From an uncultured candidate division Zixibacteria bacterium (GTDB taxonomy: Bacteria; Zixibacteria; MSB-5A5; RBG-16-43-9), in contig OY970208.1 of NCBI GenBank assembly GCA_963713865.1, positions 2,400,001 through 2,464,000 on the forward strand: 64,000 nucleotides of DNA. The letters are read 5' to 3'. Shown piece by piece: positions 1 to 64,000 of the stretch. The notes below the pieces were generated by a model. The model saw only the letters and a list, made by a program, of their open reading frames with translations. It was not told the DNA's origin and made no database searches. Made by a program: the position numbers and the translations under genes. Positions within the stretch are counted from its first letter, which is position 1. Each line of letters starts with the position of its first letter.

Positions 1-263
1 TTGATTTTTCCTGGGACTAAAACCACCAGGCTTTCACTCTTCTGGGAGCTTTTTTTCTCCAAACCTGCGGTTGAATCTGAAGGAATTGAGCTTTGTTCAT
101 ATACTGCGGATCCGTTCTCGGAAAAAATCATCTTGGTAAAAGGAACGATCATAGTAAGAGAAAAGCCGCTCATCCCCGCAAAGAGAATCATAAACAGGAC
201 AGCCCCGATAAGTGATTTAAGATGCGGTTTTAAGAACCCTAATAGTCTTAGATAAAGTTTCAT
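1..263 (-). CDS. ABC transporter permease/ATPase, MsbA-like; N-terminal part only (runs off the window)
   Basis: Not in the ORF track. ATG at 263 with GAGG RBS reads MKLYLRLLGFLKPHLKSLIGAVLFMILFAGMSGFSLTMIVPFTKMIF..., open to position 1; typical ABC exporter N-terminus, near LPS glycosyltransferases. Confidence 0.65.
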   Translation of the reverse strand, partial: MKLYLRLLGFLKPHLKSLIGAVLFMILFAGMSGFSLTMIVPFTKMIFSENGSAVYEQSSIPSDSTAGLEKKSSQKSESLVVLVPGKI

Positions 264-285
264 TTCTAACCTCAACGTTAAAACG

Positions 286-745
286 GACGCTACGTTCCCC
301 TCTCCTTTGTAAGGAGAGGGTTAGGGTGAGGTTTTCTTTTTGTAGCGTCAGGTCGTAGTGCGAGGCTTTTAGCCTCGCAATGCGACCCTGAAAGGGTCGC
401 GCTACGAAATTTTTCCCTTCTCGTCCCGCATTTATTACGGGACATTACATTTTCCCTCTCCTTTTAGGAGAGGGTCAGGTTGAAAATCCCGCCATAGGCG
501 GGGGTGAGGTTTTCTTTTCGTAGCGTCAGGGTTTATCCCTCACGTTCTTTTCTCTGGAGTATAAAGCTTTAGCTTTATCCAATAGTAAACCTGAAGGTTT
601 ACATTCCAGGCTCAAGGCCATGCTTCCACCAGAAGCGTCGGCCGATAAAAGCTTTACGGTCCTACGGAGGCTTTGCTCCTCGTAGAGACGTTACAACCTA
701 TTTTTAACCCTTGAGCTTTTGAACCTTTGTCCGCCTCTGGCGGAT
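286..745. repeat. Cluster of REP-like palindromes
   Basis: CCCTCTCC..GGAGAGGG hairpins (about 298 and 454), GTAGTGCGAGGCT..GGTCGCGCTAC (355-405), CCGCC..GGCGG hairpins (about 488 and 730). Confidence 0.8.
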
Positions 746-766
746 TGAACTTTTTTTTAACCTCAT

Positions 767-2413
767 TCACCTTTTAATCTTTTTAATGTTTTCTTTGACT
801 GTTTCTATCTCTCTTTTTGCTCCAATTTGAGTAAAGAGTTTCAATGCATCTTCAAAATATTTTAACGCCTTTTCCTTTTCTCCTTTTGCCTCAAAAATTA
901 AACCGAGGTTATTAAATTTTGATGCTATCCCTTCTTTCCTATTCATTTCCCAGTCGATCCTCAAACCTTCTTCAAAACATTTTATTGCTTTGTCCAATTC
1001 CCCTCTGGTCTGATAAATATTACCGAGGTTGCCAAGACATCTAGCCTCTGCTTCTCGGTCACCAATTTTTCGGTGAATGTCTATAGCTTTATTTTGCAGG
1101 TCGAGTGCGAGATCAAGTTCACCTTGGGTTTCTTTAACCAAAGCTATTGCTTCAAGCTGCCGACCTTCAGTTCCTTTGTCACCCATTTGAACAGCAATTT
1201 TTTTAGAATCTTCATGATATTTCAGGGCTTTGTCCAATTCACCTCTGGTCTGATAGACTAAACCGAGGTTGCCAAGGTTAGAGGCTTCACCCTCTTTATT
1301 GCCAATTTCTCTATCAAGCTTCAAAGCATCCTCATAGTATTTTATTGCCTTGTCCAAGTCACCTCTGGTATAATAGACATTACCGAGATTGCTAAGGTCT
1401 TCAGCTTCTCCCTTTTTATTCCCAATTTCTCTATCTATCTTTAAAGCATCCTGATGGTATTTTATGGCTTTGTCCAATTCACCTCTGGTCTGATAGACAT
1501 TACCGAGGTTACCAAGGTCAGATGCTTCACCCTCTTTATTGCCAATTTCTCTATCAAGCTTCAAAGCATCCTCATGATATTTCACTGCTTTATCCAATTC
1601 ACCTCTGGTCTGATAGATTATACCGAGGTTGCCAAGTTGAATTGCTATACCTTTTTTACTGCCTAACTCCTGATTTAGCTTCAAAGCATCCTCAAAATAT
1701 TTCACTGCTTTGTCTAATTCACCTCTGGTCTTATAGACATTACCGAGGTTGTTAAGCTGGTTTGCCATTCCTTCTTTTCTGCCTAACTCCTGATTAAGCT
1801 TCAAAGCATCCTCATAATGTTTTATGGCTTTGTCCAAGTCACCTCTGGTATAATAGACATTACCAAGGTTGCCAAGAGCTGCTGCTTCTCCTTCTCTGTC
1901 ATTAAACTCTCTGGCAAGGTTTAAAGATTTGTTCCAATTTTCCAAAGTCAAATCAAGCTTGCCCGGAGTGTAGTAACAGAACCCAATGAGGTTATAAAGT
2001 GCTACCAATTGACTGGCTTTTGCCTCTTTCATTGATTGCTTAAATTCAATAACTGCTTCATCCCATTTATATTCTGACATCAGCTTCACGCCTTTGGCAA
2101 ATGGGTCAAATATGGATGGATCTGACTTGAGCAATCCATCCACATAAATCGGCATACCAAGACGCTCTTCTATGCGTTCTAATTGCTTTTTCACATCTAT
2201 AGAAACAAAAATAATGTGTAGTTCTGTTAGTATGGCAATCGCTATTCCAATAAAAGCAATAATCAACCCTATTTTCTCGCTCCATTTTTTCTCTTGCTTT
2301 GGCACAAATTCTAATCTCCTTTTTTGCCTGGCTCTCCGAACAAAAACTGAGACAAAGAAAATCAATAGTCCAACAATGGCTAAAACGATACCTATAATTG
2401 CGAAGATATTCAT
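767..2413 (-). CDS. Membrane-anchored tetratricopeptide repeat protein (40-aa TPR units)
   Basis: Two N-terminal hydrophobic helices, then repeated LGNLGNVYxTRGELDKAxKYxEDALK units. Confidence 0.9.
   Translation of the reverse strand: MNIFAIIGIVLAIVGLLIFFVSVFVRRARQKRRLEFVPKQEKKWSEKIGLIIAFIGIAIAILTELHIIFVSIDVKKQLERIEERLGMPIYVDGLLKSDPSIFDPFAKGVKLMSEYKWDEAVIEFKQSMKEAKASQLVALYNLIGFCYYTPGKLDLTLENWNKSLNLAREFNDREGEAAALGNLGNVYYTRGDLDKAIKHYEDALKLNQELGRKEGMANQLNNLGNVYKTRGELDKAVKYFEDALKLNQELGSKKGIAIQLGNLGIIYQTRGELDKAVKYHEDALKLDREIGNKEGEASDLGNLGNVYQTRGELDKAIKYHQDALKIDREIGNKKGEAEDLSNLGNVYYTRGDLDKAIKYYEDALKLDREIGNKEGEASNLGNLGLVYQTRGELDKALKYHEDSKKIAVQMGDKGTEGRQLEAIALVKETQGELDLALDLQNKAIDIHRKIGDREAEARCLGNLGNIYQTRGELDKAIKCFEEGLRIDWEMNRKEGIASKFNNLGLIFEAKGEKEKALKYFEDALKLFTQIGAKREIETVKENIKKIKR
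960..1900 (-). repeat. Intragenic 120-bp tandem repeat array encoding TPR units
   Basis: TACCGAGGTTGCCAAG-like motif recurs at 1021, 1261, 1381, 1501, 1621, 1741 and 1861. Confidence 0.9.
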
Positions 2414-2444
2414 ATTCTAACTATAAGTTTGAACATTAAACCTT

Positions 2445-2812
2445 TAGGACAGGGCCCCCCGCCTTTGGCGGGGGATTTTGCTACGTTCAATAAGCCCTGT
2501 TCCTACCTTTTTACAACCTCATTGTAGCGTCCTCACTCCTGTGAGGACGGTTGTTCGTTGCCACAGGAGTGGCAACGCAACGCTACTTTCCGTAGAGACG
2601 CATTGCATGCGTCTCAATTCTTTTTGCGGAGCAAGGTGCTCCGCCTACGAACTTTCTCCCACGTTGCGGGCAACCCATACGGGCAGGCTGTGGGGCTACC
2701 GATTTTTATGTCGGGCAGGATGCCCGACCCACCATACCTTGTTTTTTCATTCGTCATTCGTCATCCGTTATTTTTCATTATTCATCTGTTATCTGTCATC
2801 TGTAATTGTTTA
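2445..2812. repeat. REP-like palindrome cluster plus heptamer tandem repeat
   Basis: GTAGCGTCCTCACTCCTGTGAGGACG, GTAGAGACGCATTGCATGCGTCTC (2592-2615), degenerate (TCGTCAT/CTGTCAT)n at about 2744-2812. Confidence 0.8.
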
Positions 2813-3903
2813 ACACTCGACAGTTTTCTAACCATCTTCAAAGCCTCTTCTAACACCTCAGGTAATTTCACTTCACCATCTGTTGAAAATATCATCCTGT
2901 GTTTTTCGCCTCTGGGCCCATATTTCTGCGGGTCCGAATGGATGAAAATGGCTAAGGTCGGAGTTCCCACTGCTGTTGCCAAATGCATTATCCCCGAATC
3001 GGAAGTGATGAAAAGATTACATCTCTTCAAAAGTGCAGAAAGTTTAGGTAATGGAAGAATCTCTGTCAATACTTCGGTATTATTAAGATTCTTGACCCGG
3101 TTTTTCTCCTGAGGTCCCCAGATATAAACCACTTTTACATTTTCACTTTTCAGCCTGTTTCCCAATTCGATAAAATTCTCAAATCCCCATTTTTTCTTTC
3201 CGGTTCCACCTAAATTAATACCTGCCAAGAAATCTTCAGAATTTATACCCATCTTCTCTAAATAATCTTCGATATATTTCTCCTCTTCTCTTTTAACTTC
3301 TAAAAAGGGTAATTCTTCTGATATCCCAGGGACTAAAAATCTCAGAAGATCAAGGTGCATTTCCGTAGCGTGCCGGGTATAATCAGCCGGTGGCACTTCT
3401 ATATTCAGAAAAAGGTCGCTCTTATCTCTTTTATGGCCGATCCGGTACTTCGCTCCGGAAAGGTAAATCCACATCCCGTGACCAAAGGAGAGAGTATTTT
3501 CGTCCGAGCAGTCAAAAGCTAAATCGAACCTTTTCTTCCTGAGTCTAACGATATTCAAGAAAAAAGCTAAAGGGTTTCGGATATATCTTTTTTTCTCCAG
3601 GACCAGAAGCTCATCCGTTAACTTAGAGCCGGAAAAAAGCTCGGCTGAAACTTCACTGGCTAAAAAAGAGATTTTGGCTTGAGGAAAATTCTTTCTCAAG
3701 GCTATAAGCAGGGGTGTGACCAGGACCGGATTACCAATCCGATTATCCTGTCTGATCACTAATATCTTTTTAATAGAGGAGAGGTCGACTCTATCAGAAA
3801 TTGGTCTATTTTTAAGGAAAAATCTTAAAATCTCGATTAAAAACGATTTCCCTTTTTTCTCAAGCTCTTTTCTCATCTTTCTCTTTGCAAAAATATTCCT
3901 CAT
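2782..3903 (-). CDS. Glycosyltransferase family 9 (ADP-heptose:LPS heptosyltransferase-like)
   Basis: KILVIRQDNRIG..LVTP N-terminus and FITSDSGIMHLATAVGTPT motif. Confidence 0.9.
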   Translation of the reverse strand: MRNIFAKRKMRKELEKKGKSFLIEILRFFLKNRPISDRVDLSSIKKILVIRQDNRIGNPVLVTPLLIALRKNFPQAKISFLASEVSAELFSGSKLTDELLVLEKKRYIRNPLAFFLNIVRLRKKRFDLAFDCSDENTLSFGHGMWIYLSGAKYRIGHKRDKSDLFLNIEVPPADYTRHATEMHLDLLRFLVPGISEELPFLEVKREEEKYIEDYLEKMGINSEDFLAGINLGGTGKKKWGFENFIELGNRLKSENVKVVYIWGPQEKNRVKNLNNTEVLTEILPLPKLSALLKRCNLFITSDSGIMHLATAVGTPTLAIFIHSDPQKYGPRGEKHRMIFSTDGEVKLPEVLEEALKMVRKLSSVKQLQMTDNR

Positions 3904-4305
3904 TCAAATCTTTTTTCACCACACCTTTCCTGATAAATTAAAATTATTCTAATATCCATAATCTCAAAAGTCAACATCTTTTAAGAGCATAACCCCGGGC
4001 TTTATATATCTGAGGATAACGAAATCAGCCTCTCACTGCGAGTCCCCTGCGGTAGCGAAACAATCCGTTTACATCATCTACAAAAACTGTTACCGGAATA
4101 CTGAAAAACCACACTTCCGGCGGATACGCTCCAGTGCTTCTCCGTCCCGGGCGGATCTAAATTTTTCAAAAGACCACACTCAGAGTTAAATCTCTTTAGG
4201 TTTAAGGGGTGCGAAGGGATGGCATATAACGACACAGCTTATACGCTGTATCCGTCAGGCATTATCTTTTACCCATTGTCAGGTAAAGCTACCTTCTGGC
4301 TATAA

Positions 4306-5202
4306 CTAAATAAGTTTATAGTTCTTATACTCTCCTATTCTCCAGCCGGTGATTTTCTCTACCGCATACAATATTTTATATTTAGGGGTAAATTTTACTT
4401 TTGATTTGTCAAATTTAAATTCGAAAGCTTGTTGTTGAATCCTTTCCTGCATTACCTTCGGATGCGTTCCTCTAAATAATTTCAGCTCGTCGATGTTGTT
4501 AAAATCAAATTTTTCATCCGGGGGAAGATTCTCTTTAAGCCAATCGTCATCATGCCAAAATCTATGAAAATAGTCAGCCTTTTTCTTCATCCCTTTAGGA
4601 TCTCTAACGAAATTGTAATGATAGATGGTCACCTCCACTTTCTTAACCCTTAATTTTTTACCTTTCTCGTTCTTCTCATAGGCTTCCGGGCTGGAATATC
4701 TTCTAAAACCCTGAGAATCTTTATAAGCTCTGATGGTTTTTATATTTCTGATAACCCTAACCTCATACCTGTGCCATCTTCTGGTTGTTCCGATGTAATC
4801 ATAGCTGCCCCAAAAATTCAAGAATTTAAAGAGCAAACCTTCGACCCGTTTATCCTCCTGGTATTTCAAGGTCGCCTCTCGAATTTTATCCAGGTCGTTT
4901 TCATGGATTACCTCATCCGCTTGTAAATGAACTCCCCAATCTCCAGAGATATGATCTGCGGCCAGATTGGCTTGCCGGGCAAAAATCCTTCCACCTTCTC
5001 TTAAACCTTCGTCCCAGACCGTATCGATAATTTTTATCTTGGGAGATTTTAAATTTTCTATGGCTTCCCGAGTGCCATCCTTTGAGTCTCCCACGGCAAT
5101 CACAAATTCATCGCATACCGGCAAAACCGATTGGATAGATTCAAGAAATGGATACCCGTATTCAAAACCGTTTCTGATATATGAGAAACCACTTAAGATC
5201 AT
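4306..5202 (-). CDS. Glycosyltransferase family 2 protein
   Basis: SIQSVLPVCDEFVIAVGDSKDGT and LQADE (DxD-like) motifs. Confidence 0.85.
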   Translation of the reverse strand: MILSGFSYIRNGFEYGYPFLESIQSVLPVCDEFVIAVGDSKDGTREAIENLKSPKIKIIDTVWDEGLREGGRIFARQANLAADHISGDWGVHLQADEVIHENDLDKIREATLKYQEDKRVEGLLFKFLNFWGSYDYIGTTRRWHRYEVRVIRNIKTIRAYKDSQGFRRYSSPEAYEKNEKGKKLRVKKVEVTIYHYNFVRDPKGMKKKADYFHRFWHDDDWLKENLPPDEKFDFNNIDELKLFRGTHPKVMQERIQQQAFEFKFDKSKVKFTPKYKILYAVEKITGWRIGEYKNYKLI

Positions 5203-5462
5203 CTTATCTGATTTTGTCCAAAAAAATGACGGCTAACTTCTTCGTCTCTGAACTATTTCGTAGACCCCAGGGTTTTAGGATAGCTCAGAAGTAAAGATTT
5301 AACTCTAATGCAGAAATTCAATTATCCCGATTACTTCAATCAGCCAGCCTCACTGTTTCTTTCGGCGTAAGGTGACCGGCTTTGATTATTGAATTTAAAA
5401 GTTACTTCTCCTCTCCAATAGAGACGCATTGACATGCGTCTCACCATCCTCCTGCTATTACT

Positions 5463-6677
5463 CTACTTTATTTTTTTAGCACTGATCGGTTTAATCTTTA
5501 TATTTTCCTTGAAAACTTTGCCCAGTCTCTTAATCCCTTCCACTATCATCTCTTCGGACATAGTACAGAAGTTTAACCTCAAGGTATTGTCCCGGTCTTC
5601 TCTGGCAAAAAAGGAAATGCCCGGAACATAAGCAACCTTTTCCTGAATTGCTTTAGGTAAAAGCTCAGTTGCCGATGCGCCTTCAGGTAATTCCACCCAG
5701 AGAAAAAGCCCGCCTTCGGGTTTGGTCCAGGAGATTTTTTCCGGGAAATATTCCTCCAGTGCCTTCAGCATAACCTGCATCCTTTTGGCATAAGCTTTTT
5801 TTACTCTCTCAATATGACCTTCCAGATGACCCTCTTTCAGATATTCATATATAACATACTGGCAGAAGGTGTTGGTGTGCAGGTCTGTACCCTGTTTCAT
5901 CCTCTCGAATACACCTACCACCTCCTTGGATGCCGCAATCCATCCTATCCTTGTTCCCGGAATGATTATCTTGGAAATAGTTCCTAACTGGATTACCAGA
6001 TCCCCGCCCAGGCTTTTAAGAGAGGGGACATCTTTCCCTCTGTACCTCAATTCACCATAAGGATTATCATCGATTATCGGCACATAATAATCCTGCGCCA
6101 GTTTCACCAGGAGCTTTCTTCTCTCGTAACTCATGGTAATGCCAGAGGGATTCTGAAAGTTTGGTACTGCATAGATAAAACGGGGCTTGCTTCTCTTGAT
6201 AGCATCTTCTACCTGGTCAATAACCATCCCGTCTCTATCCATATCCACAGTCACATAATGTGGATTATAAGCATTAAAAGCCTGCAGTGCACCGATATAA
6301 GTAGGATTCTCAACCAGAACAAAACTTCCCGGGTCGAGAAAAACCTTACCCAACAGATCCAGCCCCTGCTGAGAGCCGCAGGTGATTATAATGTTTTCCT
6401 CCGTAAGTTTTGTTCCATCCTGGGAGAGCCTGTCTGCCAGGAATTTACGCAGGGGTGGATAACCCATAGTCACGCTGTATTGCAGAGCTTTGTCTCCGTT
6501 TTTATCCAGAACTTTAATGCAAGCCTGCTTGAGTTCTTCGATTGGAAAAAGCTCAGGTGCAGGAAGACCACCGGCAAACGATATTATATCAGGTCTCTCC
6601 GTTATTTTTAAAATTTCCCGGATGGCAGAGCTTTTCATCTTCCAAGCTCTTTCAGAAAAAATCCAGTTTAAAGTCAC
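5463..6677 (-). CDS. PLP-dependent class I/II aminotransferase (2-aminoadipate/aromatic, LysN/ARO8-like)
   Basis: ISFAGGLPAPELFP, PNFQNPSG, DDNPY, GTISKIIIPGTRIGW with the PLP lysine. Confidence 0.92.
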   Translation of the reverse strand: MTLNWIFSERAWKMKSSAIREILKITERPDIISFAGGLPAPELFPIEELKQACIKVLDKNGDKALQYSVTMGYPPLRKFLADRLSQDGTKLTEENIIITCGSQQGLDLLGKVFLDPGSFVLVENPTYIGALQAFNAYNPHYVTVDMDRDGMVIDQVEDAIKRSKPRFIYAVPNFQNPSGITMSYERRKLLVKLAQDYYVPIIDDNPYGELRYRGKDVPSLKSLGGDLVIQLGTISKIIIPGTRIGWIAASKEVVGVFERMKQGTDLHTNTFCQYVIYEYLKEGHLEGHIERVKKAYAKRMQVMLKALEEYFPEKISWTKPEGGLFLWVELPEGASATELLPKAIQEKVAYVPGISFFAREDRDNTLRLNFCTMSEEMIVEGIKRLGKVFKENIKIKPISAKKIK

Positions 6678-7092
6678 AGTACCTCCTTAGCATATGAATT
6701 ATTTACTCCTTTACTACTATCACACTTAGATATTTTATAAAAAATATAGACCAAGTCAAGCAAATTTAAAATACCGGATTGACTATTTTGCAGGGGGAAC
6801 TAACTTGTTGCTCCAATCTTTCGTAGTGCAACCCAGCTTGTCCCGCCATCGGACGGCGCGCGGCCGCCACCCCACCGGAGGGATCAGAATTACCTAAAAA
6901 TCGTAGCGGGACACATGGCAATGCATCTTCATTTCCTCTCCTTTATAAGGAGAGGAACAAGGAGAGGTTCACATCTCAAAAAAAGTAATCCCACCTTGCC
7001 TCAAGGCGGGATATCTATTCAATGACCAAACACGGAAGGAGACCCCACGAAGTGGGATTTCGCTATGCTCAACAACCCCTCTCAGCAAAATA

Positions 7093-8130
7093 CTAATCTT
7101 CAGTTTTATGACAATATCCGCAGAAGCCTTTTGCTTTAGAGTGACACTCATAGCAGAAATATCCATCATCCTCGTGCCAGGGTCCTTTTCCTAAATTGGA
7201 AGAAAAGCCGGAAGGATGAATATTATGGTCATTCCCCCTGCCCGGATTTTTATCCTGATGACACCAGGTGCAAATCGGGTCAGCATTTTCGTGACAGGAG
7301 GCGCATAACTCCATATCTCTTCGGGCAAACTCTCCATGTTTACTTCCTGCCCAATCCGGGATAGAATGGTTTAAAGGTTTTCCACCCTCTTGAGAATGAC
7401 AGTTGTTGCAGAAATCTGTGGTAAGATGGCAGGCTAAACAATCTTTCTCTTTGGATCTGGCATCCAGCCCGTGAGTATAATAATAATTCAGAGGATGGGT
7501 TGTCTGGAAAAGATTATCCCCTTGATGACATTTCTGACATAAATCCTGATTCTGGTGGCATTGAATACATTTTTCAGTTTTGATTGAAGCCTGATACTGA
7601 TGGGAATGCTTCCAGTCCTCTGGATGATATTTTCTCAATTTCATCTTAGCATGGCAGAGCTCGCAATAGTTGGGCACTATTATACCCTCGTGGCATTCAA
7701 AACATTTACCCATATCCGGCATATTTTCAGAAGTCAGTTTGTCCTTTTTAACAACCTCCCCGTGACAGAAAGAACATTCCGCTTTTCTTTCCAGATGTTT
7801 TTTATGGGAAAATATGAAATCCCTTTTGGGATTAAGCAGAGCCTGCGGGTTATCTTTATTTATATGACAGACCGAACATTCATTTGGCAGGGTCTCACCA
7901 TCATGACACTGGGTGCAGATCTCCATAGTCGGCAGGTTCTTATCTTCCGATTTGTCGCTTTCCTCTATCTTGATATGGCAGTTATTACAAGGCTGATCCG
8001 AATGTTTCTTGTGCGAATAGATAATATCGCTTTTGGGAATATTTAAAGTGGCAAAAAGTGCTGAGATTAAAATCAGGCTGAACAGGATAATCAAAATAAT
8101 TCCGTTTATAGTCTTACTCGAAGATCTCAT
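7093..8130 (-). CDS. Multiheme c-type cytochrome, 14 CxxCH motifs (exported)
   Basis: Signal/anchor helix; 14 CxxCH counted; first six arranged as two c7-like SHKKH...CxxCH x3 modules. Confidence 0.93.
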   Translation of the reverse strand: MRSSSKTINGIILIILFSLILISALFATLNIPKSDIIYSHKKHSDQPCNNCHIKIEESDKSEDKNLPTMEICTQCHDGETLPNECSVCHINKDNPQALLNPKRDFIFSHKKHLERKAECSFCHGEVVKKDKLTSENMPDMGKCFECHEGIIVPNYCELCHAKMKLRKYHPEDWKHSHQYQASIKTEKCIQCHQNQDLCQKCHQGDNLFQTTHPLNYYYTHGLDARSKEKDCLACHLTTDFCNNCHSQEGGKPLNHSIPDWAGSKHGEFARRDMELCASCHENADPICTWCHQDKNPGRGNDHNIHPSGFSSNLGKGPWHEDDGYFCYECHSKAKGFCGYCHKTED

Positions 8131-9369
8131 TTACTCCCTTTTCCTTTCCTTAAAAGAAAGCCCGAATCCATAACTTGCTTTACCCTGTATCCTCAGGTCA
8201 TAGCTTTTGACTTTATTTCTAACATCCTGTACCTCCAGAGCCAACTGGAAATTTTTCAAAGGTTCCCATTCCACCCTGGAGGAGACAGCAAAAGATTCAT
8301 CCTTACTTTCCTGTTCCTCGTCGATTTTATACTTGCCATAATCCGCACTGACCGAGAAGACGAAATCTCTATTTAAGGTATAAATGATTTTACCATAAAC
8401 TCCATTACTTTCTCCACCATACCCTCTTCTGAAATTAAGCCCTAAAGCGATAAAGGAATATTCAATCCCGAACCTTATCCGGCTGGAGTTATCTTTTTTA
8501 TACTTAGTTAAATCATATTCAGAAGAGAATCTGAAATTTTTAACAGGCTGATACATTCCGGTGAATCTGTAAAGAGAATAAGGCTCCTGTTTGAACACGC
8601 TGAAGATGGAATTAGAATATATGCTTGGTTGCCGGTATTGATACTCTAAAGAAATATAAAGTTTACCAAATAGTTCTGAGCCACTTCCTCTAAGTGTAAA
8701 GTTTTGAGCTTTCCTGTAAACCAGGTTATAATGAAACTGGCTGAAGAAATCAAATTTCTTATGATAATGAGAAGCGCTCAACCCTATGAGATGTTCCTCT
8801 ATCCATCTATCTCGCACTTTTTGAACGTAACTTACCGCCAGTCTGGTATCTTTCAGATAAGTGGCAGACAACTCTCCACCGAAGATATGGCTTTTCTTCC
8901 AGGTATCTATATCGGTCGATCTTTCTCTGGGAAGCTGAAACCCAACATAACCAGTTAGCTTAATCTTTTCAATAGGCTTGACATCCACTCTCAAACCATC
9001 CATAGTCCCGTTCCCCACCCCCGCATAAAGAAACTGCCTGCCAAGTCTCAGATTTAAAACCTTCTGGATATTTTTCCAGTCTAAATAAGCATTGTAGCTT
9101 TTAGTAGATGGGTCAGTTGAATTCTTGTGCAGAAAATCTGTAGTGGAGCGAAAATAGGTATGAAACGAAATAGTTTTTGTTCCTATCTGGCTCAAGTCAA
9201 ACCTGAAACTCTGATAAGCTCGAAGATATGTAGTTTTCTCTTCAGTATAAAGGTCCCGGGTCTGGTAGGAGTTGAAATAAGTGGAGATATTACTTTTGAG
9301 TTCAGTGGCTGAACTGGATTTGAAAAGTAACAGGATGAGTAAAGATATGGGGATCAGCTTCCTTATCAT
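8131..9369 (-). CDS. Putative outer-membrane beta-barrel (porin) of a porin-cytochrome complex
   Basis: Signal peptide, alternating aromatic beta-strand pattern, LRLGRQF..DG motif; lies between two multiheme cytochrome genes and is translationally coupled to them. Confidence 0.75.
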   Translation of the reverse strand: MIRKLIPISLLILLLFKSSSATELKSNISTYFNSYQTRDLYTEEKTTYLRAYQSFRFDLSQIGTKTISFHTYFRSTTDFLHKNSTDPSTKSYNAYLDWKNIQKVLNLRLGRQFLYAGVGNGTMDGLRVDVKPIEKIKLTGYVGFQLPRERSTDIDTWKKSHIFGGELSATYLKDTRLAVSYVQKVRDRWIEEHLIGLSASHYHKKFDFFSQFHYNLVYRKAQNFTLRGSGSELFGKLYISLEYQYRQPSIYSNSIFSVFKQEPYSLYRFTGMYQPVKNFRFSSEYDLTKYKKDNSSRIRFGIEYSFIALGLNFRRGYGGESNGVYGKIIYTLNRDFVFSVSADYGKYKIDEEQESKDESFAVSSRVEWEPLKNFQLALEVQDVRNKVKSYDLRIQGKASYGFGLSFKERKRE

Positions 9370-10745
9370 ATTCGCCTCAATCTAGATAGCCAATCATCTC
9401 CATTATGAATTGTTCCTTGGTGAGGTTCATCAAAAGGTGCACCTATAATTCTACCTGTTTCTGGATTATGGCATTTCCGCTCACAAAAATCGGTCGTCTC
9501 ACCATCTGGTTTCACCAGCATATGAGAGCGCCAGTCTATGACTTTATTATCTTTAATTGCTGCCGCTCTCACCGTGTCAGCCGGAGGGTACTTCCTATAA
9601 TTAACTCTAAATACTTCTATAGTGGCATCATGACAGGCTTCACAACCCACATCGGAATGTTCTTCACCTGCCGGGATTAGCTTATCTGGATGACAATCAG
9701 AGTCAAGGCAGTTAATCGGTGTTAGGGAATGGATTTCATTATGACAGTCAATGCATTTCAGGGAGTAATGTTCTGAATTTCCTACTTGTGCATATATAGA
9801 ATCTAAAGAGGGATTTGTTCCTGTCATAACTGAAATATCTCCTCTTAGAAATCTCCATTCTTCATATTGAGGATATTTTTCTACCTCCTGGCTGACTAAA
9901 GAATCAAAGTCTGTCAAGCCATCCGGATGATAATATCCGGTTTTATTATAATCTGTATAAAACCCCGTATGACATAATCGACATAAATCGTCTGAACTTT
10001 CCAGATCATCTCCAGTAGCAAAATCGTGAGTTTCGACATTACTGGTCCAGATAATTGCCCAGTTTGTCATCATATCCGCCTGTTCAAATCGTTCACCTCT
10101 TAGCAAATATCCCCAGATGTCCCATACATCATCTTCACCACCAATTCCATAAAAGGTTCTAATCCTCACCGCTTTAAAATGACAGGTTGCACAGGTTAAA
10201 TGACATTTTCCGCATTTGGCTTTATCATAATCTTTACCCACTTCAATATTACCATAAGCTTTGACAGGATCCATTCGGGAATTCTTAATATCTTCAATCA
10301 AATAATGCTGACTTGAGAGAAATCCTGCTTGACCAGTATGGCAATTAACGCAGGTGGTAGAAACTCTGGTGGTGTAATTTCTGGTCTGGATTGTATCTTC
10401 AGCACTGAAATTGACCCACCCTCCATAAGTCTTTGGAACATCTGAGTGCCCTTTATGAAAAACTATATCTGTATGACAATCAACACATTTACTAGCCCGA
10501 TGAAGCGAGCGGGCAAATTTATCACGATTCACGTAAAGGGGAACCGTCTCTTCACCAAGAGAAGTAGTAATAATTTTTTTTAAAGTAGAGACGTTGTGAC
10601 AGATAAAACAGGTGTCATTAGATGGGTTATAATAAGGTATATCAGTAGGCTGGGAACGGGTAAGCCGAGATTTGTTTTTTGAACATCCGGCAACCCCTAA
10701 GATAATCAGGCTTATCACCCCTAAAGTAAATAACCTGCTCCTCAA
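9366..10745 (-). CDS. Multiheme c-type cytochrome lipoprotein (8 CxxCH plus CX4CH and CX3CH)
   Basis: Lipobox VAGC; motifs CFICH, CVDCH, CVNCH, CGKCH, CATCH, CRLCH, CIDCH, CEACH plus CLDSDCH and CERKCH; TTG start with GGAGG RBS. Confidence 0.9.
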   Translation of the reverse strand: MRSRLFTLGVISLIILGVAGCSKNKSRLTRSQPTDIPYYNPSNDTCFICHNVSTLKKIITTSLGEETVPLYVNRDKFARSLHRASKCVDCHTDIVFHKGHSDVPKTYGGWVNFSAEDTIQTRNYTTRVSTTCVNCHTGQAGFLSSQHYLIEDIKNSRMDPVKAYGNIEVGKDYDKAKCGKCHLTCATCHFKAVRIRTFYGIGGEDDVWDIWGYLLRGERFEQADMMTNWAIIWTSNVETHDFATGDDLESSDDLCRLCHTGFYTDYNKTGYYHPDGLTDFDSLVSQEVEKYPQYEEWRFLRGDISVMTGTNPSLDSIYAQVGNSEHYSLKCIDCHNEIHSLTPINCLDSDCHPDKLIPAGEEHSDVGCEACHDATIEVFRVNYRKYPPADTVRAAAIKDNKVIDWRSHMLVKPDGETTDFCERKCHNPETGRIIGAPFDEPHQGTIHNGDDWLSRLRRI

Positions 10746-10797
10746 TTATTCCTCCTTTTTCCCCTATACAACCAGTCTTAACTCAATAACTTGCAAT

Positions 10798-10826
10798 AGA
10801 ATAGCAAACAATACTTAAACTGTCAA
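10798..10826 (-). promoter_or_regulatory. Sigma-70-type promoter for the cytochrome-porin operon
   Basis: TTGACA-17 bp-TATTCT on the minus strand. Confidence 0.6.
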
Positions 10827-10879
10827 GAAAAATTATAATATCAGATGGATTTTTCTTGCAACCGTTTTTGAAATTTAAC

Positions 10880-10908
10880 TTGACAAAAATAATCTTACAT
10901 TGTATAAT
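10880..10908 (+). promoter_or_regulatory. Perfect consensus sigma-70 promoter
   Basis: TTGACA-17 bp-TATAAT upstream of the dockerin gene. Confidence 0.8.
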
Positions 10909-11006
10909 AAATCGAAGCCTTTGTATTAACCTGAAAATTTATTGTTGTAATTCTTAACCTGATCTTACAAAAATTTTTGAGAAAAAATGATGAACAGGAG
11001 GTTCCT

Positions 11007-11768
11007 ATGAAAAGAGTGAGGTTGATTTTCTTTTTTGTTTTAATTTCCTGGTTAATCTTTTCATTCTCCATAACTTATGCCCAACAACATCCGAATGATC
11101 CAGGTGGTCCGGATTCGGTTTTTTTCACTCCAAATGACCCGGCTGAGCTTTATTATCCTCTCCCCAGCGGACCCGGTCTGGGATTTATCCATATCTTTTT
11201 TACCAATGATGACTCAGTATCTGGGATTTCAGCTCCTTTTATCTTCTCCGGACCTGTGACTTATGATTCGGTCTCTTTTAGAGATAGTCGGATCCAATAT
11301 CTGTTATATAAGACCGTAAATGAGGACCTGATTAGCCAGAAAAAGATTTTACTCGGTGCCATCCCGGTAGAGGAGGACATAATCGGTCCGGGAAGAGGCT
11401 ATTTAGCAACTTTATGTTTTTCAATAACTGGATATACAGACACAGTTAGAATCGACACCGTATTTTTCCCGCCAACTAACCATCTTACCTTCGTGACCTT
11501 GGAGCCTAAAGGATATACACCGATTTTCACTAAAGGGGTTTTCCCGGTAGTCCCTTTCTGGCCAGGAGATTCCAATCACGATATGATTGTGAATGTAACT
11601 GATGTGATCCATTTAATTAACTTTCTGTTTAAAGGTGGACCTCCTCCCTATCCAATAGCATCTGGTGATGTTAATGCTGATTGCACTGTAAATGTCACTG
11701 ATGTGATCTACCTGATAAATTACCTTTTCAAAGGCGGTCCTGCACCCCAGGCGGGTTGTATCTGGTAA
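11007..11768 (+). CDS. Secreted protein with putative cohesin-like domain and C-terminal dockerin
   Basis: ATG 11007 after GGAGG; signal peptide; duplicated GDxNxDxxVNVTDVIxLINxLFKGGP Ca-binding repeats; the cohesin call is from beta-rich sequence and is less certain. Confidence 0.8.
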   Translation: MKRVRLIFFFVLISWLIFSFSITYAQQHPNDPGGPDSVFFTPNDPAELYYPLPSGPGLGFIHIFFTNDDSVSGISAPFIFSGPVTYDSVSFRDSRIQYLLYKTVNEDLISQKKILLGAIPVEEDIIGPGRGYLATLCFSITGYTDTVRIDTVFFPPTNHLTFVTLEPKGYTPIFTKGVFPVVPFWPGDSNHDMIVNVTDVIHLINFLFKGGPPPYPIASGDVNADCTVNVTDVIYLINYLFKGGPAPQAGCIW

Positions 11769-11786
11769 AAAGATTTTAATAGAAAA

Positions 11787-11822
11787 TAAAAAAGGCATCT
11801 ATTCTTGAGGATGCCTTTTTTG
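11787..11822 (+). terminator. Intrinsic terminator, probably bidirectional
   Basis: AAAAAAGGCATC-loop-GATGCCTTTTTT. Confidence 0.8.
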
Positions 11823-11972
11823 TTTTTGGAAAAAATGTATGGAGTGTATTGCAACAAAGATTTCTATTTATGTAGGAAAACGTTGGGCATAAAACCCGGC
11901 GCTACAATTTTCTTAAACCTTTAATCTTTTCTTCTTATCCCCTCTCTACTGTATGCTGTCTACTGTCTACTT

Positions 11973-12446
11973 TTACTTATGATATTTTCTCCCCTCAATA
12001 ATCGAGAAAGCCCTATAAACCTGCTCCAAAAGAATCAATCTCACCAGTTGATGGGGAAAAGTCATCCTGGACAGTGAGAGCTTGAAATCTGCAGAATTTA
12101 CAACCTCTGGAGATAATCCCAGGGTTCCTCCAGTTATGAAAATAAAATCATTATACCCCTGATTCATCTTCTCTTTAAAAAGTTTAGCCAGTTCTTCAGT
12201 GGAAAGCATCTTTCCTTTTTGATCTAAAATTAAGGAATAGTTTTTCTTATCCAGACATTTCAAAACCCTTTCCCCCTCTTTTTCTAAAACTATCTTTTCA
12301 GAAGAGTGTTCAGTAATCTTCTCATCCTTTATATTAATAAATTCCAGGTTCCCAAATTTACCCAGCATTTTTTGATAATGCTCTAATCCCTCAGCAATCC
12401 AGGACTCTTTAGTTTTACCTATAAATATGAATTTTAGCTTAACCAT
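11973..12446 (-). CDS. rlmH: 23S rRNA (pseudouridine1915-N3)-methyltransferase
   Basis: LSLSRMTFPHQLVRLILLEQVYRAFSI..GRKYHK. Confidence 0.96.
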   Translation of the reverse strand: MVKLKFIFIGKTKESWIAEGLEHYQKMLGKFGNLEFINIKDEKITEHSSEKIVLEKEGERVLKCLDKKNYSLILDQKGKMLSTEELAKLFKEKMNQGYNDFIFITGGTLGLSPEVVNSADFKLSLSRMTFPHQLVRLILLEQVYRAFSIIEGRKYHK

Positions 12447-12460
12447 TTATGTTTAAAATT

Positions 12461-12550
12461 AGAGATACTTCGTCCCGCCAAAGGCGGGACTCAGTATGAC
12501 ATACCAAGAAAAATGTCATTCTGAGACCCCGTAGAAGGTCGAAGAATCTC
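12461..12550. repeat. Inverted pair of GAGATxCTTCG..CTCAGxATGAC repeats
   Basis: 12461-12500 and reverse copy 12515-12550; the second overlaps the 3' end of the SRPBCC gene. Confidence 0.7.
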
Positions 12551-12980
12551 TCAGTCCTTCCAATCTTTTCTTTATCTGCTCGGCAAAATACTTCAATTGA
12601 TTCTTAATTTGTAAAGCTGCGGCAGGATTGATTATTACAGACATCGGTCCCAGTCCTGAAACTTCTAATTCAATTTTTACCTTAGTCTTTTTCTTCTCCA
12701 CACTTTCTAAATCGAATCTACCACCCCACTGTATGTATTCGCCTTTAGCGATCCAGGAAAGTGATTTACTCTTTACTTTATTCACATATTCCGGTTTCAA
12801 AACCGGAGTCCGGGTAGTTATTGACATAGGAGATTTTACCTTCCAGATATAAGATCCAGCAGACTTCTCTATTTCATTGACAAATCTCAAACAGAAACCA
12901 ATATTTTTCAAGTCATAGATAAATCCCCAGACAGAAGCTATTGGAAGATTAATACAAATCTCTAATGACGCCTCAGGCAT
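12516..12980 (-). CDS. SRPBCC/CoxG-like START-fold protein
   Basis: Size, INLPIASVWGFIYDL N-terminus and C-terminal helix typical of the fold. Confidence 0.65.
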   Translation of the reverse strand: MPEASLEICINLPIASVWGFIYDLKNIGFCLRFVNEIEKSAGSYIWKVKSPMSITTRTPVLKPEYVNKVKSKSLSWIAKGEYIQWGGRFDLESVEKKKTKVKIELEVSGLGPMSVIINPAAALQIKNQLKYFAEQIKKRLEGLRDSSTFYGVSE

Positions 12981-14088
12981 AACTGAGCTCTTTTAAGCCC
13001 CTGGGGAATTTTGTCAGCATCTCAATCCCATCCTCTTTTACCAGAACCGTATCCTCAACCCTGGCTCCGCCTATGTGAGGGACTGACAAGACCGAATGAC
13101 CTACAGCTAAGGTCATATTAGAGCAGACCTCCTCCATTATGTCTTCAGCAAAAATTGTGGGAAAAGGAAGCTCCTCGAAATTTAATCCCAGACCATGAAC
13201 AAATCCTCTGATGTAATATTCCCCGAACCCGGCTTTATTGGCTATCTGGTAGGATTTCTCCTCTAATTCAAACAGCTTTACCCCTGGCTTTATCGCCTCC
13301 ATCACTGCTAACTGCATCTGAGAGTAAATCGAATGAAGCTGTTTCTGTTTATCCGTGACTCTACCCAATACGAAAGTTCTGCAGATATCTCCGCAATACC
13401 CTTTGTAAACCGGACCTAAATCTATCAGGATAAAATCTCCTCTCTCGATCTTTTTCTCTGTGGCGGTGCCGTGTATCCACAAAGAGCGGTATCCGGAGTT
13501 TACGAATATCGGGAAAGCGATCCTGTCTGCTCCTGCTTTCCTCATCTGAAATTCCACTTCAAAAGCGATCTCCATCTCCTTTATCCCCTCGCGGATCATT
13601 TTCATTGCCAGCTCCATCCCGGAATCTGCAATCTGGCAGGCTTTTCTGATACACTCGATCTCAGTCTCGCTTTTCCTTTTCCTGAGCTCTCCCAAAACCG
13701 GTTTGGCATCTAAAACCTCTACCTGAGGATTTGCCATCTTGAACCTATCTAAAAGAAAAGCCGGTGTGGCAAACTCCATTTCCACCCCGACTCTGGGATG
13801 TTCGATCCCCAGAGAGCTGAGATATTCGATAATCCTTAACATCATCTCATGTAGAGCCCGGTAGGTTTTGATATTATGTATCCAATTAGTCTTCTTTACC
13901 TCTTCTAATTCGGAAGCGAAGACCATCAGAGTCGGCTCCCCTTGTTTGGGAATTAAAATCCGGGGAGGTTTTCTTAAATCCCCGGTAAAATAAAAGAAAT
14001 TCTCTGGGCTTAAGATCAGAAGAACATCCATTCCAGTTTTCTGCATAAGCTCCTGGGCTTTCCTCACCCTTTCTTTATAAACCTCCAT
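12973..14088 (-). CDS. Xaa-Pro aminopeptidase/dipeptidase, M24 family
   Basis: Creatinase-like N-domain; IDLG..YKGYCGDICRT, HGLG, GGARVEDTVLV. Confidence 0.9.
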   Translation of the reverse strand: MEVYKERVRKAQELMQKTGMDVLLILSPENFFYFTGDLRKPPRILIPKQGEPTLMVFASELEEVKKTNWIHNIKTYRALHEMMLRIIEYLSSLGIEHPRVGVEMEFATPAFLLDRFKMANPQVEVLDAKPVLGELRKRKSETEIECIRKACQIADSGMELAMKMIREGIKEMEIAFEVEFQMRKAGADRIAFPIFVNSGYRSLWIHGTATEKKIERGDFILIDLGPVYKGYCGDICRTFVLGRVTDKQKQLHSIYSQMQLAVMEAIKPGVKLFELEEKSYQIANKAGFGEYYIRGFVHGLGLNFEELPFPTIFAEDIMEEVCSNMTLAVGHSVLSVPHIGGARVEDTVLVKEDGIEMLTKFPRGLKELSYA

Positions 14089-14119
14089 ATTTCCTCCTTT
14101 ACTTCATACTGACCGGCAA

Positions 14120-14519
14120 TCAACCTCCTATGATTTTCACATAAACTTTTCTGCTCCTCGGTCCATCGAACTCGCAGAAATAAACCCCCTGCCAGGTTCC
14201 CAAAACTAATCTTTTCTCCTCGAAAAAAATATTCTGCGAAAAACCTGCCAGGCTTGCTTTTATATGAGCCGCTGCATTCCCTTCGAGATGAGAAATAATT
14301 ATCCTCAAACGGTATGATTTTATTCAGCTCTTTGATAATATCTTTTCTCACGCTCGGGTCCGCATTCTCGTTTATAGTTATCCCGGCTGTAGTATGAGGA
14401 ACATACACACAACATAAACCAGATTTTATCCCGCTTTTTGCGACAACCTCCTGAACCAAATCGGTTATATCCACCAATTCTACCCGGGATGAGGTCCTCA
14501 GGCTCAATTCTTTGATCAT
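14120..14519 (-). pseudogene. yjbQ: YjbQ (UPF0047) family gene split by a 1-nt insertion; real lesion or assembly error
   Basis: N-half PHTTAGITINENADPSV and C-half [30 protein letters not shown] are in different frames; extra T near 14293. Confidence 0.85.
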
Positions 14520-15442
14520 AAAAACAAAGCCTCCACAAAACTTTTGGGATCAAACTCTTCTAAGTCGTCTATTTTTTCACCAATACCTATATACCTGACC
14601 GGAATTTTAAGCTCGTTGGCAATGGCAATCACTATCCCTCCTTTGGCAGTCCCATCTAATTTTGCCAGAATAATCCCGCTAAGACCTACTCCCTGATCGA
14701 ACATCATAGCCTGGGATATTCCATTCTGCCCGGTAGTTGCATCTAACACCAGAAAAACTTCCTGAGGCGCACCTTCTAAACTTTTACCCATTACCCTTTT
14801 TATCTTTTTCAGCTCTTCCATCAGATTGTATTTGGTATGGAGTCTCCCGGCTGTATCTACTATGACTACATCTGTATCTCTGGACAATGCTGATTTAACC
14901 GCATCAAAAGCCACTGAAGCTGGGTCCTGATTAGGCTGACTTTTAATAATCTCCACCCCTGCCCTTTGAGCCCAGATAGAGAGCTGTTCTAAAGCCGCTG
15001 CTCTGAAGGTATCACAAGCCACAACCAAAACTTTTTTTCCCATATCCGAATATTTCTTTGCCAGCTTAGCAATAGAAGTAGTCTTACCAGTTCCATTCAC
15101 CCCTACTATCATAATTATCAAAGGCTTAGCGTCTGGACATGAAGTATTAGTTGAAATAATGGAACCTTCCAAAATTACAAGAATTTCTTCTTTTATTAGC
15201 TCTATAATCTTTTGAGGGTCCTCAATTTTTTCTTCCTTAACTCTGTTTTTTAAATCCTGAATAATCTTCTCGGTAGCTTTAACACCAACGTCACCTTTTA
15301 AAAGAATTTCTTCAAGTTGGTCTAAAAGCTCCTGGTCAATTTTTTTTGAGAGCCCGACCGCTTCCGTTATCTTCCCTAATAAGCTCTTTTTGGTCTTACT
15401 TAACCCCTGTTTTAACTTCTCGATTGAAAATTTAAAAGACAT
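14516..15442 (-). CDS. ftsY: Signal recognition particle receptor FtsY
   Basis: GVNGTGKTT, DTFRAAA, DTAGR, KLDGTAKGG. Confidence 0.97.
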   Translation of the reverse strand: MSFKFSIEKLKQGLSKTKKSLLGKITEAVGLSKKIDQELLDQLEEILLKGDVGVKATEKIIQDLKNRVKEEKIEDPQKIIELIKEEILVILEGSIISTNTSCPDAKPLIIMIVGVNGTGKTTSIAKLAKKYSDMGKKVLVVACDTFRAAALEQLSIWAQRAGVEIIKSQPNQDPASVAFDAVKSALSRDTDVVIVDTAGRLHTKYNLMEELKKIKRVMGKSLEGAPQEVFLVLDATTGQNGISQAMMFDQGVGLSGIILAKLDGTAKGGIVIAIANELKIPVRYIGIGEKIDDLEEFDPKSFVEALFL

Positions 15443-15444
15443 TT

Positions 15445-15831
15445 TTATTTGATTTTCTCTCTGATATAAGTAATTAAAGATTTAGCCTGATGAAGTGAAT
15501 CCGTAATCTCATTCCTGGAATATTCTAACTGGTAACCCACCGGATAACGACTATCCACATAATATTCGGTGATCTTATTAACTGAATCAATAAATTCTTC
15601 AAATCGTTTATCTATTAAGATGGCTTTGGCTAATAGCTTTCTTAAATCGTGAATCTTCTCTAATTTCCATCCTTTATTAATTAAAAATCCCTTCAGGTAT
15701 TTCTCCAGGGCCTGCTGAATATGAAAAGCCACATTCTCTAAAGCTCGGTCGTTCGTTAACAGAAACTCGGCATCTTCCAAATCTTTCTTCCCCCTATCCA
15801 TCCACTCCTGTACCAGTTTCCTTTTAGCCAT
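15445..15831 (-). CDS. HEPN domain protein (HEPN-MNT toxin-antitoxin module)
   Basis: FHIQQALEKYLKG, KIHDL, RYP; overlaps the MNT gene. Confidence 0.85.
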   Translation of the reverse strand: MAKRKLVQEWMDRGKKDLEDAEFLLTNDRALENVAFHIQQALEKYLKGFLINKGWKLEKIHDLRKLLAKAILIDKRFEEFIDSVNKITEYYVDSRYPVGYQLEYSRNEITDSLHQAKSLITYIREKIK

Positions 15832-16153
15832 AGAGAACCTTCCCCTTTTTAAGAACAGTCCCTATAAAATCGTCTCCCATTTTTAATCTCGTTTGAATCT
15901 CCTTTGGTGTATAGACTAAAAGTGAAATGGCTACCTGACAGTTTTCCTTTTCAACGATATTCCTGATTCTTATGCGTCTGTCAATGGGACGGTCATCCGT
16001 TTTTTTGACAATCAGCAAATCTACATCGCTGTGTCTGGTAGGTTTACCATAAGCGTATGAACCAAAAAGGATGATTTTTTCAGGCTTATATTCTCTCTTT
16101 ATTTTCTCAGCCATAGCCGAGATTAATTTCTTTATGTGGTTATTTCTTTTCAT
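15824..16153 (-). CDS. Minimal nucleotidyltransferase (MNT)
   Basis: ILFGSYAYG....SDVDLLIV (GSx10DxD). Confidence 0.88.
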   Translation of the reverse strand: MKRNNHIKKLISAMAEKIKREYKPEKIILFGSYAYGKPTRHSDVDLLIVKKTDDRPIDRRIRIRNIVEKENCQVAISLLVYTPKEIQTRLKMGDDFIGTVLKKGKVLYG

Positions 16154-16371
16154 TTTTTCTCCAGTACTTCTCAGGGCTGATTGGTTCTATCATGAAGAAG
16201 TCAGATATTATCCATCGGGGTAGGGATTCCCACAACTACTATAATTTCACCATCATTGCGATGAGTCTTCCCGCATTCTGCGGGACAACAAAGCAATCCT
16301 TCTCATTCAGCGTTGATGGATTGCTTCGTTCCGCCAAAGGCGGAACTCGCAATGACTGGTAATCTTCTCTC

Positions 16372-19300
16372 TCAAACTTTTTCCGCTACCACCTCTTCTG
16401 GATTGAGTTTCACTGATACCATTTTTGACACACCCAATTTTTCCATAGTAACCCCATAAAGCACATCTGCTGATTCCATAGTCATTTTGTTATGGGTTAT
16501 GATAATGAACTGTGTCTTCTGGCTGAAATTCTTAATCAATTTTATGAAACGAGCTAAATTAGCATCGTCTAAGGGCGCATCCACCTCATCCAGGATACAG
16601 AAAGGACTGGGTTTCACTAAATAAAGTGCAAAAAGTAAAGATAAAGCGGTTAAAGCCTTCTCTCCTCCGGAGAGCTGATTAATATTTATTAGTTTTTTAC
16701 CCAGAGGACGGGCTGAGATCTCTATGGGTGATTCCAGAGGGTCCATACCCTCTACCAGATTTAATTCTGTCTCTCCCCCTTCAAATAGCTGCCCAAATAC
16801 TTGCTGGAAATTCGTCTTTACTTTCTGGAAAGTTTCTAAAAAAAGCTCGGTGGCGGTTTGATTTATCTTATCTATAGTAGATGCTAAGTTCCCTTTAGCC
16901 TCAACCAAATCCTGCATCTGCTTTTGCAGAAAATCGAACCTTTCTTTCTGCTGCTGATACTCCTCCGAAGCCAAAAGATTGACCGCTCCTAAAAGCTTAA
17001 GCTTCTCTTTTAATTCAGAGATTTTCTGGGGATAGCTTTCTATCTCCTTTTTTTCTTCATCTCTCAGATCTTCTATTATCTCTAAGTTTTTTTCTTGCTC
17101 CTCCCAGATTTTCTTTTTCAGGTTATCCCGGTTAGTATAAACCTCTAATTTCTCCATCTCTAATTTATGCCAGCTTTCCTGCAGTTCATCTTTTTTCTTT
17201 CTTTGAGCTTTCAGATCCTCTTCGAATGAAAGGAGTTGTGGCTGAATCTGTTCTAATTCCTGTTTACAACTATCTTCTAAGTTCTCCTTTTCCTTTTTCT
17301 CCTCCACTTTTTTCTCTAATAACCCCTGGTGTTCAGATATCTTGTTACCAAGCTCTTCCATCCCTGAAATTAATGCATCGAGCTCCTTTTGCTTCGATTC
17401 CTCGCTTGACTTCAGATCAGATAATAGCTCTTTGAGCCTTTCTTTTTCATTTCTCAACTGCTCTTCTTTTCCCTGGAGACTAACCAGTTCTATCCTCAGT
17501 TCATTCAAATTGGAATAGACATTATCCCTTTCTCTCTCAACTTTTTCTAACTCTTTGGCCAGTTCCATATACTCCTGCTCTAATATTTTTTTCTTCTCCT
17601 GTAATTCGCCTGAGCTTAAAACCCCTTCCTTTTCTTTTAAAAGCACAATTGCCTGATTCAGCTCCTCTTTCTTCTGTTTTAAAATCTGCTGTCTCCGGAC
17701 CAGTCCTTTTCGGTTCTCCTCTTGCCGGGCAATATCTAATTCCAGCTCGTTGTACTTAACCTTCTCCTCTTCGATCTTTTTATCTAAATCCAGAAGCGAA
17801 GATTGTATCTCTGTTTTTCCCTTTTCCTCCAACTCTATCTTTTTATTCAGTCCAGCTAATTCATTCTCCAGGGAAGAAAGTCTCTCCGCAAGTTTCTGTA
17901 ACTCCTCTTCTCTACCAATTAAAAATAGCTCCTTCTCTGACCCGCCTTCCAATACTTTGCCCTCTCTGATTATCTGGCCATCCAGAGTTACTACTCCATA
18001 TCCCGGACCTAACTTCGAGCTCAGTTCGATTCCATCTGGCAATGTATCAACCAGGATTACCTTTCCTAAAAGGAAATCTATTACTGGACGATGCCCCTCT
18101 TCACATTTGACAAAATCTCTAACCCATCCCTTTACCCCAATTCCATCCAGTTCCATTTTCTCAGGAATAAATTTTAACTCTTTAAATCTGTCCAGGACAA
18201 TAAAGGTAGCTCTCCCTTTTTTCTCCTTTCTTAAGAATTCAATCCCCTTCTGGGCGGAGTTGAAATCTTCCGAAAGGATATACTGGGCCGACTCACCTAA
18301 GGCTGACTCTATGGCGGTTAGATATTCTTTCTCTGTAGTTATAAGATTAGCTACTGGAGCAATCAATCCGGGAAATACCTCCTTTTGACCTAAAACCGCC
18401 TTTACTCCCGCCTGATACCCCTCATAATGCTGGATCATATCCCGGAACAGTTCAAATTTTGCTTTAAGGGAACTTTCCTCTTTCTCTTTCTCTATTCTTT
18501 TTTCAACCAAACTCTCCAAACTTATCCGGGTCTCCTCTGACTTCTTCTGAAGAGCCACCTTTTCTTTTGCTTTGTCTTCTAAGGAATTATTACAGGAAAG
18601 TACCGAGTTCTGTAAAACTTCTTTTCCCTTCTCAATTTTCTCTAAATCCCTGAGCAGATTTTCCTCTTCCTCAGATACCAAACTACTATTTCTTTCCAGT
18701 TCATCTAACTGCATTTTAAGATTTTGTTCTTCCAGCTCTGCTTGATGTACCATCTCACCTGCATCTGAAAGCTGAGTGTCACTTGAGGCTACTTTTTCTT
18801 TGAATTCCTTCAATCTAACCTCTATGGCTTTCAGTCCCTCTTCGGTTTTCAGGTGTTCTTTTTCTTTGGAGCTTATCTTTTCTAAAACCTCTTTTATCTT
18901 TTCCTCTTTACCCTCTATCTCCTGTACCATCAAATCTCTGCGAGAAAGATTTTCCCCTATCTCCTTTATTAATTTCTCCTTATCCTGTTCTAAATTGAGC
19001 TTCCTCTCATTTAGTAAAACGCTCTCCTTTTCTAATCTATGTACTTCTTCAAGACAATTATCTAATTCCTGTTTATAGGAAAAGAATTTTTTCTCAACTT
19101 GAGTTAACTCCAATCTCAGATTTTCATTTTTTAATTCCAGCTCTGCTAATTTTGCCTGCTGAGTTACCCGCTCCTGTCCCAATTCAGAGAGCCTGACTTC
19201 AAGCCCCACTTCCCTTTCTCTCAGAAGCTCATACTGATTTTTACTCAACCTGAGCTCTAAATCTTTCAATTCCTGGGATAATCTTTTAAACCGTTCAGAT

Positions 19301-19932
19301 TTCCTAACCTGTCTTTTCAGAGAATTAACCTGTTTTTCAATTTCTGCAACCAGATCTTTTAAACGTAAAAGATCGTTTTCCGTGCTCTCTAATTTCCTTA
19401 ATGCTTCTTTTTTCCGGTGTTTATATTTGGAGATGCCGCTTGCCTCCTCGAACAAAAATCTTCGATCTTCAGTCTTGTTCGATAAGATCGATTCAACCAT
19501 CTCTGGCTGGATCACCGAATAGGCATGAGCTCCCATCCCGGTATCTAAGAAAAGATCGATGATATCTTTTAAGCGGCAGATTTTTTTGTTCAAAAGATAC
19601 TCGCTTTCACCTGAACGGAATAAACGACGGGTGATATATACCTCCTGATATTCAGTAGGCAGGATCCCCAGGTTATTCTGAATTACCAGAGATACCTCTG
19701 CCATCCCTAAAGGTTTCAGCTCTTTTGTGCCGTTGAAGATCACCTCTTCCATTCTCTCCCCTCTTAAAAGAGAGGTTCTCTGCTCTCCCAAAACCCAGCG
19801 GATGGCATCTAAGATATTTGTTTTACCGCAGCCATTCGGACCCACTACGGCCGTAATCCCCTCGTCAAAAAATAGTTCAGTTTTATAGGGAAAAGATTTG
19901 AACCCTAAGATCTCTAACTTGGATAAATACAA
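16372..19932 (-). CDS. smc: Chromosome segregation protein SMC
   Basis: GPNGCGKTN Walker A, coiled coils, hinge GRATF, LSGGEK and LDEVDAPLD. Confidence 0.97.
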   Translation of the reverse strand: MYLSKLEILGFKSFPYKTELFFDEGITAVVGPNGCGKTNILDAIRWVLGEQRTSLLRGERMEEVIFNGTKELKPLGMAEVSLVIQNNLGILPTEYQEVYITRRLFRSGESEYLLNKKICRLKDIIDLFLDTGMGAHAYSVIQPEMVESILSNKTEDRRFLFEEASGISKYKHRKKEALRKLESTENDLLRLKDLVAEIEKQVNSLKRQVRKSERFKRLSQELKDLELRLSKNQYELLREREVGLEVRLSELGQERVTQQAKLAELELKNENLRLELTQVEKKFFSYKQELDNCLEEVHRLEKESVLLNERKLNLEQDKEKLIKEIGENLSRRDLMVQEIEGKEEKIKEVLEKISSKEKEHLKTEEGLKAIEVRLKEFKEKVASSDTQLSDAGEMVHQAELEEQNLKMQLDELERNSSLVSEEEENLLRDLEKIEKGKEVLQNSVLSCNNSLEDKAKEKVALQKKSEETRISLESLVEKRIEKEKEESSLKAKFELFRDMIQHYEGYQAGVKAVLGQKEVFPGLIAPVANLITTEKEYLTAIESALGESAQYILSEDFNSAQKGIEFLRKEKKGRATFIVLDRFKELKFIPEKMELDGIGVKGWVRDFVKCEEGHRPVIDFLLGKVILVDTLPDGIELSSKLGPGYGVVTLDGQIIREGKVLEGGSEKELFLIGREEELQKLAERLSSLENELAGLNKKIELEEKGKTEIQSSLLDLDKKIEEEKVKYNELELDIARQEENRKGLVRRQQILKQKKEELNQAIVLLKEKEGVLSSGELQEKKKILEQEYMELAKELEKVERERDNVYSNLNELRIELVSLQGKEEQLRNEKERLKELLSDLKSSEESKQKELDALISGMEELGNKISEHQGLLEKKVEEKKEKENLEDSCKQELEQIQPQLLSFEEDLKAQRKKKDELQESWHKLEMEKLEVYTNRDNLKKKIWEEQEKNLEIIEDLRDEEKKEIESYPQKISELKEKLKLLGAVNLLASEEYQQQKERFDFLQKQMQDLVEAKGNLASTIDKINQTATELFLETFQKVKTNFQQVFGQLFEGGETELNLVEGMDPLESPIEISARPLGKKLININQLSGGEKALTALSLLFALYLVKPSPFCILDEVDAPLDDANLARFIKLIKNFSQKTQFIIITHNKMTMESADVLYGVTMEKLGVSKMVSVKLNPEEVVAEKV

Positions 19933-19971
19933 TTAAACCTCCTCTCCTGGTTCCTGTTTCTCGGAAAGTTT

Positions 19972-20772
19972 TCATCTTTCCCCCTCAGCAGTTTCTAAGA
20001 AATCTTGGTAGTTATCTTTATTTATCTCACGACCGAAAATCCCTTTACCCTTCGGTCCAAACGGCTTGAGCCTTTTTCCATTTAGATATCCCTTGACTGC
20101 CCAGGCTCTTCCTAAGGTGAGCTTAAAGCGATTTCTGGCTTTATATTCTGCTTTCATTCCACCATTGATAAATCCGCTGAAAAGCGTATCTCCATCTCCA
20201 ATCACTAAAGCCCAGCACTTTTCTGCTCCCTCTAAGCTTAAGGTCATCTCCTCCGGTTCAGAAACAACCTCCCTTACCTCTTTTTTCCCCAAGGATTCGT
20301 TCTCAGATTTAACTGAATCTATCGCCGTAGAAGGTAAGCTCATTCTGGCCTCTTCTACTTTTGGCCCGGAAACCTTATTATGAAAAAGAGTATCCGTCTT
20401 TTTTTGCATTATAAATACTAAAATAATAACCAGGCCTAAAATAATGCCCGCCCAGACCAAAAGATGATTATTGCTCTTTTTCTTTGTCTGGACAATTTCA
20501 GGATAAGGTTCTACCCTTTCCTTTTCTGTGGTTTCTGATTCTGCTTTTTTTTCAAAGAATTTCTTCGTCAGCTCTTCAAAATTCAAACCCAGATAATCGG
20601 CATAGGCTTTCACAAATATTTTTTTATAAAGAGGTGCAGGCAAAAGCTCATATCTCTCCTCTTCCAGAGCTTCCAAGTAGGCCAGCTTGATCCTGATTTC
20701 AGCTGAAACCTGCTCTAAGCTAACCCCTGAGGCTTTTCTTTTTTCCTTTAAGAATGAACCTAAACTCTCCAA
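19972..20772 (-). CDS. rodZ: RodZ-like HTH-transmembrane protein
   Basis: LGSFLKEKRK..SLEQVS..IRI..YLEALEEE..LP..YADYLGL; one TM helix; C-terminal beta domain. Confidence 0.8.
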   Translation of the reverse strand: MESLGSFLKEKRKASGVSLEQVSAEIRIKLAYLEALEEERYELLPAPLYKKIFVKAYADYLGLNFEELTKKFFEKKAESETTEKERVEPYPEIVQTKKKSNNHLLVWAGIILGLVIILVFIMQKKTDTLFHNKVSGPKVEEARMSLPSTAIDSVKSENESLGKKEVREVVSEPEEMTLSLEGAEKCWALVIGDGDTLFSGFINGGMKAEYKARNRFKLTLGRAWAVKGYLNGKRLKPFGPKGKGIFGREINKDNYQDFLETAEGER

Positions 20773-20784
20773 TTTCCCCTCGCT

Positions 20785-21381
20785 TCAGGATTTGATCTTC
20801 AGAAGCAGCTCTTTTAATTTTTTCATGGGAAGCCCAATCACGTTATCTAAATCCCCATCGATTTTTTCCACCAGAAAATTCCCCATCCCCTGAATGCCAT
20901 AAGCTCCAGCTTTATCCATTGGTTCGCCAGTCTTTATGTAGTCCTCAATTTCTTTATCCTTAAGCTGGTTGAATTTGACTCTAGTAAGTTGATAATCACT
21001 TGAAATTTTTCCATTTTTTATATCTAAAAGTGTAATCCCGGTATAAACCTTATGCTCCTTTCCGCTTAACTTTTTCAGTATCCTGAAAGCATCTACTTGA
21101 TCTTTAGGTTTACCTAAAATCTCTTTGTTTAAAACCACTATGGTATCAGAGCCAAGAATAAACCCATCCTTAATCTTTTGAGAAACACTTTCTGCCTTTT
21201 TCCTGGAAAGCTCTAAAACATGAAAAACTGGATCATCTGAAACCTCTTCCTCTTTTATATTCTCAGGAAATATCACCTCAAAATCCAATTGGGCAGCTTT
21301 CAATATCTCACTTCTTCTGGGTGAGGTAGATGCCAAAACCAACTTTTTTCCATCTAAAAGTTTTTTAAAATCTGAGGTCAT
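20785..21381 (-). CDS. maf: Maf-family nucleoside triphosphate pyrophosphatase
   Basis: LASTSPRR, GSDTIV, DKAGAYGIQ, NVIGLP. Confidence 0.95.
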   Translation of the reverse strand: MTSDFKKLLDGKKLVLASTSPRRSEILKAAQLDFEVIFPENIKEEEVSDDPVFHVLELSRKKAESVSQKIKDGFILGSDTIVVLNKEILGKPKDQVDAFRILKKLSGKEHKVYTGITLLDIKNGKISSDYQLTRVKFNQLKDKEIEDYIKTGEPMDKAGAYGIQGMGNFLVEKIDGDLDNVIGLPMKKLKELLLKIKS

Positions 21382-21487
21382 AATATAATTCTTAGTTGTC
21401 GGACAGGTACAAGCCCGTCCCTACAAATTTCTACGGCGTCAGAATGACAATTCGTAGGGGCGGAGCTCGCCTCCACCCGCATTATTA

Positions 21488-21934
21488 TCATTTCTCCATA
21501 CTATCTAAGATAAAAGTTACTGGGCCATCATTAAAAATTTTTACCAACATCTTTGCTCCAAATATTCCCTGCTCAATCTTTAACCCTTTTTCTTTTAAAT
21601 GATCTACAAACTTCAGATAAAATTTCTCCGCTTCTACTGGCTCCAGTGCTTCAGTAAAACTTGGCCTTCTCCCCTTTTGGGTATCACCGTATAAAGTGAA
21701 CTGAGAGATAACCAAAATTTCTGCCCCCACCTCTAAAGCTGAAAGATTCATCTTCCCTTGTGCATCTTCAAAGATTCTCAAGTTCATACATTTATCCGAT
21801 AAATAACCTGCTTCCTTTTCGCTATCTCTGGTTGTAATACCAATTAATAAAACCAGACCTTTACCTATCTTACCAACTGTTTTACCTTCAACTTCAACTG
21901 AAGCCTCCCTCACCCTCTGGAGTACAACTCTCAA
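21488..21934 (-). CDS. dtd: D-aminoacyl-tRNA deacylase
   Basis: MRVVLQRV, SQFTL, NDGPVT. Confidence 0.96.
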   Translation of the reverse strand: MRVVLQRVREASVEVEGKTVGKIGKGLVLLIGITTRDSEKEAGYLSDKCMNLRIFEDAQGKMNLSALEVGAEILVISQFTLYGDTQKGRRPSFTEALEPVEAEKFYLKFVDHLKEKGLKIEQGIFGAKMLVKIFNDGPVTFILDSMEK

Positions 21935-22246
21935 GTTCTCTCCTTATAAATACTCGTGAGAAAATTAATAGAAACCTTTATAGTTGTCAACAAAAAAAAC
22001 CATATAAAATGTGTCTTTAAAATACAATATGCCTATATGTTGTGGTATTAATCCAATAAGTTATACATACCCTTTCCTCTGTAAAACGTATGCATAGGAA
22101 AGAATTGGGATGAGGTTAAGTTTCTCTATAACATCCTGAATGATGAACGAAATGATTGTATCTAAATCCTTAAGGTTTCTATATTTTTTTAGAGAAAAAG
22201 AGGGGCTGAAGTCTCAAGACCTTGATGGTCTTTCAATACGTCAAAT

Positions 22247-22275
22247 AAAAAAGCCATCCAAACACGGATGGCTTT
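22247..22275 (-). terminator. Intrinsic terminator after the pilX-like gene
   Basis: AAAAAAGCCATCC-loop-GGATGGCTTT, giving a U-tract on the minus strand. Confidence 0.7.
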
Positions 22276-22294
22276 AATTTTCTATTTTTCAATC

Positions 22295-23920
22295 TCAGTC
22301 ACTGGTCTTTTTTACCCAGCTTACGTTCTGCACGATATTCACCACTGGTGTTCCAGGAGGAAGATTGGCCGGATTCAGAAGATCAGTATCAAAAGCCCAA
22401 TTACGATCGGGAGGAGAATAGTAAGAACCAAACCAGAGACCAGTGGCCTGCTGGCTGAACCACAGATCGACCATCGAGCCACGGTAAGTAAAATTCTTAC
22501 TATCCCAATTCTCTAAAAAGCGGGGAAGGTTCTCCAAACCACCACTGTAGTTCCCACCTTGAGAATTGGTATTACCGGTTAAGAAAGAGACGTTAACCGA
22601 AGTATTAGAGGCAGTTCTATTGCTCAAACTTTTAGAGCTATTAGCATCACTCCAGTTATTGGAAAGAATGGTTAGGGCATCCGTGAAAACTGAGGATGGC
22701 TTCTTACTTACCGTGTTGTAATCCCCTTTGATATAAAGTGGATTGCTGGTGGCAACCGTTAAAGGAGCTGCTAAAGTAGCGCCGTTAACCAGGCGAACTG
22801 CCTGCTCAGTTCCTGATACTGTATTTCGAGACGCATAGAGTATCCCGTTGCTCGGAAAATATCCACTGGTGTTCAATAGACCGACATTGATATCATAAGA
22901 GGTGACGTTTTTCTGTTCTCTGGCATTGTAAAAGGTATTGGTGGTCAGGGCACCGCTTGAGGTAAGATTAGAAGTAACATCCTGCCAGGTGCCTGTGCCC
23001 GTTTTATACCAGGCTAGACCGTCCACAATCTTCAATCCCGCTTTATTCTCGTAACTATCTGAATTACCTGATCCTCTTTTGATCATATTGATCGGATCGC
23101 CTGCCGCTACTACCGGTAGATTAAGCTCGGTCATACCCATAGATTGATCCTCCACCAAACCTCCCCATCTGGTTAAAGATTTGGATACCCAACTTGTATC
23201 CCGACTATCTAAATAGGTACCGTCTGCATTTTTCATATTCTGATAATTCCCCAGATTATCTTTTATGAATACGTCGTGATCTGTATTGCTCCTTCCTGAA
23301 CCTGGTTTCCTGCCGTAAAAGACATCTAATGCGGCTGTGCAATATGAATTGATGTACAGAGCATTCTCAGAACCTAAATACATATTTCCGTTCGTATGTA
23401 CTCTGCCGCCCAAGGTCATAACAGGACCCGGGTATATCTCTAAATCGTTTTGATAAAAGACTGCAAATTGAAAGATCGGCACTAAAGCATCATCCATAAC
23501 CTGGACTATCTTGGCCCTTGCTGGATCGGGATTACCTACTGCCTCAGAGGTAATCTTAAACGTTTTCACAAAACCATACAATCCTTTATAAGCGCCAATT
23601 GTCAAGTTTTTCTGCACCGCTGCGCCATTATCTACAGTTGAATCGGTAACCGTATAGTTGTTCAACGTGAAACTTCCTGTAGGCAAAGGGCTCGGAGGGT
23701 TGCCTGTGGAGATATAGCTTGTCCTGATCTCTGATTCTGCTTTTTTAACTCCTGCTTCAGCCGCATAAAATGCGTTAGTGCTCCTCTTTTGATTCCCGGC
23801 TAACTCCTGGTCAAAATTGGATGTGGTTAAAGCTGCAATTCCCAAAATAGTCATCATCAAAAGGATAATCAAAAGGATAAACATGCTGAACCCTTTTTGA
23901 CTTTTTAATTTTTTGCTCAT
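22295..23920 (-). CDS. PilX-like minor pilin with large C-terminal beta-rich domain
   Basis: QKGFSM prepilin site lacking E5; AFYAAEAG PilX N-terminal motif. Confidence 0.8.
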   Translation of the reverse strand: MSKKLKSQKGFSMFILLIILLMMTILGIAALTTSNFDQELAGNQKRSTNAFYAAEAGVKKAESEIRTSYISTGNPPSPLPTGSFTLNNYTVTDSTVDNGAAVQKNLTIGAYKGLYGFVKTFKITSEAVGNPDPARAKIVQVMDDALVPIFQFAVFYQNDLEIYPGPVMTLGGRVHTNGNMYLGSENALYINSYCTAALDVFYGRKPGSGRSNTDHDVFIKDNLGNYQNMKNADGTYLDSRDTSWVSKSLTRWGGLVEDQSMGMTELNLPVVAAGDPINMIKRGSGNSDSYENKAGLKIVDGLAWYKTGTGTWQDVTSNLTSSGALTTNTFYNAREQKNVTSYDINVGLLNTSGYFPSNGILYASRNTVSGTEQAVRLVNGATLAAPLTVATSNPLYIKGDYNTVSKKPSSVFTDALTILSNNWSDANSSKSLSNRTASNTSVNVSFLTGNTNSQGGNYSGGLENLPRFLENWDSKNFTYRGSMVDLWFSQQATGLWFGSYYSPPDRNWAFDTDLLNPANLPPGTPVVNIVQNVSWVKKTSD

Positions 23921-23934
23921 AAATCTTTTCCCTC

Positions 23935-24801
23935 CTACAGACCTAAGTTTCTAACCTTAACCGAAGACAGGTAAGTCCTTTTCCTGTAATTATGCAGTTG
24001 CAGGTCTTGTTTATCAGTTCTACTTCTTAAGGTAATTTTAACTTCTCTCACCACTTTACTTGTAACCGGCACATCTACATATACCCCGTTCGCCAGTCCA
24101 TATTTGAACTGCAGATCTTCGATATTCTCGGCAAATACCTGAGGAACCATATCTATACCCATTCTCATCAGCTTTGGATGATTCGCATCAGTGGTTATAT
24201 CCAGATAATATTTATAAAATTTGACCATCATCACTATGCTCCCCAACGGATAGCATTTTGAAAGGTTCATCGTATTATGCTGGATATTGCTTGTAGAGAT
24301 CTGAACCTGAGTTATATAGAAAAACTCTCCGGTCAAGGTGTTGGGATCGTAAATATAAGCCCAGGTATCCTGGTTAAAACAGCTTACATCATGACCATCA
24401 CAGCGTAACTCGGAGCTGGGCTGGGGCATAGCATGTTCAATCGGCGCCTGGCATCCATTTTCATACATATATAGAATAGTTATAGTATCCGGATTAGTAT
24501 TCTTGGCAATTATCGGATTTACTCCGTTGGGAAGCTGGTAACCGGCCATCATGATTTTGTTGGATAATTCCTCGAGTGAGGCTCTGCCGTTCTGCTGCAT
24601 CTCAGAGATCTGCTCCTCGATAATCCAGGTTTTATGCTGGTTTAAATAAACCTCAAAACCAGCTGCGATTATTATCAGCGCCATTATGGCGGAGACCAGA
24701 AGCTCGATTAAAGTCATTCCTCTCTCATTTAATCTTGGACTTCTCTTGATGCCTGGATTGACTATTGAAATTTTCATTTTAAACCTCTTACTTGACCTCA
24801 T
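23935..24801 (-). CDS. PilW-like minor pilin (start may be a few codons downstream)
   Basis: ERGMTLIELLV prepilin motif, MQQNGRA..MAGY, C-terminal VKVRN. Confidence 0.85.
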   Translation of the reverse strand: MRSSKRFKMKISIVNPGIKRSPRLNERGMTLIELLVSAIMALIIIAAGFEVYLNQHKTWIIEEQISEMQQNGRASLEELSNKIMMAGYQLPNGVNPIIAKNTNPDTITILYMYENGCQAPIEHAMPQPSSELRCDGHDVSCFNQDTWAYIYDPNTLTGEFFYITQVQISTSNIQHNTMNLSKCYPLGSIVMMVKFYKYYLDITTDANHPKLMRMGIDMVPQVFAENIEDLQFKYGLANGVYVDVPVTSKVVREVKITLRSRTDKQDLQLHNYRKRTYLSSVKVRNLGL

Positions 24802-25141
24802 AGGTTATGGTCTGAATATGATGAGGTCGACTCCTCACATCATTCCAGTTCACGGAAACAGTTACTTTTTTCAGATTAGTTGCTACATTCTCCACTGTCC
24901 AGGTTCGGTTCTTGCTATCGACTATATCATTTCCTGAAGTTAAAACCGACGCACTCCGCAACTCTTCTAATTTCTGCTGAGCCAGAAGGGTTGCCTCGGA
25001 CAAATCATTGGCAAATTCATTGGCATTAATTGAAGCAATCATCATAGGGATCAACATCAATAAACCCAAGGCAAACACTACCATAGAAGCCATTATTTCT
25101 ATCAGCGATATACCTTTTTCTGATCTGAGTATTTTAGACAT
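24788..25141 (-). CDS. PilV-like minor pilin
   Basis: EKGISLIEIM prepilin motif; ATG 25141 with GGAG RBS; LAQQKLEEL. Confidence 0.85.
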   Translation of the reverse strand: MSKILRSEKGISLIEIMASMVVFALGLLMLIPMMIASINANEFANDLSEATLLAQQKLEELRSASVLTSGNDIVDSKNRTWTVENVATNLKKVTVSVNWNDVRSRPHHIQTITYEVK

Positions 25142-25179
25142 TTTTATTCTCCACTGACAAATTTTCAACTATTCTTAAG

Positions 25180-25194
25180 GCAATAAATGTGCCA
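25180..25194 (-). promoter_or_regulatory. Sigma-54 (-24/-12) promoter for the minor pilin operon
   Basis: TGGCAC-ATTTA-TTGC about 40 bp upstream of the pilV-like start. Confidence 0.75.
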
Positions 25195-25630
25195 AAACTT
25201 ATGATTGGTTTGTTGTAATTAATTGATTAATAGGGGATTATGGAAAATTACTGCTCAATTTTTGAAAGGTTTTTGTATGAAATAAAATACTATTTTATTG
25301 GATTTATCCTATACATAAAAGGGATTTCACCATAATGGTTACAAAGTGAAACTAATTCTTATTAATTTATCAATATCTATCATAACTTCATCTCTTTTTA
25401 CACGATAAAAAGAGATTATCAATTGATCATTTTTAGAAATTGAGCAATTTATAGGAGCGACCCCGGCGGATCACGCCCTTTCACTATTCCTCTCTCCTTT
25501 TAAGGAGAGAGCAAGGGTGAGGTTAAAAAAACAGAGACGGTATTGAATGCGTCTCTGTTTTTTAGACAAAAACTGGATGTTGTCATCCTTCAGATAAATA
25601 GGCGAATGATAACATCCGCCCTGAGCAGAG

Positions 25631-26227
25631 CTACTTTGTTTTTTCCAGGTCCGTCTCCTTCCCTAAATTCTTCAACAAATACTCTGCATCATCCTTAAGG
25701 TCACTCTGCGGATATTCTTTTATAAATTTTTCGTAAATCTCCTTAGCTTTTGTGTAATCCTTCAGTTGCTCTGAATAAACAAAACCAGTTAGAAACAGAG
25801 CCTTATCACGATTTGAACCCTGTGGAAAGAAATTCAATATCTCCTCGTAAAGTTTAATGGCTAATAGAGGTTTTTCCTCATCTTGAAACTTCTGGGCATA
25901 ATCGAAGAAATCTTTTTCCAGATTATATTGAGGATACTTTTTAAAAAGACTTTTCCATACCTCCTCCGCGTTTTTCTGGTCATCCAAATAACCAAAATAA
26001 ACTACCCCAAGATTGAAATAGGTTTTGGGAAGATCTGGACTCTTAGGATACGCCTTAATAATCTGTTTATAAATCTTGACCGCTTCTTCAAATCTTTTCC
26101 CTTCTATTGCTTGTTGTGCTTCCTTATAAAGCAACTGTTCGCTTTTCTTTGAACAGTTAAAAACGAGAACAACAACTCCGAAGATAACCGTCAGCCATAA
26201 AATTTGTTTTTTCATTTTTATCCTCAT
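25631..26227 (-). CDS. TPR lipoprotein (CpoB/BamD-like)
   Basis: Possible lipobox VFNC; TPR repeats with YPKS/YPQS loops. Confidence 0.75.
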   Translation of the reverse strand: MRIKMKKQILWLTVIFGVVVLVFNCSKKSEQLLYKEAQQAIEGKRFEEAVKIYKQIIKAYPKSPDLPKTYFNLGVVYFGYLDDQKNAEEVWKSLFKKYPQYNLEKDFFDYAQKFQDEEKPLLAIKLYEEILNFFPQGSNRDKALFLTGFVYSEQLKDYTKAKEIYEKFIKEYPQSDLKDDAEYLLKNLGKETDLEKTK

Positions 26228-26314
26228 TGTGATTTTTCGTCGCGCGACCCTTTAGGTTCGCCAGGCGAGGCTAATCCCGCCAACAGCGGGTCGCGCTACT
26301 AACTCCTTCAAAAC

Positions 26315-26337
26315 AAAAGGCGAGTTTTCTCGCCTTT
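26315..26337 (-). terminator. Intrinsic terminator after the zinc-ribbon gene
   Basis: AAAAGGCGAG-TTTT-CTCGCCTTT. Confidence 0.65.
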
Positions 26338-26370
26338 ATTTCATCTATCCATCTCAACTCAATCCCTCAT

Positions 26371-26649
26371 CTATTTAGATTTCGATTCCGTTTTAGTGCT
26401 GCTTTTCTCCTTCTTATCCTCTTTTACCGAAACCCCGCTCTCCTCTTTCGCTTTCTTTTTATAAGATTCGCTCCGGTGGTCAGTGATGTAAAATCCATTA
26501 CCCTTGAAAAGTATCCCTCCGCCAGCCGAGATCAACCTTTCAACCTCTCCTCCGCAATTTGGACAAATTTTTACTGGATCATCTTTCATCCTCTGGAATT
26601 TCTCAAATTTAAAAGCACAAGCTTTACATCTGTATTCGTAAGTCGGCAT
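26371..26649 (-). CDS. FmdB-family zinc-ribbon protein
   Basis: MPTYEYRCxxC..CPxCGG..FKGNGFYITD. Confidence 0.92.
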   Translation of the reverse strand: MPTYEYRCKACAFKFEKFQRMKDDPVKICPNCGGEVERLISAGGGILFKGNGFYITDHRSESYKKKAKEESGVSVKEDKKEKSSTKTESKSK

Positions 26650-26659
26650 TTTACCATTC

Positions 26660-26902
26660 CTACTTTGGATGTTTTCTCCTGGTGTTCTTTGGGCGATCGA
26701 ACTTGATCTTACCTTCTAAAACCTCTTGCAGGGCTAAGGAAACTATCTTTTCCATCCGCGGCTTGACTTCTTCACTCTGCGATTCTTCTTCCTTTTTAAT
26801 AAGTATCTCATTTACTTTTCTGGCATGCTTTGCCGCCACGATGATAGCTTCGAACCGGTTAGTGGTAAATTTTCTGAAATCTTCTAAGGAATCTTGTCCC
26901 AT
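26660..26902 (-). CDS. rpoZ: RNA polymerase omega subunit
   Basis: NRFEAIIVAAKHAR..KIVSLALQEVLEGKI. Confidence 0.75.
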   Translation of the reverse strand: MGQDSLEDFRKFTTNRFEAIIVAAKHARKVNEILIKKEEESQSEEVKPRMEKIVSLALQEVLEGKIKFDRPKNTRRKHPK

Positions 26903-26937
26903 CGCTTTTCTCCCTGTATTTTGTAAGTTAAATATTT

Positions 26938-28839
26938 TTAGTTCACCACTTCATAATCTGCATCTACAGCTTTTCCTTTTTCTTCCCCCTCCCCGGTTTT
27001 TGCTTCACCCCTGTCCTGGCTTCCGGATTGAGTCTGGGCAGTTGCCTTCTGATACATCTTTTCCGCGACTTCATGCCAGATTGTGGTTAAAGCTTCACAA
27101 GCCGATTTGATCTCCTGTATCTCCCCTCTTTTCAGGGCTTCTCTGACTCTCCCCACTGCGGTTTCTACTCTGGACTTGGTTTCGCTGTCTAGTTTATCCC
27201 CGTATTCTTTCAGGTTTTTTTCGGTTTCATAAGCTAACTGATCCGCCTTATTTCGTATATCCACCTCTTCTCTTCTCTTTTTGTCCTCAGAGGAATGAGC
27301 TTCTGCATCCTTGACCATCTTTTTAATATCCACATCAGAAAGACCACTGGATGCGGTTATCCTGATACTCTGCTGTTTACCAGTAGCTTTATCTTTAGCT
27401 GATACGTTAAGAATTCCATTTGCGTCAATGTCAAAAGTAACCTCGATCTGGGGAATCCCTCTGGGTGCAGGCGGAAGACCATCTAAATGAAACCGGCCAA
27501 TGGTCTTGTTGTCAAGTGCCATCTCCCTTTCGCCCTGCAAAACGTGAATTTCTACAGAGGTCTGGTCATCCGCTGCAGTGGTGAATATCTCGCTTTTTCT
27601 GGTGGGTATAGTGGTATTTCTCTCGATCAATCTGGTTGAAACTCCGCCTAAGGTTTCAATCCCCAGGGACAGAGGAGTAACATCTAACAACAGCACGTCT
27701 TTCACCTCACCACCCAGAACCGCTCCCTGAATTGCAGCACCAACAGCTACTACTTCATCTGGATTTACACCCTTATGCGGTTCTTTATTGAAAAGTTTTT
27801 TAACCGTCTCCTGAACTTTTGGCATCCTGGTCATCCCGCCGACTAATACCACCTCATCGATCTGGTCAACTGAAAGCTTAGCATCCGCTAACGCTTTTCT
27901 GCAGGGATCTACAGTTCTTTCGATCAGCTCATCCACTAACTGCTCCAATTTTGCACGGGTAAGGGTAATGTTCAGATGTTTTGGTCCATTAGCATCTGCA
28001 GTGATGAACGGTAAATTAATATTAGTCTCTAAGGTAGTGGAAAGCTCCATCTTAGCCTTTTCAGCTGCTTCTTTTAATCTCTGCAAAGCCATCGGGTCTT
28101 TTGAAAGATCGATCCCTTCCTGTTTTTTGAATTCCGAGACTAACCAGTCGATAACTCTTTTATCGAAATCATCCCCGCCTAAATGAGTATCGCCATTTGT
28201 TGATCTTACCTCAAAAACACCTTCACCGATTTCCAGGACAGAGATATCGAAAGTCCCTCCGCCTAAATCGAATACTGCTATCTTCTCATCTTTCTTCTTA
28301 TCCAGACCATAAGCTAAAGAGGCCGCAGTCGGCTCATTGATTATCCTCAAAACATCTAAGCCCGCGATCCTTCCCGCATCTTTGGTTGCCTGGCGCTGTG
28401 AATCGTTAAAATAAGCCGGCACAGTTATAACTGCCTGATTAACTTTTTCACCCAGGTAATCCTCAGCCGTTTGTCTCATCTTCTGCAAAATCATAGCGGA
28501 TATTTCCGGTGGCGAATATTCTTTGTTTTCGATTTTTACCCGGACATCACTATTAGCACCTTCCACTACTTTATAGGGAACGGTCTTTATCTCTGATCCA
28601 ACCTCAGAATATTTTCTACCCATAAACCTTTTTATGGAATAAACCGTATTCTGGGGATTGGTAACTGCCTGTCTTTTTGCCACCTGCCCAACTAACCTTT
28701 CTCCTGTGCGGATAAATCCAACTACGGAGGGGGTTGTTCTCATCCCTTCGGAATTAGGGATAACCTTAGGGTCTTTCCCCTCCATAATAGCCACGCAGGA
28801 GTTGGTTGTGCCTAAGTCTATGCCGATTATTTTTCCCAT
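26938..28839 (-). CDS. dnaK: Chaperone DnaK (Hsp70)
   Basis: [26 protein letters not shown]-terminal DADYEVV. Confidence 0.98.
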
Positions 28840-28992
28840 TTTATTCTCTCCTATATATATGTTTTTTTCGAAATGTCAAGTTTTGTTTTCAATTTTTATT
28901 GTAGAGACGCATCGCATGCGTCTCTGCATTATTTGTATTTTGTAAGTGGTAGCCGCAGACTTCAGCCTGCGCTTTATCTTTACATTATCCAT

Positions 28993-29080
28993 CCTGTGCT
29001 TGCTGGGTCCCCTGACCCGGCAAGTCCTGTTGCCTTCATTTCCTCACCATCCTGCCTTGCGGGTAAGGTGGGGTTACCAT
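28993..29080. repeat. 88-bp direct repeat, copy 1
   Basis: About 90% identical to 29716-29803; composite of two hairpins. Confidence 0.9.
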
Positions 29081-29207
29081 CCTGGTAGGTCAGGCATCTT
29101 ATCATATAGACCCGTTTATAGGGCCTGACCATTATATTCCGCGTCGCGGGCATAAAGCCCGACGCTACGAGCTTTGTAGGGGCACGTTGCAACGTGCCCC
29201 TACCTCC

Positions 29208-29660
29208 TTAGCTGATATTAATCGGGATCTCTTTAGGCTTTACCTTCTCGCTTTTGGGCAAAGTCACCTTCAGGATTCCATCTTTGAAATTAGCTTTTAT
29301 CTTTTCTGCTTCAACTGGAGTAGGAAGAGTAAACGATCTGCAGAAAGAGCCAAAGCTTCTCTCCAACCTGTAGAAATTAGCATCCTTCTTTTCCTCCTCG
29401 GACTTCTTTTCCCCGCTCAGGGTAATCACATTATCCTGCACTGAAAGCTTTATATCCTCCTTCTTCATCCCCGGCATCTCAGCCGTAACCACTATCTCAT
29501 CCTTGGTCTCAGAGACATCCACATTCGGAGTCCAGAGCCCTTCCTCTGCCTTTAACCATCTCCTGGGGACTCTCCCACCGAAGAAGTTATCAAACAGTTG
29601 ATTCATCTCATCCTGAATTGAGACGATGTCCCTCAAAGGTCTCCATCTGACTATAGCCAT
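29208..29660 (-). CDS. Hsp20/alpha-crystallin small heat-shock protein
   Basis: PNVDV.E..AEMPG..ERSFGSFCRSFTLP..A.FKDGILKVTLPK. Confidence 0.95.
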   Translation of the reverse strand: MAIVRWRPLRDIVSIQDEMNQLFDNFFGGRVPRRWLKAEEGLWTPNVDVSETKDEIVVTAEMPGMKKEDIKLSVQDNVITLSGEKKSEEEKKDANFYRLERSFGSFCRSFTLPTPVEAEKIKANFKDGILKVTLPKSEKVKPKEIPINIS

Positions 29661-29715
29661 ACATCCTCACTCCTTTCGGATAGTTAATAGTTAATGGTTC
29701 ATAGTTCATGGTTTT

Positions 29716-29803
29716 CCTGTGCTTGCTGGGTCCCCTGACCCAGCAAGTCCTGGTGCCTTTATTTTCTCACCATCCCACCTTGAGAGCAAGGTGGGGTTAC
29801 CAT
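29716..29803. repeat. 88-bp direct repeat, copy 2
   Basis: See copy 1. Confidence 0.9.
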
Positions 29804-29882
29804 TCAGTTGTGTCAGGAGCTACTCCTGACACCAGTTTTTATTTACTCGTCTAACTTCTCACTTCTCACGTCTTACTTTACT

Positions 29883-30314
29883 TTAATTCACTTCCACTGT
29901 CTTACTTACCTTTTCCTTTTTCGGCATTCTGATCTTCAGAATCCCATCCTTAAACTCCGCTTGTATCTTTTCCTTATCCACATTCTCAGGCAGCATAAAC
30001 GACCTGGAAAAGTTCCCGTGATTTATCTCCTCCAACAGATACTCCCCCTCTTTTTCTTTCTTTTTGTTTCCGGTAATGGAGAGAACATCATCCTCCTTGG
30101 TCACTTTAATATCCTCTTTTTTCATACCCGGGAACTCAGCCACCACAAAAATCTCCTCCGGAGTCTCCCCAATATCCACATTTGGACCCCACTCGGACTC
30201 CTGTGGTAAAGGAGCCATTCCTGCGGATGCAAAAGCAGATTTCATATCCGGCCCAATACAAAATACTCCAACATCCCCTCTCTTTTCTCTGTTGCTAATA
30301 ATATTGCAAATCAT
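29883..30314 (-). CDS. Hsp20/alpha-crystallin small heat-shock protein
   Basis: PNVDI.E..AEFPG..GNFSRSFMLP..AEFKDGILKIRMPK. Confidence 0.92.
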   Translation of the reverse strand: MICNIISNREKRGDVGVFCIGPDMKSAFASAGMAPLPQESEWGPNVDIGETPEEIFVVAEFPGMKKEDIKVTKEDDVLSITGNKKKEKEGEYLLEEINHGNFSRSFMLPENVDKEKIQAEFKDGILKIRMPKKEKVSKTVEVN

Positions 30315-30346
30315 CTAAACCTCCTTATTTTCTGTTTATATTATAT

Positions 30347-30361
30347 GCAACTGTTATGCCA
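30347..30361 (-). promoter_or_regulatory. Sigma-54 promoter of the hsp20-hsp20-dnaK operon
   Basis: TGGCAT-AACAG-TTGC(A) about 33 bp upstream of the ATG. Confidence 0.75.
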
Positions 30362-30439
30362 GAATTAGGAATTTGGTTTAAGTTAAAATATGGCAATTAC
30401 TTAGATAAAAATAGGATTTGGAAGCTAAAATATTAATAA

Positions 30440-30513
30440 TGCCAGAATGACATTGAGAAGGTCAAATTTGCAGGTAAATATGCAAGATTGACACAATGAC
30501 TGCGAAAATGACA
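30440..30513. promoter_or_regulatory. Four phased 13-bp TGCnAnnnTGACA boxes (putative enhancer/operator array)
   Basis: Boxes start at 30440, 30460 (inverted), 30481 and 30501. Confidence 0.65.
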
Positions 30514-30655
30514 GGGATAAAAAAGTAGAGACGCATCGCTATGCGTCTCTCCAAAAGTAAACTCATCTTGCCCTCACGATGGGTTTATCTTACCCCACCT
30601 TGAGGGCAAGGTTGGGATACGATTATATTTTTATTCTGTGATAACAAACCTAATT

Positions 30656-30965
30656 TTACTTGCCATTAGGCCTCTTTATATGTCCATTTATACCATAGTG
30701 ATTATAGCAATCGAAAACACATTTGCAAAAATTAATCATTCTTTTGTCTTTTTTCTTAATTGCCTCTTTATATAGTCTTATGAGAAATCTTTTTCCAAAC
30801 TCAGTTTGTGAATAATTTTTTTTAAGGAAATTATGCTCAGAACATAAGGTTTGCCCATTCTCTATTGTATTGGTTCCGCCTTTATCTAAAGATATTCTGT
30901 GATTAGCATGTATCTCAACCCCATCCTCTCTTTCTTTCACAAAAAACACACTTGTAGTTGTATCC
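30656..30965 (-). pseudogene. Fragment of an HNH restriction endonuclease, frameshifted and N-terminally deleted
   Basis: NYKCVFC in one frame continues as EDGVEIHANH..GGTNTIENGQTLCSEHN in another. Confidence 0.7.
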
Positions 30966-31226
30966 TTTGTAAATCCTTAATTTTCTGACATCTTGCTCAT
31001 AATATTTCAACATAATCCTACAATAGGCATGTGTATGATACCTTTCCGATTCTAAATCCTTGAATTTTCTAGCCCATGAAATTTCAGCTAAATGCACTTG
31101 TGCATAAAGTAATAATTCTCTTCTTCTTACAATTTTAGGCGGATATAGTTCATCTGTTTTGGGTCCATTTTCAAAAACTTCAAAATCTAATATCTTCCAC
31201 TCTCGCTTCGGAATTATTCTTCTCAT
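30915..31226 (-). CDS. Hypothetical protein; C-terminus runs into the HNH remnant
   Basis: 103-aa ORF with ATGA overlap to the upstream nuclease gene. Confidence 0.5.
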   Translation of the reverse strand: MRRIIPKREWKILDFEVFENGPKTDELYPPKIVRRRELLLYAQVHLAEISWARKFKDLESERYHTHAYCRIMLKYYEQDVRKLRIYKGYNYKCVFCERKRGWG

Positions 31227-32296
31227 GATTCATTCTCTATTTGTTTTGTTGAAAGTGATTCTATCATCTCAATACTTTTATGTAACTGCAACATCAAGAT
31301 AAATCTGAAACCAGCAGGCGTGATAACGATTTGTCTTCCTATCTTCCCTAATAGACCTAGATCAATAGCGAAATTTAAAAAGGTATAGGTTGCGGTATTT
31401 TGTGATTTTTCAGCTTGCCATTCAGAACTTTTACCACTGACCGTTCTAAACATTTTCACTAAGTCCTTAAAATTAATAGGATAAGAATTTCTGGTTAGAA
31501 GAAATGTACTTTCTACTATTGAGTAAACCCCAAAGACCGTGTTGGAATAAAATGGATCTGCCGCAACAAACTGCTTCAAAATCTCACATTGTGCACTAGT
31601 TATTACTCCTATAAATGTTTCCTCTTTTCCACTTGCAACATATTTATCTCCTAAATCAGTTAAAAAATATTGCTCCGCTCTTTCTCTAACCAATCCAAAT
31701 TCTCTAGCAACTTTTAAATGATTATGAACGCTTCCCTTTGACAGCCCTGTCGCTTCTGCAAGTTTTTCTTGCCTTGTTATTCCACGGTTGAGTGCACCTA
31801 AGACTCTATTGATTAAGCCTATATTAAAAACTCCATAATCTTTCGGCTTGATCCGCAAAAATGGAGTAATAGCAGTTAAATTTTTGAAATACTCATTTAA
31901 AGCATCTATTGGTTGGTATTTAATAATCTCAATATTGTGTGATCTACAAACTTCTTTTTGTTTCTGGTTATATCCAGTTACTAACAAAAACGCTCGAAGT
32001 TTTCCCTCAACCAGTTCTCCTCGACTCTGTAATTTAATAAGCTCTTCTCGATACGAATTCACTTGATCTATATATTCATAGTTAAATCTTGTGATCTTAA
32101 ATTCAATCAAACATAATTCTCTACCATGTGTTAATAACAAATCAAGACGTTGTTCACCTGATTTAAGTTTTAATTGTCGACCGATTACTTTTACATCATA
32201 AATTAAATTGAGAATTTTCTTTAAATAAAAAAGATTAGAAATACATGTCTCCTCCACCTCGATTTCTCTAATATTATGGTATTGCTTTAATTTCAA
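31223..32296 (-). CDS. PD-(D/E)XK nuclease (NucS C-terminal-like) fused to winged-helix domain(s)
   Basis: GRQ...RLDLLL...LCLIEFK; QEKLAEATGLSKGSVHNHLKVAREFGLV..YFLTDLG wHTH; TTG start with AAGGAG RBS. Confidence 0.7.
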   Translation of the reverse strand: MKLKQYHNIREIEVEETCISNLFYLKKILNLIYDVKVIGRQLKLKSGEQRLDLLLTHGRELCLIEFKITRFNYEYIDQVNSYREELIKLQSRGELVEGKLRAFLLVTGYNQKQKEVCRSHNIEIIKYQPIDALNEYFKNLTAITPFLRIKPKDYGVFNIGLINRVLGALNRGITRQEKLAEATGLSKGSVHNHLKVAREFGLVRERAEQYFLTDLGDKYVASGKEETFIGVITSAQCEILKQFVAADPFYSNTVFGVYSIVESTFLLTRNSYPINFKDLVKMFRTVSGKSSEWQAEKSQNTATYTFLNFAIDLGLLGKIGRQIVITPAGFRFILMLQLHKSIEMIESLSTKQIENES

Positions 32297-32308
32297 ATCA
32301 GATCTCCT

Positions 32309-32662
32309 TTAAACCTGAACTTCTCCTGTAGAATGATATTCCCTGCCAATTTATTTTGTTATTGCCATAATATCAGCATAGACACTTTGCTGACCACCTT
32401 TATTTTTGTCCAGTGGAATATTTAGACAAAAACGACCATCATCTTTTACAAGTTTAAATGCTTTTTCAAGCCATTTTTGAGTAAATTCAAGGTAGATATC
32501 GTAGGAAATTTTATCATCGTAAGAGTTATATCTAATATCTACATTGTAAGGAGGTGATGTGACAACTAAATCTATGGAATCTTCTTTAATACAATCTGTT
32601 GTTAAAAAATCATCATTAAATATGAAAATGTTGCTTGACTGAAAATATAGTTTTTCGTTCAT
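32309..32662 (-). pseudogene. Truncated amino (N6/N4) DNA methyltransferase, beta class
   Basis: IDLVVTSPPYN motif IV; TAA after ITK, then IGREYHST and a break; SAM-binding motif I absent. Confidence 0.85.
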
Positions 32663-33119
32663 TTTTATTTTATTTACCTTTTAATGACATTTGGATAAGT
32701 GGTTTTTATTAACTCACTTTTTTATACTTTACTCTATCCCCCTCCAGAAGTCAAGTCTTTTTTGCCCTAAAATTCTTGATAAGCAACCCATTCCTCTTTC
32801 TCCCCATTCCTCTCCATCCCCTTTAATTAAACCTCAAATAATCTTACATAAATTTACCTGAAAATGCAACAATATTTTTTAATTTTTAGAAGAATAAAAG
32901 AACAGAATCCACCTCAGGCGGATTTTGACCCTACATTTTTTCCTTTACACCTTTTAAGCGGTAGAACAGACATTTCCTATGGTGGCTACGCCAGACGTAG
33001 TCTCCGTTATAGGACTTATCTGTTCGTGCCTGTCAGAGAGCGAAGCCTGTGGCGTAGTCCGTAGCCACGTAGCCACAGGAATGTCTGACCTACCACAAAA
33101 ATCTGGTGTCTATAATATC

Positions 33120-33440
33120 TCAAATCTTTATCTCTACCCCTCTTTTCCTGATCCCATATATTAAAGGAACCCAAGTATCTTTTTTATAAGATTTCAAAGA
33201 AATAGGTACGGTCTCAAATCTTGGGTCTATTTTGCAGGCTATCTGTAAAAGCATTACCCCTTCTTCAAAGCGGTCTTTACCAAAATCCGGAGAGACAACA
33301 GCAACGTCTATGTCGCTATCTTTGTGATATCTCCCGCTTGACCTTGAGCCATACAGGATAATTTTTGTTACCCTTATGCCTCTTTTCTTTAGGGCTTTAT
33401 GTAATTCCCTTAATTTTCCTGCAATCTCTTTTTCAACCAT
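33120..33440 (-). CDS. Minimal nucleotidyltransferase (MNT)
   Basis: ILYGSRSSG....SDIDVAVVS. Confidence 0.88.
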   Translation of the reverse strand: MVEKEIAGKLRELHKALKKRGIRVTKIILYGSRSSGRYHKDSDIDVAVVSPDFGKDRFEEGVMLLQIACKIDPRFETVPISLKSYKKDTWVPLIYGIRKRGVEIKI

Positions 33441-33811
33441 TTGTAGACCATTTTGACTTCATTTAGATTCTTCTCAGTAAAAGCTTTTGTGCACTTCTTG
33501 TAGAATTTTTTCTGTTCTTCTGGATACCTTGTTTCAAAATAAAACTCCATAAAACGAACAAGTTTCTTCTCAATATTTTCAGGTATCTTGGAAGCTAATT
33601 TACTTGCCAATGAAGGGAGTGAGTGGGTACGAGGTGCATGTTCTTTTGTATCTCTAACTACTAAAGCCTTCAACAATTTCTCTAATGCCAGATGTCCCAT
33701 AAATAAGGCATAAGGATATTTGCCAGTCTTAAACATTGCTTCTGCTACACCCAAATCATACTCCGCTCCTTCTCGCCAGTAAGATACTGTTTTTTCGATC
33801 TCAAATCTCAT
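33410..33811 (-). CDS. HEPN domain protein
   Basis: YALFMGHLALEKLLKA, PRTHSL, TRYP. Confidence 0.88.
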   Translation of the reverse strand: MRFEIEKTVSYWREGAEYDLGVAEAMFKTGKYPYALFMGHLALEKLLKALVVRDTKEHAPRTHSLPSLASKLASKIPENIEKKLVRFMEFYFETRYPEEQKKFYKKCTKAFTEKNLNEVKMVYKWLKKRLQEN

Positions 33812-34031
33812 AAATTTAACTATTCAAAAGATTTCTTTCTTGATATATATGTAATCGACAAGAATCGCTATTATTATATTCACCCCTTTTTAAAAGTCAA
33901 GGGTATTTTCAGTAATGTCAAGAAAAAAGGACAGGACGATGTTCTTTCCTTACGATTTTTTAAAAAAATCCTTGACTTTATTTTTGGTTTGTTTTATTTA
34001 AGGGAAATTTATTTCCAAGCTACCTGTCGAT

Positions 34032-36257
34032 ATGGGTTTTAGTAAATTCTCCGGAATTTTTGGAAAGCTGATCCGCCTCAGGCGGACCGCTGCGAGTATA
34101 CTCTTAATATTGATTATCTTTTCCCCTATTAAATCTTTAGTTGGTGCGGGAATTGGATTTCCCGCACCTGATAACATTCGGAAATTCCAATTCCCGAATG
34201 AACCGGATTCTGTACCGGCTTTTTTGTCCGCCATCTCCGACCAGGACGGGAAAGTCCCTGTTTACTGGTTCAAACCCGGAGCAGATCCACAGGAACAAAT
34301 TTTGGATGACGGGACCAAAGCGCTTCAGTTTTATCTTTCAGATCAGTGGTATGAAAACTGTGCCGCAGAAAAATTTATCTCTCCTTCTTTACCCTTTCTC
34401 CTGTTGAAATCAAAGATATTCATCAGTTATCAGGGCAAACCTGGAGATACTTTATATGACCCCACAGATTCATTTTTCATAACTATAAACAAAAATAACA
34501 AGGGAAAACCAGGGTCTGCACTTTCAGAACCAGTTTATGCAAAAGCAGTAGGTAACGATACATCCGTAGGTGAATGGGTGCAAATAGCGCATAATCTTTT
34601 GATTACCGAAGAGGATACCTTCTGGGTAGTTTTCCGCTGGCTAAAAGATACGCCAACCTCCCCTTTAATCGGATCAGACAATTCCACAAATCTTTGTAGG
34701 TCTTATAAGGGCTGGAAAAAAGATGGGTACTGGCAGTGGAACGAGTGGAATTACAATCTGATGATAAGATGTTTAACCTTGACCAACGATACACCGTCTT
34801 CTCTTATACCAGAAGGATATAATTTATATAGAGCAGACACCTCGAACTTTCAGACCTCTTCTGATATTTTTCCGAAACATTTCCCGGCTGACAGTTTTTA
34901 TTATCTGGATACAGATGTAATTAATGGAAAAAGCTATTACTATAAACTAACCGCACTTTATTCCGGGCAGGAATCAAATAGCTCAAACCAAACTCAAGCC
35001 ACACCTCAAACACCAGCTTCACTCCAGGTAGATCTCGATTCGCTGGAGATTTCTTTGCTCTCAGGAGAAAAGAAAGAAGAGTATCTTCATTTGACTAATA
35101 CCGGTGGTATTCCTCTGGACTTCCAGATAAAACTTGAGCTTTCTCTGGATGATTCAACCAATGGAGCTGATCTTTACGGCTATACCTGGACTGATAATTT
35201 TACCCAAAAAAGTTTAAGATATGAATGGGTAGATACAACTAATCGAGGAACCCAGATTAATAATTCAAGTGATCATGATAAAGTATATGGACCAATTATT
35301 TTGAACTTTCCTTTCCCCTTTTATGGAAATCTCTATGATACTCTCTGGATTTCGACCACTGGTGTTTTGAGTTTTTATCCCTGGGATCTAAGATTTCCCA
35401 ATTACCCTTTACCTTATGATCAGGGATATTTCAGGTTAATATCACCTTTCTGGAGCAATTTGGTTTTAACCGATTCAAGTAGAATTTACTTTTTCCAATC
35501 TTCTGACTCAATCGTTGTTTCCTTCATAGATATAAAACACTTTAAATCCGAAGGTTTATACACCTTTCAGGTCATCCTGACTGAAGAAGGCTCAATCGAT
35601 TTTCAATATAAAATATCAAGCCAGCTCTATGATTCAGCCACAGTCGGGATACAAAATGAAGATGGAACCCTGGCTTTATTAATATCTTACAACCAGGATT
35701 ATCCGGAAGATAGTTTGAGGGTCAGGATAGAGCCTCCTTATCTATCCTTTTCTCCAGTCAAGGGGAAAATTAATCCTGCAGAAACTCAACCTCTAAAACT
35801 CCTCTTCGATAGTCACTTTTTATCTTCCGGTTTATATGAAGGAGTTTTAAAATTTTATGCACAGGACAAAAATCACGCTCTAAATCCATTATCCATACCA
35901 GTAACTCTGAAAATCGATACCACCACTTCAGTTCCGCAGGAAATCGAACAAACCCCCTATATTTTCGAGCTTAACCAGAATTACCCAAACCCGTTTAACC
36001 CCACCACCACCATTCCGTTCCGAGCAGGTAGCAAGAAGCTTGTAGCTCGTAGCCCCATCCATACAACCCTGATTATCTATAATATTTTGGGACAGAAGGT
36101 GAAAACTCTGATGGATGAGGATAAATTACCGGGGAATTATCAGGTTATCTGGGATGGGAAAGATCAAAGAGGAAATGAGGTTTCATCCGGGATATATTTC
36201 TATCAGTTAAAAGCCGGAAATTATAAAGAAACGAAAAAGATGAGTTTGTTAAGATAG
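34032..36257 (+). CDS. Secreted multidomain protein (FN3-like, beta-rich) with C-terminal T9SS type A / FlgD-Ig-like tail
   Basis: Signal peptide; GYNLYR..YLD.DV.NGKSYYYKLTA; LNQNYPNPFNP..IYNILGQKV..WDGKD..SGIYFYQL. Confidence 0.85.
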   Translation: MGFSKFSGIFGKLIRLRRTAASILLILIIFSPIKSLVGAGIGFPAPDNIRKFQFPNEPDSVPAFLSAISDQDGKVPVYWFKPGADPQEQILDDGTKALQFYLSDQWYENCAAEKFISPSLPFLLLKSKIFISYQGKPGDTLYDPTDSFFITINKNNKGKPGSALSEPVYAKAVGNDTSVGEWVQIAHNLLITEEDTFWVVFRWLKDTPTSPLIGSDNSTNLCRSYKGWKKDGYWQWNEWNYNLMIRCLTLTNDTPSSLIPEGYNLYRADTSNFQTSSDIFPKHFPADSFYYLDTDVINGKSYYYKLTALYSGQESNSSNQTQATPQTPASLQVDLDSLEISLLSGEKKEEYLHLTNTGGIPLDFQIKLELSLDDSTNGADLYGYTWTDNFTQKSLRYEWVDTTNRGTQINNSSDHDKVYGPIILNFPFPFYGNLYDTLWISTTGVLSFYPWDLRFPNYPLPYDQGYFRLISPFWSNLVLTDSSRIYFFQSSDSIVVSFIDIKHFKSEGLYTFQVILTEEGSIDFQYKISSQLYDSATVGIQNEDGTLALLISYNQDYPEDSLRVRIEPPYLSFSPVKGKINPAETQPLKLLFDSHFLSSGLYEGVLKFYAQDKNHALNPLSIPVTLKIDTTTSVPQEIEQTPYIFELNQNYPNPFNPTTTIPFRAGSKKLVARSPIHTTLIIYNILGQKVKTLMDEDKLPGNYQVIWDGKDQRGNEVSSGIYFYQLKAGNYKETKKMSLLR

Positions 36258-36513
36258 ATTATGGAGTGCATCAGTTTACTGACGCATCTTCGAGCAAATA
36301 AAACTCACCCTTGCTCTTTCCTTAGAAAAGAAAGGGAATTAGTTGTAGGGACAGAATCCGCCTCAGGCGGATTCTGTCCAATACTTCCTCTGCTGACCGT
36401 GGGTGGCACCCTCAAACTTGTTTGGGGGTGACTTATAAAATCTTAAGTTTATTAACTCCATAATTACCTTAAATGAAGCGAACCTGAAAGGTTCGCACTT
36501 GTATATTGAATAT

Positions 36514-36715
36514 TATGTTTATATTTTACAGGTGAATAAGGGATATACCCTTCACCCAATGGTGGAAGGGAACCTTGCCGACAGATCGTGTCGCACTTGG
36601 GCTAAAAGCTCGTTCGTAGCTTGGTCGTCGGCAAGGTCCCTTGTGCCTCTGCAAGCTCGAACAGTCGAATGGTTAAAAAGACCGCATAGCAAGTATGGGC
36701 TACCAGAGGCAAGTT
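36514..36715 (+). ncRNA. Putative IS110 bridge RNA (ends approximate)
   Basis: 5' hairpin; stem GGGAACCTTGCCGAC/GTCGGCAAGGTCCC enclosing target matches; stem GCCTCTG/CAGAGGC enclosing donor matches. Confidence 0.8.
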
Positions 36716-36744
36716 AATTAAATTATACTAAAGGAGGAGTAGTT

Positions 36745-37670
36745 ATGCAACAGATAGTTTGCGGGATTGACGTTAGTTCAGAGGAGCTTGAAGCTTGCAT
36801 TCTTTTGGCAGATGATACTGCTAATCCACACCGCCGGACCTTCAGCAACACCAGGAAAGGTATTAAGAAGTTCATATCTTGGTTAAGGGGTAACAAAGTA
36901 GAGTTGGTAGTTATGGAGGCATCAGGAGGGTATGAGCGGGTTTGTAGGAGGATGTTAAGAGAGTTAGGGATTCAGGCTCATGTAGTTAATCCTGCACGGG
37001 TAAGGCATTTTGCCAGGGGGATAGGAAAACTGGCGAAGACGGACAAGATTGATGCCCGGGTTATAGCCAGATTTGGACAGGTGGTGAAGTTAGAGGAGTT
37101 AGGGGAGATAAGTGAGATGGAGTTGGAGATTCAGGAGCTTATCAAAAGGCGGCAGGAGTTGCAGGAAATGGTAGTGGCAGAGAAAAACAGGCTTCGTATA
37201 GCAGAGAGGGAAAAGGCAAAAAGCCTTAAAAGGATAATCAAGGTATTGGAGAAGGAGCTTGAGCTGATGGATGAGAGGATAAAGGAATTAGCTCAAAAAG
37301 ATGATCAGATTATGCGGAAGGTTGGATTTTTAAGAAGGGAAAAAGGGATGGGATTTATCACCGCTATAAGTTTACTTTCTTGTTTACCTGAGTTGGGGAG
37401 AGTAGATAGGAAAAAGATATCTGCGTTGGCGGGGGTGTCACCTTTCAACCGAGAGAGTGGCAAGTGGAAAGGTAAAAGCTTCATAAGTGGAGGACGTGGA
37501 CTCATAAGAAGATCCTGTATATGCCTGTCTTGGTAGCAATAAGATTTAACCAGAAGCTAAAAGAGTTTTATCAGAGGTTATTAGCTTCAGGAAAGGCAAA
37601 AAAAGTAGCCGTGGTTGCGGTGATGCGCAAATTACTAATTATCTGTAATGCCATTTTAAAAAATGCTTGA
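36745..37670 (+). pseudogene. IS110 DEDD recombinase/transposase with a frameshift near 37505
   Basis: GIDVS, VMEASG, KTDKIDA, RESG; conserved C-terminus ILYMPVLVAIRFN..FYQRL..GKAKKVAVVAVMRKLL in another frame, ending TGA at 37670. Confidence 0.9.
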
Positions 37671-37850
37671 TTTTCAAGACAGTCGCTACGAGAAAAACAT
37701 AAAATAAACAAAAAAATGGAGGTCTGAAGACCTCCGCTACACAAAAATGCAGGGGCGGGTTTTAAACCCGCCCCTGCAAAAACAATAAAAATATAAACTC
37801 ACTCACCTGCTTATAAATTTCCTCCAGTAACTTCTTCAAGACTTACTTAG

Positions 37851-40022
37851 CTAACCGGTCTTATCAGCCAGAAATTTGATTCGATCATATCGTTCCCGGA
37901 GCTTGTCCATCTCTTCTGAGGAATCAGAATCCTTTCTTTTCTTCAAAACTCTGACCGCCTCTAATTTAATCTCCTCGTCTATCTTTTTGCCTGAAATCCC
38001 TTTATCAAATATCCTGGGTTGATTAATAACTTCAACCAAAAATTTGTAACCCTTTTCTCCCCCGACATTATTGATAGTGTGTAAAATCAGAAGAGCATTG
38101 TCTTCGTCTTTATAGAAAAGCTCTTTTAACTTATCAACGGAGTTCTCCGAACCGCAAGAGCCCAGAGCCATCAGGGCTAATTTCCTGATCTCCTTATCCT
38201 CTTCCTTTGCCAATGCCAGGATAAGCTCCTCGCTTTTTTTACCACCGGTTTTCTCTAAAGTCTGCAGGACCGCTTTTTTTACCTTAAGGTCTTTATCGCC
38301 CATCAATTTTTCCAGTCCGGATAAGGATTTTTCGCTCTTGATGTCGGATAATATATGGAGAATATTCCTTATTTTAAACCAGCTATCTAAAGTCAAATTC
38401 CCGGATGAGTCTCGCTGGAAACTGGAATCATCCTGAATTATTCTGGAGAAATAGTCAGCCCCGGCTTCCCCTGAACCACTCCCGGCAATCTTTAAAACCA
38501 CCTGCCTTATGGTTCTATCCGGATCGGTTAGAAGAGGTTCTAAAGCCTGGGCAATTTTTTCTCCCCCGATTAAAATCAGTGCCTCCCCAACTTTCTCCCA
38601 CACCTCCTTTTTTTTACTTTTTATCTCCCCCACCAGCTGCTGGATGATCTGGTCCCGGGCAAAACTCTGAATAATCTTAATATACCGTTCCTCTTTTTCC
38701 GGCGAATACTCCCTTTCCGGATCTGACCTGAGTTCCTGGATGATCTGGTTGAATTGCCCGTATTCGCGGGATATTATCGACTGCCTGGCACAGTTTTCCA
38801 AAAGCTGAAAGTACTGAAGATCGATCCGGTTTTTATGGGAAAGCATCTCCTGGACAAAATACCTGAAAAGCTCTTTGGAATATTTCAGGAAGAAAGAAGA
38901 GAAAGTTTTAAGCCAGAAGAAAGAGGTTTGACGTAAATTTTCCTTTTCTGAAAAAAGATTCTGCCAGAGAGCATCGATCGTCTTCTTCAACCTCTCCGCC
39001 TGATTTAAATTGATAAGCTTGATCAAAAGATTCTTCAGGCTCTCCTTCTCTTCCGCCTTTGCTTCTCCGGAGATGAGTTTATCTAAAACCAGCTCAGAGT
39101 CCCTTAAGGTCTTGATCTTGAGCAAAGTGCTTTCATCTAAAGCTTTTTCAAAAAAGTTCTCCGGAGCACCCTGGCGCACAAAAACATCCTTCAACTCGCT
39201 AAAAAGGTAATCCCTTTCCGGATGATGGATAAAAGCTTTGACTAAATTCTTCACCCCGTCTAAATATTCCCCATTTTGAGACATCTCCTCCCAGTCTTTT
39301 CCGGCGAACTCATTTTTTAAAAGCTCCTTCACTTTTTCTCGGGGTAATTTCGAGAACTCCTCCAGCAGAATAGCTTGAAAAACATTGAGCCTGAAATCAA
39401 ACTTTAGTTTCCCCTCTAAATCTATATCTTTCTTTATCTTTCTTAACAATATGTCTAACATCAGCTGTGGGGCTTGTTGTAGCGAAATTCTGGCAAAAGT
39501 CTTAACTTCAAAATCATCACATTTTTCCACTAAAGAGATGCTTTCTTCTAAGAAAGTATCCCCGGGCTCTGATTTTTTCACCCGGATAGAATTGATTCTC
39601 TTATCTTCCAGGAACCTCTGCAGATTCAGATTCTTAGGCAAGGGCAAGAGTTTCTCGCTCAACCTTCTTAAAAAAATGTTCAGCTCATCCGAAGCCACCT
39701 GGCCATAGATATAAACACTGCCTAACTCGAATTTGAAAAGCTCGATTTTCAACCCGCGTATGAAAACCTCCTCCTTCAGAGGAATACCCATAGCGTAAAA
39801 TTTATCCTGATAAAGGTGGAAATCGAAGTAGCTCCTCAGGCGGAAAAGCTTCTTCATCCAGTTAAAAGGTTTTTTGGATAACTCCTTCTCTGCTGGATGC
39901 TCCTGGGTATATAGTGCCAGGCAGCGTGAGGATAAGAAAAGCTCCCTTAAGATCTCTTTCCCCAATTCCCTCAGGTCTAACTCCAGGTCTTCCCTTTTAA
40001 GTAATGAAAAATCAAATACCAT
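37851..40022 (-). CDS. HEAT-repeat protein, paralog of 44066-46339
   Basis: Helical repeats (LLTDPDRTIRQ..., LMGDKDLKVKKA...); shared Y..EHP and W(F/Y)K(I/V)RN motifs. Confidence 0.8.
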   Translation of the reverse strand: MVFDFSLLKREDLELDLRELGKEILRELFLSSRCLALYTQEHPAEKELSKKPFNWMKKLFRLRSYFDFHLYQDKFYAMGIPLKEEVFIRGLKIELFKFELGSVYIYGQVASDELNIFLRRLSEKLLPLPKNLNLQRFLEDKRINSIRVKKSEPGDTFLEESISLVEKCDDFEVKTFARISLQQAPQLMLDILLRKIKKDIDLEGKLKFDFRLNVFQAILLEEFSKLPREKVKELLKNEFAGKDWEEMSQNGEYLDGVKNLVKAFIHHPERDYLFSELKDVFVRQGAPENFFEKALDESTLLKIKTLRDSELVLDKLISGEAKAEEKESLKNLLIKLINLNQAERLKKTIDALWQNLFSEKENLRQTSFFWLKTFSSFFLKYSKELFRYFVQEMLSHKNRIDLQYFQLLENCARQSIISREYGQFNQIIQELRSDPEREYSPEKEERYIKIIQSFARDQIIQQLVGEIKSKKKEVWEKVGEALILIGGEKIAQALEPLLTDPDRTIRQVVLKIAGSGSGEAGADYFSRIIQDDSSFQRDSSGNLTLDSWFKIRNILHILSDIKSEKSLSGLEKLMGDKDLKVKKAVLQTLEKTGGKKSEELILALAKEEDKEIRKLALMALGSCGSENSVDKLKELFYKDEDNALLILHTINNVGGEKGYKFLVEVINQPRIFDKGISGKKIDEEIKLEAVRVLKKRKDSDSSEEMDKLRERYDRIKFLADKTG

Positions 40023-40082
40023 CTTTTCTATTCCTTGCGACGATCTTATCGTAGAGACGTATAGCTTGCGTCTCTGTGCAAC

Positions 40083-41243
40083 TTATTCAAAACAGTAGAG
40101 ATAGCCGTCCATAGAGGGGATCAGTATCTTTCCTTTAGAAAAAGAGGGCGAGGCATAGATCATCCCTCCGGTCTTATATTTAAAAACCATCTCACCAGTT
40201 GAGCTGTTCACTCCGTAAAAATTACCATCCAGAGAGCCAAAGAAAATTTTATCACCGATTATCAAAGGCGAAGAGTGGATTGGACCATCAGTCACAAAGC
40301 TCCAGACCAGTTCTCCGCTTTTTGAGGACAGGGCATAAAGATGACCATCATTCGAGCCAAAATAAATCCTCTCTTTATCCAGGGACGCTGAAGAATGAAT
40401 ACTCCCTCTGGTTTTGAATTTCCAGAGAAGCTCCCCGTTAGATCTATCTAAGGCATAAAAGTAACCGTCCGCAGAACCTAAGTAGAGAGCCTTTTCCTCG
40501 ATACTGGGTGAGGCAAAAATTGCCCCTTCAGTCTCATAACTCCAGATTTTCTTCCCTGAATCAATTTCCAGAGAATAGACTTTGCCATCTCCTGATCCAA
40601 AGTATAAAGCTTCCCCTGAAAAAGTTGCGGCAGAATAGGTAAAATCACCAGCCCGATATTTCCAGAATTCCTCTCCATTAATTTTATTCAACGATAGAAA
40701 TTCCCCCCCCTCTGTGGCTACGAAAAGCCCTCCTTTTATTATCATCGGTGAGGAGCTTATATCTCTTAATCTTTTCTTCCAGACCAGAACACCACTTTTT
40801 AAGCTCAGGGCAAAAAGATTTGAATTCTCCTTCCCCCCGTTAAAATAGAGGATACTTTCATCTGCACAGGGGGTAATAGATAGTGGAAAATCCAGGGAAT
40901 AAGAGCCTGACTTTTCACCGGTGTTAAAATCTAAAAAGACTAACCTCTGCTCTAAAGTCCCGATGATTATCATCTCCTCTAAGATCAAAGGAGTTGAGTA
41001 GCTTGGTCCGACCTTCTTCTTCCAGAGAAGTTTTAATGGCAGATTTATATTAGAATTTTGAATTGCTTGGTTAATCCGGTCATATCTGAAGCTTCTCCAA
41101 TCTGAATCTTTTTCCTTGAAATCCACTCGTGGGAATTTTAAACTTGAGGCACAACCCCAAAAAAGGAAAATAAAAATGACGAATACTCTTTTAATAACTT
41201 TCATTCCGAAAAGGGATTTACCTAACCAGAGATTAAACCCCAT
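40083..41243 (-). CDS. PQQ-like beta-propeller lipoprotein (BamB-like)
   Basis: Possible lipobox FWGC; repeated SP....LYFGS.DG..YAL...G...W blades. Confidence 0.85.
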   Translation of the reverse strand: MGFNLWLGKSLFGMKVIKRVFVIFIFLFWGCASSLKFPRVDFKEKDSDWRSFRYDRINQAIQNSNINLPLKLLWKKKVGPSYSTPLILEEMIIIGTLEQRLVFLDFNTGEKSGSYSLDFPLSITPCADESILYFNGGKENSNLFALSLKSGVLVWKKRLRDISSSPMIIKGGLFVATEGGEFLSLNKINGEEFWKYRAGDFTYSAATFSGEALYFGSGDGKVYSLEIDSGKKIWSYETEGAIFASPSIEEKALYLGSADGYFYALDRSNGELLWKFKTRGSIHSSASLDKERIYFGSNDGHLYALSSKSGELVWSFVTDGPIHSSPLIIGDKIFFGSLDGNFYGVNSSTGEMVFKYKTGGMIYASPSFSKGKILIPSMDGYLYCFE

Positions 41244-41258
41244 TCTTTCTGCCTTTAT

Positions 41259-44042
41259 CTAAAAGTTCCAGCCAAAAAAGAAATTGAACACCGTTTCCCT
41301 CGAAACCGATTTGAAATCTGTTTTCTTGGCGAAATCAAATCTCAAAACTATCACATATCCAAAGCTGATCCGGAATCCAGTCCCAAAACTGCCATATAAT
41401 TGATCAAAATGGTCTTCCCAGGCATTCCCGGCATCGAAAAAGAATGCCCCACGGATAGCCTCAAAACCTATTTTGCCAAAGGGGAAGCCGATTATCAGAT
41501 TGTCGATCAGGGGAAAACGTAGTTCGTTATTTATCAAGATAAGTCTTTTCCCGTAAAAAGCTTTGCGATCATAACCTCTCAGACTCCAGCTCCCGCCTAA
41601 ATGTAACCTCTGAGGCTCAGTGCCTGAAGAGGAAAAACCCGTTAACCTTAGGGCAAAACAACTGTTCTTCCCCAGCCGCAGATATTTTCTAAAATCAGCT
41701 AAAATAAGTCGATTGTAAACCTGCAGCTTATCCCAGCTCAGGGTAAGCCCGAGAGTAAGATTAAACCTGATTCCATCTATAGGACCGGTCAGATCCCATA
41801 AACTGGTATCTTTGATCCAGGAGAAGTAATTGGTGGAAAGCAGCACATTCCTTTTCCTTCCAAAAACATAAAAATCCTTATCCGACTGCCTTAGGAAGAA
41901 ACTGGATTCTATCCGCTGAAACTTGGAGATTGGATAGTTGGCAAAGAAAAGTCCTCCATATTGTCTTTCCTTGAAGAAGCCATAATAATCATCATAATAT
42001 TCATCATAAAGATGATAGATCCCGAATCCATAGTTAAGCCTTTGGGTTCGATTCAAATAGGTCACGCCAAAGTTAAAGCTGGAAAAAAACTCGGATTTGG
42101 TCCTGGCGGTATTGCTCAAAAGGAAAAAATACTGATGGTTACCTAACATATCGGTCAGGGCTAACTGCAGACCACCTACCGTCCCGTAGACTGCATCATA
42201 GGATATGGCTGACTGGGCTATGTCAAATGAATAATCGTTCTCATATTTAACCACACCCCTGGTATGTTCTCCGGAGATTTTCTCCGGAGCCCAGCTTGAT
42301 TTCAGGCTATCTTTCTCCTGTCCCAAAAACTCAACCAAAGAATCATTCAGGGAAAATTTATAGATATGGAAATTGTAATCCCGATAACCGGAGAAATAAA
42401 GTTCTTTTCCTTCGCCGCTCGCGTCCGGATCAAAACCTCCGGTTAAGAACCGGGTCAACTTTTTTATCCCGGACGAATCCAGAGAATAAAGATTAAAAGC
42501 GCCTTCCCGATCCGAAGTGAAAAAAAGCTTGTCTTCATTTTTTGAGAAAGTGGGATTTAAATCATGCGCTCTGGCAGAGGTGAGCTGTTTAATTTCTCCA
42601 GTTGATACCTCAATCGAAAAAAGGTTTTGAAAACCTTCTTGTCCATAAAAGGTCCGATCCGATGAGAAAACTATGGTTTTACCATCTTTAGACCAGGTCG
42701 GATCCTTTTCCTTATATATATCCTTGGTTAAACGAACCAGTGAGTCTGCGAGCAGATAATATAAATAAAGATCAGTATATCCATTCTTATCTACTCCGCT
42801 GAATGCTATCTTCACATTGTCCTCAGACCAGGCGGGTGAAGATAAACTGATGAGAGTATCAAATCTCTTGCGCTGGACGATCTTCATCTGCTTTAAATCA
42901 TATATATACAATAAATCTTTTTCCTTACTCTTGGAGATAAAAACAATCCTGCTGTCTTGTGAACCATCCACCTTACTCTCTAAAAAATGCAAAGACTCAA
43001 ACTGGGGAGACCTCTCCCCCTTTACCAGGGTAAACAGCTTTTCCTTCTCCCCCCGGGGTGACATAAGATATAAGCTGGAATAACCTAATTTATTAGATTT
43101 AAATACCACCCAGTCCTCAACCTTACCCTTGTACCGGTATGGAACTAAAGTCGGTTTGACACTGAAGTCATCAAAGGTCAATTGAGTAGCCACCCTATCC
43201 GGCAAGTCTCCTGAGGAGATCTCCGGAAAATATTTTTTCTTCAGATGATATTCCCACTCATCTCCCAGCTCTTTCAGGCTTTTATGGAAAATCAATCCCA
43301 CTACTTCTGAAAAATTCCCCCCCCTCCAGTAATCGTCAAAAACAAGGGTAAGCCGGTCATCTCCGTATTTCTCCTCTAAAAATCTGCAGAAAGATTCTCC
43401 CTCCTTGTACATCAGGTAAGATCCAGCTAGCTCTCCCATATGCTCGATCTTCACCAGCCTTCCGGAGATAACCAGGTCTTTGATTATCATCTCTGCTTCG
43501 GAATCGACCTTTCCGGACCAGTGTTCGGCTAACCCTTCTTGAAACCAGAGAGGCGGTTCTACATAATTGTAGATGCGGTGAAGCTTCATCACGAAATAGA
43601 GCTTTTCAAAGGTGAATACATGCACCAGCTCGTGCTGAATGGTATGCTTAAAAGAAGAATATGACCCGTCAAAAGGGATCACCATTCGTCCCTTGAAAAA
43701 CTCGGTAAACCCGGCTACGTTTTCCGGCAGCAGGTTTGGGATCACATTCGTCTGTTCGAAATAGTTAGGCGAGCTGTAGATGATTAAAGGGATTTTCTTG
43801 TTGATATGATAATTGAACTTGTCTTGAAGGAGGTTATAACCGTCCTCTGCTATCTTGGCCGCAATCTCGGCGATCTCCTTTTCCTCTACGTAAAAATAAA
43901 CATTGAAATGCTCGGTGGTCAGAACCTCCCACTCAAAGCGGGTATATTGTACTTTATTTTTCCCAAAGTAATATTGAGAAAACCCCCGCAGGGGTAAAAA
44001 TAGCAAAAAAATAAATATGGCCCCGAAAAAGTATTTACTCAT
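41259..44042 (-). CDS. Fusion of Zn-peptidase-like domain, PD40/TolB-like propeller and Omp85-like C-terminal barrel
   Basis: HELVH..PLWFQEGLAE; PAWS/PTWS repeats; LGGSWSLRGY, ELRFP, FFDAG.AW, terminal GWNF. Confidence 0.85.
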   Translation of the reverse strand: MSKYFFGAIFIFLLFLPLRGFSQYYFGKNKVQYTRFEWEVLTTEHFNVYFYVEEKEIAEIAAKIAEDGYNLLQDKFNYHINKKIPLIIYSSPNYFEQTNVIPNLLPENVAGFTEFFKGRMVIPFDGSYSSFKHTIQHELVHVFTFEKLYFVMKLHRIYNYVEPPLWFQEGLAEHWSGKVDSEAEMIIKDLVISGRLVKIEHMGELAGSYLMYKEGESFCRFLEEKYGDDRLTLVFDDYWRGGNFSEVVGLIFHKSLKELGDEWEYHLKKKYFPEISSGDLPDRVATQLTFDDFSVKPTLVPYRYKGKVEDWVVFKSNKLGYSSLYLMSPRGEKEKLFTLVKGERSPQFESLHFLESKVDGSQDSRIVFISKSKEKDLLYIYDLKQMKIVQRKRFDTLISLSSPAWSEDNVKIAFSGVDKNGYTDLYLYYLLADSLVRLTKDIYKEKDPTWSKDGKTIVFSSDRTFYGQEGFQNLFSIEVSTGEIKQLTSARAHDLNPTFSKNEDKLFFTSDREGAFNLYSLDSSGIKKLTRFLTGGFDPDASGEGKELYFSGYRDYNFHIYKFSLNDSLVEFLGQEKDSLKSSWAPEKISGEHTRGVVKYENDYSFDIAQSAISYDAVYGTVGGLQLALTDMLGNHQYFFLLSNTARTKSEFFSSFNFGVTYLNRTQRLNYGFGIYHLYDEYYDDYYGFFKERQYGGLFFANYPISKFQRIESSFFLRQSDKDFYVFGRKRNVLLSTNYFSWIKDTSLWDLTGPIDGIRFNLTLGLTLSWDKLQVYNRLILADFRKYLRLGKNSCFALRLTGFSSSGTEPQRLHLGGSWSLRGYDRKAFYGKRLILINNELRFPLIDNLIIGFPFGKIGFEAIRGAFFFDAGNAWEDHFDQLYGSFGTGFRISFGYVIVLRFDFAKKTDFKSVSRETVFNFFFGWNF

Positions 44043-44065
44043 CTAACTTGTCAGAATCTGAGTTT

Positions 44066-46339
44066 TCAAAGTTTGGAATTGTTGATTTCCTTATCTTTAA
44101 AAGATAGGACCTTTTGAGCTTTTTCCGTCACCTCATCCCGACTCCATCTCCCTAAAATACCTTTTCTCCTTTTTCGCACAAACTCTTTTAAAACCTGAAA
44201 ACACTCTTCGTCTCCGATTTTATCTAATAGACCTAAGGCGCTTATCTGAAGCTCTTCTTTTTCCTTTTTGGAAATATTCGCTGGAATAAACTTTTCGTCC
44301 GTAGCTACCTTCAGGATAAAATCCCTGGATTCTTTCTCGTCTAAATTTACCACCGTGGTAAGTATTTTCTTCCGGTCTAAGGAATCGGCATAAAAAGCTC
44401 TCTTCAGCTCGGTAATGAGATTTTTATCTTTAGTGAGAGAGAGCAGGTTCAAGGCTTTTTTGCGAACTTCCTCTTCCTTGTCCTTAAGTAGCTCAAGGAA
44501 AACTTGATTTATTTTCTCATCCTTCTTCTTCTCTAACCCTTTTAAGATTTCCAGTCTCACCCGTGGGTCCGGATCTTTTGCAAAGTCTGTTAAAATATCT
44601 ATAGCTTTTTTGCTTTCGATATTTCCCAAAACGAATAGCGCATTCCTCACCTTATACCAGGACTCATCTTCCAGGATATTGGTATCTTTACTCCTTTTGA
44701 AGTTCTCTTTATAAGATAGGAAACCCAAAATGGTTTCAACTGAATTCTCTCCCAGGTCGCTTAAAACCCGTAGGGCCCATAGACGAATACTGCGCTGTTC
44801 TACCGTAAATATCTCTATAAGTTTCTGAGCAACTTTGTTTAGCTCTAAATTCTTCAAAAACTCCTCTATCTCTTTTCCTTTCTGCGTATGAAAATCGGTG
44901 AAAAGCGGCTGGATCAGAAGATCCAGATTCTCTCTGGAAGAAACCTGATTCATAAAATCATCTTTTAATCTCTGGATTTCGGGCATTTTTTGCTCAGCCT
45001 GGGTTTTGCTGTGAATTTTCTCCATAATCCTTTTCAGCTCATTCAGATTTCCAATCTTTGACAAATGAGTATAGATTGGCAATAACAGCTCAAAATATCC
45101 ACGATAAAACCTTATGGAGACTAATTGGTTATCAAACTGTCCTTCCAGTCTTTCCCTTATATATACGAAATCCTTCTCTTTTTCTTCGGAGATTGATATT
45201 TCAATCATCTTTTTAAGAGCTAAAACCGAATCGCGCCTGAGCTTTTCATCCGGAGAATCAAGTTTTTCCAGCAGGGAATCGATTATTCTCTGCTTGAGCT
45301 TTTCATCTGGATAATCAGCTATCGTCTTAATCCTCTCCTCCAGACCTTCCTCTTCTATTCTGCCTTTCTCTAATTCTTCAAAAAACTCTATAGTTTGAGA
45401 TATTACCTCCTCTTTTCTCTGAAAAGTCCCGTCGATCAAAAGATCAAAATATTTCTCATCGATTATCCCGTAACCGGACAGGAGTTCCTTAAGTCTGGGT
45501 AAAAGCCTCTGTTTGTCCCGTTTCTCTAAAACTTTTTTAACCATCTCCAGCGCTTCCTGGGAAGGGCTTTTTTGTTGAGAAACATCCTTCAAGCCCTGCT
45601 TTATACTGTAGGTCAGAAGAGATAGTATCTCGTCGTCCGATAGATTATTGACCTCGTTCTTGAGATTCTCCAGCATCTGTTTGATGTCTACCCCTCCTTC
45701 ACCTGCTCCCCCTCCCCCCGTTCCAGAAGCTACTCCCTCAATTCCGGGATAAAAGGAGATACCTGCGGCTTTAAACGCCGTTTGAAGTCTTTCCTTCTTG
45801 ATCGATTTACCTAAGATGAGATCTTTCAACAGGTCAGGATAAGCGCGGATGATCTTCGAGATTTCAGATTTCAGGCTCACATTTTCTATCTGTTCCGCCT
45901 TAACCACCTTTTCATCCTCTAATACCACCTCATACCGCTTTCGATTCAGTTTTATATGTGAGATATTACTTTTTTGAAAATAAGAGTTCAGATCCTCTTC
46001 TTCCTTTTTAAGAAAGAACTCTAAAAATAACCTCATCTCTTTTTCAGTTAAACCCTGAGTGAAGCTGATGCTTTTGATCTTCTGCTTTTCCAGCGTGTTC
46101 CAGACCAATTCGGAGACGGCGTTGGCTTCCAGGCTTTCCTCCTCCAATACCAGTTTATTTTCAACCCGGCCCAGGGTGATCTCCCCTTTGGTTTTGAAAA
46201 ACTCCTGAAACAGTTTAAAGGTTTTCTGCAGGGCAGCTTTTACCGCCGGATGTTCTGAAGGATAAATACTCAACCTTCTGATAGTCGAGTCGAATTCCTT
46301 CAGAAAACTTATGTATGAAGAATTTTTAGAAACCTGCAT
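44066..46339 (-). CDS. HEAT-repeat protein
   Basis: IYPSEHP N-terminal motif; HEAT repeats (KDPDPRVRLE, LKDKEEEVRKKA). Confidence 0.8.
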   Translation of the reverse strand: MQVSKNSSYISFLKEFDSTIRRLSIYPSEHPAVKAALQKTFKLFQEFFKTKGEITLGRVENKLVLEEESLEANAVSELVWNTLEKQKIKSISFTQGLTEKEMRLFLEFFLKKEEEDLNSYFQKSNISHIKLNRKRYEVVLEDEKVVKAEQIENVSLKSEISKIIRAYPDLLKDLILGKSIKKERLQTAFKAAGISFYPGIEGVASGTGGGGAGEGGVDIKQMLENLKNEVNNLSDDEILSLLTYSIKQGLKDVSQQKSPSQEALEMVKKVLEKRDKQRLLPRLKELLSGYGIIDEKYFDLLIDGTFQRKEEVISQTIEFFEELEKGRIEEEGLEERIKTIADYPDEKLKQRIIDSLLEKLDSPDEKLRRDSVLALKKMIEISISEEKEKDFVYIRERLEGQFDNQLVSIRFYRGYFELLLPIYTHLSKIGNLNELKRIMEKIHSKTQAEQKMPEIQRLKDDFMNQVSSRENLDLLIQPLFTDFHTQKGKEIEEFLKNLELNKVAQKLIEIFTVEQRSIRLWALRVLSDLGENSVETILGFLSYKENFKRSKDTNILEDESWYKVRNALFVLGNIESKKAIDILTDFAKDPDPRVRLEILKGLEKKKDEKINQVFLELLKDKEEEVRKKALNLLSLTKDKNLITELKRAFYADSLDRKKILTTVVNLDEKESRDFILKVATDEKFIPANISKKEKEELQISALGLLDKIGDEECFQVLKEFVRKRRKGILGRWSRDEVTEKAQKVLSFKDKEINNSKL

Positions 46340-46670
46340 AGGTATAATCCATGCCTTATTTTAACCCTATATCAATTAATCGACATCTTAGGATAACTCT
46401 TTATTTGGATAGTTGGAGAGAAATCATCGTTTTAAACCCCTGCGGACAGAAATATTTTTAGAGATCATAGTCAAACGATTTAGCACCAACGGCAGGAAAG
46501 CAGTAAGATTTCCCTTTACCTTCCTGAGGAAAGGGTTAGGGAGAGGTTTCTAAATAGTATAGCTTCCTTCCTCCTGCTGGATGCTATCATGCGGCAAAGG
46601 AACAGTCGGATGAAAACATCCGCTTATGAACAGGACATCCTGCGGGAGCAAGAAATCTCAAACAATTTTG

Positions 46671-46973
46671 CTATTCCCAGCCGCTGAAAGGAGGATATTT
46701 ATCCACCATACAAAGCCAGTAAGCTTGAACCCGGTTGACATATCTCTGGTACCTTACCAGGTAATCAAAGGATTTTTTGGGGTAATTGCTGGTGAAGAGG
46801 ATAGATAAGCCACTATAGATAATCACAAAAAACGCAGCGATACCGTAAAGCCCCATAAAAATCCCGTGAGGAATCCCGATATAGAGCCAGCCCAAAAAGA
46901 AACGGGCTAAGACCAGCCAGGGATTAGATTTCTCCGGATAGGTCACATCATATTTAACCGGATATTCAGGCAT
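46671..46973 (-). CDS. Small membrane protein, DUF4389-like
   Basis: IPH..YP..FDY..RY..RVQAY..DKYPPFS pattern. Confidence 0.75.
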   Translation of the reverse strand: MPEYPVKYDVTYPEKSNPWLVLARFFLGWLYIGIPHGIFMGLYGIAAFFVIIYSGLSILFTSNYPKKSFDYLVRYQRYVNRVQAYWLCMVDKYPPFSGWE

Positions 46974-47127
46974 CTTTAACCTCCCGTGTTAAAGTTTATG
47001 ATTATTTACCGTTTTAAAAAAACGGTAGAACAGACATTCTTGTCTGTTCTTTACAGTCAGACAGGAATGTCTGACCTACCAATAATTTCTCACCTGAACA
47101 GAAGTAAAACATATCTCTTCAAATTTA

Positions 47128-47502
47128 TTATGGCTTAATCTTATACATAATCACCCAGGTATTAGAATCGTATTTCCATGAGGTATCAGCTACGCTTTTG
47201 AGTCTAAACAGTCGATACAAATCCGCATTTCGGAAAAAATTAATGGAATCAACCTCATGGAAATTTATCCTGATCCAGTAATCCCTCTTGGTAATCTCCC
47301 GTTAGAAGGAACTATTCCTGGAAATATCAAATATATCCGACAAGAAGATGCTCGGATGAGAATAAATATAATCCTCTATCGCATCTACCTCTGTATAACT
47401 CTTATAAGTAGGTTTTTTACACATTAAAGCAAAAAGAGAAAATAAAACCAAGAGAATCAAGACTTGCAACCCAAATTTAAACATTTTTCCTTGCATATCC
47501 AA
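47128..47502 (-). pseudogene. Degenerate lipoprotein-like gene with an in-frame TAA
   Basis: Signal peptide plus Cys; frame continues 57 codons past the TAA at 47302-47304. Confidence 0.5.
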
Positions 47503-47933
47503 CCTCTATCAATTTAAATATACGAACTTATATCTTAAAACCAAATAAAAAAAGCTGAAGCAGACAAATCAATAGAGTCATAGGCACAAGGCTCCTTACC
47601 TGCGCAACTCTTTTTCGTAGTTCGAGACATCAGCCTCGCTCATGCAACCGTTAATCCCACCTTGTCCAAAGGTGGGGTGATCTTCTCCATCTCCTTTCAG
47701 GAGAGGGTCAGGTTGAAAATCCCGTCAAGGGCGGGGTTGAGGTCTTTTTTCGTAGCGTTGTCACTCCTGTGACAACGAAGAAACTGGAAATCCCACTTTG
47801 CCCCCAAGGTAGGATGATTAAAAAAAGTAGAGTCGCATGGCGATGCGTCTCTACAAAAAACACCCGGAACAAAAATTTGGATAATCTTGACCTGAATACT
47901 AATATATCTACAGATTTCATCCCGGTTTAATTC

Positions 47934-47962
47934 TTGACATTTTCCCATCTTGAGACTATATT
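47934..47962 (+). promoter_or_regulatory. Sigma-70-type promoter
   Basis: TTGACA-17 bp-TATATT. Confidence 0.6.
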
Positions 47963-47987
47963 TGAAAAAATTTTAAGTGGCTTGATT

Positions 47988-48719
47988 ATGCTAAAAGATA
48001 AAATTATAAATGAACTGAAAAAAATACTGAGCGGGGATGGATTAAAGACTGAACCGGGCAGAACTTATGCTGTACCTGAAAAGGTGAGTACCATCCCTCA
48101 ACTTGTTAAATTAGCCCTTCAGGAAAAATTCAAAATTCTCCCCCTGGGAAACGAATCTAAAATCAGCCTGTCTGAATATTCTGGAGACCAAACTCTTTTT
48201 TTAAAATTAAACCGGCTCTCCAGCCTAAAAAAGGTAGTACCGGAAGACCTTTTTGTGATGGTAGAGCCTGGATTTAACTTAAAAGATTTGAATCCCCAGC
48301 TTTCAAATTATAATCTTTTTTACCCTTTTTCTCTGGATAAATCAGAAGGAACTATAGGTGGTTCTGTCGCCTGCGGGCTTACTGGGAAAGCTTTCCGAAA
48401 AGATATCAGCACCAGCGAGCTGGTTTTAGCCTTAGAGATTGTGGATTCTTCCGGGCAGATTTTAAAATTAGGGGCTGAGGTTTTCAAAAGCGTTACCGGA
48501 TATGATACTGCCAGACTCCTGGTCGGCTCCCGGGGAACTCTGGGAATAATCACCTCCATTTCTTTAAGAGTTTTCCCTTCAAATAGAAAAAAAGAGTTTG
48601 CAGACCTGAAATTATTACCGGCTATACCCTGGAAACTTAAAGGCGATAATTCAGCTAAAGCCATCCTCAACCAGAGAATAAAAAATATATTAGACCCGCA
48701 AGGGATTTTCGTAGAATAA
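47988..48719 (+). CDS. Short FAD-binding oxidoreductase (GlcD/GlcE-like)
   Basis: TIGGSVA, KSVTGYD..LLVGSRGTLGIIT, C-terminal LDPQGIF; ATG at 47988. Confidence 0.8.
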   Translation: MLKDKIINELKKILSGDGLKTEPGRTYAVPEKVSTIPQLVKLALQEKFKILPLGNESKISLSEYSGDQTLFLKLNRLSSLKKVVPEDLFVMVEPGFNLKDLNPQLSNYNLFYPFSLDKSEGTIGGSVACGLTGKAFRKDISTSELVLALEIVDSSGQILKLGAEVFKSVTGYDTARLLVGSRGTLGIITSISLRVFPSNRKKEFADLKLLPAIPWKLKGDNSAKAILNQRIKNILDPQGIFVE

Positions 48720-48734
48720 TCTTAAGGAGAGAAA

Positions 48735-49187
48735 ATGGAAAATAAAGCTTTTGAGGAGATTATCCTTTTTGCCATAAGAAAAGAAGTGGAAGCATCTACT
48801 CTTTATGGAATCTATTCTAACTTGGCGAAGAACCAGAATATCAAGAAGATGTTTCGAGACTTGAAAAATGAGGAGCTCAAACATAAAAAGATTCTGGAAG
48901 GGCTCAAAAAAGAAGACTTATCCCATTACCAGTTGAAAAAGATGCCGGATTTGAAAATAAGTAACTACTCTTTAGAAAAAGATTACTCTCCGGATATGAA
49001 CTACCAGGAAGCTTTATTGTTAGCTATCAAAAGGGAGGAAAAATCTGTCAAATTATACCAGGACCTGTCTAAAGGAGCAGCCGGATCGGAGCTCGAGAAA
49101 ATGTTCCAGGTCTTAGCTCAGGAAGAATCAAAACATAAACTCAAGCTGGAAACCGAATACGATCAGAACATATTGATTGAGGACTAA
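48735..49187 (+). CDS. Ferritin-like (rubrerythrin-family) di-iron protein
   Basis: Two AI..E..Y / EExxH helix pairs (EELKH, EESKH). Confidence 0.88.
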   Translation: MENKAFEEIILFAIRKEVEASTLYGIYSNLAKNQNIKKMFRDLKNEELKHKKILEGLKKEDLSHYQLKKMPDLKISNYSLEKDYSPDMNYQEALLLAIKREEKSVKLYQDLSKGAAGSELEKMFQVLAQEESKHKLKLETEYDQNILIED

Positions 49188-49192
49188 AAGTA

Positions 49193-50179
49193 ATGCCGGA
49201 GAAAAAAGATTTGATCCTGGATATCCTGTTAGGTGCTATCCAGAGGGAGATAAACGCCTATGATTTTTATTACAAGTCCAGCCAAAACTCCCCCTTTCCG
49301 GAGACCAGGTCTTTATTTCTGCAATTAGCCCGGGAGGAGAAAAAACACCGGGAGATTCTGGCCAGGGAATATCAGACCGTTAAAAGAATGCTTCTAAGAG
49401 ATGAGACCTCTCGGGTTTTTTTGGAAAAAGAAAAGGTCTCCTATTTTATCCCGGAAGAGATTATTTCTCGAAAAGTAAGAACTATTCCTGAGGTTGATCT
49501 ATCCTGTATTTCTTTGCCCACAGAATTCTTAGGTGGAGATTATTTCGAGACTTTAATCGTGGCTGACCCGGTAAAAAACGTAAATCATCTCGGTTTTTTG
49601 CTATATGATATCATGGGACACGGTCTTGAGCTGACAGCCTTTAAAGCCAGAATCAGAGAGAGATTTGAAAACCTTCAGGATCTCTGGTCTAAAGACAAAT
49701 CGATCCTCTCCCCGGCTTCAACCCTTACCCGCTTGGGAAAAGAGCTGTATCCGGATTGTCAAAAAGCCTCAAGTTTCATAGAGCTTTTTTATGCCCGGTA
49801 TGATCCCCTGGAGAAAAAGATTACCTATTCTTCAGCCGGTCACCCCCCGCCCATCCTTATTTCCAACCAGGGAAAAGAAGTAAAAGTATTGATCGATACC
49901 GACCTGGTTATGGGTATAGATCAGACCAAGGAGTATAGAGATAGCTATATGAAAGTTGAATCCGGTGATATTCTGATCTTGTACAGCGATGGGGTGGTGG
50001 AGGCATTCAATCCCGAAGAGGAATTCTTCGAAGAGAAAAGGCTGATCCAGACTGTTCAGGATAACTTCCAGCTTTCATCTATTGAGATTACCAATCGTAT
50101 ATGTAAATCGATTAAGGAATTTACCGGTGAAAGACCTTTAACAGATGAATTAACCATGGTCATTGCCAAGATAAAATAG
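49193..50179 (+). CDS. Half-ferritin-like domain fused to SpoIIE/PP2C phosphatase
   Basis: AIQREINAYDFY..EEKKH, then GGDYF, DIMGHG, SAGHPPP, YSDGVVEA, DELT. Confidence 0.85.
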   Translation: MPEKKDLILDILLGAIQREINAYDFYYKSSQNSPFPETRSLFLQLAREEKKHREILAREYQTVKRMLLRDETSRVFLEKEKVSYFIPEEIISRKVRTIPEVDLSCISLPTEFLGGDYFETLIVADPVKNVNHLGFLLYDIMGHGLELTAFKARIRERFENLQDLWSKDKSILSPASTLTRLGKELYPDCQKASSFIELFYARYDPLEKKITYSSAGHPPPILISNQGKEVKVLIDTDLVMGIDQTKEYRDSYMKVESGDILILYSDGVVEAFNPEEEFFEEKRLIQTVQDNFQLSSIEITNRICKSIKEFTGERPLTDELTMVIAKIK

Positions 50180-50201
50180 AACTTTAAATAAGGCAGAAAA
50201 A

Positions 50202-50729
50202 ATGAAAAATAGACCAAAGAAAATCTATCCGGAAGGATCTGATCAACTTCCAGCAGATGCAGAGGCATTAGAAGCCCTGGAAATAGCTATTTATAATGAA
50301 CAGTCTGCTCATGATTTTTACAAAAATTTAAGCGAGACCATTGAGAATCCCAGCGGCCAGGAAAGGTTTAAGTTTTTGTATTTAGACGAGAAAAGGCATC
50401 GATATCTTTTGGAGGAAAGATACCTCAAAGAATCTGGAGGAAAAAGTTTTCTCTTCAATCCGCAGAAAGTCAAAAAAGTTGAGCTGAAAATCAATGACCA
50501 GGCTTCTGCCAAGGAGGCTCTGGACATAGCCTTAGAAGCTGAGAGAGAAGCTTATAACTCCTATATGAAAGCGGCCTCGAAAGCTAAAGACCAGCAGGGC
50601 AAGAAGATGTTCGAGTCCTTAGCCTCGGAGGAAGATAAACATTATCAGATATTGATGTCCGAAAAACAGATCATCGAAGGCGGATTTTACTGGTTCAGCC
50701 TGGATAGCTCAGGATTTATGGAGGATTAA
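50202..50729 (+). CDS. Ferritin-like (rubrerythrin-family) di-iron protein
   Basis: DEKRH and EEDKH motifs. Confidence 0.85.
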   Translation: MKNRPKKIYPEGSDQLPADAEALEALEIAIYNEQSAHDFYKNLSETIENPSGQERFKFLYLDEKRHRYLLEERYLKESGGKSFLFNPQKVKKVELKINDQASAKEALDIALEAEREAYNSYMKAASKAKDQQGKKMFESLASEEDKHYQILMSEKQIIEGGFYWFSLDSSGFMED

Positions 50730-50892
50730 TCTTTGTTGTCGCTTGTTTCATCAAGCATTTGTGCCCGTCGGGTCCCCCGACCCGACGGGCTTAGAGCCAG
50801 CCAAGTCAGGGGACTTGACTGGCACAAAATATCGGACTGTCAGCCTGATTAGTGGATGACCATAATCAAGCGAAAATAAGGAGGGAAGAAAG

Positions 50893-51057
50893 ATGGAAAA
50901 ATGGCAATGTACTATCTGTGGCTATATTTATGATCCAGCCATAGGTGATCCGGATAACGGGATCAGTCCGGGAACGCCATTTGAAGAACTACCGGATGAC
51001 TGGCTCTGCCCTGAATGTGGAGCAGAGAAAGACCAATTTGAGAAATTCCCGGAATAG
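50893..51057 (+). CDS. Rubredoxin (54 aa; absent from the ORF track)
   Basis: [56 protein letters not shown]. Confidence 0.97.
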
Positions 51058-51187
51058 TTTTTTGATGCTCATGTTTTTTAAATTGAAGAACACAGTTTTT
51101 GAAACAGAATTTAACCTTTAATACTAATCGAATTGAATCAAGACTGAAAGACTCAATTCGTCCCAAAAACATCTTAAAGGAGGATAA

Positions 51188-53080
51188 ATGATGGACGAAA
51201 AGATTCCTGAGAATCTAAAAAAGAGGTTAAGCAAGGACGGGTATGAAAAGCTCTCTAAAACAAACAACCCCGCTCTTTTCCAGTTCATTGCCAAATATGT
51301 TGAGCTGTGCAATCCGGAAAAGATCTTCGTCTGCGCGGATACGCCGGAGGATGTGAAATACGTGAGGGAATCAGCCCTGAAAAACGGGGAAGAGAGCAAA
51401 CTGGCAGTGAAAGGACATACCATCCATTTTGATAATTATAAAGACCAGGGAAGGGATAAGAAAAACACCGGTATCCTTGTTCCCCAGGGTGTTAACCTCG
51501 GAACATCCATAGAGACCAAAGACAGGGATGCAGGCTTAAAAGATATTTATGAAATCCTTAAAGACATTATGAAAGGAAAAGAGCTTTATATCCCTTTCTT
51601 TTGTCTGGGTCCTTCAAATTCTATATTCTCCATCCCCGCAGTCCAGCTTACCGATTCAAGTTATGTGGCTCACAGTGAAACTTTGCTCTACCGGCCCGGA
51701 TATGCTGAATTCGTCAGGCAGGGCTCAAAGGCTCGCTTCTTTAAGTTCGTTCACTCCCAGGGCGAATTAGATGAACGAAAAACCTGCAAAAATCTTGACA
51801 AGCGTAGAATATTCATTGACCTGGAAGAGGATATCGTTTACAGCACCAATACCCAGTATGGCGGCAATACCATCGGATTAAAGAAATTAGCCATGCGACT
51901 GGCTATTAATAGAGGCTCTGAAGAAGGATGGCTCACTGAACATATGTTAGTGATGGGCATTCATGGTCCCAAAAAGAGAATTACTTATTTCTTGGGTGCA
52001 TTCCCTTCCCTCTGTGGCAAAACCTCAACTGCAATGTTGGACGGCGAAACCATAGTTGGCGATGACATCGCCTATTTGAGGAAGAAAGATGGGGAAGTCC
52101 GGGCAGTAAATGTCGAAAAAGGTATGTTTGGCATCATTATGGGAGTAAATTCCAAAGACGATCCCAGCCAGTGGAAAGCTTTGAATAATCCCGGCGAGAT
52201 AATTTTCTCTAATGTTTTAGTTGCCGAGGATAAAAAAGTATATTGGATTGGAAAAGATGGCGAAGCTCCATCTAAGGGTTATAACCATTCAGGTGAATGG
52301 CAGGCAGGCAAGAAAGATGCAGAAGGAAAAGAGATAAAATGTTCACATCCGAATGCCCGCTTCACTCTTTCGCTGGATACTTTAGATAATCTCGACCCCA
52401 AGCTTAACGATCCAGAAGGAGTGATAGCAGGCGGTATAGTCTATGGCGGAAGGGATTCAGACACCTGGGTGCCAGTTGAGGAGTCTTTCGACTGGCAGCA
52501 CGGTATTATTACCAAAGGCGCATCCTTGGAATCGGAAACAACTGCTGCCACTTTGGGAAAAGAAGGGGTCAGGGCTTTTAATCCGATGTCCAATCTCGAT
52601 TTTTTATCTGTGCCGGTTAGCAAATATATCCAGAGCAATCTCGATTTTGCCAAAGGCTTGAAAAAGCCTCCCCTGATTTTCTCCGTCAACTACTTCTTGA
52701 AAGACAAAGATGGCAATTTTCTGAACGAGAAAACTGATAAAAGAGTCTGGTATAAATGGGCGGAGCTGAGAGCTCACAATGAGGTTTCTGCCATAAAAAC
52801 TCCAACTGGCCTTATACCGAAATATGACGACCTCAAAAAACTTTTTAAAGAGGCTTTGAAAAAAGAATATACCCAGGAAGATTATAACAAGCAGTTCATG
52901 CTCCGGATACCTGAAAGCCTGGCAAAGATCGAGAGGATAAAAAAGATTTACGAGAATAATGCCCAGATCCCGGATGCACCTAAAGTTGTATTTGAGGAAC
53001 TGGAGAAACAAAAAGCCAGATTAATTCAGGCAAAGGATAAATACGGAGACTACATAACGCCGGACAAGTTTTTGTCCTAA
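51188..53080 (+). CDS. pckG: Phosphoenolpyruvate carboxykinase (GTP)
   Basis: YGGNTIGLKK, WLTEHM, AFPSLCGKTS, VGDDIA, HPNARF. Confidence 0.95.
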   Translation: MMDEKIPENLKKRLSKDGYEKLSKTNNPALFQFIAKYVELCNPEKIFVCADTPEDVKYVRESALKNGEESKLAVKGHTIHFDNYKDQGRDKKNTGILVPQGVNLGTSIETKDRDAGLKDIYEILKDIMKGKELYIPFFCLGPSNSIFSIPAVQLTDSSYVAHSETLLYRPGYAEFVRQGSKARFFKFVHSQGELDERKTCKNLDKRRIFIDLEEDIVYSTNTQYGGNTIGLKKLAMRLAINRGSEEGWLTEHMLVMGIHGPKKRITYFLGAFPSLCGKTSTAMLDGETIVGDDIAYLRKKDGEVRAVNVEKGMFGIIMGVNSKDDPSQWKALNNPGEIIFSNVLVAEDKKVYWIGKDGEAPSKGYNHSGEWQAGKKDAEGKEIKCSHPNARFTLSLDTLDNLDPKLNDPEGVIAGGIVYGGRDSDTWVPVEESFDWQHGIITKGASLESETTAATLGKEGVRAFNPMSNLDFLSVPVSKYIQSNLDFAKGLKKPPLIFSVNYFLKDKDGNFLNEKTDKRVWYKWAELRAHNEVSAIKTPTGLIPKYDDLKKLFKEALKKEYTQEDYNKQFMLRIPESLAKIERIKKIYENNAQIPDAPKVVFEELEKQKARLIQAKDKYGDYITPDKFLS

Positions 53081-53090
53081 CCTGTTAACA

Positions 53091-53119
53091 GTAGGGGCGG
53101 GTTTCAAACCCGCCCCTAC
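53091..53119. repeat. GTAG-family REP palindrome (representative copy)
   Basis: GTAGGGGCGGGTTTCAAACCCGCCCCTAC; relatives at 29176, 37749, 55143 and 56238. Confidence 0.9.
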
Positions 53120-53184
53120 AAACGAACAAACTCACAAACTCTAAATTCTGGTGACAGTCCCGCTAAATCAGGATTTCGCTCCGC

Positions 53185-54972
53185 TTAACACGGCGATGGT
53201 CCGCCTTTGAAAAGATAATTGATTAAATATATTACATCGCTAACTGTTATTTTGCCATCACAATTGACATCTCCAACCGAGACCTCGGGAATAGGTGCAG
53301 GTCCACCTTTGAAAAGATAATTAATCAGATAGATTACATCAGAAACGGTTATTTTTTGATCTCCATTAGCATCCCCACGTTTGGCAGAGAGAAAAGTCCA
53401 GGTTTGAGTGGACCATCTTTCTGAATGTTTATCAAAAGCCCTTACCTTCCAATAATACCTTTCGATCACAAGAGTATCTGTATACAGGCTATTCGAAAGA
53501 CTATCATAGATTAGTGTTGAATCAGGATTGAAGCTCGAGGAAGTGCTTACATACAAGTCGTATTTAGCAGTATCCCATGGATCAGGGTCTGTTGCTGTTT
53601 CCCAGTCAAATGCCACAATGAAAGGTATAATTGCGCTGTCAGAAGGAGAAGTCAGTGCAAAGGAATTCGGAGGATAGTTCTGCCAATATTTTATGGTAAG
53701 GCAGTCTGCACCAGTTCCCCCAGCAATATAGACATTTCCAGAACCGTCCACTGCTATTGCAGTTGCCCCATCATTCACATACACGTTTGGATCACCGTAC
53801 CCTTTAACCCAGAGTTCATCTCCTGAGGAACTATATTTTACGGTGGCACAGTCGCTCCTCCATAATAGTCCGCTAAAACCTGTAACATAGACATTACCAT
53901 AAATGTCTATCGTCATATCATAAGGTATATCATGGTCATATGAGTTATACTTACTCACCCAGACTGTATCCCCAGCTGATGAATACTTTATTGTGGTATA
54001 CTCCGTATTAGAGATGCCTGTTACATAGGCATTCCCGGAACCATCAAGTAATATTTTGAATGCCTGATCGTCAATTCCCTCAATTTGATAGTATATATTA
54101 GCCCAGATGACGTTTCCATTTTGGTCATACTTTACTGTGGCAAAGTCATAGTTTGTTCCGGAACCATACCAGATAGATACTTGTCCTGTGACATAGACAT
54201 TACCAGAAACATCAACTGCTATGTCATTAGCATAATCATGGTAACCCCCCGGCCCGTCGTAGAATCTCATCCAAGCAGTGTCTCCATTGGGATAATACTT
54301 TATTGTGGTATAGTTATGATTAGACCAGGTTTGTGCACTCGGGCCGGTTACATAAATATTCCCATATCCATCCAATGCTATTGCGTTGATTACTGTCCCG
54401 GAATAGCCAGAAGCTGCTGTTCTTGACCACAATTCGTTACCATCTTTGTCATACTTTACTGTTAGAAAGGCGTAGTCGGATGAACCAGCTACATAGACGT
54501 TGCCCAAACCGTCAATAGCGATGGCATAGGCCCGATCATTGTTATAGTTTGGCCCGTTGTATCTTCTAACCCAGGCGGTATCTCCGTTAGGATAATACTT
54601 TATGGTTGCACAGTCATAATCAGCTATTGGAGTCACAAGAACCGTTCCGGTTACATAGACATTACCAGAACCATCAACTGCTAAAGCACGTGCTTCATCA
54701 GGTCCGTTTGCTTGTCCGTTGTATCTCCTCACCCAAGCGGTATCGCCATTCGAATAATACTTTATGGTGGCATAATCCATGCCTGTCCCACTGCCCAAAC
54801 TATTACCTGTGACATAGACATTTCCAGAACCATCCACTGCTATTGCATTAGCATAATCATCACCGTTTACTGGACCGTTGTATCTTCTCACCCAAGCAGT
54901 ATCAACCTGCTGAGCAAAGACGGGTAAAGCAAAAAAGAAAACAAGACACAAAACCAAAAGCACTTTAGACAT
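53185..54972 (-). CDS. Secreted SBBP beta-propeller protein with FN3-like domain and C-terminal dockerin
   Basis: ATG 54972 with GGAGG; about seven IAVDGSGNVYVTG..TIKY..GDTAW repeats; GDANGDQKITVSDVIYLINYLFKGGP-type motif twice. Confidence 0.9.
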   Translation of the reverse strand: MSKVLLVLCLVFFFALPVFAQQVDTAWVRRYNGPVNGDDYANAIAVDGSGNVYVTGNSLGSGTGMDYATIKYYSNGDTAWVRRYNGQANGPDEARALAVDGSGNVYVTGTVLVTPIADYDCATIKYYPNGDTAWVRRYNGPNYNNDRAYAIAIDGLGNVYVAGSSDYAFLTVKYDKDGNELWSRTAASGYSGTVINAIALDGYGNIYVTGPSAQTWSNHNYTTIKYYPNGDTAWMRFYDGPGGYHDYANDIAVDVSGNVYVTGQVSIWYGSGTNYDFATVKYDQNGNVIWANIYYQIEGIDDQAFKILLDGSGNAYVTGISNTEYTTIKYSSAGDTVWVSKYNSYDHDIPYDMTIDIYGNVYVTGFSGLLWRSDCATVKYSSSGDELWVKGYGDPNVYVNDGATAIAVDGSGNVYIAGGTGADCLTIKYWQNYPPNSFALTSPSDSAIIPFIVAFDWETATDPDPWDTAKYDLYVSTSSSFNPDSTLIYDSLSNSLYTDTLVIERYYWKVRAFDKHSERWSTQTWTFLSAKRGDANGDQKITVSDVIYLINYLFKGGPAPIPEVSVGDVNCDGKITVSDVIYLINYLFKGGPSPC

Positions 54973-55022
54973 AATACCTCCTTTGGCTTGAAAGTGTGGA
55001 TTCATTACTCTATTTTACTATG

Positions 55023-55051
55023 AATCTATGACGGGTGGGCGATTTTGTCAA
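55023..55051 (-). promoter_or_regulatory. Sigma-70-type promoter
   Basis: TTGACA-17 bp-TAGATT. Confidence 0.5.
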
Positions 55052-55194
55052 GTGTATTTTGAAAGATTCTACTAAAAATTTTCCTACAAAATTAGAGGTA
55101 AAGAGGATAACAAGGGGGTAGTGCAGGTAGTTATTTTTTCTTGTAGGGGTGGGTTTGAAACCCACCCCTACAGATTTTTCAAGAAAGCCACAAA

Positions 55195-55683
55195 ATGTAT
55201 CTTGAAGATAGACAAAAGGATAAGAACTTTTCCAAGTTTTATCATGAGATTATTAAAAACGGTCTTTGGGCAAGATTATCTAATCCCGCTATTCGGGTAT
55301 ATGGAGTTATACTTATCTATGCCCATTATAAGACCGGCTGGTCTTATCCTACAGTAAAAACCCTGTCCCGTCTTTCCGGCGTAAACAAAAATCTCATATC
55401 CAGAGCCATCCGGGAACTTGAACATGTAGGTTTGATCAGGAAAAGCAAAATCAGGAAAAAATCTTACTTCAGGAATGGTTACCAGATTATCCCACATCCT
55501 TTAATCTTTCCTCATCTACTACCTGTAAAGATAAAGAAACGGAAATCCCCTTTAAAAGGGAAGGATGGAAGATTCAAATCAGTTCCATCAAAGATGGACA
55601 ATGATATTCCACTGAATATAGATACCCCTGTTCCATCTTTTGCGGATTCAGACACTTATCCACATTTAGTGGACAATAAATAG
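55195..55683 (+). CDS. Winged-HTH protein resembling the N-terminus of phage/plasmid replication initiators, possibly truncated
   Basis: LSNPAIRVYGVI..GWSYPTVKTLSRLSGVNKNLISRAIRELEHVGLI. Confidence 0.65.
   Translation: MYLEDRQKDKNFSKFYHEIIKNGLWARLSNPAIRVYGVILIYAHYKTGWSYPTVKTLSRLSGVNKNLISRAIRELEHVGLIRKSKIRKKSYFRNGYQIIPHPLIFPHLLPVKIKKRKSPLKGKDGRFKSVPSKMDNDIPLNIDTPVPSFADSDTYPHLVDNK
55584..55673 (+). repeat. Four iteron-like hyphenated palindromes
   Basis: TCCA-N7-(T/C)(G/A)GA at 55584, 55608, 55632 and 55659. Confidence 0.6.
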
Positions 55684-56022
55684 AATACATAGAGATATAT
55701 ATTAGAGATATTTATTTAGAGCAGCTGACAAACAGAATTTCAACAATATATAAATCAGAATATTGAAATAAAGAAAAAGAGTTGTTCGTAGTGCGACCCT
55801 GCTTGTCCCGTCGTAGGCGGGATTAGGGTCGCCTAAGCGAGGCTAATCCCGCCAAACGGCGGGACGCACTACGATTTAAAAATACCCTCTTGCCAAAACG
55901 CGCACCCTCTCAAACAAATTTGAAGGTTCCACACTGTAATAAGTGAAAAAATGAAGCTTATAAATGGAAGGCTAAAATCTTCCTCTACACGTCGGGCATA
56001 AAACCCGACGCTAAAATCCTGT

Positions 56023-57618
56023 CTACTGTCTACTATAAATAACCTTTCCTCCTAAGATCGTCATATCCACTTCAGTTTCCAAAATCTCCTCTGGAGGAAT
56101 ACTGAAAATATCTTTAGTTAAGACCACAATATCTGCTAATTTATTAGTTTCCAAAGACCCTTTTTCTTTCTCTTGAAATTCAGCATAAGCGGAACCTAAA
56201 GTATAAGCTTTAATTGCTTGCTCTACAGTCAACGTTTGTAGGGGCATATTGCAATACGCCCCTGCGTCTCGTGTTACTGCAGAATATATCCCTATCATAG
56301 GATTCAAAGACTCAACTGGCCAGTCAGTGCCAAAAGCCAGGTGCGTACCCGCATCCAAAAGCGACCTGAAGGGATAAGCTCTTTTTAATCTTTCTTTTCC
56401 CAGTCTCTGTTCTAACCACTTTTTATCCGAACTCCAGAAAGCTGGCTGAACCGAGGCTATCACTCCTATCTCTGCCATTCGATCTATATCGGTTTTTTTC
56501 AGGACGCTACAGTGTTCTATTCGGTGCCTTCTTTCTCTTGATGGATTTAACCCCTGGACTTTCTGATAAATATTTAAAACTATTACATTCGTTCCATCCC
56601 CGATAGCATGAATCGCTATCTGATAACCTGACCTGTCTGCTTGAGAAACCATATATTCCAGCTCTTCTTCAGGTATTAGAAACACCCCTGATTTTCCAGG
56701 TTCATCTGCATAAGGCTCAAAAAGAAAAGCGGTGCGTGAGCCGAGAGTCCCATCTGCCATAATCTTAAGTAAACCTGGTTTTAAAAAATTACCTTTTTCG
56801 GGAAAACTTTTTATTAAGCTTGTCAACTCTTCAGGCTTTTTGATTAGCTCTAAAGGAAACCATTCGCTCACTCTCACTTTCAGCTCATTTTTTTCTAAAA
56901 GTTTCTTATAAACCTCAATCACTTCTAAATCAGAATTATCCTGAATACTCGTAATCCCGTATCTTTTAGCTTCTTTCATCGCTTCTCTGATTGCCAGGGT
57001 AAGCTCGTCCAGAGAAGGTTTAGGTATAATCTTCTCAACCAAATCCATTGCTTTTTCCATTAGAATCCCGGTTGGCTCTTCTGTCAGTCCATCTTTAACT
57101 ATAACGCCCCTTTCAGGAGAGGGAGTGTTGCTATTTATCCCTGCTAACTGCAAAGCTGTACTATTAGCCCAACCAATATGCCCATCCACCCTTTTCAGAA
57201 AAACAGGATTCTGAGGTGCTATTCCATCTAAAAAACTTTTGTCAGGCCAGTTACCCTGATTAAAAAGAGTATGATCCCATCCCCTGCCCAAAATCCAAGA
57301 GCCGGCTCGTAATTTAATGATCTTATTTTTTAGTCTTTTCTCTATCTCTTGAAAACTCTTGCAGTCCTTCAAATCAATCCTCAATAAGGTTAATCCCCCA
57401 CCTGCGAAATGCAAATGCGCATCATTAAATCCCGGTAAAGCCAGCCTTCCCTTTAAATCTATTACCTCAGTTTTTTTTGTGATATAACCTTTGGCAGCAT
57501 CCTCGCCCCCAGAATAAATAATCCTCTCTCCAGAAACCACTAAAGCACTCGCCCGGGGATTTTTATCATCCATAGTGGCGATTTTACCATTTAAAAGTAT
57601 TAAGTTGGCTTTCGACAT
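56023..57618 (-). CDS. Amidohydrolase family 3 (YtcJ-like)
   Basis: PGFNDAHLH, RVDGH, KIMADG, IHAIGD, RHRIEH, FGTDWP. Confidence 0.93.
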   Translation of the reverse strand: MSKANLILLNGKIATMDDKNPRASALVVSGERIIYSGGEDAAKGYITKKTEVIDLKGRLALPGFNDAHLHFAGGGLTLLRIDLKDCKSFQEIEKRLKNKIIKLRAGSWILGRGWDHTLFNQGNWPDKSFLDGIAPQNPVFLKRVDGHIGWANSTALQLAGINSNTPSPERGVIVKDGLTEEPTGILMEKAMDLVEKIIPKPSLDELTLAIREAMKEAKRYGITSIQDNSDLEVIEVYKKLLEKNELKVRVSEWFPLELIKKPEELTSLIKSFPEKGNFLKPGLLKIMADGTLGSRTAFLFEPYADEPGKSGVFLIPEEELEYMVSQADRSGYQIAIHAIGDGTNVIVLNIYQKVQGLNPSRERRHRIEHCSVLKKTDIDRMAEIGVIASVQPAFWSSDKKWLEQRLGKERLKRAYPFRSLLDAGTHLAFGTDWPVESLNPMIGIYSAVTRDAGAYCNMPLQTLTVEQAIKAYTLGSAYAEFQEKEKGSLETNKLADIVVLTKDIFSIPPEEILETEVDMTILGGKVIYSRQ

Positions 57619-58124
57619 ATATCCTTATTTTTTTTACTGTAGAGGCGAGGTTACCTCGCTCCTATTATTATTTCTCAAGAATTATATCAAAAAAAATAGA
57701 AATTTGTCAAGGAGAAACTCTCCCCTCTCCTTTTCAAGGAGAGGGATCAAGGGTGAGGTTAAAAAAGTCCAGTGGTAGCATTGCCACTCCTTGGCAATGA
57801 AGAATATAAAATAAGTAGAGACGCATAGAGATGCATACGATGCATCTCAACAAAAGTATGAACGTCCTCACAGGAGTGACTACGCAAGGGCATCCCCAAA
57901 GCGAGTTTGGGGATGGTACTCTACTTTTTTCTCATTTCAGGGTGGCACCCTCAAACTCGTTTGAGGGTGCATATCCCTCCGGCATGGGGTTTATCAATCC
58001 CAATCTACTTTTTAACTTGCAATCCCTTTGTTGAATCATATCTTAAATAGAAAGCCAAAATGCTTAGCTCGGTAAAGGTATAAAACCTTTGCTACGCGAA
58101 CGAATAAATTCAAGGAGTTCAGAA

Positions 58125-58889
58125 ATGTCAGTACCAATCAATTTAAAGGGTAAAGTAACTTTAATCACTGGAGCATCCAGGGGAATAGGAAAAGCCACTG
58201 CCCTTCTTTTTGCCCAAGCCGGTTCTGATCTTATAATAAATTACTTCAGAAATAAAAAAGAAGCGGAAAAAACTGCATCTCAGGCAAAAGAATTAGGAGC
58301 TCAGGCAAAGATTTTCAAAGCGGACGTATCTTCAAAAACTCAATGCGAGAAGATGATTGATTTCGCTTTCAAAATATTTGGCAGAATCGACAATTTGATA
58401 AATAATGCCGGAATCTGGAAATATGCACCCATAGATAAGATGAGCCAGACTCAATTAAAGGAAACCCTGAGGGTGAATTTAGAGAGCGTCTTCTATCTGA
58501 CAGCTAAAGTGGTCCCGATTATGAAAAAGCAAGGCGGTGGCAATATCATTAATATCTCTTCTACTGCCGGGCAAAGAGGGGAGGCTAATCATTCCCACTA
58601 TGCCGCTTCCAAGGGAGCTATCATCAGCCTGACTAAATCACTTTCAACTGAGTTAGCATCATATAATATACGGGTTAATTGTGTTGCCCCGGGCTGGGTG
58701 GATACTGATATGAGCCATCGTTCCCTGATTGGAAAAGATAGAAACTGGATTTTAGATCAAATCCCTATTGGTCGGGCAGCTCAGCCCGAAGAAATTGCTC
58801 GAGCCATCTTATTCTTGGCTTCCGACTTAGCCACATTCATCACCGGTGAAGTAATTAACGTTAACGGAGGAGCAGTCCTGATAGGATAA
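58125..58889 (+). CDS. Short-chain dehydrogenase/reductase (FabG-like)
   Basis: TGASRGIG, NNAG, YAASK, VAPGWVDT; ATG 58125 after AAGGAG. Confidence 0.93.
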   Translation: MSVPINLKGKVTLITGASRGIGKATALLFAQAGSDLIINYFRNKKEAEKTASQAKELGAQAKIFKADVSSKTQCEKMIDFAFKIFGRIDNLINNAGIWKYAPIDKMSQTQLKETLRVNLESVFYLTAKVVPIMKKQGGGNIINISSTAGQRGEANHSHYAASKGAIISLTKSLSTELASYNIRVNCVAPGWVDTDMSHRSLIGKDRNWILDQIPIGRAAQPEEIARAILFLASDLATFITGEVINVNGGAVLIG

Positions 58890-59074
58890 GAATTTATTAG
58901 ATTCTTAAACTATTTACAGCACATATTTTCATCTTATATTATTCATTTTTCATCTCACCTCTACCGTCTTACGTCTTACTCCTCACCTCTATTCTTCTAT
59001 AAATATCCATAAAATCAGTCTCCCCTTTATCGATATAGACTATTAGAGTAAATTTTAATGCAAGTCTGTCGATA

Positions 59075-62000
59075 ATGAAAAAAAGAATCAAAGCGATCTC
59101 AAGGTCTTCTGACAAAGTACCTATGGATATTATCAATAATCGATACCGGATCTTAAGAAAATTGGGCGAAGGAGGGATGGGATCAGTTTTTTTAGCAGAA
59201 GACAGCTTGGAGAACAATAAAAAGATCGCCCTCAAGACCATCAAGGCTGATCAACAGAGACTTCCCGCCTTAGAAAGATTCAAAAATGAGTTTAAATCAC
59301 TGACCGAGTTACACCATCCCAATCTGGCTGAAGTTTATGATTTTGGAATAATCCGGGGCTCTTCTTCCGGAGAGGAAGAATATTTTTTCACCCTGGAATA
59401 TGTTGAAGGTAAAGATTTCTTTGAAGCCTCTGAGAACCTATCTTGTGAAGAGCTGTATGAGTTAATCGTTCAAGTCTGCAGAGCTTTGGAATATGTCCAT
59501 TTAAGGGGTTTTCTGCATAACGACATAAAGCCAGAGAATATCCTCATCCAAAATCCGGGTAAAGGAAAGTATCTGGCAAAACTTATGGACTTTGGCCTGG
59601 CTGAGGAAAAACCTACCCCGGGCAAAATCAAAGGGACTGCGCACTACATTGCTCCGGAAATCGCCTCCGGAAAACCTTCGTCTCGTCTTTCAGATCTATA
59701 CTCTTTAGGAGTTGTGCTTTATCAGGTTTCAACCCGAAAGCTACCTTTCGATGGAAAAAGCCCAATAGAGATTTTGAAAAACCAGATAGAACAGGAGCCC
59801 GCACCACCGCAGAGGGTTAAACCCGATATCCCGGACCCACTCCAGACGATAATCCTGAAACTTCTTTCAAAGAATCCAGAGAACCGCTACCAGAGTGCCA
59901 ACGAGATCATTGAAGCCCTGAACAATCTGGCTCAAAAGGATTTCCAGATCGACATCCCGGATACCGGGGAAAGCTATCTGTTCAGTGGTAAATTCATCGG
60001 AAGACAAAAAGAACGCTCTTTATTTCAGGAATATCAGCAGAGATTACTCAAAGAAAAAAAAGGTGGTTTTATTCTAATTCGAGGGAGGAGCGGTATAGGA
60101 AAAACCCGCCTGCTGAATGAATTCAGATATAATATCCAGTTGAATAAACTGCATTACTTTTCTGGAAAAGTTATCTCTGAAAGCAGCACCCCATACCAAC
60201 CAATCAAAGAGATCCTGAAACAGGTAATTCCATTATTTGAGGAAAGCTCTCTCAAAAAATACATCTGGATTCTGCAGAAACTGATTCCGGAATCATTCCC
60301 CTCCAGATCCGAGGTCGAGCTGACCAGACTCAACCCTGAACAGGAAAAACTCAAACTTTACGACGCGGTTACTCAGCTCTTTTTGGAGTTCAGTGAATTC
60401 ATCCCTTCGGTATTTAGTTTCGACGATCTCCATCTGGCTGATCAATCCAGTCTGGAGCTTCTGAACTACATCTTCCGGAATATCAAAGGATATCCCACTT
60501 TGATCCTGGGAAGTTATCAGGATGAAGAAAAAGAAGAAAAAAAGGGGACTACTATTTTTGAAAACGAGTTCCAGGAACTTAAAGCTGAGGGACTTCTCAC
60601 CGAGATCTGTCTGGAGAGTTTTGAACTTCAGGAGATAGAAGAGCTTCTAAAATCTATGCTGGGGTTGGAGACTATCCCTTCTGGTTTTATTCAAAAATTA
60701 AAAGAGCTCACCGGAGGAAATCCATTTTTCCTGCAGGAGGTAATGAAAGCCATAATTGAGAAGAAGACTTTTTCCAGAAAAGACCTTCTCTGGTCCCTGG
60801 AGAAATTTGATTTCTCGGAGCTGAAGATCCCCAAAACCATGAAAGGGGTCCTCTCTGAGAGGATTAAAAAATTGGAACCTTCTCTCCTGAGCATTGCTCA
60901 ATGCTTGGCTGTTTTCAACCGAGCCACCCAATCAGAGCTTATACAAAAATCTTTATTCCCGCTTAAAGATGAATTGATAACCGGACTTAAGGCTTTGCAG
61001 AAAATGGAATTTGTAGAACTTGATTATGAAAGAGAAACTGAGGTCTATATTCTGAATAATGCCCAGCTTCGGGATGTGATCTATGAAGAGATGGATTCGG
61101 AATTAAGAAAAGAGATGCACCAGGCACTGGGACTTCTCTTGGAAGATTTCTACAAACAAAATCGAAAAGCTCATTCTGAGGAATTAGCTTATCATTTCAA
61201 CAGCTCACCGGATAAAAAAAGAGCTTTAAGCTATTCCCTCTTAGCGGGCAGACGCAGCAAGAAAATATATGCTAATAATGAGGCAATCAAATTCTTCGAG
61301 AATGCCCTTCTCCTTTTAGCCAAGAAAAATAATTATAAGGTTGAATCGAAAGTATTCGAGAACATCATCGAGCTCTACCAGCTCTTGGGCAAATACGACC
61401 TGGCCATTCAAAAATTTGAAGAATGGATTAAGATCTGTCCTGAACCCAGGAAAAAAGCCAGGGCCTATGAAAAAATCGGGATGATCTATGAGAAAAAAGG
61501 AGAATTTGATCTGGCTTTAGAGCATCTGAAAAAAGGTATAGAGTATCTTGACCCGGAAGAGAACACCTGGGAGATGGCTCGTCTCTGTTATGATTCCGGA
61601 TTTGTACACAGTCGTAAAGGGGAGTTCGATCCGGCTAAAGGATTTTACGAAAAAGCCCTTAAAATCTTAGAAGATAAAAATGACCATGCTTCTCAGAAAG
61701 AGGTTGGAAAACTCTTTAATGCTACCGGGGTGGTTCACTGGTATCAGGGTAAATATGATCAGGCAAGCGAATATTATTGGAAAAGTATCGAAATCTTTCA
61801 GAAAATAAAAGATGAGCAGGAGATTTCTTCTCCTTACAATAACTTAGGCAACATCTCTTTTGATCGAGGCAGTTACGATCAGGCTATCGAATATTACCAG
61901 AAGAGCCTTTCCTTGCGCGAGAAAATGGGGGACACCAATACCATAGCCGGTTCATACAATAACTTAGGAAATGCTTATTACAAAAAAGGAAGCTTTGCCG

Positions 62001-62926
62001 AAGCCTTACGAAACTATAAAAGGAGCGCTTCTATTTATTCCCGCATTGGAGCACGCTCCTCAGTTATCATCCCCTTGAGCAACATAGCTAACATCAGTTT
62101 AGATCAGGCAGATTATCGCTCAGCTTTAGAACATAACCAGAAATGTATGGAGATGTCTGAGAAGGTAGGGGCAGTCTGGAATACTTCAATCAACGCTCAT
62201 AACCAGGGATGTATCTATCAGCTCATAAATGAGCTGGATAGAGCTATAGAAATCTCTCATAAAAGCTACGCTTTAAAGTGTAAATTGAAAGATACCTTTG
62301 GAAAGGCTGGAGCTTTTAACCTCCTGGGAGATATATACAGGATAAAAGGTGAATGGTTTAAATCTGAAAGATATTTGCAGAAAGCCATAAAGATCTACCA
62401 GGAATTAAACAGTAAACCTGGAGAAGCTGAAGGTCTAAAGTCCTGGGCAGAACTAAATTTAGAAACCGGAAACTATCCCCTGGCTTTTGAGCTTATAAAA
62501 AATGCTCTTAAGCTTTCAGAGGAGTCTCAGGACGTTGGCCTTATCCTCTCCACCCTTCTTCTTCTGGGAAAGACTAAATTAAGAGCCAAGATCTCAAACT
62601 GGGATCAGAAAGATTTCTCTTATGAAGAGATCGAAAAAGACTTGAAAACCGCGCTGGATAAAGCTGAATCTCTGCAAAAACCGGAATTGCAGTGGGAGAT
62701 CCTAACCAGCTTAGGCAATCTATATCAATCTCAGAAAAGATATACTCAAGCCATCAAATTTTATAAAAAAGCGGTAAATGTTCTCAGGGAAATCTATGCT
62801 AAAGTACCTGAACAATTCCGAAGCTCATATCTTTCAGAGCCCAAGAAAATTCAGCTAAGGAAAGATACCTCTCGACTGAAAGAAGAGATCAAAACCCGGA
62901 GTAGAGCTTTAGTTGGAGTAACTTAA
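59075..62926 (+). CDS. Ser/Thr kinase - P-loop ATPase - TPR multidomain protein (start may be ATG 59123)
   Basis: LGEGGMG, HNDIKPEN, DFG, YIAPE; GRSGIGKT, FDDLHLAD, TGGNPFF; many TPRs. Confidence 0.9.
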   Translation: MKKRIKAISRSSDKVPMDIINNRYRILRKLGEGGMGSVFLAEDSLENNKKIALKTIKADQQRLPALERFKNEFKSLTELHHPNLAEVYDFGIIRGSSSGEEEYFFTLEYVEGKDFFEASENLSCEELYELIVQVCRALEYVHLRGFLHNDIKPENILIQNPGKGKYLAKLMDFGLAEEKPTPGKIKGTAHYIAPEIASGKPSSRLSDLYSLGVVLYQVSTRKLPFDGKSPIEILKNQIEQEPAPPQRVKPDIPDPLQTIILKLLSKNPENRYQSANEIIEALNNLAQKDFQIDIPDTGESYLFSGKFIGRQKERSLFQEYQQRLLKEKKGGFILIRGRSGIGKTRLLNEFRYNIQLNKLHYFSGKVISESSTPYQPIKEILKQVIPLFEESSLKKYIWILQKLIPESFPSRSEVELTRLNPEQEKLKLYDAVTQLFLEFSEFIPSVFSFDDLHLADQSSLELLNYIFRNIKGYPTLILGSYQDEEKEEKKGTTIFENEFQELKAEGLLTEICLESFELQEIEELLKSMLGLETIPSGFIQKLKELTGGNPFFLQEVMKAIIEKKTFSRKDLLWSLEKFDFSELKIPKTMKGVLSERIKKLEPSLLSIAQCLAVFNRATQSELIQKSLFPLKDELITGLKALQKMEFVELDYERETEVYILNNAQLRDVIYEEMDSELRKEMHQALGLLLEDFYKQNRKAHSEELAYHFNSSPDKKRALSYSLLAGRRSKKIYANNEAIKFFENALLLLAKKNNYKVESKVFENIIELYQLLGKYDLAIQKFEEWIKICPEPRKKARAYEKIGMIYEKKGEFDLALEHLKKGIEYLDPEENTWEMARLCYDSGFVHSRKGEFDPAKGFYEKALKILEDKNDHASQKEVGKLFNATGVVHWYQGKYDQASEYYWKSIEIFQKIKDEQEISSPYNNLGNISFDRGSYDQAIEYYQKSLSLREKMGDTNTIAGSYNNLGNAYYKKGSFAEALRNYKRSASIYSRIGARSSVIIPLSNIANISLDQADYRSALEHNQKCMEMSEKVGAVWNTSINAHNQGCIYQLINELDRAIEISHKSYALKCKLKDTFGKAGAFNLLGDIYRIKGEWFKSERYLQKAIKIYQELNSKPGEAEGLKSWAELNLETGNYPLAFELIKNALKLSEESQDVGLILSTLLLLGKTKLRAKISNWDQKDFSYEEIEKDLKTALDKAESLQKPELQWEILTSLGNLYQSQKRYTQAIKFYKKAVNVLREIYAKVPEQFRSSYLSEPKKIQLRKDTSRLKEEIKTRSRALVGVT

Positions 62927-62959
62927 AGATCCTATTAAAAAGAATATGAGGTTTTTCTA

Positions 62960-64000
62960 ATGCTCACTTCAGACCTGAAAAAGAAAAGCACTTCCTCCTC
63001 TTATGAGGGCGCCGAAGTCTTCAGATCAATGGAAAACGACTTAGAGGAAGCAGAAATTGGAGCCATCGAGCTGGATAAAGCCAGACAGAGTCATTTCCAG
63101 GACCAATCCCTACGCCAGCTTTTAGAGATCAGTAACGCTATGAATTCCAATTTAAAGCTGGAGCGACTTTTAAGCTATGTTATGGATCAGGTCATAGAGA
63201 TGACCAAAGCGGAATACGGTTATCTTATCTCCTTAAAAGAGGATGGTGATTTAGAATTCAAGGTGGCTCATAACCTGGCTAAAGAGGAGATCGAAAGCGC
63301 TGAGTTTGAGATAAGCCGAAGCGTGATCCGGGAGGTAATAGAAACCCAGAACAACAGTTTTTTTACAGAACGCCTCCCAGGATGAAAAGTTCAAAAACCA
63401 AAACAGCATCTTAGACCTGCAGCTGAAATCGATACTGTGCGTTCCCTTAAAAAGAAAGCAGAAGCTCTTGGGTTTAATCTACTTAGAAAATAGAACTATC
63501 GCCGGGATGTTCACTCCAGATCAAACCGAGCTCTTAGAGATCTTTGCCAATCAGGCTGCCACCGCTATAGAGAATGCCCAGTTATTTGAGTTAACTGATG
63601 AGAAGCTCCAAAAAAAAGTCCACGAGCTCTCAGCCATTAACTCGGTCATCTCTACTATCAGCCGGACCATGGACCTTAAATTGATTTATTATGATACCGT
63701 CAGGATCATTAAACAAATCACCAAAGCTGATTATGCAGGCATTCATATAATAAAAAATAACCGTATTGTTCTGGAAGCTTTTTTAGGTCTCGAATCTTAT
63801 CTGCTTAACAAAAATAGGATAGCGAATATAGATACACCCTGGGCGAAAAAGTTTCTTGAGCCACTGAAGTGGTTAAAAAACAATCCTCTGGCTGAGTTAA
63901 ATGATTTCATCTCCTCGGAGGCAAAAGACCTGGGAATTCAAACTTATCTCTGTATCCCTTTAAAATCCAAGGAGAACTTAATAGGATTAATGGTCCTAGC
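62960..64000 (+). CDS. Tandem-GAF signalling protein, frameshifted near 63350 and running off the window
   Basis: First GAF continues in the +1 frame (SILCVPL..LGLIYLEN..FANQAATAIENA); second GAF open to 64000. Confidence 0.8.

Follow-up and report, generated by a model that had tools for sequence, protein, structure and literature searches.

At positions 36498-37685 of the window, the 64,000-nt stretch of DNA analysed here, lies an insertion sequence of the IS110 group, 1188 bp in length, with a duplicated CT at its two borders and inserted at the foot of a REP-like hairpin, on the 3′ side. The hairpin, GCGAACCTGAAAGGTTCGCA (36478-36497), provides the left target (LT) with its 3′ arm and belongs to a repeat family with the consensus GCGACCCTGAAAGGGTCGCA-CT-ACGAA. 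The left CT core dinucleotide is found at 36498-36499, and the right copy of the core at 37686-37687, which together with the right target ACGAG spans 37686-37692. Between the cores, a left non-coding end of 245 nt (36500-36744), encoding a predicted bridge RNA, is followed by a recombinase gene that is split over two open reading frames (36745-37536 and 37521-37670) and by a right non-coding end of 15 nt (37671-37685), the last 7 nt of which form the left donor (LD); all of these features are read on the plus strand. Terminal inverted repeats are absent from the element, as no repeat pairs its two ends.

The borders are defined by the sequence, by alignment of the copies of the element and by a natural empty site. 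Excision of 36498-37685 in silico restores GCGAACCTGAAAGGTTCGCA-CT-ACGAG, as had been proposed in the preliminary description, where the locus was read as an IS110 element interrupting a REP hairpin, and exactly the same joint is present in a 9461-nt metagenome contig from run X3, which fuses position 36497 to 37686, skips the 1188 nt and has the two letters CT in common with both sides. The source genome, a single-contig assembly with a completeness of 94%, contains three copies of the element, each flanked by a hairpin and CT on the left and by CT-AC on the right. The three differ at only one position across 1189 alignment columns, and the left CT and the entire left non-coding end are the same in all of them. 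Given these features and the evidence described below, the three copies, that of the window among them, very probably represent a bridge recombinase element of IS621 type.

The recombinase matches PF01548, the N-terminal DEDD RuvC-like domain, at 6.3e-27. An intact protein of 308 residues is encoded by the third copy (copy C, genome position 1081803-1082991); it scores 211.4 bits against NF033542 (the equivalog model for "IS110 family RNA-guided transposase", cut-off 140) and matches the C-terminal Tnp domain PF02371 at 8.6e-15 over the whole profile. In a phmmer search the IS621 transposase (8wt6_A) is found with an E-value of 1.5e-36 and 129 bits, and in that alignment the residues D9, E58, D100, D103 and S238 correspond to D11, E60, D102, D105 and S241 of IS621, with Y259, M260 and L263 corresponding to the wedge residues Y264, M265 and M268. 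The correspondences were read off the alignment by counting, with an offset of 2 residues in the chain taken into account, and the roles of the catalytic and wedge residues follow Hiraizumi et al. 2024 (PMC11208158).

In the window, the first reading frame (36745-37536) has 263 codons, the last eight of which are out of frame, and spans the DEDD RuvC-like domain together with the Tnp domain as far as the catalytic serine, and the displaced C-terminal part (37521-37670) has 49 codons. The frameshift, already noted in the preliminary description, is located at 37508-37509 (position 1012 of the copy alignment), where the window copy and one other genomic copy, two of the three, lack an A that is present in copy C, in all three metagenome contigs that span the site (X1, X3 and X7) and in the metagenome locus L100. 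It cuts the PF02371 match at profile position 66 of 87 and removes the residues that correspond to Y259, M260 and L263 of copy C, which form the conserved hydrophobic wedge, along with the C-terminal ~50 residues. Programmed frameshifting was ruled out by eye, as there is no slippery heptamer around 37500-37515. With an intact bridge RNA gene but a frameshifted recombinase, the window copy probably relies on copy C at 1081803-1082991.

The left non-coding end is predicted to fold strongly, with a minimum free energy of -83.3 kcal/mol for 36500-36744 and a z-score of -4.56, and none of 200 shuffled sequences folds as well. A 5′ stem-loop (GGUGAA...UUCACC, 36531-36556) is followed by the two stem-loops that had been anticipated, which hold all four guides in their internal loops. 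The target-binding stem-loop (36568-36640) is closed by an outer stem formed by GGGAACCTTGCCGAC (36568-36582) and GTCGGCAAGGTCCC (36627-36640) and an inner stem (36584-36588 with 36622-36626), and has a distal hairpin at 36599-36612; the donor-binding stem-loop (36645-36710) has an outer stem of GCCTCTG (36645-36651) and CAGAGGC (36704-36710) and a distal hairpin at 36671-36684. The preliminary description placed the guides in exposed loops and not in stems, and this holds in so far as the stems closing the guide loops have a probability of being unpaired near 0 and opening all four guides by constraint costs merely 5.3 of 80 kcal/mol, with every flanking stem kept; in the minimum free energy structure, however, the guides are partly paired with each other, LTG with RTG and LDG with RDG, through short helices of 2 bp, and their mean probability of being unpaired is 0.54-0.70. 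Some complementarity between LTG and RTG is expected, since the core is included in both. When 36300-37900 was compared permissively with Rfam, no family matched the left end, the nine weak matches all lying in flanking hairpins and far below the gathering scores, and RNAalifold on a MAFFT alignment of 48 left ends, which is sequence-based and not structure-aware for the outer stems, recovered only three conserved pairs, all in the distal donor-loop stem.

The guides can be read directly against the target and the donor. In the target loop, LTG (U-GUCGCA-CU, GUCGCACU; 36589-36597), which falls in the LTG columns of alignment A1, has the top-strand sequence of LT and the core, and RTG (UUCGUAG; 36613-36619) is the reverse complement of CT-ACGAA. 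In the donor loop, LDG (ACAGUCG; 36661-36667) agrees at all seven positions with the terminal stretch of the right end (37679-37685), and RDG (AU-A-GCAAG; 36686-36693) can pair discontiguously with the core and the start of the left end, CT-TGTAT, with one A skipped and a G.T pair at donor position 12, a pattern known from the IS621 structure. The strings GTCGCACT (36590-36597), TTCGTAG, ACAGTCG and GCAAG (36689-36693) thus lie where the preliminary description had put them, and the identity of its LDG with the right end of the element stands; its RDG, GCAAG, is present and pairs with the left end, but the guide is longer, extending to AU-A-GCAAG and pairing with CTTGTAT. Each loop also has a candidate handshake guide, a concept introduced for IS621 in PMC11208158 as far as that account describes it: the C of the TBL handshake guide CU (36620-36621) is able to pair with donor position 7 (G), and the U of the DBL handshake guide UA (36694-36695) with target position 7 (A).

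Both the order and the strand sense of the guides agree with IS621 as described by Durrant et al. 2024 (PMC11208160) and Hiraizumi et al. 2024 (PMC11208158), where LTG and LDG carry the top-strand sequence and RTG and RDG are reverse complements of the core and right flank; the proposed IS621-type layout of the left end is accordingly retained. Apart from the trivial self-match of the left end, the only exact matches of at least 7 nt to the target or donor are three guide strings, each on the strand seen in IS621, and by rough arithmetic the joint probability of three specific 7-8-mers occurring in the right order and on the right strand within 245 nt is ~1e-7. This low probability, together with the covariation of guides and flanks among relatives and the abundance of the target 13-mer, excludes chance as the source of the complementarity.

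The programmed 13-mer, GTCGCACTACGAA, is found at 24 exact sites in the source genome, compared with 0.05 expected, and is the commonest variant of the repeat, which upholds the earlier proposal that the target guides are programmed against a REP of the host. There are 59 sites with at most one mismatch and 101 with at most two, and of the 59 only five are inside open reading frames of at least 150 aa, although such frames make up 82% of the genome; the hairpin pattern has 81 matches at up to four mismatches, both strands counted. The 13-mer is also present in all eight other genomes of the same family, and it is absent from all 22 genomes that represent the order's other families. GTCGCACTACGAA is therefore a family-wide extragenic repeat. 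In REP sequences a conserved GTAG-type tetranucleotide adjoins the palindrome, and here CTAC follows directly after the hairpin, which is GTAG on the opposite strand; a second repeat family with 84 copies likewise ends in ...TGCCCCTAC. REP sequences also have an associated RAYT gene, encoding a Y1 transposase, that is flanked by REPs. Eight matches to PF01797 are found in the genome, one of them with a REP ~120 nt upstream of the open frame, and none was seen to be flanked on both sides.

The preliminary description singled out TCGCA^CT^ACGA as the site where further copies should sit, and all three resident copies are indeed located at a hairpin foot with CT-AC, but at imperfect variants of the target (TTCGCA/ACGAG, GTCGCA/ACATT and GTCACA/ACGAT) that have two to three mismatches to the guides, while the 24 exact sites are empty. 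Given 277 candidate sites with one to three mismatches as opposed to 24 exact ones, the occupancy of imperfect sites only is what chance would produce if distal mismatches are tolerated.

The guides were also compared with those of relatives sharing 35-48% protein identity, for which 48 left-end RNAs, including that of the window, were aligned around AGAYCG, CCCGAACAGTCGC and GCAAGGATGGG. RTG could be scored against the right flank in 36 elements, which represent 20 distinct pairs, and at the non-core positions 14 of the 20 are Watson-Crick complementary at 5/5, four at 4/5, one at 3/5 and one at 2/5, whereas among 378 permuted pairings none reaches 5/5 and 20 reach 4/5. The covariation of the guide loops with their flanks looked for in aligned homologues is thereby present. 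The longest match between the LTG region and the element's own upstream DNA is at least 7 nt in 25 of 39 cases, compared with 150 of 1406 permuted pairings. For the donor side, the right end of each relative was located by its own LDG 7-mer followed by YT, which was found in 42 of the 48; six LDG types (ACAGTCG, ACAGTTG, ACCGTTG, ACGGTTG, ACAATCG and AGGGTTG) each occur at their own right end, a match that is partly by construction, as LDG itself was used to locate that end. The core C is missing from LDG in the window and in L009, both of which read ACAGUCGAA, the other 46 of the 48 aligned rows reading ACAGUCGC. L009, whose donor loop resembles that of the window most, was omitted from the counts, as its target loop could not be aligned and yielded no RTG. 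The RDG layout of the window is likewise seen in L026 and L063; in a Rhizobium group (L007 and others) RDG has no clean pairing to the start of the left end in the register used. At the TBL handshake, C is opposite G in 36 of 36 relatives, which, being invariant, gives no covariation, and the DBL handshake, read by eye, is U:A in the window and G:C in three relatives (L026, L007 and L063).

Apart from L100, a near-identical element on a partial contig, the best relatives are at most 46% identical in genome_contigs and at most 48% in metagenome_contigs. Closer relatives in related genomes were encountered only as right-end fragments at contig ends, and the left-end scaffold motif was not found in the six same-family genomes searched. 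The source genome itself retains a 100-nt relic of a sister left end (genome position 596639-596740), which keeps the scaffold, has TTGCCCCT in the LTG slot and sits behind ...ATGCCC-CT, so that guide and flank have changed together. In the relic, the sequence breaks off precisely behind the CT of the DNA coding for its LTG and continues directly with the AC of its REP target.

Since the foot of the hairpin is the site of all the insertions, one might suppose that the recombinase recognizes the structure of the REP hairpin, with the left-end complementarity being incidental or belonging to an mRNA leader or other regulatory structure, and a preprint on ISPpu10 (10.64898/2026.03.19.712850) does describe, in the part relevant here, a target stem-loop that adds specificity. 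Such a reading is nevertheless highly improbable. Relatives with hairpin-less targets, such as the L063 group, which targets GGTTC-CT-CCCTC, have RTG and LTG perfectly complementary to their own flanks, the permuted pairings entirely lack the full complementarity of the genuine ones, and guide and flank were altered jointly in the relic. The hairpin may well contribute to the choice of target, yet it cannot be the sole determinant.

The state of the element in its host admits two further explanations. It is possible, albeit doubtful, that an error of assembly or consensus produced the frameshift and that the window copy is autonomous and fully functional: the additional A is carried by every metagenome contig that spans the site and by L100, and long-read indel errors would be conceivable in a single-contig assembly of this completeness. 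On the other hand, copy C has the A in this very assembly, so that a basecalling error systematic for the motif must have left one of the three copies unaffected, and the run at the frameshift is merely AAA versus AA (in the context AAGAAGATCC, copies A and B). Alternatively, the element family might be extinct in the source genome, the copies being fossils and the REP match a record of past activity, to which the frameshift in two of three copies, the truncated sister relic and the fact that no RNA run is among the 24 listed for the element would all conform. Extinction appears unlikely, as the single difference among the three copies indicates that they spread recently, the reading frame of copy C is intact with all catalytic residues, near-identical intact elements occur in contigs of several metagenome runs and at L100, and the window site is empty in one strain, which implies polymorphic occupancy.

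A cycle can be proposed for the element on the basis of its ends. The sequence TTGATT (37667-37672), which overlaps the stop codon of the recombinase, and TATATT (36502-36507) are the -35 and -10 halves of a putative promoter that would be complete only in a circular junction of the right and left ends, where TTGATT-17 nt-TATATT scores 9/12 at the sequence level, whereas no promoter site of at least 9/12 is found in the integrated copies A, B or C. The relative L026 has TTGACA-17-TATATT at the same offset. The element would leave the host DNA as a circle, in which the right end is joined to the left end over a single CT, and the sigma-70-type promoter so created would transcribe the left end into a bridge RNA of ~200 nt. 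In the predicted complex, the donor loop with LDG and RDG would hold the joined ends of the element, and the target loop with LTG and RTG would hold the host sequence GTCGCA-CT-ACGAA at the 3′ foot of the REP-like hairpin, of which there are dozens of intergenic copies, and strands would be exchanged at CT by a tetramer of the DEDD/Ser recombinase.

The relic tentatively suggests a natural decay route for bridge-RNA elements. The DNA that encodes LTG inherently duplicates the left target and the core, and hence an element's own recombinase-RNA complex could mistake it for the left junction. Recombination of the LTG-coding DNA with the right junction would then remove the recombinase gene, so that only a stub of the left end remained. 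A narrow literature search for self-targeting by bridge RNA returned two reviews only.

REP sequences are insertion sites of IS621, and IS1111-group elements carry a guide RNA downstream of the recombinase. The window element shares its two protein domains with the IS1111 group (seekRNA type), but unlike in that group the right end of 15 nt cannot hold a guide RNA. By protein match alone, a second solved relative is the ISCro4 transposase (PDB 9t56; E-value 1.4e-34 over residues 6-307).

Among the bridge recombinases of the IS110 group, IS621 of Escherichia coli is the prototype (Durrant et al. 2024, PMC11208160; Hiraizumi et al. 2024, PMC11208158), and the overall design of the window element follows it closely, as far as it is laid out in the portions of these two papers used for comparison. 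Both have a CT core and no inverted repeats, and their bridge RNA is encoded ahead of the recombinase, in the left end, with a 5′ stem-loop preceding the target loop and the donor loop; in both, LTG and LDG pair with the bottom strand and RTG and RDG with the top strand, RDG pairs discontiguously with seven donor bases including the G.T at donor position 12, and the promoter, putative in the window element, is split between a -35 in the right end and a -10 in the left end. The DEDD residues, the catalytic serine and the hydrophobic wedge are conserved, as are the right donor TGTAT (derived for IS621 from dT10, dG11, dT12, dA13 and dT14) and CTAC at target positions 8-11. The two also differ: the protein is distant, as seen from its phmmer score, RTG is 7 nt as opposed to 4 nt in IS621, one RDG base is skipped and not two, LDG has 7 nt without pairing of the core C and not 8 nt, and left donor positions 6-7 are CG where IS621 has AT. 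The IS110 members ISPpu10 and ISPpu9 of Pseudomonas putida are also inserted in REP sequences (10.64898/2026.03.19.712850; PMC12288879), and in the excerpts considered they resemble the window element in targeting identical copies of an intergenic repeat and in having a GC-rich stem-loop that directly adjoins the base-paired target on its 5′ side. LTG here pairs within the 3′ arm of the hairpin as well, as judged from the DNA sequence, and the host lineage and the repeat sequence are different from those of the two P. putida elements.

RNA-guided IS110 elements have been in the literature since 2024, the targeting of REP sequences is on record for IS621, ISPpu9 and ISPpu10, and the window element is an ordinary, cleanly readable member of this RNA-guided family, one that neither overturns nor opens a question in the field. 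For annotation of the genome, the structure at 36500-36744 should be entered as the gene of a guide RNA instead of a regulatory leader, and the recombinase gene of the window copy as frameshifted or a pseudogene. With three copies, an empty site from a wild strain, 24 exact candidate targets and a sister relic, the element is an unusually complete natural case of a bridge RNA, and its 7-nt RTG and one-base RDG skip are small natural variations on the IS621 design. As its recombinase is at most 48% identical to anything in two large collections, it could interest collectors of orthogonal bridge recombinases. If the decay route suggested by the relic were true in general, every IS110 element would carry an internal pseudo-target, and LTG-truncated stubs would be common around REP sites.

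The IS110-group element occupies 36498-37685 of the window (1188 bp, with the left CT counted as element) and carries a CT core at each border (36498-99 and 37686-87), with the hairpin GCGAACCTGAAAGGTTCGCA at 36478-36497 in its left flank, ACGAG in its right flank and no terminal inverted repeats joining its two ends. It sits between two convergent genes, one for a protein of 741 aa that bears a type IX secretion sorting tail and the other for a HEAT-repeat protein of 723 aa. The genome, a single contig of 2.72 Mb of which the window is 2400001-2464000, holds three full copies and one 92-nt partial match, and there is one differing position among copies A (the window), B and C (1081803-1082991). 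The left and right borders read ...GGTTCGCA-CT and CT-ACGAG in copy A, ...GGGTCGCA-CT and CT-ACATT in copy B, and ...GGGTCACA-CT and CT-ACGAT in copy C.

All sequence strings of the preliminary description were found in place, and its claim that excision of 36498-37685 restores a site of a repetitive extragenic palindromic (REP) sequence is borne out by a naturally unoccupied site with a single CT in a 9461-nt contig of metagenome run X3, where 36420-36497 runs unbroken into 37686-37747, skipping 1188 nucleotides with two shared letters. A 171-nt contig of run X1 also lacks the element, but 31 different letters replace the right half of the hairpin. A further copy, on another metagenome contig (L100), has a recombinase with 99% identity across aligned residues 174-308 and ends in ...ACAGTCG-CT-ACGAA at a locus absent from the Zixibacteria genome. 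Sediment, wetland and soil metagenomes of 14 studies (runs X1-X20) contain contigs almost identical to parts of 36300-37900, either the element or its flanks. In X3 the element contig has a depth of 156 and the empty-site contig of 50, a roughly threefold ratio compatible with a multi-copy element, contig depth being weak evidence.

The left end (36500-36744) has a predicted fold of -83.3 kcal/mol (z = -4.56), consisting of a 5′ hairpin (36531-36556), a first, target stem-loop (36568-36640) in which GAUCG/UGGUC closes an internal loop and a hairpin stands at the distal end, and a second, donor stem-loop of like design (36645-36710). On the 5′ side of the target loop, U-GUCGCA-CU is the left target guide (LTG), identical to the left target plus core and so pairing with the bottom strand, and on the 3′ side UUCGUAG, the right target guide (RTG), is the reverse complement of CT-ACGAA and would thus pair with the top strand. 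In the donor loop, the left donor guide (LDG) ACAGUCG equals the final 7 nt of the right end, and the right donor guide (RDG) AUAGCAAG faces CT-TGTAT, with GCAAG pairing with C8, T9, T10 and G11 and forming a G.T pair at T12, after which one A is skipped and AU pairs with A13 and T14. In the IS621 structure, A157-U158 and C162-G165 of the RDG are likewise paired, G161-dT12 is non-canonical and two U's are flipped out (PMC11208158), and the four guide strands are as in Durrant 2024 (PMC11208160), so that the proposed IS621-type layout of target and donor loops is upheld. Directly after the RTG follows CU, the C of which can pair with donor G7, and directly after the RDG follows UA, the U of which can pair with target A7; as read from the sequence, both occupy the "handshake guide" positions of IS621, where pairing with the non-cognate DNA is described (PMC11208158). 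In three relatives with C at target position 7 the donor-loop handshake base is G, making 4/4 examined by eye.

The guides had been expected to lie exposed in loops, which holds in part: a few of their bases pair together in the minimum free energy fold (mean unpaired probability 0.54-0.70), but forcing all four open costs 5.3 kcal/mol and alters no stem. Some complementarity between LTG and RTG is built in, because the former holds CU and the latter AG by design. The T at 36674 is replaced by C in contigs of the element from three metagenome runs, so that GGUU/GACC, the distal stem of the donor loop, has a G-C pair in place of G.U; the differences listed for metagenome contigs all fall outside the guide segments. 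The target loop's outer stem contains a 7-mer, GAACCTT (36571-36577), that is the reverse complement of AAGGTTC within the hairpin variant at the insertion site of copy A. It is specific to that flank, and we take the match for chance.

That the programmed target is the host's REP repeat is strongly supported by the number of sites: GTCGCACTACGAA occurs 24 times exactly against 0.05 expected (G+C 40.4%), and 59, 101 and 303 times at up to one, two and three mismatches on both strands. The full unit, GCGACCCTGAAAGGGTCGCA-CT-ACGAA, often adjoins a second hairpin, GCGAGGCT.AAAGCCTCGC, and only 5/59 sites with at most one mismatch fall inside ORFs of at least 150 aa, though such ORFs make up 82% of the genome. 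Shape, number, extragenic position and a CTAC/GTAG foot all fit the REP label. The prediction that the copies sit at TCGCA^CT^ACGA stands for the core-proximal CA-CT-AC, kept in 3/3, but not for the whole site, since copies A, B and C show 2, 3 and 2 mismatches to the guides, which fit the repeat consensus better than the three occupied sites. Such imperfection needs no special explanation, because imperfect and perfect sites stand at 277:24. The exact 13-mer is present in 8/8 other same-family genomes (9-22 times each; reversed control, 0) and in 0/22 genomes of the order's other families, so that the repeat predates the insertion sequence and is the more widespread of the two. Among the genomes of the host family the full element was found in this one alone; right-end fragments, each directly followed by CT-AC, lie at contig starts of one same-genus genome (three places) and one same-family genome (one place).

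Eight matches to PF01797 (Y1 transposase) with HUH-like motifs, at G000:C1:1449485-1449955 and seven other places, are possible REP-associated Y1 transposases (RAYTs); at one of them a REP of the targeted family lies about 120 nt upstream of the open frame, and none of the eight was seen between two repeats. A second abundant palindromic family, in many copies of the form GTAGGGGCA...TGCCCCTAC, ends in TGCCCCTAC (84 exact 9-mers, e.g. G000:C1:83888, 489504 and 761743), so that several REP families of the genome share the CTAC/GTAG foot read by the IS110 core and the RTG. The intergenic region of the element holds three further hairpins, GGACAGAATCCGCC...GGCGGATTCTGTCC (36349-36379), GGAGGTCTGAAGACCTCC followed by GCTAC (37716-37735) and GCAGGGGCGGG...CCCGCCCCTGC (37748-37778), which are separate repeat families, since the metagenome contigs show numerous loose ends and a very high summed depth at these stretches; two of them also score terminator-like.

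The intact protein has hundreds of relatives, of which the best 80 in genome contigs are 35-46% identical (hosts include Rhizobium, Anaerolineae and Planctomycetota) and the best in metagenome contigs, L100 excepted, at most 48%. A motif like CCCGAACAGTCG precedes the recombinase gene in 70/80 genome loci, and in an alignment of 48 distinct left ends, window included, the blocks AGAYCG, CGAAC..T.G and GCAAG.A.GGG are common to the window RNA and the family, with the window guides in the variable columns between; helix covariation was not demonstrated in this alignment by RNAalifold. Right ends, located by each element's own LDG 7-mer plus YT, were found in 42/48, and each of the six LDG types stands at the right end that belongs to it; the match is partly built into the method and has no control, the finding being that it exists where expected. 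The expected covariation of guides with flanks was clearly recovered when RTG 7-mers were compared with the core and the 5 nt to its right (20 distinct pairs from 36 usable elements): 14 pairs agreed at 5/5, four at 4/5, one at 3/5 and one, L026, which uses G.U pairs, at 2/5, against 0/378 at 5/5 and 20/378 at 4/5 in permuted pairings. Excluded were six elements lacking a right-end match (L014, L017, L024, L060, L061, L070) and six whose flank was short or masked or whose RTG could not be extracted (L009, L032, L034, L041, L046, L047). The LTG region shared an exact match of at least 7 nt with its own upstream DNA in 25/39 cases (permuted, 150/1406), the start of the left end (TGTAT, TTGTAAC, TTGTGTC) typically coming next.

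Multi-copy relatives with borders set by copy comparison repeat the pattern in detail. In L026 the LTG CCGGUCCU faces the flank GCCGGTC-CT, the LDG is ACAGUCGC and the RDG AU-CC-ACAAG faces CT-TGTAT. Four relatives from one metagenome-assembled proteobacterium (L063, L066, L067, L082) have in common the LTG AUGGUUCCU and RTG GAGGGAG, with RDG AU-CG-AGGAG against CT-CCTAT in this group. All four copies lie at ...GTTC-CT-CCCTC-like sites, with CAT (three copies) or CAC (one) 6-8 nt leftward. Such sites correspond to the antisense of a Shine-Dalgarno sequence and start codon, and ribosome-binding sites thus seem to be what this element is programmed to target.

Outside the window, a relic at G000:C1:596639-596740 (about 1501-1602 of locus L004) represents a sister element's left end, truncated but with the RNA scaffold kept, exact GGGAACCTTGCCGACAGATCG included. 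Its flank, ...GGCGGGATGCCC-CT, is the foot of the 84-copy family ending in TGCCCCTAC, and its LTG slot, TTGCCCCT, matches that flank; judged by these strings, it is a second, within-genome instance of guide and flank changed together. Similarity to the window element ends exactly past the LTG-coded CT, with AC next, which suggests, as a hypothesis, a crossover of LTG-coding DNA with the right junction, though the truncation may be a deletion by other means.

The recombinase of the window copy is frameshifted, as previously described: copy comparison places one missing A behind 37508, where copies A and B read AAGAAGATCC and copy C AAGAAAGATCC. The protein frame is lost past residue 255, right before the wedge motif, with a stop at 37536, and no slippery sequence for programmed frameshifting was seen at the site. 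The A is present in the X1, X3 and X7 contigs covering the site and in L100, and its absence from copies A and B is either a real deletion, which we consider probable, or an assembly error. If the deletion is real, a frameshifted copy itself got copied, implying a recombinase supplied in trans. Copy C encodes an intact protein of 308 aa that matches PF01548, PF02371 and the NCBI equivalog NF033542 ("IS110 family RNA-guided transposase"; 211 bits, cut-off 140), with the IS621 (8wt6, E 1.5e-36) and ISCro4 (9t56, E 1.4e-34) transposases as best solved structures. Counted along the printed alignment with a 2-residue chain offset allowed for, D9, E58, D100, D103 and S238 align with D11, E60, D102, D105 and S241 of IS621, A59/G61 with the core-reading A61/G63 and Y259/M260/L263 with the hydrophobic wedge Y264/M265/M268 (PMC11208158).

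When the right end meets the left via one CT, TTGATT (37667-37672) comes to lie 17 nt from TATATT (36502-36507), and the L026 junction gives TTGACA-17-TATATT at equal offset; the integrated left junctions of copies A, B and C hold no promoter site of at least 9 of 12. This putative promoter at the joined ends agrees in its arrangement with the split promoter described for IS621 (PMC11208160, PMC11208158).

On sequence grounds, the window element shows every feature of the IS110 group that was tested in its protein, ends, RNA fold, guides and junction promoter. IS621 also targets REP sequences, and the window element differs from it in degree: its RTG has 7 nt, its RDG skips one base and its LDG leaves the core unpaired. 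RNA guidance of IS110 elements has been in the literature since 2024 (PMC11208160, PMC11208158), with a covariation analysis of thousands of orthologues and 5,511 RNA-target pairs in Durrant 2024 (PMC11208160), and ISPpu9 and ISPpu10 are documented to target REP sequences (10.64898/2026.03.19.712850, PMC12288879). RNA guidance in IS110 and REP targeting being already known, the window element is a further example of both.
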